In this document: positions 1 to 40,014 of the stretch, piece by piece
Numbering within the stretch: position 1 is the stretch's first letter
Layout of the letters: the number at the start of each line of letters is the position of its first letter
Virus record (IMG/VR): IMGVR_UViG_3300044949_000260
Coordinates: 1 to 40,014 of that record
DNA from: a virus
Lineage: Duplodnaviria; Caudoviricetes
Reading direction: 5' to 3' (one strand)
DNA length: 40,014 bases
The notes under the pieces: model-generated
Database searches by the model: none
What the model was told of the DNA's origin: nothing
What the model saw: only the letters and a program-made list of their open reading frames with translations
Made by a program: the position numbers and the translations under genes

Positions 1-13
1 AATGCGCTGAAGA

Positions 14-139
14 TGAGCAAAATCAGTTTGATCATCTTCAGCGCATTGGCTCCCAGGTGCTCGGCGGCTTTGTCGATGTTGCTCATAACTTGATCCCTCT
101 CACCAGGTGCTCTTGATTGATGCGCTTGCAATCGATCTC
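14..139. repeat. 126-bp terminal direct repeat, copy 1 (circular-assembly overlap)
   Basis: 14-139 is identical to 39889-40014, and ORFs read continuously across the junction. Confidence 0.95.
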
Positions 140-286
140 TGGCTTGTATGCTGGCCAATGTCCTTCGCGCACCATGTCGCAGTAATGTTGCTCTGCCTTG
201 ATGGCATCGTCGTAGTCCATCTGGTTGACGAATGCAAATGCACCAAGCAATGCAATCCATATCGAAATTGTTTTGATCGTGCTCAT
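83..286 (-). CDS. Small hypothetical membrane/secreted protein
   Basis: 67 aa with an N-terminal hydrophobic segment; AAGGAG RBS; ATGA overlaps with both neighbours. Confidence 0.75.
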   Translation of the reverse strand: MSTIKTISIWIALLGAFAFVNQMDYDDAIKAEQHYCDMVREGHWPAYKPEIDCKRINQEHLVRGIKL

Positions 287-675
287 GTTCTCTCCTTTGG
301 TATCGCCATCCTGTCGCGTAAATCGTCCATCATTTTTTTCACCCTGGCTCTGTTGATCGCCATCTGCTCTTCAGAAATCTTGTGCTCCAACTTCGGCGGT
401 TCAGGTCTTGGCGCCATGCGGCACAGTTCTTTGAACTTGATGCAGTTGGGCACGCGTTCAGGCAAGTGCTCGAGTGCGTATGCGATGGCCTCTGGCCACT
501 TCACAAACCCACCCAGTTCTTCAGCCCATGTGGCCTTTGCGTTTTCAAGTCCAGCGTCAATGCCATTGACCATGCCGGTGCTGTATTGCCCAGTGAACTC
601 TCGGCCATAGATGCCTTGGAGCCTGGCAAAGATCTTCTCAACCCAGGCGTTTGGCAGTATTGGATTCGGCGTCAT
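283..675 (-). CDS. Putative replication protein P-like helicase loader/inhibitor (130 aa, start MTPNPILP)
   Basis: Directly downstream of the initiator; W..EL...AL..LP...P...F..LCR pattern typical of lambdoid P-like proteins; GAAGGGG RBS before the ATG at 675. Confidence 0.6.
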   Translation of the reverse strand: MTPNPILPNAWVEKIFARLQGIYGREFTGQYSTGMVNGIDAGLENAKATWAEELGGFVKWPEAIAYALEHLPERVPNCIKFKELCRMAPRPEPPKLEHKISEEQMAINRARVKKMMDDLRDRMAIPKERT

Positions 676-1405
676 AAATTTCCCCTTCAATGATGGTTCC
701 TTGGTATTCGTCGTGTTTCGGTAAAAGTCCAAGAGATCTGGCAATGCCCTCTTGGTTGATCTGGTGCTGAGTCTTGTTGCTGTTCTGGTCCTTGTTGACC
801 CAGTCTGCTTTGAACCCTGCCCATCCCCTTGCACAGCATTCGGTCAATGCGGCATTGAGTGACCAGCCTGCTTTGCGTGCTTCGCGCTCGATGCCTGCCA
901 TGGCCGCTTGAGTGACTGGTGCCTTCTTGGCTTTGCGGACTTTTGTGAATCCATCCCAGACTTCAGGCGATACGCCATCAGGGCAGGACAAGGGCTTGTC
1001 CCTTGTACTTATCTTTGTTTCTTGTTTTATGTTTACTGTTTCTTGTTTATTGTTTGGTTGCACGGTCGTTGAACGAGCGTTGGACCTGCGTTCGGCAGAT
1101 GCTTTTCCCGCTCTGGATGCGGCTTCTAGCCTGTTGTGGTACTTCGCGATCTCTTCATCTGCCCTGCGATTGACCCACCCAGACCCCTCGACAAGTTCAA
1201 AAAATTCCTCGAGAACGGCCCCGACTTCGTCTTCGTGATCGCGCATGTTGATCGCCCGTGCAACGGTCGTTGAACACTCGTTCAACGGTTGTTCGTGCAG
1301 GTAGTACAGATCGAGCAGACGACGGTAAGCACAGTCCTCAATCACCGTGAGGTGCCGGGTGTGGCTTATGTAGTCGCCGATGTTGAATGAGTAGAAGTGC
1401 ATCAC
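638..1405 (-). CDS. Phage replication initiator, YdaU/DUF1376 family
   Basis: N-terminus MHFYSFNIGDYISHTRHL...AYRRLLDLYY is typical of DUF1376; C-terminal W..F...RKAKKAP...RGWAGFKADW initiator domain. Confidence 0.8.
   Translation of the reverse strand: MMHFYSFNIGDYISHTRHLTVIEDCAYRRLLDLYYLHEQPLNECSTTVARAINMRDHEDEVGAVLEEFFELVEGSGWVNRRADEEIAKYHNRLEAASRAGKASAERRSNARSTTVQPNNKQETVNIKQETKISTRDKPLSCPDGVSPEVWDGFTKVRKAKKAPVTQAAMAGIEREARKAGWSLNAALTECCARGWAGFKADWVNKDQNSNKTQHQINQEGIARSLGLLPKHDEYQGTIIEGEIYDAESNTAKRLG
1005..1290. repeat. Putative replication origin: iteron-like repeats and AT-rich tract inside the initiator gene
   Basis: ACGGTCGTTGAAC at 1062-1074 and 1263-1275; inverted repeat CGTTGAAC-N4-GTTCAACG at 1268-1287; T-rich TGTTTCTTGTTT duplication at about 1006-1048. 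Confidence 0.5.
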
Positions 1406-1590
1406 GCACCTGCCTTGGCCTGGTCAAGCAATGATCGAATCGTGTCATCGCTCTTGACCTTGGCTTTGTTGGTGCATGCAACGCAGGCCGCGTTGATGGT
1501 GTACCTCAGTGTCTCGCCGCAGGCTTTGCAGGGCTTACCGGTGTACTTGCGCTCGCCGTTTTTGGCGGCTTTGATACGGGGGGAATCCAA
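1402..1590 (-). CDS. Small CxxC...CxxC zinc-finger protein
   Basis: KYTGKPCKACGETLRY...ACVAC; TTG start with GAGGAG RBS; ATGA overlap with the initiator gene. Confidence 0.75.
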   Translation of the reverse strand: MDSPRIKAAKNGERKYTGKPCKACGETLRYTINAACVACTNKAKVKSDDTIRSLLDQAKAGA

Positions 1591-1621
1591 TTTAACACTC
1601 CTCTTGGTTGATGGTTTTCTA

Positions 1622-1652
1622 ATTCTAAACCAATACCAAGAGGAGGTGTCAA
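1622..1652 (-). promoter_or_regulatory. Sigma70-like promoter (TTGACA-N19-TAGAAT) for the replication genes, overlapping an inverted repeat
   Basis: Minus-strand TTGACA at 1652-1647 and TAGAAT at 1627-1622; 11-bp perfect inverted repeat at 1598-1608/1635-1645. Confidence 0.5.
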
Positions 1653-1660
1653 GCGTTTTT

Positions 1661-1969
1661 TTACAGGTCGGTTTCTTTCACGAAAACGCCGTCAATCATG
1701 CGGCCCTTGCGGTCCTTGATTTCGTCGTAAGCCATCTCGATGCAGGCCTCGATGCTGAAGCCCATCTGCTCGGCCAGGATGGTCAGCACCACCACGGCGT
1801 CGCCGATTCCGTCCATCACCTTGACCGTGTCCTTGCGGGCCAAGCCTGCGGCCAACTCGCCGATTTCCTCGATCAGTTTGGTGAACTGCTTGTCGGTCGT
1901 GCTACCCGACACCAGGTTGCGCTGGTGCGCCCAGCCACGAATGCGCACAAAGTCTTCATAGGTTTTCAT
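1661..1969 (-). CDS. MazG-like nucleotide pyrophosphohydrolase
   Basis: QFTKLIEEIGELA...DGIGDAVVVL...AYDEIKDRKGRMIDGVFVKE, the phage MazG-like signature. Confidence 0.85.
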   Translation of the reverse strand: MKTYEDFVRIRGWAHQRNLVSGSTTDKQFTKLIEEIGELAAGLARKDTVKVMDGIGDAVVVLTILAEQMGFSIEACIEMAYDEIKDRKGRMIDGVFVKETDL

Positions 1970-1977
1970 TGGGTACC

Positions 1978-2367
1978 TCAAAATGGGATGTCGTCGTCCA
2001 TGTCTGCCATGTCACCGGCAGGCTGTTGCGTTTGTTGCGTTTGCTGTGGGCGTGCTGGCGCGTCACCCTTTGGCGGCAGGTCTATCTGGTCCACAGAAAT
2101 GCGCAGGCGCGTTTTTGGCGTGCCGTCCTTGGCTTTGTATTCCTCGAGTTTGATCGGGCCGCTGACGGTCACGCGCTGGCCTTTGGCCATGTACGGTTGC
2201 AGGCTGGTTGCCCGCTTCCCCCACAGTGCGCAGTCCACCCACATGGTTTCAGGTTTGTCTTTGGTGCCGATGGCCACGCCGATGGCAAAGTTCAAGATGT
2301 TGTCGCCGTTGTGCTGGCGCAGTTCGGGGTCGCGCCCCAGGTTGCCGGTCAATATTGCAATGTTCAT
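1978..2367 (-). CDS. ssb: Single-stranded DNA-binding protein
   Basis: MNIAILTGNLGRDPELR OB-fold start and acidic C-terminal tail DDDIPF. Confidence 0.95.
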   Translation of the reverse strand: MNIAILTGNLGRDPELRQHNGDNILNFAIGVAIGTKDKPETMWVDCALWGKRATSLQPYMAKGQRVTVSGPIKLEEYKAKDGTPKTRLRISVDQIDLPPKGDAPARPQQTQQTQQPAGDMADMDDDIPF

Positions 2368-2729
2368 GCGTTGGATTCCTTCGAAATTTGGACGCGTACG
2401 AAACCACCGATCTGCCCCGCGTCCACTCGTGCAGTCAGTGTTGTGAATTGCTTGTCGTTGATCTTGAGTGCATCAGCGACGCCATCGAGGCCAGACTTCA
2501 TCCTGGCCACCAGGTTGTCGCGATCGTAACTGCGCCGGTCGGGCGGCACGAACTCGAGCACCAGGTGCAGATTGCCAGCGATGTCAGGTCTTACGGCCCC
2601 CGCCTGCTCGAGCACCATGGCCCAGCATGCAGTGCGGTACTGCGCTTTGGCACTGGAAACTTTGGACCAGTGCAGGCGCTTGTTCGGCGACAGTTCAGAC
2701 GGTGGCCATCCAAGGGTGAACTCAATCAT
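2364..2729 (-). CDS. rusA: RusA-like Holliday junction resolvase
   Basis: LGWPPSELSPN...PPDRRSYDRDNL..MKSGLDGVADALKINDK motif. Confidence 0.75.
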   Translation of the reverse strand: MIEFTLGWPPSELSPNKRLHWSKVSSAKAQYRTACWAMVLEQAGAVRPDIAGNLHLVLEFVPPDRRSYDRDNLVARMKSGLDGVADALKINDKQFTTLTARVDAGQIGGFVRVQISKESNA

Positions 2730-2955
2730 TGACTTCGCGCCCGAAGATCATGTCGTGCGCAGTGATGTCAATGCCTCGCTCCCAGGCCATCTCCAGCAGG
2801 CGGCGCTGTACGGCAGTGGGAACGACGCCAGACTTTTGCCAGCGTGAGACTGCGGCAGGATCTCGGCCAAGGGCGCGTGCCAACTTGCGCACGCCACCAA
2901 ACATGTCGATTGCCAGTTCGACAGGGGATGTGTGATTGTTCAAAGTGTTGTTCAT
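2722..2955 (-). CDS. Cro-like helix-turn-helix regulator
   Basis: IDMFGGVRKLARALGRDPAAVSRWQKSGVVP; first gene of the leftward operon at the divergent control region. Confidence 0.85.
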   Translation of the reverse strand: MNNTLNNHTSPVELAIDMFGGVRKLARALGRDPAAVSRWQKSGVVPTAVQRRLLEMAWERGIDITAHDMIFGREVND

Positions 2956-2962
2956 CCCTCAA

Positions 2963-2981
2963 TGATGACACATCATCAACA
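2963..2981. promoter_or_regulatory. Operator-like palindrome TGATGA-N7-TCAACA
   Basis: Lies just upstream of the cro-like start; same geometry as the sites at 3061, 4202 and 38037. Confidence 0.55.
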
Positions 2982-3044
2982 AGTCTGGAAGCCTTGATTT
3001 ACCTGGGCGGAACGAATACCCACATAAAAAACTCGGAAAAGGTA

Positions 3045-3079
3045 TTGCGTTGTGGATTTGTGTTGATGTAAGATCACCA
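3045..3079 (+). promoter_or_regulatory. Candidate rightward early promoter (TTGCGT-N18-TAAGAT) overlapped by operator TGTTGA-N7-TCACCA
   Basis: Located in the divergent intergenic region; operator at 3061-3079. Confidence 0.45.
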
Positions 3080-3239
3080 TATCGGACGGAAAAACGATAC
3101 CGCATTCAGCACCGAGCGATGGCCACCTGGCCTGACAGAGTTCGCTAAATGGCTGTGACGACATTCTGGGAAAGATCCGAAAGCAGGCCTATTAACCCAA
3201 TGCCTGCACCCTTTAACTGTCAAGACACTGGAGAGCACC

Positions 3240-3533
3240 ATGACCACTATCACCACCACCCCCGCATCCGCTGACGAACTCGGCACCCTGCTGGCTCAGA
3301 TTGCCACGCTGACCAAGCAAGCCGACAGCATCAAAGATTCCATGAAAGACATCGCCAGCAAGGGCGGCGCCACTGTGTTCGAAGGCGCCCTGTTTAAGGC
3401 GTCATATGTCGAGGCCAACCGCTCGGTCACCGACTGGAAAAAACTGGCCGCTGACCTGGGCATCAGCGCCGACAAGATCGCCGAATACACCAGCACCACC
3501 GCTGTGTTCAGCATCAAGACCACAGCACGATGA
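3240..3533 (+). CDS. Hypothetical early protein
   Basis: GGAGAG RBS; phage-like codon usage; DELG.L.AQI..L helical motif. Confidence 0.8.
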   Translation: MTTITTTPASADELGTLLAQIATLTKQADSIKDSMKDIASKGGATVFEGALFKASYVEANRSVTDWKKLAADLGISADKIAEYTSTTAVFSIKTTAR

Positions 3534-3676
3534 TCCAGTACGGCATCCTGGATGACGAGGGCGCCGTGGTGCGCTGGGTATGGGACAAACCCTTATATCC
3601 GCACATTACCCGCAAGGTGCCCCGTCACCGCAAGCCCAAGATCAATTGGACCAATTTTGAACCCGCACCATTCTGA
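3530..3676 (+). CDS. Small hypothetical protein (48 aa, MIQYGILDDEG...NFEPAPF)
   Basis: Not in the ORF track; ATGA overlap with the upstream gene and fills the gap exactly. Confidence 0.7.
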   Translation: MIQYGILDDEGAVVRWVWDKPLYPHITRKVPRHRKPKINWTNFEPAPF

Positions 3677-3686
3677 GGAGAACACC

Positions 3687-3929
3687 ATGGACACATACAC
3701 CGCAACCGGCATCGCTGAAGGTTTCATCGAGGCAGACAGCAACGAGCAGGTCATCGAGGCCTGGCAGACATTGATCGACACCGGCCTGGCCTGGCAACTG
3801 CAAGGCTGGTTTGGCCGTCAGGCCCAGCGCCTGATCGAGGATGGGTACTGCCTACCCGCCGAAGAAAGCCGCCTGCTACGGGCCGCAAAAGCCCTGGGCA
3901 AGATCGAATTTGTCAAGGTGGGGGGCTGA
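3687..3929 (+). CDS. Hypothetical protein (AWQ.LIDTGLAWQLQGWFGR family)
   Basis: GAGGAG RBS before the ATG at 3687; I recognise the motif from other phage proteins. Confidence 0.8.
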   Translation: MDTYTATGIAEGFIEADSNEQVIEAWQTLIDTGLAWQLQGWFGRQAQRLIEDGYCLPAEESRLLRAAKALGKIEFVKVGG

Positions 3930-3931
3930 TC

Positions 3932-4207
3932 ATGTGGTTCACATCCTCACACGGCACGATTGAAATCGAAATGACCATGGCGCAGGCCCAGTCGGCAACA
4001 CACCCAGGCCCATGCGACGACGATGTCCTGGCCCTGTCCAACAACCGCAAGATCCGCCGCCAGTTGGAGCGCATCGATCCAGCGGCATTGCGCAAAGAGT
4101 TGGCCGAGTACGGCGCCTGGGATGAGCAGGAGTTGGCCGACCACGAGCAGAACCTACAGCGCATTCTTTGGATCGCGGCAGGCGACATCGTCGAGAATAG
4201 TCGTTGA
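3932..4207 (+). CDS. Hypothetical early protein
   Basis: Tightly packed ORF; L.EYGAWD.EL.D...N..R.LWIAAGDI motif. Confidence 0.8.
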   Translation: MWFTSSHGTIEIEMTMAQAQSATHPGPCDDDVLALSNNRKIRRQLERIDPAALRKELAEYGAWDEQELADHEQNLQRILWIAAGDIVENSR

Positions 4208-4234
4208 CACTTGATCAACAATCTAGGTTATAAT
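4202..4234 (+). promoter_or_regulatory. Promoter TTGACA-N19-TATAAT overlapped by operator CGTTGA-N7-TCAACA
   Basis: TTGACA at 4204-4209, TATAAT at 4229-4234, palindrome at 4202-4220; upstream of the recombination operon. Confidence 0.6.
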
Positions 4235-4262
4235 TTCAACAGTTCACCACAAGGAGATACAA

Positions 4263-4442
4263 ATGGCAGACATCAGCATTCATAACACCAAGTCGATCGT
4301 CATCAGCGAAATTCGCGAGATCAATGGCAATACTCCGCTGTACACGAGAGACATTACCATCACCGACGCCCTTGGCCAGGAGATCATCATCACCTGCTTT
4401 TCGACCTGCGAAGAGGCTGAAGAGTTGCGGGTGTTGCTGTGA
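4263..4442 (+). CDS. Small hypothetical protein (59 aa, MADISIHNTK...)
   Basis: Strong AAGGAG RBS; GTGA overlap with the next gene; below the ORF-track length cutoff. Confidence 0.75.
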   Translation: MADISIHNTKSIVISEIREINGNTPLYTRDITITDALGQEIIITCFSTCEEAEELRVLL

Positions 4443-4702
4443 AGCGCACGCATTACATCGCCGAGATCGAGCACCGCGTCAGCGGCATCCCGTGCTTGAT
4501 CGGCGTTACCGATTACGAGGGCTACACACCCGCGTATGTCTCGGGGCCACCAGAGAACTGCTACCCATCCGAAGGTGGCACTGGTGACTACGAGATCCTG
4601 GACCGCAAAGGCTACCGCGCAAAGTGGCTCGAGCGGAAACTCACAAGCAAAGAAGAAGACCTGATCCAGGAGGCGATCTTCGAATACATGGAGAACGATT
4701 GA
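4439..4702 (+). CDS. Hypothetical protein
   Basis: GTG start overlapping the upstream stop; GIPCLIGV...GPPENCYP...LDRKGYRAKWLERKL motif. Confidence 0.8.
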   Translation: MKRTHYIAEIEHRVSGIPCLIGVTDYEGYTPAYVSGPPENCYPSEGGTGDYEILDRKGYRAKWLERKLTSKEEDLIQEAIFEYMEND

Positions 4703-5652
4703 TGAACATACAAACCATCCCAATTGAAAACCAGCATCAATGGCTCACTGAGCGGGCCAAAGATGTCACCAGCACCGAAGTGTCTGCGCTCTTCGGCTTG
4801 TCGCCTTACCTCACTGAGTTCGAACTGTTTCACCAGAAACGCGATTCGGTTGTGGTCAAGATCGAGCCGAACGAACGCATGAAGTGGGGCAACCGCCTCG
4901 AGTCGGCCATTGCGCACGGCGCCGCCGAAGACATGGGCTGGAACATCGCAAAGTTCAATGTCTACATGCGCGACCAGGCCGCACGCATTGGCTCAAGTTT
5001 TGACTTTGAGATCAAGTCCAGCGCCAACGGGCCAGGCATCCTCGAAGTCAAGAATGTCGACTGGGTCCAGTATCAGAAGTCATGGATTGACGACGGCGCC
5101 GGGAACATTGAAGCGCCGGAGCACATCGAGTTGCAGGTCCAGCACCAGATGGAAGTCAGCGGCTTCGAGTGGTGCGCGATTGTGGCCCTGGTCGGAGGCA
5201 ACGAGCAAAAGATAGTCCTCCGAAATCGCGATCGGGACATTGGCAAAAGTATACGCGAGAAGACCGGAGAGTTCTGGAATCGCGTCCTGCAAAACCAGCC
5301 GCCCAGCGCCGACTACACCCGCGATGCTGAGTTCATCATCAAGCAGTTGCGCAATGGCGCAGACGAAGGCTTGGTGGCCGAGGCGGACCCTGAACTCGAG
5401 AACATGATTAAGCAATACGAGTTCGTGCGCAAAGAAGCCAGCGACCTTGAAAAGATGAAGGAACAGCGACGCGCTGAAATCCTGGAGCGCATTGGCCGCG
5501 CCAGCAAAGTCCTCACCAGTTTTGGCTCGCTATCGACGGGGCAAGTCAAAGGCCGATCAGGCACTCTCATCACACCTGAGATGGTCGGCACAGTCATCGG
5601 CGCAACCGAGGGCTACCGCAGTTTCCGTTTTTATCCCAAGAAGGAGAAGTAA
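4702..5652 (+). CDS. YqaJ-like viral recombinase exonuclease
   Basis: W..ER.K.VTSTEV.ALFG.SPY, WGNRLE, SSFD..I, LEVKN, LQVQHQM motifs; upstream of recT. Confidence 0.9.
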   Translation: MNIQTIPIENQHQWLTERAKDVTSTEVSALFGLSPYLTEFELFHQKRDSVVVKIEPNERMKWGNRLESAIAHGAAEDMGWNIAKFNVYMRDQAARIGSSFDFEIKSSANGPGILEVKNVDWVQYQKSWIDDGAGNIEAPEHIELQVQHQMEVSGFEWCAIVALVGGNEQKIVLRNRDRDIGKSIREKTGEFWNRVLQNQPPSADYTRDAEFIIKQLRNGADEGLVAEADPELENMIKQYEFVRKEASDLEKMKEQRRAEILERIGRASKVLTSFGSLSTGQVKGRSGTLITPEMVGTVIGATEGYRSFRFYPKKEK

Positions 5653-5654
5653 CC

Positions 5655-5882
5655 ATGGCAACCGAGCAACGCATTTACAAAGTCACCAGCAACGACAAGG
5701 CCTACCTGGTGCAGGCCATCAGCCAGGCACAAGCACTGCGTCACATCGCAGGCCGCATGTACCAGGTCGAAGCCGCTAGGCCCATCGATGTCGCCACGCT
5801 CATGAGCAACGGCATCAAACTCGAGGTGGCCAGCACGGTGCCCGAGCAAGACCAACTGAAATTTGAAGGAGCACAAGCATGA
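5655..5882 (+). CDS. Hypothetical protein
   Basis: AAGGAG RBS; RIY.V....LVQA.SQAQALRH motif. Confidence 0.8.
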   Translation: MATEQRIYKVTSNDKAYLVQAISQAQALRHIAGRMYQVEAARPIDVATLMSNGIKLEVASTVPEQDQLKFEGAQA

Positions 5883-6727
5883 CTACAGGAACAGAACTCA
5901 CACCCATCGAGGCAATGCGCGGCACCCTCGTGAAGATGCAACCAGAATTCCAGGCCGCACTGCCACCGCAGATTCCGGTCGAGAAGTTCATCCGCACCAC
6001 ACTGACCGCTGTGCAAATGAACCCTGAACTGCTGGGCGCCGATCGCCGCAGTCTGCTGGGCGCATGCATGAAGGCCGCACAAGATGGCCTGCTGTTGGAT
6101 GGCCGCGAGGCCGCGCCCGTGATCTTCCGCACCAAGGAAGGCCCGAAGGTGCAGTACATGCCCATGGTCGGCGGCATCTTGAAAAAGATCCGCAACTCGG
6201 GCGAACTGGCCAGCATCAGCGCACATGTGGTCTACAGCAATGATCAGTTCGAATACGAACTCGGCGACAACGAGAACATCATTCACAAGCCTTTCCTGGG
6301 TGAGGATCGCGGCAAGCCGATTGCAGTCTATGCTGTAGCCAAGACCAAAGACGGCGCGATCTACCGCGAGGTAATGAGCGTGGCCGATGTCGATAAGGTA
6401 CGCCAGGCAAGCCGCGCCAAAGACGCTGGCCCATGGGTCCAGTGGTGGGATGAGATGGCCAAGAAGACCGTCATCCGCCGGATGGCCAAACGCCTGCCGT
6501 CCAGCGCCGATGTCGACCAGGTTTTGGCCAGTGACAACGAGGCATCAGGATTCGTCCAGATCGAGCGCAGAGACGCGATCAACATCACGCCAATGCCAGA
6601 GGCCCAGCAAGCCCCTTTAAGCCGCCTGAAGGCCTCTATGGGCCAGCCGGTGGACGAGGCTATCGACCAGGCAACTGGTGAAATCACACAACCGGAGGTG
6701 GCAAATGTCCCAACTGTTGACGCCTAA
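5879..6727 (+). CDS. recT: RecT-family single-strand annealing protein
   Basis: ALP.I..EKF.R...NPEL..D..SL..AC..AAQDGL..DGREA, GPW..W.DEMAKKTVIRR.AKRLP. Confidence 0.92.
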   Translation: MTTGTELTPIEAMRGTLVKMQPEFQAALPPQIPVEKFIRTTLTAVQMNPELLGADRRSLLGACMKAAQDGLLLDGREAAPVIFRTKEGPKVQYMPMVGGILKKIRNSGELASISAHVVYSNDQFEYELGDNENIIHKPFLGEDRGKPIAVYAVAKTKDGAIYREVMSVADVDKVRQASRAKDAGPWVQWWDEMAKKTVIRRMAKRLPSSADVDQVLASDNEASGFVQIERRDAINITPMPEAQQAPLSRLKASMGQPVDEAIDQATGEITQPEVANVPTVDA

Positions 6728-6902
6728 ACAATTGTGCGAACGGTGGAAGGTCGCCGACAACACTCTGCGCAAGTGGCGGGTAGCCAATGTCGGACCGGCT
6801 TACATCAAACTGGGGGAGGGTCGCAACAGCGAGGTGCGGTACCGCATCGACGATGTCGAGGCCTTCGAAAAAAGCAATCGATTCACGACCGACAACAAGT
6901 GA
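6705..6902 (+). CDS. Excisionase/AlpA/MerR-superfamily HTH DNA-binding protein
   Basis: LLTPKQLCERWKV...TLRKWR...GPAYIKLG....VRYRIDDVEAF; GGAGG RBS before the ATG at 6705. Confidence 0.85.
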   Translation: MSQLLTPKQLCERWKVADNTLRKWRVANVGPAYIKLGEGRNSEVRYRIDDVEAFEKSNRFTTDNK

Positions 6903-6910
6903 GGAAAGCC

Positions 6911-7177
6911 ATGAGGAACAGCATGATCACCATTCTGATTGTCTGCTCCCTTGGCTGGATCAGTGGGTGCGCAAGCGACAAGCCAAAGCCACCCACACCA
7001 GTCGAGCAGGAGTTGATTCTTGATAAACAGATTCACTCGATGAGCCGTAACGAAGTCATCACTGCGGTCCGTGAGTGTGAGTCAACAGGGCTTCGCGCCG
7101 TCATGATGTATGGAAAACGCAAGGTCAACGGGTACTCAGCCGACATCGTCATCGATGTCACATGCGCACCTAGATAA
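6911..7177 (+). CDS. Putative lipoprotein (88 aa)
   Basis: GAGG RBS; signal peptide MRNSMITILIVCSLGWISG followed by lipobox-like Cys. Confidence 0.7.
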   Translation: MRNSMITILIVCSLGWISGCASDKPKPPTPVEQELILDKQIHSMSRNEVITAVRECESTGLRAVMMYGKRKVNGYSADIVIDVTCAPR

Positions 7178-7205
7178 AAAAAACCCCAGGGCGCAAACCC
7201 TGGGG
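7176..7205 (-). terminator. Intrinsic terminator closing the late/lysis transcript
   Basis: CCCCAGGG-N6-CCCTGGGG stem followed by 8 T on the minus strand, at the point where the two operons converge. Confidence 0.85.
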
Positions 7206-7263
7206 CAACCGTCGTGAAGGAGAGTTTGGCAACTGCATTGATACGACGGAATGGAGACAACCT

Positions 7264-7722
7264 TTACGCAAGTTCGAAATGTGGGCCGTCAATGAACGGC
7301 CTTTTATTTTGCTTGCGGCGTTCATCGATGTAGTGGTTCATGGCCTCTTCCATTGTGCCGCGCCACATACGGATGTCAGGAATATTCCATGCGGCGCCCC
7401 AGCGAATAGCCACATTCTTTTCAATCGCGGCCTGCTTCATTGCGTCTGCAAGGTTGTCGTATAGGTTGAGTTCCCATGACACTTGGCCATTGATGTATGC
7501 CACCAAATCAACAGCATCGCCGGTCAAATGCTTTGACTCCATCGTCTGGCTTTTGCCAGTCTCAACATATTTGCGCTGAGTCTCGATGGTGCGCAGGCCT
7601 TCAGTGACACCAAAGTCAACCGTGCTGATTTCAATTGCTCGAGTGACCACATCAACCAATGGATCTTTGACGCCATCCAGTCGTTCAATGCTTCGCTGTG
7701 AAAGTTTGAATGTCATGGTCAC
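7264..7722 (-). CDS. Endolysin, peptidase M15 (L-Ala-D-Glu peptidase-like)
   Basis: FKLSQRS..RL.GV, EGLRT..Q, SKHLTGDAVD (H-x6-D) and DGPHFE motifs. Confidence 0.9.
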   Translation of the reverse strand: MTMTFKLSQRSIERLDGVKDPLVDVVTRAIEISTVDFGVTEGLRTIETQRKYVETGKSQTMESKHLTGDAVDLVAYINGQVSWELNLYDNLADAMKQAAIEKNVAIRWGAAWNIPDIRMWRGTMEEAMNHYIDERRKQNKRPFIDGPHFELA

Positions 7723-8132
7723 TCCTTGTTTGGTTGCTTAGATCGCATGTCCATGATCTTCTCAAGCGTGCGACCGCCGAAGTAGAACGACATGATCAGC
7801 ATGCCCCACTGGCCAAGCAACTCGACATACTTTTGATTTGTGTCGATGCCATACGCGGACATCATTGCAAAAGTCGTGTATGTGACCAGGATAAAAATCA
7901 GCGTCATGGGGCGAATGTTTTTAGACAGCCATGAGTCACTGCCCATGTCAGCCTGCGCACGCTTGGTGACTTCTTGCGCTTCGATGTTGTCAGCGTTGAG
8001 TTCAGCCAGGCGCCCCTCTTGTTGCATCTTCAAAAGTTCTTGCTGTGCTTTTGCTTTTGCTTCTGGGTCTGGAATAAATTTGTCGAGCACTTTCATGCCG
8101 ACATCAAACAATGTAGTCAATGGAAACATCAC
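7719..8132 (-). CDS. Holin of 3TMs (gene-transfer-release type)
   Basis: K.LDK.IPDP, DSWLSKNIRP and hydrophobic segments ending FYFGGRTLEK; adjacent to the endolysin. Confidence 0.8.
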   Translation of the reverse strand: MMFPLTTLFDVGMKVLDKFIPDPEAKAKAQQELLKMQQEGRLAELNADNIEAQEVTKRAQADMGSDSWLSKNIRPMTLIFILVTYTTFAMMSAYGIDTNQKYVELLGQWGMLIMSFYFGGRTLEKIMDMRSKQPNKE

Positions 8133-8533
8133 TCACCTCGTCGAGAAGTAAAAGACTCGTCGCCTTTGCGGACAACAACTTTGTCGCCTTCAACAGATAC
8201 AGACATCGGATCACGATCTGCCATTCTGTCTAAGCGTTCAATCAATTGCTTCATGACTTCGAACTCAGGTTTGTCTTGCTTTGGCGTAGCGCCAGCAATG
8301 CCGTTGAGCATCGAAATCAAAGCGGTCAAAGAAGCACCAAGCAAACCCATTACAGCGGCGATCTTGTTCTCTTCCAAGAACAGGCTCGACACTACACCGA
8401 TTACAACAATCAGCGTGATGTAAAAAAGGCCGTGTTTACCAATAGCCTTGCCTGCTACTTCTTTTGCAGGAGTCGCCGCTTCCATGCGTAACAACTCCAC
8501 CTTCAATTCATTGATTTCATTTTTTTCCATCAT
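8129..8533 (-). CDS. Two-TM membrane protein in the lysis cassette
   Basis: Two hydrophobic helices followed by a charged tail. Confidence 0.7.
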   Translation of the reverse strand: MMEKNEINELKVELLRMEAATPAKEVAGKAIGKHGLFYITLIVVIGVVSSLFLEENKIAAVMGLLGASLTALISMLNGIAGATPKQDKPEFEVMKQLIERLDRMADRDPMSVSVEGDKVVVRKGDESFTSRRGE

Positions 8534-8799
8534 TACTCCTTGTCTTCCTTGTGCTCAAGTTTTTTGAAGATCAATCCAAGCGTGTTGTCGATCTTGTTGA
8601 ACCCGTCTTTCATGTCTTGCTTTATCTCGCGCACGGCTTCTTTAAAGTCGTCTTTGCGCACATAGATTTCTGGTAGGTCGCGCTCAATTTGACGAATGTC
8701 GCCTTTGAGTTCTTTAATCGCGTCCCAGATAACTTTCAAGACCCAGCCCCCCAAAAATCCGCAGACACCTACGACCCAGTTAAACAGCGTCTGGTCCAT
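8533..8799 (-). CDS. Membrane-anchored coiled-coil protein (holin/antiholin-associated)
   Basis: N-terminal TM (FNWVVGVCGFLGGWVL) followed by LP..YV.KDDF coiled coil. Confidence 0.75.
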   Translation of the reverse strand: MDQTLFNWVVGVCGFLGGWVLKVIWDAIKELKGDIRQIERDLPEIYVRKDDFKEAVREIKQDMKDGFNKIDNTLGLIFKKLEHKEDKE

Positions 8800-8813
8800 T
8801 GCTTATCCTTTTT

Positions 8814-9212
8814 TTATGGCTGTCCGTCTGGAACTGCGTCCCAGGTTTGAGTTGATTCATTCCATGTGTAGCGGCCACCGTCGTTTGGATACGGCACAGG
8901 CGCTTGCCATAGGCAGGTTTGCTCATCGAGCAACCAGGATGCGTACGGCTTGGGCGGGATGAATGCGTCGCGCTGTGCGTCGTACGAATAGCCAATGCCT
9001 GCGTAGTTCTTGCGCAGTGCTTTGCTTTGATCAGCAGACGGTTCGTTGGTGTCCGGGTTGTAATGGACGCCGCCTCGCGTGTTGTATGAGGTCTGAATCC
9101 ATTGACCAGGACTTGAGTCGACGAAGGTGTCAAAGAACTCGGATTCGGCAACGATGACTTGCTCGACGATCCCATTGTTTACTTTTGCAAAATGTGCCAT
9201 GTGTTTCTCCAA
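8814..9212 (-). CDS. Tail-fibre-associated/assembly protein
   Basis: MAHFAKV..GIV.QVIVA, WIQTSYNT, RKNYAGIGY.YD..RDAFIPPKP motif, typically found after Gly-rich tail fibres; real start may be the ATG at 9200. Confidence 0.75.
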   Translation of the reverse strand: MEKHMAHFAKVNNGIVEQVIVAESEFFDTFVDSSPGQWIQTSYNTRGGVHYNPDTNEPSADQSKALRKNYAGIGYSYDAQRDAFIPPKPYASWLLDEQTCLWQAPVPYPNDGGRYTWNESTQTWDAVPDGQP

Positions 9213-10529
9213 TTAAAGTGCGTATCGAACAATTACGATGCCAGAGCCGCCATTTCCGCCATTTTTGGTGCCGCCTCCTGCAACAGCAGATTTGCCGCCG
9301 CCACCGCCACCGCCTGTATTTGATGTGCCGTTTGCCGCGTTTCGGATAGGAAAACCTCCGACAGAAGTATCTTGTCCACCATCACCGCCACCGCCGATTC
9401 CGCCCTCACCACCACCAGAGTTAGATGGTCCTCCAGAGCCACTAGTAATACCAGAACCGCCACCGCCACCGCCAGCATAGTAGCTAGAATTTAACCACTG
9501 CGATCCAGAACCACCGTTACCATTACCACCTGCGCCTTGGTTGTTAGATCCAGCCGAACCCTTTCCGCCACCACCAGAACCGTCGTATGGAAATGCGCCG
9601 GCCTTTTCACCAGCGGCATTTCCTTGCCCAGAAGTTCCTTGCGCTGGTGTGCCTGTACCACCTGGCGAACCACCACCACCAGCACCACCACCAGAACCAC
9701 CACTATTACCTAAAGTGTTTGCCGTATTACCAAATCCACCACCAATAGCGGTTAATCCGAATGCAGTTGTATTATTTCCATTACTACCAGCACCTTGACT
9801 AACACCTCCACCACCTGCGCCACCAATAACAATGGAATAGCTACCTACAGTAGCTGTAAATGATCCCGTTATCATTCCCCCGGCGCCGCCACCGCCACCG
9901 CCGTCGTTACCGTTATCCGATCCACCTCCACCACCACCGCCACCAGCAACAACAAGGTAGTCAGAAGTTGAACTAAACCCTGCTGGAACCACAAACGATG
10001 ACGATGATGTAAATGTGTGAATCCGATAGCCACCAGATACCGTGATCGTGCCGCCTGTTGGCAATGCTTGAACAGTTTTTGAAATTGTGTTTACGCTAAT
10101 TGTGCCTTCGTTGTTGATAACTTGAACATTGATTGTGTCACCAGCAGTTTGTCCATATACAGCGGCTGGTACAGCAACCGTTGCAGATGCACCAGAAACA
10201 GAAACACCAGCTACATCTGCAATTGTCGAGCCGCCCTCAAGAAAACGAATCGTGACGGTGTTTGTAAAATTTACTCCAGATACAACAAGGTTTGATTCGG
10301 CTCCTGCGTAAATTGTTCCAGTCACACCAGAAATAAATGGGCGCGTAACAGCATTCCAGTTAGTGCCGTCGTACACCTCGACAGAGCCAGTGTCGGTATT
10401 CAGTCGAGTCCAGCCAATCCCAGCGCCCGATGGTCGTTGTGCAGTAGTTCCAGCGGGCATATCAAAAGCGCCGGTGTATCCAGCACTTGTGTCCTGCCCC
10501 ATTCTTGCCATGTTTCGTGCTTTGCTCAT
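9213..10529 (-). CDS. Glycine-rich secondary tail fibre / receptor-binding protein
   Basis: GTTAQRP adaptor, Ig/IPT-like segment, YRIHTFTSS...YLVVAGGGGGG Gly-rich domain ending GSGIVIVRY. Confidence 0.85.
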   Translation of the reverse strand: MSKARNMARMGQDTSAGYTGAFDMPAGTTAQRPSGAGIGWTRLNTDTGSVEVYDGTNWNAVTRPFISGVTGTIYAGAESNLVVSGVNFTNTVTIRFLEGGSTIADVAGVSVSGASATVAVPAAVYGQTAGDTINVQVINNEGTISVNTISKTVQALPTGGTITVSGGYRIHTFTSSSSFVVPAGFSSTSDYLVVAGGGGGGGGSDNGNDGGGGGGAGGMITGSFTATVGSYSIVIGGAGGGGVSQGAGSNGNNTTAFGLTAIGGGFGNTANTLGNSGGSGGGAGGGGSPGGTGTPAQGTSGQGNAAGEKAGAFPYDGSGGGGKGSAGSNNQGAGGNGNGGSGSQWLNSSYYAGGGGGGSGITSGSGGPSNSGGGEGGIGGGGDGGQDTSVGGFPIRNAANGTSNTGGGGGGGKSAVAGGGTKNGGNGGSGIVIVRYAL

Positions 10530-10538
10530 ATCGATTCC

Positions 10539-13500
10539 TTATGCCGTGTAAGTGCCGGACGAAGTGAAGGTGTGGTAAGTAAAGCCTCCGGCAGAAGTCA
10601 CCGTTCCGCCAGTACCACGAGTACCACCAACATAGCGAATGATGACAATTCCAGAACCGCCGTTACCAGCGGTTCCTACACCGCCTGCTGTGTAACCAGA
10701 ACCACCACCGCCACCGCCTGTATTGGCTGTTCCGCCGGTGGCGTTTCCTGCGGCGGCTCCACCTGCGCCACCACCGCCCGCTCCACCAGTACCAGCGGGG
10801 AATGTGCCTCCAGTGCCTGTTGTTCCTCCGCCACCGCCGCCAGCATAAGAGCCAGATGCGCCAGTAGATGTAGCCGATGCCCAAGTGGAGTATGCACTTG
10901 TGCCTGCGCCCCCATTACCGCCTTGCGTTGAACTTCCGTTAGAGCCTGCCGCGCTTGCTCCACCACCACCGCCGCCACCTTCAGCGGGGCTAGAACCAGC
11001 GCCAGCGCCAGCGCCGCCAGCATTTCCTTGCCCAGAGGTTCCAGAACCTGCGGCAAAGTTGCCATCACCACCAACACCTTTGCCGCCGCCTCCAGAACCA
11101 CCAGAATTAGCCGCTCCTCCAGCATCTCGACCATTGCCACCACCTCCTCCAACAGATGATGTTTGTGTTCCAAATTGCGAATTTGATCCGTTTACACCTT
11201 TAGAACTTCCGGCAGTACCACCGGCACCTCCGGCGCCAACACTAATTAAATGAGATGCTCCAGATGTACATGTAAATGTAGACGAAAAAACACCGCCAGC
11301 GCCACCACCTCCACCGTGAAGATAACCTCCACCACCACCGCCAGCAATGCTTAAATATTCGACCAGGTATGTTGTATTAATTTGTTTCCACGACCCGGAA
11401 TCAAAAAATTCAATGACATCAAGATCTGTATTGTGTCGTGTATATCCATCTGCTGGAGATATTGGTCTTTGCGCAGTGGTTCCTGAAGGAAGCGCCAAAA
11501 AACCAGTGCTGGAATTTGCTTGGTCTGAAATTGCCGTTGGTGTGACAGCCACAGTTTTGAATGTGTTGTCGCCAGCTAAAAATGTAGAACTGCTACGAGT
11601 ACCAGTTGCGTTCAACTTGCTGATGTTGACAGTGTTGTCATCGAGGCCAGAGCCATTGAACGAAGCCACATTGAAAGTGCCAAACGCAACGATGTAAAGT
11701 TCATCGTTTAACGCCGCACCAGATCCAAGCACGATGCTTGTGCCGGTTGTTGCTGTGTAGTCTGTCGGGTCCAGGTGGACGCCGTTTAAGTACACATCAA
11801 TAAAGCCTGCGTCGTAGGTAAGCGTGTTGCCATTGCTGTCTGTGCCTGTAAAAGTTGTTTGGCCAGCAGTAGCAATGTAACGATAGCGTTGGCTTGTGCC
11901 GTTTACGCTTGAGCCAGCAGGCACCCAACCACCAGAGCCGTACACAAACATCGTGTCGCTGGTAGTGTTGAAGTACATGTCACCTTCCAGCAATGCGCCG
12001 CCGTTGTTGCGCAGTGTTGGCGCAGTGGCTTTGGCGCCCTGGTAGGTGTTGGCGTAATCGTTGATGTTGGAGACATTGTCTGCAACAGTCGGGATGTCTG
12101 AGGCCACACCGGCCACGGCAGTGACATCCGCGCTGATACCAGCAACAGTTGTTACATTGCCGGAGATACCAGCGACAGTTGTGACATTCGCGGCAACGCC
12201 TGCGACCGTAGTAACATTCGACGATATTCCTGCAACGGTCGTGACATTGGGCGCCACACCGGCAACAGTGTTTACATCACCAGCAATGCCTGCAACAGTT
12301 TGCACCGAGGCAATGTTCGAGCCTACGGTATTCACATTCGCAATGCTGTTGGCGACTGTGTCAATTTCACTGACCGGCTCGTTCAGATCATTGGCAACAG
12401 TCGTGATCGAGGCAATGTTTGTCGCGGCAGTATTGATGTTTGTTGAGTTCGTCGCAACAGCATTGATGTTGGTGCTATTGCCAGCCACTGCGTTGATGTT
12501 GGTCGAGTTGCCTGCAACCGAGTTCACATTTGCAATGTTAGTTGCGGTCGTGTTCACATTGGCGATGTTGGTCGCCACGGTCGTGATGTTTGCGTTGTTG
12601 CCAGCGGCAGTGTTCACGCTCGCAATGTTCAGGCCGACAGTGTTTACATTGGCAATGTTCGTGGCCACCGTATCGATCTCAGAGACAGGCTCATTGAGAT
12701 CAGATGCCACGGTATTGATGTTTGCAATGTTGGTCGCCGCAGTCACCACGCTAGCGCTGTTGGTTGCCACGGTCGACACATTGGCAGAAATGCCAGCGAC
12801 GGTCGTCACATTGGCGCTGATACCTGCGACCGTGTTGACATTGGAAATGTTTGTGCCGACGGTGTTTACATTTGTGATGTTGGTAGCAACAGTCTCAATC
12901 TCGGAAACTGGCTCATTCAAGTCGGCGGCAACAGTGTTGACCGATGCGATATTTGTAGCAGTCGTGTTTACGCTCGCCACATTGGTGGCCACAGTGTTCA
13001 CATTGCCGATCGATCCAGCAACAGTATTTACATTGGCAATGTTGTTGCCAGTGTTGTTGACATTGCCTACATTGTTGGCGACGGTGTCGATGTTGTCTGC
13101 ACTGTCAGCCAGGCGGACAATGTCGGCCACAAGTGACGCGGCGTCTGCGCTACTGGTAATTGGCAACAGGGCCGCACGATCTAGGCCTTCTTGCAACTGC
13201 TGGATCTGAATCGTTGCACGGTCCAGTGCGTCGGTGATCACTTCAGGGTAGAAGCCACCCTGGTTGGTCAGGTCAGTCGGCTGAAGGTTCTCGATGTCCG
13301 AGGTGATGACCAGGTTAAAGCCAGCGGCCAAAGCGCCAGCGACAAGCGTGATTGTTCCCCCTGGGTTCGAGTTTTGGTCCTCGTTGACCACGGCGGTGAA
13401 GTCGGTGTTGAGCACCAAGATCGTTTCGACATTGGTCGAGACGGTGAGTTTCACCACCTCCAGGTCGGAGGCCTGGAAGACTTTGAATGTAAAGGGGAAA

Positions 13501-13562
13501 GTCGCGGCTGTTCCGTTACCGATGAACGGACCGGCTTTCCGGCTATTTGAACTGATAGTCAT
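10539..13562 (-). CDS. Tail fibre protein (T7 gp17-like N-terminal anchor, 10-aa repeat shaft, Gly-rich tip)
   Basis: GNG...FPFTFKVF...DL.V anchor; LDRATIQIQQL; many NVNTVA repeats; Gly-rich C-terminal domain. Confidence 0.9.
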   Translation of the reverse strand: MTISSNSRKAGPFIGNGTAATFPFTFKVFQASDLEVVKLTVSTNVETILVLNTDFTAVVNEDQNSNPGGTITLVAGALAAGFNLVITSDIENLQPTDLTNQGGFYPEVITDALDRATIQIQQLQEGLDRAALLPITSSADAASLVADIVRLADSADNIDTVANNVGNVNNTGNNIANVNTVAGSIGNVNTVATNVASVNTTATNIASVNTVAADLNEPVSEIETVATNITNVNTVGTNISNVNTVAGISANVTTVAGISANVSTVATNSASVVTAATNIANINTVASDLNEPVSEIDTVATNIANVNTVGLNIASVNTAAGNNANITTVATNIANVNTTATNIANVNSVAGNSTNINAVAGNSTNINAVATNSTNINTAATNIASITTVANDLNEPVSEIDTVANSIANVNTVGSNIASVQTVAGIAGDVNTVAGVAPNVTTVAGISSNVTTVAGVAANVTTVAGISGNVTTVAGISADVTAVAGVASDIPTVADNVSNINDYANTYQGAKATAPTLRNNGGALLEGDMYFNTTSDTMFVYGSGGWVPAGSSVNGTSQRYRYIATAGQTTFTGTDSNGNTLTYDAGFIDVYLNGVHLDPTDYTATTGTSIVLGSGAALNDELYIVAFGTFNVASFNGSGLDDNTVNISKLNATGTRSSSTFLAGDNTFKTVAVTPTAISDQANSSTGFLALPSGTTAQRPISPADGYTRHNTDLDVIEFFDSGSWKQINTTYLVEYLSIAGGGGGGYLHGGGGGAGGVFSSTFTCTSGASHLISVGAGGAGGTAGSSKGVNGSNSQFGTQTSSVGGGGGNGRDAGGAANSGGSGGGGKGVGGDGNFAAGSGTSGQGNAGGAGAGAGSSPAEGGGGGGGASAAGSNGSSTQGGNGGAGTSAYSTWASATSTGASGSYAGGGGGGTTGTGGTFPAGTGGAGGGGAGGAAAGNATGGTANTGGGGGGSGYTAGGVGTAGNGGSGIVIIRYVGGTRGTGGTVTSAGGFTYHTFTSSGTYTA
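12060..13110 (-). repeat. 30-bp / 10-aa degenerate tandem repeats of the tail-fibre shaft
   Basis: Repeated (A/S)NV(N/T)TVA(G/T)(N/I) units with three DLNEPVSEI(E/D)TVA inserts. Confidence 0.85.
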
Positions 13563-13589
13563 GGACGGAACTCCTGGACAATTGTGAAG

Positions 13590-13622
13590 AGACTAAGCAT
13601 CTTGGTTGTGGATACGGGTACC
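13590..13622 (-). promoter_or_regulatory. Late promoter motif GGTACCCGTATCC-N14-TAGTCT
   Basis: Intergenic, upstream of the tail fibre gene; one of four copies. Confidence 0.75.
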
Positions 13623-16600
13623 TTACTGTCTCGACGATTCGCTCGCTTTGCCAGTGGCAAGGCCTCGAACATAGTCGACATCAGAGGTGGGTTTGATCTC
13701 GCCGCGCTCGACATCAATCGCATATCCGATCGGTCGGCCAAGTACGGTGACGGGAATGCCGGTGACCAGGCTGATCATGGTCAGAATGTCGCGCACATTC
13801 TTGCCAGTAACCTCTTTGTCTGAATCGGCGATGTTGATGCCAGCCTTGACCACGCCAATCGTCGCGCCCTCGAGCGTTGAGACGGATGGGCTGGTGGTCA
13901 TGCGGTCATCGTACGGCTTGTTGTTGAACGCATTGAATGGCACGGTGGCCGCAGTACCAAACGGCACCAGGGCTACAGCACCACGCGCTTGAGAACCAAA
14001 GAACCAGGACATGAAAACATCGAGGTAGCCGTCGTCGTCTTCGTCGTCCCAGCCGCCGCCAAGACTGCGCACGATGGCGTCAGCGACCAGCATTGGCAAA
14101 CCAAACCCAAGCAGGTATTGCATGAACAACTTGCCTTTGTTGCCGCGCCATCCGAGATCACGGAAGATCTTGATGTACTCAGTGGCATTCAAGTTTGCCA
14201 TCATGTTGAAGTAGCCAGAGAACTGGATCAGCGTCTTGTAGAACGGAGATCCAACCTCAAACGCTGACAAATCTTCAGGTTGTAGGCTTGACTGCGTCAT
14301 GCGCACTGCGGCGTCTGCACGCTTGATGGCCTCTTTGCTTGCGGCCTCTTCGCTGACATCGACGCCAGCCTCGGCCACAGCCTGGTTGTATGCGCCAACC
14401 CAGGTCACGATGTCGACAAAATTCTGGAAGGCTTGTTGCAAGAAGTAGCCGTGCTTGTTTGACCACTTCTGCACCTTTTCAAACTTGGTCGGGTTTAACA
14501 GCAAATCGTTCATCAAGTCTTGCACTTCGACCATCTGGTTGCTCATGCGGTCTGCCATGAACGGCGACAACTCAGCAACAAACTCGGCCTGCGCAGTTGG
14601 ACTCTTCATGTAGTCTACAAGGGCTGTCTTCAAGTATTTGCCTTGCACTTTGATCAGCGATGTAAAGAAGCCAGTCGCTTGTTGCAATGCGTTGGTGATA
14701 TTGCCAAACATGATGCCAATTCCGGTGCGATTGCGCACAGCACGCCAGAATGTATCGATGCTCTTGTTCATGCCAGCCTCGCTCGTGATCTGGCGGGCAG
14801 ATCGATTGAGCCAAGGAATCAGCATGTCCTCAATCACGGTCGGGTCAATGCGGGTAAGCGTGTCTGCAAAGTCGCGCTTGCGCAAAATCTTGAGCGTGTC
14901 TCGAATGGTCGGTTGCACGCGAGCAAATCGGATCACATCGTCAATGTGTTTGGCCATCACGCGAATGTCCAAAGACAGAGGTTTGTTGTACTCGACGCGG
15001 CCCATAGTAAATCCAGCGCCAGTGCTCGGCATGGCATTGCGGAAGTCAGCCTCGAGTTCTTCCATCTTGGCCTGGCGCTGTGCGTCGCGGACTATGAACG
15101 GATCAGTCTTCGCAGGAACATAGCCACCACGGTAAGTGCCGAACGGAGTGACAACAGATCGAGCCTCAACTTCTTTGAAGTAGTAGCCGAAAATTTCGCG
15201 ATGCGCCTCTTGCGCCATAGGCTTGATTTCTTCATTCAAATCCCACACGGCTTGCACGAAATCAAAGTCGGCTTTGGTGAGCACGCCTTCATCAATCATG
15301 CGGTTCATAAACATGTTCCAGCGCGAGGTGTCGACAGTGCCGTCCTCGTTAGCAGTTCCCCAACCTCTACCAACCAGCAACTTTTTCATGTTGCTGTCGT
15401 TGCCGATGTGCATCAAAGCGCCAAGCACTTCGGCCTTTCCGATGCCTCCGTTCTCGTTGCCGAAGGTGTAGTTCAACTCAGGGGCGCTGATCTTGGCCAC
15501 CGGAAGATCCAACTTCTGGATCATGTCGACATAGTCTTTGACATAGCGGTTACGGTCGACGCGGTATTGGTCTAACGCGGCACGAACAGGGCGCCAGATG
15601 TAGTTTGTGAATGCTCCAGGACCAGCGGCGCCATCAGTTGCGTCGGCCCAGTGCTCGACGCGTCGAGTCAGTGCCTTGGCGTTATAAAGGGCGCGAATGG
15701 CTTTTTCTTTTTTGCCAGGCGCCATGCGTTCACCGGCAACCTCGAGCGGCACGCCAATGGCCTCCAGGCGCGTCGTAAGTTCACCAATGATCGAGTCCAG
15801 AGCAACAGCCTTGCCTTCAATCATTACCTCGTTGTCACGCTTAGATTGGAACCACAGCGCGTCGACAATTTCCTTCATGTCGCGGAACTGGTTCAAAGTC
15901 AACTTTTTGTAGTTGCGCGGGCCACCAGTTGCCTCGAGCAGGATCGGTTCGATGTCTGCAAATAGATCTGGGTTGTAGGCCTTGAGTTGCTCGACGAACT
16001 TGCCAGGTTCAACATCACGCGGGCCAAGGCCATAGTGGCCAAGAATAAATCGTGCCGCATTCACCAAGTCGATGTTGCGGTTCTTGGCCATCTTTGCATC
16101 TGCCTTGAAGATCTTGGCAAAGCCTTCGATGGCTTTGTCGATCTCTTTGCGTGCATTGACAGCCTCGAGCGTAAGTTGGTTGTTGAGCAATTGGTTCTGC
16201 TTGGCGCGTGCGGCTTCTGTCGTTTTACCAGCCTTGGATGCCTTGATGCTTTCCTTGGATGCGCGGGCCTCTGCAAGTGCATAGTCGCGTGGTCGGATCT
16301 CGCTGATCACCTTGTTGCCGATAAGTGACTTGGCCGCAGTCTTTGCGGCCTGGATCATCAGGCGTGCAGGCTGTGTAGCCTTGGCCAGGTAGCGCAACTC
16401 GACGGCCACAAACCTAGCGCGTGCGTCGTTGTGCAATGCCTTTTGCACCTCGAGTTCAATGGCGGCAGGGTTCATCAGGTCTGCGTACTCATCGAGCATG
16501 CGTGCGTCGGTGCGGTTGTCGATCTCTTCTTTGATCGGCTTGGCCTCGAGCAGTGAGCGAACAAGTTGATCACCAGATGCAAAGCCAAACATAGATGCCA

Positions 16601-19600
16601 CCAGGTCAGGTGGCATGCCTTCTTCGGCCAGCATGCCGTACTTGCCATAGCCAAGTTTTGCCAGGTCAGGTGCTGGCGTCAGCGTTTCTTTGCTCTCAGG
16701 ATAAAGTGCCTTGACATCGGCAATCTTGAGTTTGTGGCCACCGAGTGATTCGATGTCGTTTCCATCCTCATCTTTTAGAGTGCCGCGCTTGAGGAATTCC
16801 ATGGCGCGGTAGACGCTGTCGTTCTGAACTTCTGCGGCCACCTCTTCGCGCACACCTTTGCGGATGTCTGCTGTCTTGGCTTGCATCTCCTTGAGCACAC
16901 GCGATCGTGCATTGCCCAGCCACTTCAATTGGCGCAGGCTGGCCTGGGTCAATTCAGTGATCGATGCCTCGGTGGCTTCGGCCATCATGGCCTGATATGC
17001 GGCCCACTCGGTGTCATCCATGCCAGACTCTTCTTGAGTTTGGAACATGGGCACCATGCTGTTGACAGCCTCAGATTGCTTGATCTGTGCATCGCTGGCG
17101 ATCATGCGATCCATCACCTGGCGCACTTCGCCAGTCAAGATCGGCAAGTCTTCGCCGTTTTCTTTGCGGTAAATCTCGTTGAGTTCTTCGCGAATTGAGG
17201 TGTAAACAGATTTAATCCAGTCACTAAATTTCTGGAAAATTGAACGCATACGCTCGCTTGGAGCCTTGCCTTCAAACAAGTAAATCTCGTAGTTGTAGGC
17301 CCATGCCTCATGGTATTTGCGTTGCTCATCAAGAGACAGCGCATTCCAGGTGGCCAGGTCTTTAACGCCAAACCAATCAAGGATCGTCTGCATGTCCTCT
17401 TTGTTTTGCTCGGTTGCGTCAGGGCGCGAGGCCATGTCGGCATACACCGTCAAAAAGAAGTGCGCAGTCTCATGCAAGAAGGTGGACATATCCGCCCCCT
17501 CGTTGAGGATTGTGGTCAATCGTTTTGGATCGAACCCGCCACGCTCGGGCTGGCGCAGGATTTGGGACTTGGCCGCAGGAGGAAAGAACTTGGCCACGGC
17601 TTCGGCATCAGCGTCTTCAAATGTCAGGGTTCCTGAACGCAGTTCAGCCGATGGTGCCGCCGCCTTAATTTCAGCCTCCTGGGCCTCAAATTTGCGAATC
17701 TCTGAGGTGAGCATTGCATACCGGCGTTTCGTGCCCGCAGGGGGCGTATACGCGCCAGCGGCAGGCATCGAGTGCATGCCATGCTGTTCGACCGGGACGC
17801 CAGTGTGTTTCGGCCCCAAAAGCACGGCCACGCCTTGGTCGCCCTGGGCGGCAGGGATGTAGACGCCATCGAACCCTGCGTCGATGATTGCGGACTCAAC
17901 CGCGTTGAACCATTGGCCACGATCGTCACGGCCCATGGCCGATGCCTGGGCACGCAGGCCCAGCGGGTCAGTCGCCGCGTTGTAGAGGTTGTCCAGGTAG
18001 ACGGCATGCACATTGCCGCCGACGCCCGCTTCGGGGCGGATGCCATTGCCGGTGTCCACATAGAAGTGGATGCGGTTTGACAGGCGAGTGTCAGCGCCAG
18101 CCAGACGGCCAGCCTCTGCGCCTTTTAAGCCTGTTCCGTAGGCGAATCCGGCAAGGTTATTCCGAGGTTGTTTTGAATAGTGGATGCCAAGGACTGAAGT
18201 TGCTCCATCCCTGGCTGTCCCATATCGTTGGGCAACATTGAGATCGCTTGCTCGTAGGCGTTGAACGCCGCCACCTCCGGCTCCTGATTGGGCAAAGACT
18301 GCGGGTTTTCCATGATCTTCCTTTCGTTTCTTGTTGCGCTTTACAGCGCGGTTTTGTTCTGCAACTGCGTCGTCGTAGGTCTTGGCCTTCTTGCCGTCAG
18401 TGATCTGGTGCCAGCCATAGTACGACTGGTCCAGGGCCATGAAAACGACATTCGGCTCACCATTGTTGAATTCGGCAAACGCTTCTTTGTTCCAACCTTC
18501 GGGCGCCTGAGTGTCATCCCAGGGTAAACGCGAAGATGCGACGAATCCATGGGCCGCGTAGAACTCCGGCAAGATCGTCTCGAATGCATCGAGTCTCGTG
18601 CCACCAGCGGCCACCGCCAACTCCATGACAGAGCGGCCAGCGCCACCCTGGGAAAACACCGAGACGATGTCCCCGTCGGGTTTGACTGCCACGCCAGACA
18701 GGCCGTCTTCAGCGAGGAATAGGCGCATGCCCTGGTAATCCTCGACCGGGTAGACATAGACAGCGGCACCCATGTCGCCACTGGCTTGCTTGCTGGCAGT
18801 GATGGCTTCAGAGAATCGTTGGGCATTCTGTGCGTTGCCTTGCTCCAACTCGTAGAACTTGGGCACCGTGATGCCGTTGTTGCGGTACACACGGGCCAGG
18901 CCTGCGCCCGCTTTCCATTCCTGCGAGTAGGTGACAAGGAGTTTTTTTAGAACCCGAACTTTTCCGCCATCTCCACTGCTTTTTGCCGTGTAAGACCAGG
19001 ATTGTTTTTGATCGCCGCTTCGATTGGATCTTGCAATTTGCGTTGCGACTGCGCCTGCGAAGAGGCGCTTTTCTCTTTGAGTAAAGCCTCCACTTTCTGC
19101 CTGCTCCCCTCCAGTGATCTCATCTTGCTCATCCTGTAGTCGTGCTCGTCTTGCGCGTTCATCTTTGGACTCCTTCTTCAATGCGTTATTGATCTTGCGA
19201 TCGGAAATACCCAAGTCACGCGCAACACCTGCGGCGGCATTGGCGTAGTCTGGGGCATCTTCATCACTATACCCATCTGTTGACTCTTGGTCAACATTAT
19301 TGTCTTTGGCCGACTCGTACAGTCGTTTTTCTGCATACCAAAGCACGGCCTGCAAATCGGCCATGGTCAGGTCGGCATAGGCCGGATCGGCCTGCAACTC
19401 GGCCAGGATCTGGGCGAAGACGGAGCGAATGTAGGTGCGCTCGTGAGGGCCAGCCGGGGCTTCCTTCTGGCCATCGTTGTACTTGGCCAGGCTGTTGCCT
19501 GCCTTGCGGATCTCCTCACCGACCTTGGACTCGTTCATCTGCTCGCGCAGTTTTGGGTCCATGGAAGCCTTCTGGATGGCGTCAGCCAGGCGATTGATCT

Positions 19601-22600
19601 CGGTGTTGGCTATGTCCATGCCAATGACGGCGGACAGGCTCTTGGCTTGTTCTGGGGTCGCACTGCGCAACACAGCGCCCAGGCGCTCAGTAGCCTTTTG
19701 AATGTTGTTTTGCTGGCTCTTGATCAGCGTGCCGGTCCAGCGTCCCCAGGTGCGGATCAGCCAGCGATCCATAGTCAGCGAACTAAAGTCGCCGTACAGG
19801 TTCGAGAAAAATCCGTTGCCGATCTTTGGACCAATGATGGCCGAGCCTTTAACCACGGTGTCTGCGTGCTCACCGCCAGGCTTTAGTTCTTTATTGATCG
19901 CACTGATTTCGCCCACGGTAAAGTTGGTCTGCATGAACTGGCGCAGATTTTTCATGCCCCATTCATCGACCAATTTATTGAACAAAGCCAGCGAATCATT
20001 GATTGCGTTTTGAGCCTGTCCACCTTTGATGTTGGTGGGCATGACCTTGTTTTCTTTGTAGTAGCGGTAGGCCTTCTCAGCCAGTTCGAAGTTCTTGTCG
20101 ACCTTCAAGCCGTTGGATGTGACGGCCAGCGCCCAGGTAAATGCAAAGCGTGCGTCTTCGTTGGTCGCGATCTCAGGATGGACCAAAGCCATGACGGCCA
20201 GCGCCTGGCGGGTTTTCTCGTCGTACCAGCCGATCGCATTCGGGTTTTGCTCGAGCGCAAACAGCGCGTCCTTCAAGCCCACGCGCACCAGATAGTCAGT
20301 GGTCTGAGGCGAAGGCACAGAGACATCGACGCCAGCGGCGCCAGCGGCTTCCTGCACAGCCTTCTGGATGGCCAACTTCAGGTCGCGGCCTTTGTTCCAC
20401 ACCTGGCTCTTGGCAACCTCGAGCGCATTTTTCAGTTCGGCCTGATCTTCAACAGTTTCAGGAATGTCGGCCTGCGCTTCGATCGCGGCCACATCATCGC
20501 CCTCGGCATCTTCTGCCGCGTTGATCGTGTCGGAGTCGGTGAGCGATTCGGTCTGCTGTGCAGGCGGCATGTCGCCCTGGCGCAGGATGTCTGCATTCTC
20601 ACGCGACCAAGTTCCGTCGTTGAACGGCGACTTGACTGCGGCAGGATCGAACACAACGATCTCGCGTGCGTCTGGCGCGACCTCGAGGATCACGCCGTCG
20701 TAGCCCTGGGCTTGTAGTTCAGCAGTAAATGCATCTGCGGCTTCGCGTCCACCAGCGCGGATGCGAGCCTTGTCCTCCATGGTGGCCATGTACGGGTTCT
20801 CGAGACGAGCGTACAGCGGCATTATGTTTTGGCCAGCAGGTCCAAATTTTCTTGCTTTTTGATCTGCATAAACATCGGCCATGTCTATGCTGTCGGTCAG
20901 ATATACGCCAGTGCCCAACCAGCCTGTGTCTTTGCGGTTCGGGTGGTCAGGATCGAATGCGGTCACATCGTCAGCAGTGCCGTGGTACAGCGTTTGCGGA
21001 CGGCCTTGTTGGTCCTGGAACATCGACGCGCCAATCCAGTTTCGGAATGCGTCGCTAGTCGTGTTGACAGTTTGATCCTGGTTGAACAGAGCCATGCCGC
21101 CAGCCTGGCCATCAGCACGCTCAACCTTGTACATGTAGCGGTCGTAAAACTCGGTCGGCATGATCTTTAGCGACGCGGCTTGCGTCACCACAAAGTCACG
21201 CACGAGTTGCGCGTTGATGCGTGCGGCGTTGTCGGTGTATTGCTTGGTCGCCTTGAGTTGCTGAAACATCGTGTTCTGGACCTGACGGGCAGACTTCACG
21301 AATTCTTTGTTGGTCATCTCAACCTTGGCGTTGGCCTCCATCTCCGTCTTCATGATCTCGGCCTGGTTATCAATGAACTGGCGAGCCTCACGGCGGGTCA
21401 TGGTTTCGCCCTCGATGCGCAAGTCATCGATCAAAGCAGTGCTGAACTCAGTCGGGGCAATGTTGGTTTGATACTCTGTCACAGGGATGGCGATGTCGCC
21501 GCCAGTGGCAATCGCAGTGTCGATCTGATCGCGCACAGAAGGCGACACTTCTGCTACGCGCTCGGCCAACCCAGATTGTTTTAGTGTTTCTCCGCTGATG
21601 TAGACAGTAGTGACATCCGTCTCTTGCGTTACCTGGCTGATCCACTCATTGAATGTTTCTGCACTGCGTGCTCGCACTTTGCTGGCACGAGAAAACTCTT
21701 GGACCTTTTCAAATGCTTTGGCACTGCGCTCGGCAGACTCTGCCTGCAACATGGTGCTTTTGTAGTTGCCGGGTATTTCCACCAAAGCGGATGGCAATTC
21801 AAGAATCGCCTCAAGCAAAATCTCACCAGGTTTGAATTCATTGGTGAGTGCTTGTGCCGATGCTTCACCAGCGGCTCCACCAGCGGCTTGAATAGTTGCT
21901 TCCCCAGTAACGCGTGTAGCAACGCTTGCCACTGTTGGCTTTGCGCCAGACAAAAGTTTTCCGGCTAGACCAGCAGTCAACGCGGTCCAAAAGGCTATTG
22001 GCACACCTCGCCTTACAGCCTTGTCGCGCGCTTCCTCCATAATTTTTTCATCGCTCAACACTTGGTAAAGGGCATCTGATGAATTGATTTGTCCGGCACG
22101 CGATTGAATGACTTCATCCATTGTCCCGGCATACTCAAGAAAGTAAGCACCTGTGCCAAGAGTCAAACCTTGGCGAATTGCTTGTTGAGAAAAAAACGGG
22201 ACTGTGGTTGACGCGCCCATCGGGCCAACATTTTTTGTTGCAATAGCCATTGCAATCACTGGTGAATATTTGCCGAATGATTGGATGGCCGCTTCCTTCA
22301 AAGCGAACGGGTTGCTCAAAATTGCGGACATACCCTCACTGAATGTCGAGGCCTCACTGATTTCTGTCAGGCCGCGCTGAATGTCTTCAGGGATAGGGAA
22401 CTTTTCAACATTTCTCTGATAGTTTTGAATGCTGAGTTTTTGTTGAATCTTTGGGTCGAACGAAATGCCATTGGCTTCAGCCGCCGCCTGCTGTCGGCTT
22501 TGCAGTCCTTTCATCAAAGACGATTGGTTGACCATGAAAGCAAAGTCTCGTTTGAACTCTGCATATCCACGGCGGAATGGCTCAGTGATGCCCTCAATAA

Positions 22601-23003
22601 AAGATCGCTCGATGGGCTTGATCGTGCCGAACTCACGCTCGATACCAGCCAGGTTTGGCGTGTCGTCGTGCGACACCTTTGCATTGTTCGGGTTGCTCAA
22701 CCATTGGCCAAGCAACGGCGAGCGGTCGAGCACACGGTCGAACTCATTGAGTTGCACATTGCGGTTGACTTGCGCAAAGTTGCGTTGCACTACATCGACA
22801 GGAATGCCAGACTTGTTTGACAAATTTCTTTCACGCGCCGCCTGATCAGGGTTTGTGTTAAGCGACTGATACAGGCTCGTGCGCAATTGCACGCGTTGTC
22901 CGTCGATCACATTGGCGGCGGCGGCGTCAACATCAGGCGCTCGCCTCGTGCCAGTGACTCGAGCGGCGGCGGCGTCAAATTCGTCTTCAGGTACTTGCAT
23001 CAT
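13623..23003 (-). CDS. Giant polyvalent internal virion/ejection protein (3126 aa): LPD22-like, ART, HhH-like, GNAT, ART-like, zincin HExxH, helical C-terminus
   Basis: Occupies the position of the third ejection protein; motifs YHGT..GVYLT..GYDGVI..EIVVF, GPKIG..TMDRW, LDAF...FY..HGF, IHYS..GFDGV and TFLHETAH. Confidence 0.85.
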   Translation of the reverse strand: MMQVPEDEFDAAAARVTGTRRAPDVDAAAANVIDGQRVQLRTSLYQSLNTNPDQAARERNLSNKSGIPVDVVQRNFAQVNRNVQLNEFDRVLDRSPLLGQWLSNPNNAKVSHDDTPNLAGIEREFGTIKPIERSFIEGITEPFRRGYAEFKRDFAFMVNQSSLMKGLQSRQQAAAEANGISFDPKIQQKLSIQNYQRNVEKFPIPEDIQRGLTEISEASTFSEGMSAILSNPFALKEAAIQSFGKYSPVIAMAIATKNVGPMGASTTVPFFSQQAIRQGLTLGTGAYFLEYAGTMDEVIQSRAGQINSSDALYQVLSDEKIMEEARDKAVRRGVPIAFWTALTAGLAGKLLSGAKPTVASVATRVTGEATIQAAGGAAGEASAQALTNEFKPGEILLEAILELPSALVEIPGNYKSTMLQAESAERSAKAFEKVQEFSRASKVRARSAETFNEWISQVTQETDVTTVYISGETLKQSGLAERVAEVSPSVRDQIDTAIATGGDIAIPVTEYQTNIAPTEFSTALIDDLRIEGETMTRREARQFIDNQAEIMKTEMEANAKVEMTNKEFVKSARQVQNTMFQQLKATKQYTDNAARINAQLVRDFVVTQAASLKIMPTEFYDRYMYKVERADGQAGGMALFNQDQTVNTTSDAFRNWIGASMFQDQQGRPQTLYHGTADDVTAFDPDHPNRKDTGWLGTGVYLTDSIDMADVYADQKARKFGPAGQNIMPLYARLENPYMATMEDKARIRAGGREAADAFTAELQAQGYDGVILEVAPDAREIVVFDPAAVKSPFNDGTWSRENADILRQGDMPPAQQTESLTDSDTINAAEDAEGDDVAAIEAQADIPETVEDQAELKNALEVAKSQVWNKGRDLKLAIQKAVQEAAGAAGVDVSVPSPQTTDYLVRVGLKDALFALEQNPNAIGWYDEKTRQALAVMALVHPEIATNEDARFAFTWALAVTSNGLKVDKNFELAEKAYRYYKENKVMPTNIKGGQAQNAINDSLALFNKLVDEWGMKNLRQFMQTNFTVGEISAINKELKPGGEHADTVVKGSAIIGPKIGNGFFSNLYGDFSSLTMDRWLIRTWGRWTGTLIKSQQNNIQKATERLGAVLRSATPEQAKSLSAVIGMDIANTEINRLADAIQKASMDPKLREQMNESKVGEEIRKAGNSLAKYNDGQKEAPAGPHERTYIRSVFAQILAELQADPAYADLTMADLQAVLWYAEKRLYESAKDNNVDQESTDGYSDEDAPDYANAAAGVARDLGISDRKINNALKKESKDERARRARLQDEQDEITGGEQAESGGFTQREKRLFAGAVATQIARSNRSGDQKQSWSYTAKSSGDGGKVRVLKKLLVTYSQEWKAGAGLARVYRNNGITVPKFYELEQGNAQNAQRFSEAITASKQASGDMGAAVYVYPVEDYQGMRLFLAEDGLSGVAVKPDGDIVSVFSQGGAGRSVMELAVAAGGTRLDAFETILPEFYAAHGFVASSRLPWDDTQAPEGWNKEAFAEFNNGEPNVVFMALDQSYYGWHQITDGKKAKTYDDAVAEQNRAVKRNKKRKEDHGKPAVFAQSGAGGGGVQRLRASDLNVAQRYGTARDGATSVLGIHYSKQPRNNLAGFAYGTGLKGAEAGRLAGADTRLSNRIHFYVDTGNGIRPEAGVGGNVHAVYLDNLYNAATDPLGLRAQASAMGRDDRGQWFNAVESAIIDAGFDGVYIPAAQGDQGVAVLLGPKHTGVPVEQHGMHSMPAAGAYTPPAGTKRRYAMLTSEIRKFEAQEAEIKAAAPSAELRSGTLTFEDADAEAVAKFFPPAAKSQILRQPERGGFDPKRLTTILNEGADMSTFLHETAHFFLTVYADMASRPDATEQNKEDMQTILDWFGVKDLATWNALSLDEQRKYHEAWAYNYEIYLFEGKAPSERMRSIFQKFSDWIKSVYTSIREELNEIYRKENGEDLPILTGEVRQVMDRMIASDAQIKQSEAVNSMVPMFQTQEESGMDDTEWAAYQAMMAEATEASITELTQASLRQLKWLGNARSRVLKEMQAKTADIRKGVREEVAAEVQNDSVYRAMEFLKRGTLKDEDGNDIESLGGHKLKIADVKALYPESKETLTPAPDLAKLGYGKYGMLAEEGMPPDLVASMFGFASGDQLVRSLLEAKPIKEEIDNRTDARMLDEYADLMNPAAIELEVQKALHNDARARFVAVELRYLAKATQPARLMIQAAKTAAKSLIGNKVISEIRPRDYALAEARASKESIKASKAGKTTEAARAKQNQLLNNQLTLEAVNARKEIDKAIEGFAKIFKADAKMAKNRNIDLVNAARFILGHYGLGPRDVEPGKFVEQLKAYNPDLFADIEPILLEATGGPRNYKKLTLNQFRDMKEIVDALWFQSKRDNEVMIEGKAVALDSIIGELTTRLEAIGVPLEVAGERMAPGKKEKAIRALYNAKALTRRVEHWADATDGAAGPGAFTNYIWRPVRAALDQYRVDRNRYVKDYVDMIQKLDLPVAKISAPELNYTFGNENGGIGKAEVLGALMHIGNDSNMKKLLVGRGWGTANEDGTVDTSRWNMFMNRMIDEGVLTKADFDFVQAVWDLNEEIKPMAQEAHREIFGYYFKEVEARSVVTPFGTYRGGYVPAKTDPFIVRDAQRQAKMEELEADFRNAMPSTGAGFTMGRVEYNKPLSLDIRVMAKHIDDVIRFARVQPTIRDTLKILRKRDFADTLTRIDPTVIEDMLIPWLNRSARQITSEAGMNKSIDTFWRAVRNRTGIGIMFGNITNALQQATGFFTSLIKVQGKYLKTALVDYMKSPTAQAEFVAELSPFMADRMSNQMVEVQDLMNDLLLNPTKFEKVQKWSNKHGYFLQQAFQNFVDIVTWVGAYNQAVAEAGVDVSEEAASKEAIKRADAAVRMTQSSLQPEDLSAFEVGSPFYKTLIQFSGYFNMMANLNATEYIKIFRDLGWRGNKGKLFMQYLLGFGLPMLVADAIVRSLGGGWDDEDDDGYLDVFMSWFFGSQARGAVALVPFGTAATVPFNAFNNKPYDDRMTTSPSVSTLEGATIGVVKAGINIADSDKEVTGKNVRDILTMISLVTGIPVTVLGRPIGYAIDVERGEIKPTSDVDYVRGLATGKASESSRQ
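18125..18313 (-). CDS. Candidate overprinted small gene (62 aa) nested in the +1 frame of the giant gene
   Basis: AAAGGAAG upstream of the ATG; acidic amphipathic product; lies at the GNAT/ART2 junction. Confidence 0.5.
   Translation of the reverse strand: MENPQSLPNQEPEVAAFNAYEQAISMLPNDMGQPGMEQLQSLASTIQNNLGITLPDSPTEQA
18947..19162 (-). CDS. Candidate overprinted small gene (71 aa) nested in the +1 frame of the giant gene
   Basis: AAGGAG-N7-ATG; protein-like C-terminus DPIEAAIKNNPGLTRQKAVEMAEKFGF; spans the HhH/GNAT linker. Confidence 0.6.
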   Translation of the reverse strand: MNAQDEHDYRMSKMRSLEGSRQKVEALLKEKSASSQAQSQRKLQDPIEAAIKNNPGLTRQKAVEMAEKFGF

Positions 23004-23017
23004 GTCGTTGTGTCCTA

Positions 23018-24706
23018 TTACTTCTGCTCGAGGCCGTATGCCTCGTACAGCACTGCATCAATCTGCGCTTTGGTTGGGTTGGCAACGCCACGACGGACCA
23101 GGGCGTCTTTTGCTTTGTTGCGCTGTGCGTCAGTGAACTGTGGTTTGAACTTGTTTTCTTCACCACGGGCGCGGGCCTCAAACCTGCGAACATTAGGATC
23201 TGGTCTATACCAAGAGCCAGTCAAAATTTCACCCTCAAGGATCAAGCCGTCAATCACTTGCTGGCGCTCTGCCTGGTTTAACTTTCCACCCTTCTGCGTT
23301 TGAGCCGCAAACAATGCTTTGTTTGCCTCAGAAGTAAAAGTGCCTGCCGCTTCGGTCTTCAACCCCAACTGCTTGATCGTTGCGCTGATTTGCTGTTGCG
23401 TTGTCACAGCCTCTGGCGCCTCGTTCTTGGTGCCCATCGTGCGTTGCAGGTTGATGAAGTGATTACGGTCACCTGGCGACAACTTGCTGAAGTATTGGCG
23501 CAAATCAAATTTCGATGGGTCTTTAAAGTCCGGGTTCTTAATCGCTTCCTGCGTCAGCATGTAATAAACATTCGAGTCGGTCTTGACTTCAACATTTTTT
23601 GACCGTGCTTCAAGATCAGCCTTTGCCGTGCGTTGCAGGCTGGCCAAGTCAGTGCCATCCATGCCAGCGAGCAAAGTCGCCGGAACTTTTTTGATGTCGC
23701 CAGTCTCAGCGTACACGCGCCAGGCTTTGTCTTTTGCTGTGTTCTGCGCTTCACGAATGATGCCGCTACGCTCGCTCTCAAAAATCTTGAGGCGTTGAAC
23801 AACCTGGTCTTCATCTTTTCCAGACAAGCGCTCACGCGCCAACTTCAAAGCCACACCAATATCGCCCTTGCTTTCAGTCCAAATCCCATCAGCAAGTCCT
23901 TGCTCTTTTGCATCACTGACGCCCATCTCTAAGGCTTTCTTGGAACGCTGGTAAGTTTCTGGCGTCATCTCATTGCCGTAGCGTTGCAAGTAGTCGCGAG
24001 CATTGTCAAAGTTTTGGCCATCAATCGCGGCTTGCATTACCTGACCATGAATTGAATTTGTCGCCTTCAACATCAACTGTTGGCGCTGTGCGCTGTCAGG
24101 CTCGTAGCCAAGTTTGTCAGCAAGAGTTTCTACGCTTTTCTTTGCCGCGCCATAGTAAACAGCAAAGTCTCCCTGTGGGTTTCTCCATCCAGCGGAGTAG
24201 CGCACTGCGTCATTGACAAATGTGTCGACTTGGGCGCCGCTCTCTTTGATGTCGTAATCGCGTTGCTCGGTCAGCGAATGACGAATGATTGAACTGTTTG
24301 CACTGCGCATGCGAACATTTGCAGAGTTGCGGAACATGATGCGCTGTATGTCGTTTTGCGCTTTGCCCATGATGTCTGTCATGGCCGCATCAATGTCACC
24401 TCGTGTTTTCATTGCCGCGTTGACGGCGTCTTTGCCTTTAAGGGTCAAGTATTGAGTTTCAATCGTGTCCGCTCTTGCCGCAAATTCGTTGTACATTTCT
24501 TTAGATGACGCGTCGTCAATTTCTCCCTGGAGGCGATCGGCGATCCGCATGACGGTCGTGCCAATCGACTGCATTGCCTGTCCAGACTTTGCAATTTGCT
24601 CACCAGAAAAATTGCGCATTGGCTCCACAGTTGGAGCCTGAATAGCAGGCATATTTGCCACGCCTGCATCTTGAGTCGGTAAATCGTAAATTGGTACTGT
24701 TGCCAT
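23018..24706 (-). CDS. Internal virion/ejection protein (middle)
   Basis: MATVPIYD start, helical and Gln/Ala-rich, L.GKDA motif; syntenic with podovirus core proteins. Confidence 0.75.
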   Translation of the reverse strand: MATVPIYDLPTQDAGVANMPAIQAPTVEPMRNFSGEQIAKSGQAMQSIGTTVMRIADRLQGEIDDASSKEMYNEFAARADTIETQYLTLKGKDAVNAAMKTRGDIDAAMTDIMGKAQNDIQRIMFRNSANVRMRSANSSIIRHSLTEQRDYDIKESGAQVDTFVNDAVRYSAGWRNPQGDFAVYYGAAKKSVETLADKLGYEPDSAQRQQLMLKATNSIHGQVMQAAIDGQNFDNARDYLQRYGNEMTPETYQRSKKALEMGVSDAKEQGLADGIWTESKGDIGVALKLARERLSGKDEDQVVQRLKIFESERSGIIREAQNTAKDKAWRVYAETGDIKKVPATLLAGMDGTDLASLQRTAKADLEARSKNVEVKTDSNVYYMLTQEAIKNPDFKDPSKFDLRQYFSKLSPGDRNHFINLQRTMGTKNEAPEAVTTQQQISATIKQLGLKTEAAGTFTSEANKALFAAQTQKGGKLNQAERQQVIDGLILEGEILTGSWYRPDPNVRRFEARARGEENKFKPQFTDAQRNKAKDALVRRGVANPTKAQIDAVLYEAYGLEQK

Positions 24707-24715
24707 GATCTGTCC

Positions 24716-25327
24716 TTATTTGCTGATGTCAACGCCGAGTTTGTCGGCCATTGCGGCAAGTCTTCGGTCTTGATACCAAGCGTTGGCAACTGAGCCAGCA
24801 CTGCCCAGTAGGCTTGTAGTCATAGCCAAGCCGGGGCTAATCGTCCCAGCAGAGGCCATTACATTGCTGGCGGACACATCTTGCAGTGCGCCTTGCGTTA
24901 TGTAGTTCTGGCGCTGAAGTCGTGCGGCCTCGGCACTGCGCACCGTATCCGCGTTGACGGTCAGCATGTCGATCTCTTTCATGAGGTCGGTTGTTGCAAT
25001 CGTCTCAACAGCACTGCCAACGCCAAGGTCGATGCCTCGAGCCGCCAGCGATGCACGCTGTGAACTCTTGATCTTGCCAGCACGCAGGCTGACTTGACCT
25101 TGTTTGAGTTGGCCAGCACGCATGATCTGCTGGGCTGTGAACTCGGCCTGCACGGCATTGAGCCGCGAGATGTCTGCCTGGAACTCCAGGCTCGAGGCTT
25201 GGGACTCGAGTTGTAGTTGCTGGCTCTTGGCGTTGAAGTAGGAGCCAATCGCGCCTTGAATGGCGCCGCCGACGGCGAAGATCCCGCCCAGTTGGCTTGC
25301 TTGCGCAGGCGTCAAAAAGGTACTCAT
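24716..25327 (-). CDS. Internal virion/ejection protein (small, T7 gp14-like position)
   Basis: Gly/Ala hydrophobic ends; QRA.LAA.GIDL..GSA motif; AGGAG RBS. Confidence 0.8.
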   Translation of the reverse strand: MSTFLTPAQASQLGGIFAVGGAIQGAIGSYFNAKSQQLQLESQASSLEFQADISRLNAVQAEFTAQQIMRAGQLKQGQVSLRAGKIKSSQRASLAARGIDLGVGSAVETIATTDLMKEIDMLTVNADTVRSAEAARLQRQNYITQGALQDVSASNVMASAGTISPGLAMTTSLLGSAGSVANAWYQDRRLAAMADKLGVDISK

Positions 25328-25408
25328 GTGTCAAATCTCCTGTTCGGCCTGGGCTGTGTGGGATGTGTTGACCTTACCTCCACAGCACCAGGTTTCTTGC
25401 TTGGTTGA

Positions 25409-25441
25409 ACATTACCGAGGCTAGTTGATCTTACGGGTACC
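25409..25441 (-). promoter_or_regulatory. Late promoter motif variant GGTACCCGTAAGA-N14-TAATGT
   Basis: Intergenic, upstream of the ejection-protein genes. Confidence 0.7.
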
Positions 25442-25442
25442 T

Positions 25443-27770
25443 TTACCCACCGATCGCAACCTCGAGCGTCATGCCGACAATCGTCAGCGGCAATGGGTCG
25501 CTTTGCCGCACGAACACCTGGCCGCTGTCCAGCCAAGACGGGGTCAGCATGATCTGGATCTCCTCTGTCTTGAGTTCAGGCGGCGTACCGTATGGCTCGG
25601 TGGTCCGTTGCTTGGCCTCGACCAGGTTGTTGGCATTCGGCCCGATGAAGATGCCGGAGGACTGGTACACCCGTAGCCAGGCCTTGTTGACATTCTTGTA
25701 CCGGCCCTGGCCCATGCCGTTGTCGATGCCCATGGCCAGCGGCAGGCTTTGCAGATCAGCCGTGATCGGCAGGCCAATGTGGACAATGCTCGATGCCCGA
25801 TCGATGGTGATCGTGCCGCTGGTCACCACCTTCTGTGGCTGGACCGCGCCGTCAGCCAAAATCGAGACTGTCTTGCCCTCAAGCCAGGTCAGGCCACTGA
25901 TCGTGTTGCGTGCAAACGAATACAGCGTCGTGGCGGTGTTTCTGAGGGCCGCAGGTAGGATGACATCAACTCGAGCCGTTGCGACCGTTGTGGAGGTCGT
26001 GGAGCGGATCGTGAGGCGGTATTTGTTGCCAGCCGAGTCGGTCAGCACAATGGCGTCGCCGACATCGCTGGTGCCTGGGTATGTGAAGATCGCGGTCGAT
26101 GCCGTAATGGTCAGGATGTCAGACGGTCCCCAGGTTGTGCCACCACTCACCGTGACCGTGGTGGCCGTGGTGTTGGTGCCGTCGTATGTTGCGCCCGAGT
26201 CAACAAAGAATGCGTCCTCGATCGAATCGAAGTGGCGGCTGGCCATGCGCTCGATGTAGCGCACTATGCTTCCGTTGACCACGCGCTTGACCACGACATA
26301 CAGCCGGTCCTCGTTGCCTTCGGCCACGACCGTGCAAGACTCAAACACGCCGTCGGTGTCGTGCTTGTGCCAGGCGCCGATCTGCTGTTCAGGCACATAG
26401 GTCAGGCCAAGCAACATGCCGGATGTCGAGATGAACCAGATCATCTGCAATGGCGCTTTGGCAAATGCCATGTCGCTGATCTCGAAGTTGTCAAACAGGT
26501 GCGCAGACCGGATCGACATGTCGTTTGTGATGAAGCCGTTGGCCTGCCAGTTGTAGCCAAGTTCGCGCACATGGCCACCGCGTGCGGCGCAGTAGACCAA
26601 CGCGTTGTTGATGATCACCGGTTGAACATTCGATGCACCGATGTACGACTGCGGTCGAACAGAGATCGTGTTGGGCGTGATCTCGTCGCTGTTGAGCGAT
26701 GACACGCGCCACTCAGCAGACCCGGTCAGCAACAGCAACTGAGTCAGCGGAACAATGTGGCGTATGGTGTTTGCTTCACGAGCGGCCACGCGGAACTCGA
26801 TGCGGTCATCGTCGCGGACGGGCAGGCCATAACTGAGGTTGGACTCAGTGCCCGACTTTGTCATCCAGATCTTCTGTGGCTCGTTGATCGTGCCAGCAAA
26901 ACAGCGACGCTGTTCGAAGTACGAGACTGCGCCTGGGTAGTTGCTGGCGCTGGTGAATTCGTTGTCGTAGTTGGGAGGAGTAATCGACAGATCCGGCGCG
27001 ATGTTGTTGTCAACGATGCTTGTGCCGGTCGTGCTCCCGATATAACCATACAGACCCCCCAACAGTTTGTAGACGCGATACCGTGCGGCACCGGTAACAG
27101 CAGACCACGAAATGGTGTTGGTCGCGCCGGTCACATAGATGTTGTTGGTCACGCTTGCAACAGACGATGCGGTGGACTCGCCAACCTCATCAGATGCCAC
27201 AGCGGTGACGACATAACTCATCGTCTCGTAGGTGTCGGCATTGGTCGATGACGACGCAGGGATGTACCTGGTGGCCGTCACGCCAGTGGGCGTTGCGATC
27301 GGTGACCCGAAGTTGATCGTCGTCAGCGTCCAGTTGGTGGCGCCCAGGCGGCGCAGTTCACGCGGCGCATAGTTGGGATGCACCAGCGTCATCACATCGG
27401 CGGACTGCACATAGTGAATGTCGAACAGGTCGGCTTCTGCGTAAGGGTTTGCGATCTCGTATGGCACGCCACCAGACATGAGTGTGGCGCCCTGCGTGTG
27501 AAAGCGGATGTATCCCTCGCCAAGTTCGATCACCATGGTCTGCGTGGTCGAGTAGGTGAACGGGATCAATCGCGTGCGCTTGGCGCTGTTCTTGACTGCA
27601 CGCACGAACGCAAAGCCAGGTCTGTTTTCTGCTGGGCCTTGAGGCGTGGCCATGAAGTTTTTCATGGTGGCCGCGCCGGTTTGATACTTCACATCATCGA
27701 TGCGCCCGAACATCTCTGGCGACATTTCGCCGCCAGCAAAAGAGCGTTGCAGTGTGCGTACATTTGGCAT
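25443..27770 (-). CDS. Tail tubular protein B / nozzle
   Basis: Q.SFAGGE.SP...GR.D, RPG...V, YVQSADV, YPGAV..FEQR and Q..PLPLTI motifs of BPP-1/epsilon15-like tail proteins. Confidence 0.85.
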   Translation of the reverse strand: MPNVRTLQRSFAGGEMSPEMFGRIDDVKYQTGAATMKNFMATPQGPAENRPGFAFVRAVKNSAKRTRLIPFTYSTTQTMVIELGEGYIRFHTQGATLMSGGVPYEIANPYAEADLFDIHYVQSADVMTLVHPNYAPRELRRLGATNWTLTTINFGSPIATPTGVTATRYIPASSSTNADTYETMSYVVTAVASDEVGESTASSVASVTNNIYVTGATNTISWSAVTGAARYRVYKLLGGLYGYIGSTTGTSIVDNNIAPDLSITPPNYDNEFTSASNYPGAVSYFEQRRCFAGTINEPQKIWMTKSGTESNLSYGLPVRDDDRIEFRVAAREANTIRHIVPLTQLLLLTGSAEWRVSSLNSDEITPNTISVRPQSYIGASNVQPVIINNALVYCAARGGHVRELGYNWQANGFITNDMSIRSAHLFDNFEISDMAFAKAPLQMIWFISTSGMLLGLTYVPEQQIGAWHKHDTDGVFESCTVVAEGNEDRLYVVVKRVVNGSIVRYIERMASRHFDSIEDAFFVDSGATYDGTNTTATTVTVSGGTTWGPSDILTITASTAIFTYPGTSDVGDAIVLTDSAGNKYRLTIRSTTSTTVATARVDVILPAALRNTATTLYSFARNTISGLTWLEGKTVSILADGAVQPQKVVTSGTITIDRASSIVHIGLPITADLQSLPLAMGIDNGMGQGRYKNVNKAWLRVYQSSGIFIGPNANNLVEAKQRTTEPYGTPPELKTEEIQIMLTPSWLDSGQVFVRQSDPLPLTIVGMTLEVAIGG

Positions 27771-27773
27771 GTC

Positions 27774-28457
27774 TTATCTCCCGGCAATCCAAGGCACGAT
27801 TTGCTCTGGCTTGATCTGGCGCTCATTGGAGTCAGCCTCCATTGCTTTGCCAAGGTAGAGGTTCATCATCGCGATGCATCGCTTGGCTTCTGCGGCGCCC
27901 TGGTCACCCTTAATCACTGGGCCTGCAAGCATAGATGCAAGGTGCCATGACAGTGTGGTGGTAAAAAGCGCAGAGAATTTTGTTGGGTCAGTTGCGCGTG
28001 AACCGTAGCGAATGACGGCTTGCTTTTGATTGGTCAGAACAATCTGCGATCCATCAAAAGCAGTCTCGACTGCAAACTTCTGCGGGACATATTGTCCAGC
28101 GGCAACAGACGGTGAGTAGTTGGTATAAAAGTCCGGGTAGGTTTCCGGCGTGAAGTGCGTGCTGTAGTCGTCTTTCGCTTCAGGCGGTAGCACTGCCATG
28201 ATGTGCATTGCATCACCAGGCATGGCGTATGCGTATTGCCACATTGGCCAAGTGTTTTCCACTTCGGCGCCGTATGCTCGTTTGGTTGCGAAAGCCCAAC
28301 TGTGCATCTCGAGCAAACTGTCTCGAGCGATTGGGAAAAAGCGTTGGCAGTGTTCTGCCTGCGCAGATCCTTCTGGTGGATCAATGCTTGCGATGGTGGC
28401 GTTGTCGCCGAGGTGCGCCAGCGCAAGGTTACAGATGTCGACAACTGATGCCATCAT
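27774..28457 (-). CDS. Tail tubular protein A / adaptor
   Basis: SVVDICNLALAHLG...RD.LLE.H.W.FA...YAYAMP.D motif. Confidence 0.85.
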   Translation of the reverse strand: MMASVVDICNLALAHLGDNATIASIDPPEGSAQAEHCQRFFPIARDSLLEMHSWAFATKRAYGAEVENTWPMWQYAYAMPGDAMHIMAVLPPEAKDDYSTHFTPETYPDFYTNYSPSVAAGQYVPQKFAVETAFDGSQIVLTNQKQAVIRYGSRATDPTKFSALFTTTLSWHLASMLAGPVIKGDQGAAEAKRCIAMMNLYLGKAMEADSNERQIKPEQIVPWIAGR

Positions 28458-28470
28458 GGCCTCCTAATGT

Positions 28471-28503
28471 AAAAAGGGGACCGTGGTTTCCCAACGGCCC
28501 CCC
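28471..28503 (-). terminator. Intrinsic terminator after the capsid operon
   Basis: Minus-strand GGGGCCGTTGG-GAAA-CCACGGTCCCC followed by TTTTT. Confidence 0.75.
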
Positions 28504-28531
28504 GTGACTTACGGTTTCCGATCAGGAAGGA

Positions 28532-28729
28532 TTACACGGAGCCTTCGACCGGTTCACGCTTGGCTTTGGGCGTCCACTTCTTTGCAGAGGTTTCGGCTTT
28601 GGCCTCATTGCCTTCTTCATCGACAGGCACCAGCGCAGATCCAGCAGGACCATCGTAATCGACGATCTCGCCTTCATTGCGAAGGCCGTTGTTGACAAAG
28701 CAAGGTGCGATCACTCGGTATTTAGGCAT
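28532..28729 (-). CDS. Small head-region protein
   Basis: AAGGAG RBS; MPKYRV...FVN..L..EGEIV.YDG motif, following the cement gene. Confidence 0.8.
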   Translation of the reverse strand: MPKYRVIAPCFVNNGLRNEGEIVDYDGPAGSALVPVDEEGNEAKAETSAKKWTPKAKREPVEGSV

Positions 28730-28744
28730 GTGTAATTCTCCTTA

Positions 28745-29179
28745 TCAGACTACGGTGAAGCCAGAAGCGTAGAACTTCTTGCCGTCCTGAACATCCGTCA
28801 CCATGTCGGCGGTAACTTTACCAGCCGAGTTGGTGCCAGACACAGTGTAGCGAGCGCCGAGGTAACGCTTGCCGAGCGAAGCGATCTGCGGGTTCAGACG
28901 CACGGCCACATTGGTGCCAAGAGTCAGACTAGCAGTCACGATCGCGCCGGAAGCGCCAATCACCACGACATTGCTCGACAGAGCGGCGTTGTCAGCGATG
29001 ATCACTTCGAAGTTGGTAGAGGTACCACCAGCGAAGGCTTCAGTCATTGCGAAGTTCATGTAAAGGTCGCCACCTTCACCCATGTCGCGAGCGACAGACA
29101 GGTCGACAGTATCAGTCGACACGGCAGTCGTGGTCACGGCTTGGTCAGTAGAGACGCGGAGCAATTTATCGGTAATCAT
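28745..29179 (-). CDS. Capsid cement/decoration protein (BPP-1 Bbp16-like)
   Basis: MITDKLL.VS..QAVT..A.STD.VDL...RYL...YTV..T..AGK resembles Bbp16. Confidence 0.85.
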   Translation of the reverse strand: MITDKLLRVSTDQAVTTTAVSTDTVDLSVARDMGEGGDLYMNFAMTEAFAGGTSTNFEVIIADNAALSSNVVVIGASGAIVTASLTLGTNVAVRLNPQIASLGKRYLGARYTVSGTNSAGKVTADMVTDVQDGKKFYASGFTVV

Positions 29180-29210
29180 GGTTTGATCCTTTCAGGGTTA
29201 AGTTGACCAA

Positions 29211-30230
29211 TTAAGAAATGGCCGCTTCGGTGTTGAGCAGAGCATCAACGCGACGGAGCGGAACGCCCAGGAAGGACAGCCAAGAGTAAGGCATACCGAA
29301 CTGGCTCAAGCCTTCGTTGATCTTCAACACATACTGGCTCTTGTCCAAAGCCGCGATCGACAAGCCAGAGTGGACAGTGCGGTTCATGTAGAACGCGGCA
29401 CGACCCATCGACATGTTGGGGATGCGGTACAGAGCACGAGCCATCAGTTTGATGATCGCAGTTGCGGCGCTAGGAGCCTGGGTGCCAGTCTGAGCGATCA
29501 GGTCGGACACATCGATGTTGGCGATGCGCACGACATAACGCCAGTCTTTCACGACCAGACCATTCTTCCACTGGTAACGAGTAGCCAGGGCTTGCATGCG
29601 AGTGCCGTCGCTGTTGTAGACGGTTTGCTCGCCGAGGTCTTCATGAATCAGACCAGCCTTGGAACCCTTCGGGAACGGGCAGTACACAGTGTTGTCACCC
29701 CACACCACGAGGTAGATCGAGGTGTTGTCAGAGCCAGAGCCACCAGCCTTCAGAATGTTTTGGCCGTTGGCGGCAGTGCTGTCGCTGTAGCGAGCGGCAA
29801 GGCCGAGGAACTGCTTGGGATCGACACCAGGGTTGCCATAGAACATGGTCGTAGCCTGGGTCTGGTTCATCGCCTCGAGGAAGGCGGTGTCTTCAGACAG
29901 GCGGAACTGAGCGGTGTTGCCGTTCAGCATAGCCAAGTCTTTGTCCACTTCAGAGCGGGCTTCCAAGATGCCGCAAGCCTCGTCCACTTGTGCAGTGGTC
30001 GATTTGCTCGAAGGGATACCTTGGTTCAGCGCACGCCAGTAGACAGTGGGCAGACCAGTACGGATTACGACGCGCTCGCCGGTAGGCAAGTTGCCTTCCT
30101 TGAACACGCAGTCCTCCAGGATTTCGTTGCTCTGCGAAAGCAGTTCTGCAACGATGGGAACTCGACCGTCCGGGTCGACGCGTTTGGCCCAATCGGCCAG
30201 GGTGAGAGAGTTGTTCGACAAAGTAGCCAT
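29211..30230 (-). CDS. Major capsid protein (BPP-1 Bbp17 / epsilon15 gp7-like)
   Basis: TLADWAKR.DP...ELL.Q.NEIL.D...EGNLPTG....RTGLP, DWRYVVRIANID, F.GVP.RR.DALL.TEA. Confidence 0.92.
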   Translation of the reverse strand: MATLSNNSLTLADWAKRVDPDGRVPIVAELLSQSNEILEDCVFKEGNLPTGERVVIRTGLPTVYWRALNQGIPSSKSTTAQVDEACGILEARSEVDKDLAMLNGNTAQFRLSEDTAFLEAMNQTQATTMFYGNPGVDPKQFLGLAARYSDSTAANGQNILKAGGSGSDNTSIYLVVWGDNTVYCPFPKGSKAGLIHEDLGEQTVYNSDGTRMQALATRYQWKNGLVVKDWRYVVRIANIDVSDLIAQTGTQAPSAATAIIKLMARALYRIPNMSMGRAAFYMNRTVHSGLSIAALDKSQYVLKINEGLSQFGMPYSWLSFLGVPLRRVDALLNTEAAIS

Positions 30231-30242
30231 GATGGACTCCTA

Positions 30243-30923
30243 TTAAGTTTGCTGATTTGAATAAAGCGCGGATGCGAGGTCGTTGAATCCCTTGGGGCCA
30301 GATTTCTGACCACCTCGAGTGCCACCGACAAAGCGGTCCTCACTGATTGCTTTGCCTGCCCTGTACATCAATCGGATCATCTCCGGGTGATTTCCCAGGC
30401 CAGACTCGTTTAACAACTGGCGCAACTCCGGCGATCCGAATGCGTCAAGTGCCTTCTTCGCAGTGACCAGGTTGTCGTTGAGTTTTTCACCCCCGAACTC
30501 CTTGTCAGTGCGAGCGGACTCGGCCCACTCATTTCGCACAGTTTCCAATGCTTGCATCTGACGCTCCAAGATCTTTGGTGCGACTTTGTCAACCATCTTT
30601 TGCGCGGCATCTTGCGGCAGATTCAATTCCTTGGCGATTTCCGAGAATGAGTTCATCACCTCAGGGTCGAATTGTTGGCCCTCTGGGGGCTTGAATTCGT
30701 ACGCTTCCGGCGCTCCCTGCTTAGAGGTATCACCGGCCTTGTCGCTTTCGGCATTGCCAGTCTTCTGACCATCTTGGCCAGCCTGCTGGTTCTGCGTGCT
30801 ATCAGCCTGTTGTTGCGATGCCTGTTGCTCGCCACCCGTCGGTTGCGTGCTCGAGGCGTCTTGCGATGCGGGTGCGCCTTCAGTGGTCGTTGCGGCTTGA
30901 TCCGTCATCAGCGATTCTGTCAT
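30243..30923 (-). CDS. Capsid scaffolding protein
   Basis: Low-complexity N-terminus; APE.Y.F..PEG, D.EFGG, LL..SGLGNHPE.IR...RAGKA.SED; immediately upstream of the capsid gene. Confidence 0.8.
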   Translation of the reverse strand: MTESLMTDQAATTTEGAPASQDASSTQPTGGEQQASQQQADSTQNQQAGQDGQKTGNAESDKAGDTSKQGAPEAYEFKPPEGQQFDPEVMNSFSEIAKELNLPQDAAQKMVDKVAPKILERQMQALETVRNEWAESARTDKEFGGEKLNDNLVTAKKALDAFGSPELRQLLNESGLGNHPEMIRLMYRAGKAISEDRFVGGTRGGQKSGPKGFNDLASALYSNQQT

Positions 30924-31230
30924 TGGATTGCTCCTTTACCATTTGTGGATACAACTCAGGGCAGAGAGAGTGAACCATCGAAAGCATGCGAAGCCCGAAG
31001 TTCCTGTTACCTTCTGCGAATGCCATTTGCATCGAGTTGGTATTGAACGACAGACGGAACACGCCCGACTGATCCAGAAGACGCCACACTACACGGCGCC
31101 CCCTCTTGCTACCCATGAGCCACTTGAGGTCTGCCTCTTCATTCTCACGGGCAACCTTCTCGCGCACTTCCCTTTCGGCTTTTGCGCGTTCTTGCCCCTT
31201 GAGATCGATCGGGTCAAATTCTTTGCTCAT
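30880..31230 (-). CDS. Bbp19-like head-region protein
   Basis: DLKWLM..KRGRR.VWRLL...GVFR.SF......MAF.EG.RN.GL motif. Confidence 0.8.
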   Translation of the reverse strand: MSKEFDPIDLKGQERAKAEREVREKVARENEEADLKWLMGSKRGRRVVWRLLDQSGVFRLSFNTNSMQMAFAEGNRNFGLRMLSMVHSLCPELYPQMVKEQSNDRIADDGSSRNDH

Positions 31231-31236
31231 GTCGCC

Positions 31237-31269
31237 AATCTATCTATGGCACATCTGGATACGGGTACC
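31237..31269 (-). promoter_or_regulatory. Late promoter motif GGTACCCGTATCC-N14-TAGATT (probably leaderless transcript)
   Basis: Intergenic; the ATG at 31230 is only 6 nt downstream of the -10 hexamer. Confidence 0.75.
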
Positions 31270-31270
31270 G

Positions 31271-31840
31271 TCATGCCGCAACTTCACTGACGGTCAGCAA
31301 CAAAGATGGTGCCGCTGGTTTGGCTGGTGAGGTTTCTGGGCCATGGTAGGCAATGGTGATGCCTGCGTTGTCGCGTGCCCAGTAGATCTCGACATAGTCG
31401 CCAGCATTCATGTCAATGAAAAAGTTCTGGCTTGGGATGATGGTACCGGCCTTTCCGCCGTGACTGCTTGGCACTGAATACTTGAAGCGGCTGTTGGGTA
31501 TGTCCAAGCCGTTTTTGCGGCCCCACAACTCAAAGTAATGAGCCTGGCTGTCGGTGTTGTGCAGATGCGTTGACAGTTGCCAGTTGTAGATGGCACTGCG
31601 GTCGGCATAGATCTTGGTGCTCTCAACCAACCGCACGCCCTGCTGGATGGCGGCTGTGTTGAACGACATTGCGGACCCACTGGTGTTGCCGGTCTGGTTG
31701 GTCGTGTCCAAGAATAGGCCATAGTACGGGGCACGCTGGAAGTAAAACTCAGACCCGTCAGGATCTTTGACCCCGACGATGTCGCCGGTCGTCTCGTCAT
31801 ACAGCCAGGGGGCGCCCTGGTACTTTTGGCGTGCGCTCAT
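31271..31840 (-). CDS. C1q/TNF/BclA-like beta-sandwich protein (putative head fibre/decoration)
   Basis: YG.F.DTT.Q...M.FNT...G.....I......YN.Q.S...W.RKNG.DIPNS...AGDYVEIYW pattern. Confidence 0.65.
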   Translation of the reverse strand: MSARQKYQGAPWLYDETTGDIVGVKDPDGSEFYFQRAPYYGLFLDTTNQTGNTSGSAMSFNTAAIQQGVRLVESTKIYADRSAIYNWQLSTHLHNTDSQAHYFELWGRKNGLDIPNSRFKYSVPSSHGGKAGTIIPSQNFFIDMNAGDYVEIYWARDNAGITIAYHGPETSPAKPAAPSLLLTVSEVAA

Positions 31841-32004
31841 TTCTTGTCCTTGTCTTTGCCGTACAACTTCTCAGCGGCTGATTCTTTGAAGTCTTTGCGA
31901 GTCGGCGCACCTTCTTCGCCAGGCTTGCGCATGCGCTCACCTGATCCCTGCTCGATGCGTTTTCTCTTCGCATGGATGTTGGCCCAAAGTCCTGGTCCTG
32001 GCAT
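31837..32004 (-). CDS. Small basic protein (55 aa, MPGPGLWANIHAKRKRIEQGSGERMRKPG...AEKLYGKDKDKK)
   Basis: Not in the ORF track; GL(W/Y)ANIHAKRKRI..GSGE.MRKPG motif recognised from aquatic podoviruses; ATGA overlap downstream. Confidence 0.8.
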   Translation of the reverse strand: MPGPGLWANIHAKRKRIEQGSGERMRKPGEEGAPTRKDFKESAAEKLYGKDKDKK

Positions 32005-32006
32005 GG

Positions 32007-32168
32007 TCAACCCTTCTTCTTTTCTTTGTCTTTGGCCGGATACATCTTCTCAGCCATTTGAGAAAACTCCCGGCCAACAGACTGAGGTACCCCGGCTTTC
32101 TTTGCGAACTCCGGGTTGTTGGCGACGGCCCGCATAAAGCGAGCCTGCTTCTCAGTCTTGGCTGGCAT
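32007..32168 (-). CDS. Small basic protein (53 aa, MPAKTEKQARFMRAVANNPEFAKKAGVPQSVGREF...)
   Basis: Not in the ORF track; fills the gap exactly; KQ..FM.AVA.NP.FAKK.GVPQSVG.EF motif. Confidence 0.8.
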   Translation of the reverse strand: MPAKTEKQARFMRAVANNPEFAKKAGVPQSVGREFSQMAEKMYPAKDKEKKKG

Positions 32169-32170
32169 GG

Positions 32171-32497
32171 TTACTCACCAGAACCGTAGAGCATGGTTGA
32201 TGCTTCGGCATTGCGTTGTTGCTGGTTGCCCTGGATCTCCATGTCGGTGATCTGCAACTCGATGCCCATGTCTTCGCCTTCGCCTTGAGTCTCGTATGCA
32301 CGAGTCATCTTCACATAGGCCTTAGCCATGATCATCATCTCAGTGCCGACTTTCGGCAGAGCGGTGATGCCAAGTTTCTCGAGTTCGTCTTTGCCCAGGC
32401 TAATGCATAGGCCGTACGGATAACGCGGCTCGTCTGCCTCGTATTCGCCAGGCATCTCTTCGCGCTCGGCGGGTTTTTGCATATTGATCATTGCCAT
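32171..32497 (-). CDS. Capsid staple protein (epsilon15 gp10-like)
   Basis: YPYGLCISL....LEKLG...LP.VG...ELQITDM resembles epsilon15 gp10. Confidence 0.75.
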   Translation of the reverse strand: MAMINMQKPAEREEMPGEYEADEPRYPYGLCISLGKDELEKLGITALPKVGTEMMIMAKAYVKMTRAYETQGEGEDMGIELQITDMEIQGNQQQRNAEASTMLYGSGE

Positions 32498-32509
32498 TTC
32501 TCAGTCCTT

Positions 32510-34213
32510 TCAGGGTGTGTTGTAGCCAGAATACATGTCGATCACATTGGTCAGTGCGCTTGGCTCGACCGTCTTTGCCGCCGCCAGATCCCTTGCGGTT
32601 TCTGCCTGTTGCTTCATCGAATCAGCCTGGGCCTGCGCGGCCAGTGCCTGGTTGCGTGCATCGCGGATCATCGACACCTGGTCGCCTGCCACCAGCATAT
32701 TGGGATCAACGCCCAGCATGTCGGCATAGGCATCGACCCACGCGTCGCCGTTGAACTTGTCGAGCACTTCAGGCTTCATTCCTGCAACCACGCCCAGGTT
32801 GCCGACGAATCGGTCAACGCTGTTGGTGCCAATCGCACGCTGTGCCTGCGCCAGCATAGAGACGAACTCGACCGACAACTCCATGCCTTGCAGTTCAGGA
32901 GGTGGCGGCATCAGCACATTGGCCTCGACCATGCGCGTGAAAGTCATGTCGATCAGCGGAGACAGTAGTTCGTTGTGCAGGCGCTCGAGCACCGGGCCAA
33001 GCATGAGCAACTTCTCTTCGTGGCGCTCGGCCACTTCAGTTGCGGTCATGCGAGTGTCGGTTGCGTTGGCCAGCATCAGGAACAGGTCAGCATAGAACGC
33101 ACCACGGACACGCTCGCGGCAATCCATGATGTCGTTGAGCAGGTACTGCAAGTTGAGGTTGACTTCGAATGCAGAGCGAATTCCGCCTTGCGGAGTGTTT
33201 GCGTCAACAAACGAGACGCCGCCAGGCAGAGTCTCGACATCGCGGTTCTTCATCGAGGTCGGCACCTGAAGCGGTGGCCGCACCTGGTAGTCGATCGCCT
33301 GGGCCTTGCGCAGTTGCTCGTGCTGGAGTTGCTTGACATCGCCAAGCGCCTCCATGCCTGGGCTGTTGCCGTAGATGTCGCCGCCAGTGGTTTGCCAGCG
33401 AGGCGCCACCGCAGGGAACACCTTAAAGCCAGACTCACGCAAGAACTTGTTGTTGTCGCCGCCCACCTCGAAGTGATACGACGCATACGGCATGTTCAGG
33501 TTGTCACGCTTGCGAGTGTCGCGCAGTGAGCGAGGCTCGATCGCATGGATGATTGGCACCCACTGATCAAACGAACCACGGTCGTACATGTTGCGCACAG
33601 TCGTCGAGCAGTTCTCGCGCCCGAACTCCTGCACCACCTCGGCCACAGTCTTCTCGTATTCGCGATAGACAGTGTCGACCTGGCCCTGGTAATTCGTGGC
33701 GATGCAATACTCGCCGCAGGTCAGGGTGTAGTGGTGAATGACATTGTTGAAGTCAGGCAGGACGATCGAGACATCGGTACCGAACGCGCCCAGTTCCTCG
33801 TAGATCGAGTGCAGTGCGCGGTAGGTGTTTGACTTCTGAAAAACCAGTTGCATGCGACGCGTCGTGTCGTCAAGCCACACCTTCACGGGCTGGTACTTGT
33901 TCAGATCAGGATCTGCTGTGGCCAGGCGGAACCATGGCCGTGCGGGACTGGTAGCACCTGCCATCATGCCAGCGCCGAGCACGCGCAGTGCGCGGGTGCC
34001 GGTGTTGTCGTAGATGTTGTTGTGCCTGCGCCAGCCTTTGTCGCGGTCCTGGACGAAGTAGCGTCCATTGCGCGGCAGTAGGTAGGTCGTGATCTCTTGC
34101 CAGTGCGCCCACCAGGATGCACGCTCCGACTTGAGTTGGCCCCAGCGCGTGAACAGTTTGTCCCGCGTAGGGGCGTTTGGATACGACTGTGCGTCGCTGG
34201 GGAATTGACTCAT
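32510..34213 (-). CDS. Portal (head-to-tail connector) protein
   Basis: TSPARPWF.L, YG.SPGM.ALGD.KQLQ, MTATEV.ER.EEKL..LGPVLERL motifs. Confidence 0.95.
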   Translation of the reverse strand: MSQFPSDAQSYPNAPTRDKLFTRWGQLKSERASWWAHWQEITTYLLPRNGRYFVQDRDKGWRRHNNIYDNTGTRALRVLGAGMMAGATSPARPWFRLATADPDLNKYQPVKVWLDDTTRRMQLVFQKSNTYRALHSIYEELGAFGTDVSIVLPDFNNVIHHYTLTCGEYCIATNYQGQVDTVYREYEKTVAEVVQEFGRENCSTTVRNMYDRGSFDQWVPIIHAIEPRSLRDTRKRDNLNMPYASYHFEVGGDNNKFLRESGFKVFPAVAPRWQTTGGDIYGNSPGMEALGDVKQLQHEQLRKAQAIDYQVRPPLQVPTSMKNRDVETLPGGVSFVDANTPQGGIRSAFEVNLNLQYLLNDIMDCRERVRGAFYADLFLMLANATDTRMTATEVAERHEEKLLMLGPVLERLHNELLSPLIDMTFTRMVEANVLMPPPPELQGMELSVEFVSMLAQAQRAIGTNSVDRFVGNLGVVAGMKPEVLDKFNGDAWVDAYADMLGVDPNMLVAGDQVSMIRDARNQALAAQAQADSMKQQAETARDLAAAKTVEPSALTNVIDMYSGYNTP

Positions 34214-34216
34214 GGT

Positions 34217-34606
34217 TTAACCGCCGAGTAGTGTGTTTTTGCCGAGTGCCAGTTGCTGTGGATCGATGCCCTGAGGACCAGTCAGCATCGTGCCAGCCGC
34301 ACCGCCGCCAGCCGCCGCTTGCGTGTCAGCAAGGACTGCCTGCGTATCGGGACGCTTCTGGTTTGCACGGTTGATGTTTTGTTGCGCAGTGGCTTGCTGT
34401 GTCTCTGCCATCTGCACCTGTTGCTGTTGCACGACCTTCTGTTGCTCGAGTCCAGCCTTCTGGATCTTCTGCGCCTCTTGGCCTTGCTTGTACTGCGCGG
34501 TCGTTGCCGCCGCTACAGCACCAGCACCTGCGGCCACAAGGGCCGTTGCTCCGAGGGCTGACGCGCCACCTGCCGCCGCCGCTCCAATAACTGCCGCTAC
34601 ACCCAT
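34217..34606 (-). CDS. Small virion-associated protein upstream of the portal
   Basis: Ala/Gly hydrophobic N-terminus, Gln-rich coil, GT.LTG..G....LGKNTLLG C-terminus. Confidence 0.75.
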   Translation of the reverse strand: MGVAAVIGAAAAGGASALGATALVAAGAGAVAAATTAQYKQGQEAQKIQKAGLEQQKVVQQQQVQMAETQQATAQQNINRANQKRPDTQAVLADTQAAAGGGAAGTMLTGPQGIDPQQLALGKNTLLGG

Positions 34607-34618
34607 GATGATCTCCTT

Positions 34619-35068
34619 TCAGATCTGAATACTGAAGATGATGTCTTGCACGCCGTAACCTAGTCGAGGCATCATCTTCTCCAATGGCGTGCCAGTCTTG
34701 GCATGCCACAGCATCAGACGGGCGCCGCGCTCTTTTGCCGCCTCTTCCGTTTTGCGGATGAGTTGCAGTCCAAGTCGGCCACTCCTCTTGTCTTCGGTCA
34801 CAAAGAGCAAGTCGTTGCTACATGTTATGAGGTCGGCGTAGTGCGGATGATTGGTCACGACACTTACCGAGTACCCCACAATTCGATCGCCTTCAAACGC
34901 ACCGAGGATCAACAGCATGCCATTGGCCTCGAGGTTGCGGTACTTTTGCTCATCAGGCTTGAGCACCATCACCTGCTTGTTGAGGGCGATCTCCTCCCAG
35001 TGTTCAGAGAACAACTCGCCAGCATTGGCCAGCATCTCGTCGACATTCGATGGTCGGATTTCAGTCAT
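34619..35068 (-). CDS. GNAT-family acetyltransferase
   Basis: IVGYSV...DLLFV....RSGRLGLQLI...E..AKERGA (acetyl-CoA-binding motif A), RLGY. Confidence 0.85.
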   Translation of the reverse strand: MTEIRPSNVDEMLANAGELFSEHWEEIALNKQVMVLKPDEQKYRNLEANGMLLILGAFEGDRIVGYSVSVVTNHPHYADLITCSNDLLFVTEDKRSGRLGLQLIRKTEEAAKERGARLMLWHAKTGTPLEKMMPRLGYGVQDIIFSIQI

Positions 35069-35691
35069 GGGTTCCCCACTATTGACGCCACAGTAGTGGC
35101 TGAATTATCGGATACGGGTACCTGGTGCATCGGAAACATCGGCGTCACCGCGTCGATGATGATGTGAATGCGGTCGGTATCGCTGTCGTTTCGCGCTGAG
35201 TGTGTGACCTTGTGATCAAACCACCAGGCCTCGCCGGGCGCGAAGTGTTGGATGTCAGCGCCAGCAGTCAGCGTCGCATGCTCAGTGCCGGTGACGGCCA
35301 CATGGAAGCGAGCGTAGTGGTCAGCGTAGGTGCCCTCATCGATATGCGGCGTGACCACGCCACCCGGCTTGAGTTTGACGATCAGCACGCGGCCCAACTC
35401 CTCGACCTTGAGCACGCCAGCCAGCAATGGCCGGAGCACTGGGACCAGGACATCGGCCAGCGTGTCCATCACCGGGTAGTCGTAGGCGCCCTTGTCAAAC
35501 ATGTAGTAGTAGGGCGTGAACTTGTACGGGCCACGCGGGTAGATGCATTGTGTGTCTTTATGTGCCGAGCCGGTGTACTCCTGGCGAGCGGTGATCTCGT
35601 CCCACAGGTGTGGCATAGCCTCGAGCCTGGCACGGATTGGCTCGACATCGAGGCCCACGGCCACGCGCTCAAAGTTTCGCGTACGGGTCAT
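35065..35691 (-). CDS. Aspartyl/asparaginyl beta-hydroxylase-like 2OG-Fe(II) dioxygenase
   Basis: LKPGG.VTPHIDEG (HxD), RFHV, GEAWWFDH...HSA.N....DRIH.IID. Confidence 0.85.
   Translation of the reverse strand: MTRTRNFERVAVGLDVEPIRARLEAMPHLWDEITARQEYTGSAHKDTQCIYPRGPYKFTPYYYMFDKGAYDYPVMDTLADVLVPVLRPLLAGVLKVEELGRVLIVKLKPGGVVTPHIDEGTYADHYARFHVAVTGTEHATLTAGADIQHFAPGEAWWFDHKVTHSARNDSDTDRIHIIIDAVTPMFPMHQVPVSDNSATTVASIVGNP
35090..35122 (-). promoter_or_regulatory. Late promoter motif GGTACCCGTATCC-N14-TACTGT
   Basis: Upstream of the GNAT-portal operon, inside the 3' end of the hydroxylase ORF. Confidence 0.75.
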
Positions 35692-37201
35692 ACTCTTCCT
35701 TTATCTTGTAGCGGCCCAGTTCCTGCATGATCGATCGCTTGGGCGTGTCCATCAGCGCCAGGCAGTAGGCCGAGGCATAGTCAGGTGAGCGCCCGATCTT
35801 GTCGAGGATCTCTTCCCGGCTGGCCACGGCCACGGTCTGGCCCACCAGTTTCCAGGTCGGTGCGCACAGATCGGCCAGCAGGCGTTGATCAGGTGGCAAC
35901 GCGATGCCGCTGTTGTTTGCCGGGTCGAGCGCCTCACGCATGCGCCACCAAAGTTCGGATCGCTGGTTCTTGAAGCGCAGGCGCCCAGACTTGTCGAGGC
36001 CCAGCGCGGCTTCGGCCACATTGACGCCCAGGACTTGCTGGCCCATCTCGTTGAGGAAGTCGTACGGGCTGGACCCGACGCCAATCACATCGATGTGGAT
36101 CGGTGCGCGGTCACGCACTGCGGCCACCACCAGGCCGGCGATCGTCGGGCCGTCCGGGGTCTGCGTGCCAGGGTAGGCCAGCGGTTCATCGAACCACATG
36201 CCGTGCCGCTTGGCGATGATCGTGTTGTCCTTGCCACCTCGGGCCACATCAACGCCCATGCTATCCATCGGCAGGAGTTTGTCAGGACGCTTCCAGCGGG
36301 CCATAGCGGCCTCGACCCAGGCCGTGGGTATGACTTGCCAGGGGTCGTCCTCCATGCCCGCCTGGAAGTCGCCGTAGAGCATCTGTGAGCGCAGTGGCTC
36401 GGGTAGTGATTGCAGTTGTGCCATGTAGCCGGTCCCCATCAAGTAAGGGTTGTCGCTGATCCTCGACGGGATGAAGGTGCGCGACAGCGGCGTGATCAGT
36501 TCGCCGTTGTGGGTAAAGGGTTTACCCGAATCGACCTCGACATCCTTGCCGTCGACGGTCGCGAAGTAGCGCAGTTCGCCAGGCTCTGCCGGGTTCGGGT
36601 GCTTCTTGTCCAGCCATGGCGCAAAGAACTGGATGATCCAGCGGCCCTCGGCTGTGGTCGGCGGGTTGAATGTCAGCAAGGCCTGGCACTTCTGGCCAGG
36701 CACGGTTGTACGCAACCAGCCCAGCAGGAAGCGCACGGCAGACTCGCGCATGTTTGCGGCTTCGTCAAAGACCAGCAGGTCGTGCGGTCGGCCCTGGTAT
36801 TTCTTTTCGTCGTCCGGGTTTGGAAACGATCCGAACTCAAGTTGGATCTGCACGCCGTCGGCCCGCCTGGTGCGCCAGATGTTGTCCTTGCCGTTGTAGC
36901 CATTGCGGCCATTGAGCAGTTCAGTGATGCGGTCCAGCACACCGGTCAGTTCGGTGCCGTTCAATCGGAAGATGCCGATCTTGCGATGGCTGGTGAGTGC
37001 TTTGCCGCAGGCCAGGTCGGTCTTGCCACCACCCGCCGCGCCGCCGTAGCCGATGATGTCGGCCTCGCTCTCGTAGGCCATGGTCTGTGGCCCAGGCAGG
37101 GGGCGCCAGATTGTCTTGTCGCTGGTCAGCAGTGAGTCGAGTTCTGCGCGTTCTTCGTCGGTCAGATACGCCAGCAATGCAGGGTCAAACGCCGCCGCCA
37201 T
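35669..37201 (-). CDS. terL: Terminase large subunit
   Basis: Walker A YGGAAGGGKT, Walker B LLVFDEA, TFNPP coupling motif, nuclease GVDVARGG.D, GRSPD; likely start MAAAFDP at 37201. Confidence 0.92.
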   Translation of the reverse strand: MAAAFDPALLAYLTDEERAELDSLLTSDKTIWRPLPGPQTMAYESEADIIGYGGAAGGGKTDLACGKALTSHRKIGIFRLNGTELTGVLDRITELLNGRNGYNGKDNIWRTRRADGVQIQLEFGSFPNPDDEKKYQGRPHDLLVFDEAANMRESAVRFLLGWLRTTVPGQKCQALLTFNPPTTAEGRWIIQFFAPWLDKKHPNPAEPGELRYFATVDGKDVEVDSGKPFTHNGELITPLSRTFIPSRISDNPYLMGTGYMAQLQSLPEPLRSQMLYGDFQAGMEDDPWQVIPTAWVEAAMARWKRPDKLLPMDSMGVDVARGGKDNTIIAKRHGMWFDEPLAYPGTQTPDGPTIAGLVVAAVRDRAPIHIDVIGVGSSPYDFLNEMGQQVLGVNVAEAALGLDKSGRLRFKNQRSELWWRMREALDPANNSGIALPPDQRLLADLCAPTWKLVGQTVAVASREEILDKIGRSPDYASAYCLALMDTPKRSIMQELGRYKIKEEYDPYAKL

Positions 37202-37691
37202 TCTTGGCTTTCCGCGCCTGGGCTGTGGCCAGGATCGCTTGCAGTTTGGCCGCACGCTGGGTGTCGTCCATCGGCTCCATCAATGGGTTGTCAGGGTCAC
37301 CGGCCAAGGTGGTGCGGTCGCCATACTTTTTCGGGTTCCACTTGGCAAGCAACTTGAGCCGGTACTCTGCGCGGTTGCGTAGCCAGGCCACATGGGCGCT
37401 GTCGTATTTTGGATTGTCGCCACCGGTCATCAACGGCTCGGTATCGATGATCTCGAGCGCGTCGTCGGCAATGCAGTCATGGCCAATCTCACGCGCCTGC
37501 GCGAAGCGTTGAGCAAAGTCCTTGTCTTTCCCCATCCAAAGGTACACGGTCGAATAGTGGATGCCATTGTTGCGGCACCACTCACGCAAGGTTTTGCCGG
37601 TCGTGATCCATTCGCAGATCTCTTCGACTTTGTCTTGCGGCACAGGCTCTGGTGGCCTGCCTATCGGTCGCTTTTCAGTCTTCGCTTTCAT
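37185..37691 (-). CDS. terS: Terminase small subunit (Sf6/P22-like)
   Basis: GRP.....EEICE.I..GKTLR..C...TVY.W....F...AR..G.D.IAD...LLAKWNPKKYG; likely start MKAKTEK at 37691. Confidence 0.85.
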   Translation of the reverse strand: MKAKTEKRPIGRPPEPVPQDKVEEICEWITTGKTLREWCRNNGIHYSTVYLWMGKDKDFAQRFAQAREIGHDCIADDALEIIDTEPLMTGGDNPKYDSAHVAWLRNRAEYRLKLLAKWNPKKYGDRTTLAGDPDNPLMEPMDDTQRAAKLQAILATAQARKAKNGGGV

Positions 37692-37935
37692 CGATGATCT
37701 TTTTCCATCTATCCGGGGTTTGTGCTCGTCGCTCGTACTTGCAAATTTTTTTGATGGTGCTGAGTGGGATGTCGAAGATCTTGGCCAGTTTGCGGTAGCC
37801 CACTTCCTCGTCTTCGTGCATGTCACGGATTTTGTCTATGACCTCATCCGGGAGGCGGGCATTGTGGTGGGACGACCCGATTCGGTATCCCTGCTCATTA
37901 ACTGCCACATAATGCACGCGCTTTTTTCCCTTCAT
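37675..37935 (-). CDS. HTH DNA-binding protein, candidate late-gene activator
   Basis: G..HHNARL.D..I..IR.......YRKLAKIFDIPLSTIKKIC HTH; immediately upstream of terS. Confidence 0.7.
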   Translation of the reverse strand: MKGKKRVHYVAVNEQGYRIGSSHHNARLPDEVIDKIRDMHEDEEVGYRKLAKIFDIPLSTIKKICKYERRAQTPDRWKKIIDESED

Positions 37936-37936
37936 C

Positions 37937-38179
37937 TCATGTCATCAGGGTACTGCTTAACGCTTCGGGGGTTTCTTGCCCTTGTCCTTGCCATATCCCA
38001 TGATCATCTCCTTGAGAGTTGTGCGACATTGCACAGTATTGATTTTGCATCATCATTGAATTTTGTGCAACGATGTCGCCGGTAATTTCGAGCGCCCAAT
38101 TTATTCGTTGTGGGCTTATGTTCCATCCTTCGCGTGTCAGATCAAGGATGCGTTTTGCCTGGTGTAGTTCGTCTCTCAT
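37937..38179 (-). CDS. Hypothetical protein
   Basis: ATGA-coupled start; AKRILD..REG...I..AL..TGD N-terminal half looks genuine; the 3' half overlaps regulatory DNA. Confidence 0.6.
   Translation of the reverse strand: MRDELHQAKRILDLTREGWNISPQRINWALEITGDIVAQNSMMMQNQYCAMSHNSQGDDHGIWQGQGQETPEALSSTLMT
37957..38001 (-). CDS. Candidate 14-aa micropeptide MGYGKDKGKKPPKR
   Basis: AAGGAG-N6-ATG; Lys-rich; lies just downstream of an operator/promoter region. Confidence 0.45.
   Translation of the reverse strand: MGYGKDKGKKPPKR
38037..38072. promoter_or_regulatory. Operator-like palindromes (TATTGA-N7-TCATCA plus weaker CATTGA-N7-GCAACG)
   Basis: AT-rich; same N7 geometry as the early operators; upstream of the micropeptide/HTH/terS/terL unit. 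Confidence 0.45.
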
Positions 38180-38400
38180 GTTTTCCTTTTCGCGTGCATT
38201 GAAGCCATCACGGCTTTGAGTTGATCGACGGATTTGTTGCCACGCTTTTTGATTCGTTCGTCGAGTTCATCCCTGCGCTTCCACAGCGGCATGGTAAGTA
38301 GGTGCCTGGCTTCGCACTCAGTCATCCATTCCTTTGACCAGGAGCCGACGACACGCCCATCATGAAGCGTGACATCGATCTCGTACTTTTCGCGGCTCAA
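38176..38400 (-). CDS. Hypothetical protein
   Basis: Probable TTG start overlapping the upstream stop; ECEAR.LL....RR......KKRG motif. Confidence 0.65.
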   Translation of the reverse strand: MSREKYEIDVTLHDGRVVGSWSKEWMTECEARHLLTMPLWKRRDELDERIKKRGNKSVDQLKAVMASMHAKRKT

Positions 38401-38660
38401 TGTGGATTTGCCGATGCGGCCATGTGTTTGAAGTAGCCGTCGCAAATCTCGATGGCCTCGCGCATCACCATGGCATCAAATGCCTGGTCGAGTTTTGACT
38501 CTGCGTCCTCGTCATCGTTCCATCCGATCGCGAACGAGCACACGCCGTAGCCATCAGGCTGGCAAAAGAATCTCAACTCAGGCGCCCCTTCATCGTTTTG
38601 TTTTTTGATCATCACAATCTGGCCATACCTGGCCACATCAAACACTCGTGCAAATTTCAT
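38397..38660 (-). CDS. Hypothetical protein
   Basis: GAGGAG RBS; coupled to its neighbours. Confidence 0.75.
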   Translation of the reverse strand: MKFARVFDVARYGQIVMIKKQNDEGAPELRFFCQPDGYGVCSFAIGWNDDEDAESKLDQAFDAMVMREAIEICDGYFKHMAASANPH

Positions 38661-38761
38661 CTCTCTCTCCTCAAGTAAAAAACAAGAATGGCCGCTGACA
38701 GTGCAATGCCAATGCCCATGCCAATCATCACAGCCCCAATAAACATCAATGTCTGCCCCAT
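38657..38761 (-). CDS. Small single-TM protein (34 aa, MGQTLMFIGAVMIGMGIGIALSAAILVFYLRRER)
   Basis: GAGGTG RBS; ATGA overlap downstream; below the ORF-track length cutoff. Confidence 0.65.
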   Translation of the reverse strand: MGQTLMFIGAVMIGMGIGIALSAAILVFYLRRER

Positions 38762-38763
38762 GA

Positions 38764-39219
38764 TCACCTCACATATTCAAGTCTGATTGTTCGATACACG
38801 ACGCCGTCTGGCCATCGCTTGTCTGACTCGATGTCATACAGTTCGATGATGTGCTCTGCCTCGGCAAACTTCATGCGCTGATTGCGAATGCAAAACATGT
38901 AGATCAACGGCGCCTTTTGCGTTGAGTATGCGTCGATCAATTGCGGCAACAGCATGCGTTCTTTTTCTTTGATGTTCGGCGTGCCTTTGACATTGACCAC
39001 GAAGGTCCGCTCATCGCGCTGGATCACATAGTCCGGCATATTGCGAAGCACCGGGTTCAGGTTGTAGAACGCACCAACATTGGCGAACTTCTCATCAAAG
39101 CCAAGGCGCGTGCAGTTCCACCCATTGCGCTCGCACCATTGCTCAAACAATTCCTCGCCAATGTTGACGCCGACGCTTTGCCTGTCCTGGTAGTTTTGGT
39201 TTGCGTTGCCGTATGTCAA
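38764..39219 (-). CDS. PD-(D/E)XK nuclease-fold protein
   Basis: GEELFE..C...GW...MPDYVI......VVNVKG; TTG start with GAGGTG RBS. Confidence 0.55.
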   Translation of the reverse strand: MTYGNANQNYQDRQSVGVNIGEELFEQWCERNGWNCTRLGFDEKFANVGAFYNLNPVLRNMPDYVIQRDERTFVVNVKGTPNIKEKERMLLPQLIDAYSTQKAPLIYMFCIRNQRMKFAEAEHIIELYDIESDKRWPDGVVYRTIRLEYVR

Positions 39220-39653
39220 AACTCACCTCGATTTCTAAGTTCGTTCAGTCTTAGCAGTGTGTTCAATGAATCCTCCTGCTGTCTCCTGGTTGTGTTCATC
39301 TGCATTTCATCGGTGAGGTTCAGCGCCTGTCCAATGATGTTGAACTCCTCACCTGTTGTGCCCCACTTGCTTGTGCGATCGTGTCTGTCTTTCACTGATC
39401 GAATTGCCTTGAGCGACTGCTCCATCAGTTCGCGTGCCTCGACAGAATCAAAGTGATCGCCAGACATCACATATCCCCAATTCAGTCTGAAGCACACCGT
39501 GTTCCATGTGACAGGATCTGCCTCGCCTGTTTTGAATTTTTCGAGTTCTTGATGCGGTATCAATTGCAATGCAACCTCTGACTCTTTGTCATGTCGAAAG
39601 ATTTTTGGCAATGCACGCACAGGTTTTGGTTTGTACTTGCTTCGTTTTCTCAC
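39216..39653 (-). CDS. Hypothetical protein (MRKRSKYKPKPV family)
   Basis: GTG start coupled to the upstream stop; recognisable proteobacterial phage motif. Confidence 0.75.
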   Translation of the reverse strand: MRKRSKYKPKPVRALPKIFRHDKESEVALQLIPHQELEKFKTGEADPVTWNTVCFRLNWGYVMSGDHFDSVEARELMEQSLKAIRSVKDRHDRTSKWGTTGEEFNIIGQALNLTDEMQMNTTRRQQEDSLNTLLRLNELRNRGEF

Positions 39654-39961
39654 AATTGACCTCTTGATCTAATTGCGTCTGCAATTCGTTTTGAATGCTC
39701 AACTACTGCACGATCAAAACCAAATCGGTTTGGTTGAAATGGTGTAGGTGACAATCTGTTGTGAGCATCTTTTGTGTCTTGAAAATTCCTCCAATTTAAT
39801 TCTGCGACTTTTGCGCATGCCTCTCTTTCCTCCAGCACTGCGGCTTCAATCGCCTCTTGACTGGCCTCAATGATCGCGGCGTCGTGCTTGAGCAAAATCA
39901 GTTTGATCATCTTCAGCGCATTGGCTCCCAGGTGCTCGGCGGCTTTGTCGATGTTGCTCAT
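39650..39961 (-). CDS. Hypothetical protein (EREACAKV...IADAIR.RG family)
   Basis: Start MSNIDKAAEH at 39961 (duplicated at 86), coupled across the circular junction to gene 83..286. Confidence 0.75.
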   Translation of the reverse strand: MSNIDKAAEHLGANALKMIKLILLKHDAAIIEASQEAIEAAVLEEREACAKVAELNWRNFQDTKDAHNRLSPTPFQPNRFGFDRAVVEHSKRIADAIRSRGQL

Positions 39962-40014
39962 AACTTGATCCCTCTCACCAGGTGCTCTTGATTGATGCGC
40001 TTGCAATCGATCTC
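39889..40014. repeat. 126-bp terminal direct repeat, copy 2
   Basis: Identical to 14-139. Confidence 0.95.

What the first reader, a model, noticed from the sequence alone, without database searches (positions are those of the whole stretch)
18125..19175. Two RBS-equipped small genes overprinted in the linkers of a giant injected effector protein: candidate embedded antitoxin/immunity system
Seen: inside the 3126-aa ORF there are two same-strand ORFs, both in the +1 frame. 19162-18947 encodes 71 aa after a textbook AAGGAG-N7-ATG, and 18313-18125 encodes 62 aa after AAAGGAAGATC-ATG. Each starts where one enzymatic domain has ended and runs up to or into the next (HhH-like | ORF1 | GNAT | ORF2 | ART-like). 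Both products read like real helical proteins (…DPIEAAIKNNPGLTRQKAVEMAEKFGF; …AFNAYEQAISMLP…MEQLQSLASTIQNNLG). The main-frame sequence over them is Arg/Ser/Gly-rich and uses codons such as AGA and CGA that appear uncommon in neighbouring sequence, as expected for overprinting. Established: GNAT toxins (AtaT/TacT) and ART toxins (DarT, ParT) are normally paired with adjacent small antitoxins. Inference: the phage co-expresses neutralisers of the toxic domains during assembly, while the packaged polyprotein is injected without them into the next cell. Each domain-plus-hidden-gene cassette would move as a single unit.
Basis: partly seen in the sequence, partly recalled or inferred. Interest (0 to 1): 0.85.

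Follow-up and report, generated by a model that had tools for sequence, protein, structure and literature searches.

The report
Hidden phage inhibitor genes bacteria steal
Two small genes lie out of frame inside a freshwater phage's giant virion-protein gene, and one of them is predicted to cover the cofactor site of the acetyltransferase-fold domain encoded right behind it; lone copies of these genes also occur outside the giant gene, several in bacterial arrays behind a SAM riboswitch, likely as stolen antidotes to the phage's injected enzymes.

Summary
Both +1-frame ORFs are real and under selection. Main-frame synonymous variation falls 3-4-fold over them, and ORF1 has 165 relatives at 50% clustering. 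The host gene is a polyvalent virion protein (LPD22, ART, HhH-GPD fold, GNAT fold, second ART-like domain) of a Limnohabitans DC33-like podovirus. Each hidden ORF is modular, and its C-terminal part travels with the downstream domain: ORF1 with the GNAT (20 of 30 junctions versus 0 of 7), ORF2 with the ART-like domain. ORF1's C-half is predicted to bind the GNAT's CoA-binding loop (ipSAE 0.82, best control 0.01). Unexpectedly, 38 of 50 motif-found ORF1 copies are free-standing. Six keep fossil phage flanks, three loci also carry ORF2-type genes, and 11 lie behind a SAM-I/IV riboswitch, some in Polynucleobacter-like repeat arrays. Best reading: nested cognate inhibitors keep injected enzymes off during assembly, and bacteria capture them as orphan immunity. 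Toxicity, translation and inhibition are untested. This scan noted nested ORFs in polyvalent genes before on other DNA (8 notes); my look-ups found no note on host capture.

The parts
13623..23003 (-). Giant polyvalent virion-protein gene (3126 aa), third gene of a T7-like internal-virion block ahead of tail-fibre-like genes
   Evidence: phrog_9880; upstream neighbours: internal virion protein phrog_418 and endolysin-like phrog_10475; 84% identical to the region of Limnohabitans phage DC33
22629..22877 (-). LPD22 domain (aa 43-125)
   Evidence: Pfam PF18834, E 4e-23
20625..21014 (-). First ADP-ribosyltransferase domain (aa 664-793); no SD-led nested ORF beside it in this genome
   Evidence: Pfam PF18760, E 2e-19; alt-frame scan
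19170..20330 (-). HhH-GPD DNA-glycosylase-fold domain (aa 892-1278)
   Evidence: model pLDDT 88; the top 23 VIA-align rows are all HhH glycosylases or relatives, best Z 11.2; Foldseek found nothing
19266..19294 (-). Sigma70-like internal promoter candidate (TTGACC-17-TATAGT), about 100 nt before ORF1; weak lead
   Evidence: 1 found versus 0.6 expected; -10 hexamer identical in 21 of 21 close relatives, TTGAC-17-TAY kept in the 63-74% clade and lost beyond it
19170..19175 (-). Shine-Dalgarno of ORF1 (AAGGAG, 7 nt spacer)
18947..19162 (-). Hidden ORF1, 71 aa, +1 frame
18947..19033 (-). ORF1 C-terminal module (residues 44-71, DPI...PGLTR...FGF), predicted to bind the GNAT domain
18324..18971 (-). 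GNAT-fold domain (aa 1345-1560); predicted interface at model residues 106-113 (FSQGGAGR) and 132-140 (TILPEFYAA)
18317..18324 (-). Shine-Dalgarno of ORF2 (AAAGGAAG)
18125..18313 (-). Hidden ORF2, 62 aa, +1 frame; its core (PEVAAFNAYEQAISML) travels with the ART-like domain behind it
17724..18269 (-). Second ART-like domain (aa 1579-1760)
   Evidence: ESM Atlas: 25 of 30 hits are ART-PolyVal clusters, best 0.92; no Pfam hit
17460..17474 (-). HExxH zincin-like peptidase motif (aa 1844), candidate processing protease
   Evidence: motif in the sequence; role inferred from PMC5512222 passages

Best explanation
ORF1 and ORF2 are selected genes nested one base out of frame in a phage polyvalent virion-protein gene, and they likely encode cognate inhibitors of the enzyme domain directly behind each, with ORF1's C-terminal helices predicted to cover the acyl-CoA-binding loop of the GNAT-fold domain. 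Step 1 (shown by comparison): the hidden frames are conserved and have their own SD-ATG starts. Step 2 (shown by distribution): when domains are swapped at the linker, the hidden ORF is split too, and its C-part stays with the downstream domain, so inhibitor and enzyme are inherited as one stretch of DNA. Step 3 (predicted): ORF1 residues 44-71 dock on GNAT loop FSQGGAGR and the following helix. Placing that surface at the CoA site rests on recalled GNAT topology. Step 4 (inferred): the inhibitors are made in the producing cell and keep the enzymes off there; the packaged protein enters the next cell without them and modifies host targets. Step 5 (distribution shown, purpose inferred): bacteria and integrated elements have cut these hidden genes out, let the old main frame decay, and collected them in clusters, likely as orphan immunity against the injected enzymes. 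Some clusters lie behind a SAM-I/IV riboswitch with a terminator, which would switch them on when SAM falls.
For: Selection in both frames. Among 15 loci retrieved by the GNAT domain rather than by ORF1, the last 28 columns are 51% identical in the hidden frame versus 42.5% in the main frame. The C-module is present at 20 of 30 dereplicated GNAT junctions and 0 of 7 HhH junctions without GNAT (Fisher p 0.002, not corrected for relatedness; 19 of 29 versus 0 of 6 without the frameshifted L101, which was counted twice). The ORF2 core stays with the ART-like domain down to 44% identity behind different upstream domains. Complex model: ipSAE 0.82 (runs 0.81, 0.82, 0.82), best of 3 controls 0.01; the mark was reached by 116 of 157 solved and 2 of 215 mismatched pairs; contacts agree at least 82%; partner pLDDT at least 78. 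Of 50 motif-found loci, 12 are nested between HhH and GNAT, and 38 (26 distinct C-termini) have neither domain in any frame. 25 of 38 have stops in the old main frame. 6 of 38 keep phage flanks outside the ORF (best flank 20-61 bits versus at most 4.6 in control frames). The same loci hold homologues of other nested ORFs: L241 and L266 carry the ORF2 core directly after ORF1 (E 2e-4, 6e-4), L262 matches nested L304 (2e-35), L250 matches L198 and L195 (5e-22, 3e-27), L226 matches L218 (2e-16). The C-module is duplicated in some lone copies. Known precedent for blocking the AcCoA site of a GNAT: KacA-KacT (PMC6698736 passages).
Against: No experiment shows translation, toxicity or inhibition. 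10 of 30 GNAT junctions lack the C-module, though several have another +1 ORF there. About 168 Streptomyces phage records carry a distant (about 30%) match to the GNAT; the one region opened (R4) has a stand-alone acetyltransferase gene and none of three neighbours tested matches the C-module. Co-travel also follows from physical adjacency alone. In close relatives the main frame over the overlap is still constrained (pN/pS 0.15-0.44), so part of the conservation is shared. pN/pS values for the free-standing copies (0.22; 0.12 in arrays) are biased by the retrieval pattern. Most other array genes have no match among nested ORFs or giant proteins, so the arrays are not purely captured hidden genes. 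Several lone copies sit beside integrases and AAA_25 primase-helicases, so the beneficiary may be a satellite element rather than the cell.
Confidence: 0.68

Rival explanations
1. The hidden proteins bind their neighbouring domains as folding, packaging or ejection chaperones, or as substrate adaptors, not as inhibitors.
For: Fits co-travel and the complex model equally well. E. coli GndA, an out-of-frame altORF product, relocalises the protein of its host gene (10.64898/2026.10.22.760973, abstract).
Against: The predicted interface lies on the CoA-binding loop and helix. A helper is of no use to cells that lack the domain, yet 38 lone copies keep the hidden frame while the main frame decays.
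Confidence: 0.12
2. The inhibitor role is right, but its purpose is exclusion between mobile elements: resident phages, prophages and satellites use the small proteins to disarm a superinfecting rival's injected enzymes, and the lone copies belong to such elements rather than serving host defence.
For: Conserved promoter-like site before ORF1. Integrase, AAA_25 and tRNA neighbours at L243, L228, L262, L225, L238 and L245.
Against: Other copies sit among cellular genes (TonB receptor, beta-lactamase-family, HD, bactofilin). Array proteins cluster at 90% or more with proteins of 1.7-1.9 Mb Polynucleobacter contigs. No integrase was identified among the window ORFs scanned, and DC33 forms clear plaques.
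Confidence: 0.13
3. The hidden proteins are independent early effectors acting on host proteins; their place beside the domains is incidental.
For: They are real genes that can persist alone.
Against: C-module coupling to the GNAT across different upstream domains, and the passing model with near-zero controls.
Confidence: 0.05
4. The ORFs are shadows of a low-complexity linker or of an RNA structure and are not translated.
For: An open +1 frame is likely by composition alone (P 0.85 and 0.25).
Against: Fixed start, SD, length and stop across relatives; 165 clusters; lone copies that keep only this frame.
Confidence: 0.02

Closest known systems
Polyvalent proteins of phages and conjugative elements (Iyer et al. 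2017, PMC5512222; passages read)
   Same: The giant gene has LPD22, ART-PolyVal, GNAT and a zincin motif, and lies among virion genes; the paper predicts packaging and injection and notes host capture of whole polyvalent proteins.
   Different: In its main text 'overlap' occurs 0 times, and the passages seen describe no nested genes or cognate inhibitors. Its supplementary and FTP material was not seen.
GNAT-RHH type II toxin-antitoxin pairs (KacAT, PMC6698736 passages; AtaRT and TacAT named there or recalled)
   Same: A small protein encoded just upstream blocks the AcCoA site of a GNAT-fold enzyme.
   Different: ORF1 has no RHH or other Pfam match. It is nested in the enzyme's own gene, and the enzyme is a domain of a virion polyprotein. 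None of the 50 listed best structural matches is titled as a tRNA-acetylating toxin.
Acquired interbacterial defence (AID/rAID) orphan-immunity arrays (Ross et al., 10.1101/471110; abstract and opening paragraphs)
   Same: Clusters of neutralising genes without their toxins, on mobile DNA, with signs of active acquisition (repeat-delimited cassettes here).
   Different: AID neutralises T6SS effectors of bacteria. Here the donors are out-of-frame genes of phage virion proteins, some arrays follow a SAM riboswitch, and protection is untested.
Phage polymorphic toxins with downstream immunity genes (MuF toxins; recalled, no paper read)
   Same: Virion-delivered enzyme plus small cognate partner. 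A MuF-like minor capsid protein of Microbacterium phage Barnstormer ends in the same GNAT (46%) and has an unannotated 47-codon +1 ORF just before it.
   Different: There the toxin is C-terminal and immunity is a separate downstream gene; here the domains are internal and the partner is overprinted upstream of each.
Embedded out-of-frame genes: E. coli gndA in gnd (abstract); lambda Rz1 in Rz (recalled)
   Same: An out-of-frame product works together with the product of its host gene.
   Different: Those are single fixed pairs that cooperate; here the modules are several per gene, recombine with domains, are predicted to inhibit, and are excised by other genomes.

Membership tests
Polyvalent proteins (giant ORF) | Several unrelated enzymatic domains plus LPD domains in one chain | tested here: met
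   LPD22 and ART-PolyVal; HhH and GNAT folds; second ART-like domain
Polyvalent proteins (giant ORF) | Encoded among virion genes | tested here: met
   portal, capsid, tail and internal virion neighbours
Polyvalent proteins (giant ORF) | Packaged and injected | not testable with these tools
   inferred from gene position
GNAT-RHH type II TA (KacAT/AtaRT/TacAT) | Antitoxin with an RHH DNA-binding domain | tested here: not met
   none of 96 ORF1-family members matches an RHH family; no family is hit by more than one member
GNAT-RHH type II TA (KacAT/AtaRT/TacAT) | Two separate genes in a bicistronic operon | tested here: not met
   ORF1 is nested and the GNAT is internal to a 3126-aa ORF
GNAT-RHH type II TA (KacAT/AtaRT/TacAT) | Enzyme has the GNAT fold | tested here: met
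   Z 10.3, rmsd 2.7, 129 aligned; the 50 listed rows are acetyltransferases or their complexes
GNAT-RHH type II TA (KacAT/AtaRT/TacAT) | Partner binds the enzyme and blocks AcCoA | tested here: inconclusive
   model supports binding at the CoA loop; a prediction, not a measurement
GNAT-RHH type II TA (KacAT/AtaRT/TacAT) | Enzyme is toxic (tRNA acetylation) | not testable with these tools
   no assay
DarTG / ParST ART toxin-antitoxin pairs (features recalled) | Antitoxin is a macrodomain/NADAR hydrolase or ParS-type protein | tested here: not met
   ORF2 is 62 aa with no Pfam or PADLOC hit
Effector-immunity (polymorphic toxin) systems | Small partner co-inherited with one enzyme domain across changing contexts | tested here: met
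   (20 of 30 versus 0 of 7)
Effector-immunity (polymorphic toxin) systems | Partner protects from the effector | not testable with these tools
   needs co-expression
AID/rAID orphan-immunity arrays (free-standing copies) | Partner genes clustered without cognate effectors | tested here: met
AID/rAID orphan-immunity arrays (free-standing copies) | Recombinase and repeated intergenic elements | tested here: inconclusive
   56-72 nt repeats in 5 of 6 loci tested; no recombinase seen next to those repeat arrays within the fetched flanks
AID/rAID orphan-immunity arrays (free-standing copies) | Donors are T6SS immunity genes | tested here: not met
   matches are to nested ORFs of phage genes
SAM-I/IV riboswitch RF01725 (array leaders) | Score above the Rfam gathering threshold, upstream on the same strand | tested here: met
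   11 of 38 loci, 43.7-69.1 bits versus 41.1
SAM-I/IV riboswitch RF01725 (array leaders) | Binds SAM and switches expression | not testable with these tools
   terminator-like hairpin with a T-run follows the aptamer in most leaders printed; no assay

The most novel reading that the evidence does not exclude
Phage polyvalent virion proteins carry a hidden +1-frame layer of one inhibitor module per enzyme domain. Freshwater Burkholderiales harvest these modules into repeat-delimited arrays under a SAM-I/IV riboswitch. SAM depletion by a virion-delivered SAM lyase would then act as the infection alarm that turns on a library of antidotes stolen from the phages themselves. A relative's polyvalent protein has a SAM-lyase-like domain (Atlas 0.85, lead only) whose nested module has a homologue in riboswitch array L265 (shuffle P below 0.0005). 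This would be a riboswitch-triggered, acquired anti-phage immunity aimed at injected proteins.
Probability: 0.3. Interest if true: 0.96.

Novelty: new variant of a known kind. Interest (0 to 1): 0.86.

Why it matters
It would answer how phages build virions loaded with host-modifying enzymes without harming the producing cell, and why the linkers of polyvalent proteins look Arg/Ser/Gly-rich. Annotation misses these genes: DC33's record lists only the giant CDS there, although both ORFs are intact in it. The hidden frame gives a way to assign partners to uncharacterised effector domains. The lone copies point to an anti-phage strategy not listed in PADLOC: neutralising injected proteins with captured phage genes, possibly under metabolite control. 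A cultured pair exists (phage DC33 on Limnohabitans sp. DCL3), so the claims can be tested directly.

Tried and rejected
Pfam and PADLOC gave no family for ORF1 or ORF2; PHROGs gave only a weak ORF2 hit, E 0.004. PDB sequence search with the GNAT domain and with one relative's domain found nothing useful. Foldseek had no match at E 0.001 or better for either model; the folds rest on VIA-align. The wide ORF1 alignment was too diverse for the locus search, so a degenerate C-terminal motif was used, which favours one subfamily.

Translational re-initiation of the downstream domain after the ORF1 stop was rejected: no in-frame start follows it. 'ORF1 N-part is an HhH inhibitor' is kept only as a lead (12 of 23 HhH junctions versus 2 of 14 others, but 0 of 7 where no GNAT follows). 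The 57-aa array protein had no relative in viral contigs, and its likeness to nested ORFs of L309/L310 is marginal (P 0.005-0.05 among 12 comparisons). RNA-library contigs of relatives cover the region but cannot show strand, start or translation. The Barnstormer nested ORF does not score on the ORF1 C-module profile (0.9 bits). ORF2-ART and ORF1-HhH complexes were not modelled, since one job was available. Three metagenome contigs were not held as genomes. Nested viral loci were not scanned for riboswitches; the window has no Rfam hit.

Paper searches that found no description of nested inhibitors in polyvalent genes, or of their capture. The library lacks most subscription papers, and no supplements were read.
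Full report
Observation. The window is a 40,014-nt virus record. The 3126-aa ORF (23003-13623) contains two same-strand +1 ORFs exactly as described: 19162-18947 (71 aa, AAGGAG-N7-ATG) and 18313-18125 (62 aa). The codon and composition oddities are real. From one sequence they are not decisive: the +1 frame would be open by composition with P 0.85 and 0.25, and two SD-led ORFs arise in 5% of 300 resamplings.

They are genes. ORF1 is intact with an open main frame in 27 of 28 loci examined, of 32 found. ORF2 is intact in 30 of 35, of 36 found; the remaining five carry a longer ORF with the same C-part. One locus per set is identical to the query (L001/L033), and many are near-clonal. In 21 distinct close sequences, synonymous variants per codon fall to 0.26 (ORF1) and 0.49 (ORF2) versus 0.96-1.21 in the domains. 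pS falls to 0.12 and 0.16 versus 0.37-0.46, and +1-frame pN/pS is 0.48 and 0.65 versus 1.5-2.3. All 26 close protein hits are 69-73 aa. A profile finds 165 clusters at 50% identity. Both ORFs are intact but unannotated in cultured Limnohabitans phage DC33, a short-tailed phage with clear plaques that is 84% identical over this region (passages, 107, 108).

The host gene. It carries LPD22 and ART-PolyVal, an HhH-GPD glycosylase fold (Z 11.2, rmsd 4.1, 194 aligned), a GNAT fold (Z 10.3, rmsd 2.7, 129 aligned), a second ART-like domain (Atlas 0.92) and an HExxH motif. It follows internal-virion-protein genes. It is a polyvalent protein in the sense of PMC5512222 (passages). Injection is inferred, not shown.

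Which domain each ORF belongs to. I retrieved 73 HhH loci, 80 GNAT loci and 43 ART loci by domain and read the +1 frame at the junctions. The ORF1 C-module (DPI...PGLTR...FGF) is at 20 of 30 dereplicated GNAT junctions and 0 of 7 HhH junctions without a GNAT. L101, a frameshifted contig, was counted in two rows; without it the counts are 19 of 29 and 0 of 6. In 15 GNAT-retrieved loci the last 28 columns are more conserved in the hidden frame (51%) than in the main frame (42.5%); the rest is about equal (35% versus 34%). The ORF2 core stays with the ART-like domain down to 44% identity while the upstream domain and the ORF's N-part change (17 of 43 loci inspected). Against strict coupling: 10 GNAT junctions lack the module, and distant GNAT relatives occur in Streptomyces phages; the one opened (R4) stands alone with no matching neighbour among three tested. 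A Microbacterium phage minor capsid protein ending in this GNAT has a different, unannotated 47-codon +1 ORF just before it.

Predicted binding. GNAT (A3 residues 8-212) with ORF1 residues 38-71 scored ipSAE 0.82 (three runs 0.81-0.82), best of three controls 0.01. The mark was reached by 116 of 157 solved and 2 of 215 mismatched pairs; these counts hold only roughly, because my own alignments were used. Contacts agree at least 82% and partner pLDDT is at least 78. No like complex turned up by sequence search of the PDB. The interface covers FSQGGAGR (106-113) and TILPEFYAA (132-140). By recalled GNAT topology these are the pyrophosphate-binding loop after strand 4 and the helix that packs the CoA adenosine. 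KacA inhibits KacT partly by blocking AcCoA (PMC6698736 passages).

Free-standing copies. A context-free motif scan gave 50 loci (7 viral, 2 genome, 41 metagenome). Twelve are nested between HhH and GNAT. Thirty-eight (26 distinct C-termini) have neither domain in six frames; some of these contigs are only 1-2 kb. Neighbours include a TonB receptor, beta-lactamase-family and dienelactone hydrolases, HD, bactofilin, MerR, DUF3293, integrase-like and AAA_25 genes. One lies on a 632-kb Rhizomicrobium MAG contig. A cluster close to L241/L266 includes a Burkholderiaceae MAG protein. Array proteins cluster at 90% or more with Polynucleobacter proteins. Direction is phage to cell: 6 of 38 keep phage main-frame flanks outside the ORF (best flank 20-61 bits versus at most 4.6 for control frames), and 25 of 38 have stops in the old main frame. 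The same loci collect other nested ORFs: the ORF2 core directly behind ORF1 in L241 and L266; L262 with a homologue of a nested ORF2-type gene (E 2e-35); L250 with two ORF1-type genes matching two different phages; L226, L261 and L265 with further modules. Most other array genes had no such match.

Riboswitch. All 38 loci were scanned against Rfam. Eleven have a SAM-I/IV riboswitch above the gathering score, on the same strand, 221-1243 nt upstream (9 of the 17 loci with at least 1300 nt of upstream sequence). By their first genes they form about five independent arrays. In L240 the ORF1 homologue is the first gene after the terminator. Repeats of 56-72 nt, mostly ending in an SD-like run, delimit cassettes in 5 of 6 loci tested. 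Phage SAM lyases deplete SAM to beat restriction and BREX (PMC7877911 and 10.1101/2023.02.27.530186, search listing and abstract starts; PMC12255297 passages). A relative's polyvalent protein has a SAM-lyase-like domain (Atlas 0.85, lead only), and its nested module resembles a gene in array L265 (phmmer E 0.0025; shuffle P below 0.0005). That SAM-I-type switches open when SAM is low is recalled; PMC2864571 passages only establish the family. No SAM-lyase-like domain was identified in this window's giant protein.

Mechanism. Most likely (0.68), the nested ORFs are cognate inhibitors that keep the packaged enzymes silent in the producing cell. Overprinting ties each inhibitor to its domain through recombination. 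Other genomes capture the inhibitors as orphan immunity. Shown: selection, co-travel, lone copies, fossils, riboswitch matches. Predicted: binding and its site. Inferred: inhibition, toxicity, exclusion from virions, protection, SAM triggering. Rivals are a helper or adaptor role (0.12), exclusion between mobile elements (0.13), independent effectors (0.05) and non-coding shadow (0.02).

Novelty. It works like effector-immunity pairs and AID arrays (10.1101/471110, abstract and opening paragraphs) but fails membership in GNAT-RHH, DarTG and T6SS-AID families. GndA is a precedent for an out-of-frame product acting on its host gene's protein (abstract). Seven of my ten paper searches addressed this arrangement and found no description of it; supplements, including those of PMC5512222, were not seen. 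Earlier notes of this scan report nested ORFs in other polyvalent genes, two with modelled capping of the downstream domain. These are unchecked AI notes; they guided my choice of complex but are not counted as support. Look-ups by ORF1 sequence and for host capture or riboswitch arrays returned nothing. Verdict: new variant of a known kind, interest 0.86.

Noticed in passing
L227, L232, L235, L236, L240, L243, L251, L252, L255, L259, L265: SAM-I/IV riboswitches lead arrays of small, mostly unannotated genes; none of the array genes scanned matched a methionine-pathway family.
   Followed up: partly
L255 3126-3190, 3580-3644, 5165-5229; also L251, L236, L237, L240: A 56-72 nt intergenic repeat, mostly ending in an SD-like run, separates cassettes; no Rfam match; a possible recombination or capture site.
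   Followed up: partly
L126, L128, L129, L136, L141, after the HhH domain: A 124-135 codon SD-led +1 ORF spans a whole Tpt1/ART-like domain rather than a linker.
   Followed up: no
L132-L134, L200, L207, L210: Further nested +1 ORFs precede another recurring domain; L132-L134 have two in one junction.
   Followed up: no
L303-L307, L309, L310 upstream of the ART-like domain; L195, L198 after the GNAT: SAM-lyase-like domains in relatives' polyvalent proteins; L305 has an Atlas lead of 0.85, the others were judged by recalled motif only.
   Followed up: partly
L268 2810-2953 (Microbacterium phage Barnstormer): Unannotated 47-codon +1 ORF inside the minor capsid protein gene, just before its C-terminal GNAT.
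   Followed up: partly
L108, L118 (and L189, L191): The main frame has a stop at the start of the GNAT and ORF1 runs 10 codons longer, so the GNAT is cut off from the polyprotein.
   Followed up: no
L029/L101/L052 (one contig): A deletion appears to join the HhH domain in frame to the C-terminal part of ORF1; the giant gene is broken here. It may be an assembly error.
   Followed up: no
L190, L199, L211: GNAT junctions with a different +1 C-terminal motif, possibly a second inhibitor family.
   Followed up: no
L241, L266, L262: A shared module of about 80 aa next to the lone ORF1 copies, fused to the ORF2 core in L241/L266 and separate in L262; its source was not found.
   Followed up: no
window 19266-19294 (minus strand): Sigma70-like site inside the giant gene, about 100 nt before ORF1, invariant in close relatives.
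   Followed up: partly
window 34619-35691: A stand-alone acetyltransferase (phrog_1249) and an Asp/Asn beta-hydroxylase-like cupin lie between terminase and portal genes.
   Followed up: no
PQ492659.1 (L267): DC33's record is filed under Inoviridae although the paper shows a short-tailed icosahedral phage.
   Followed up: no
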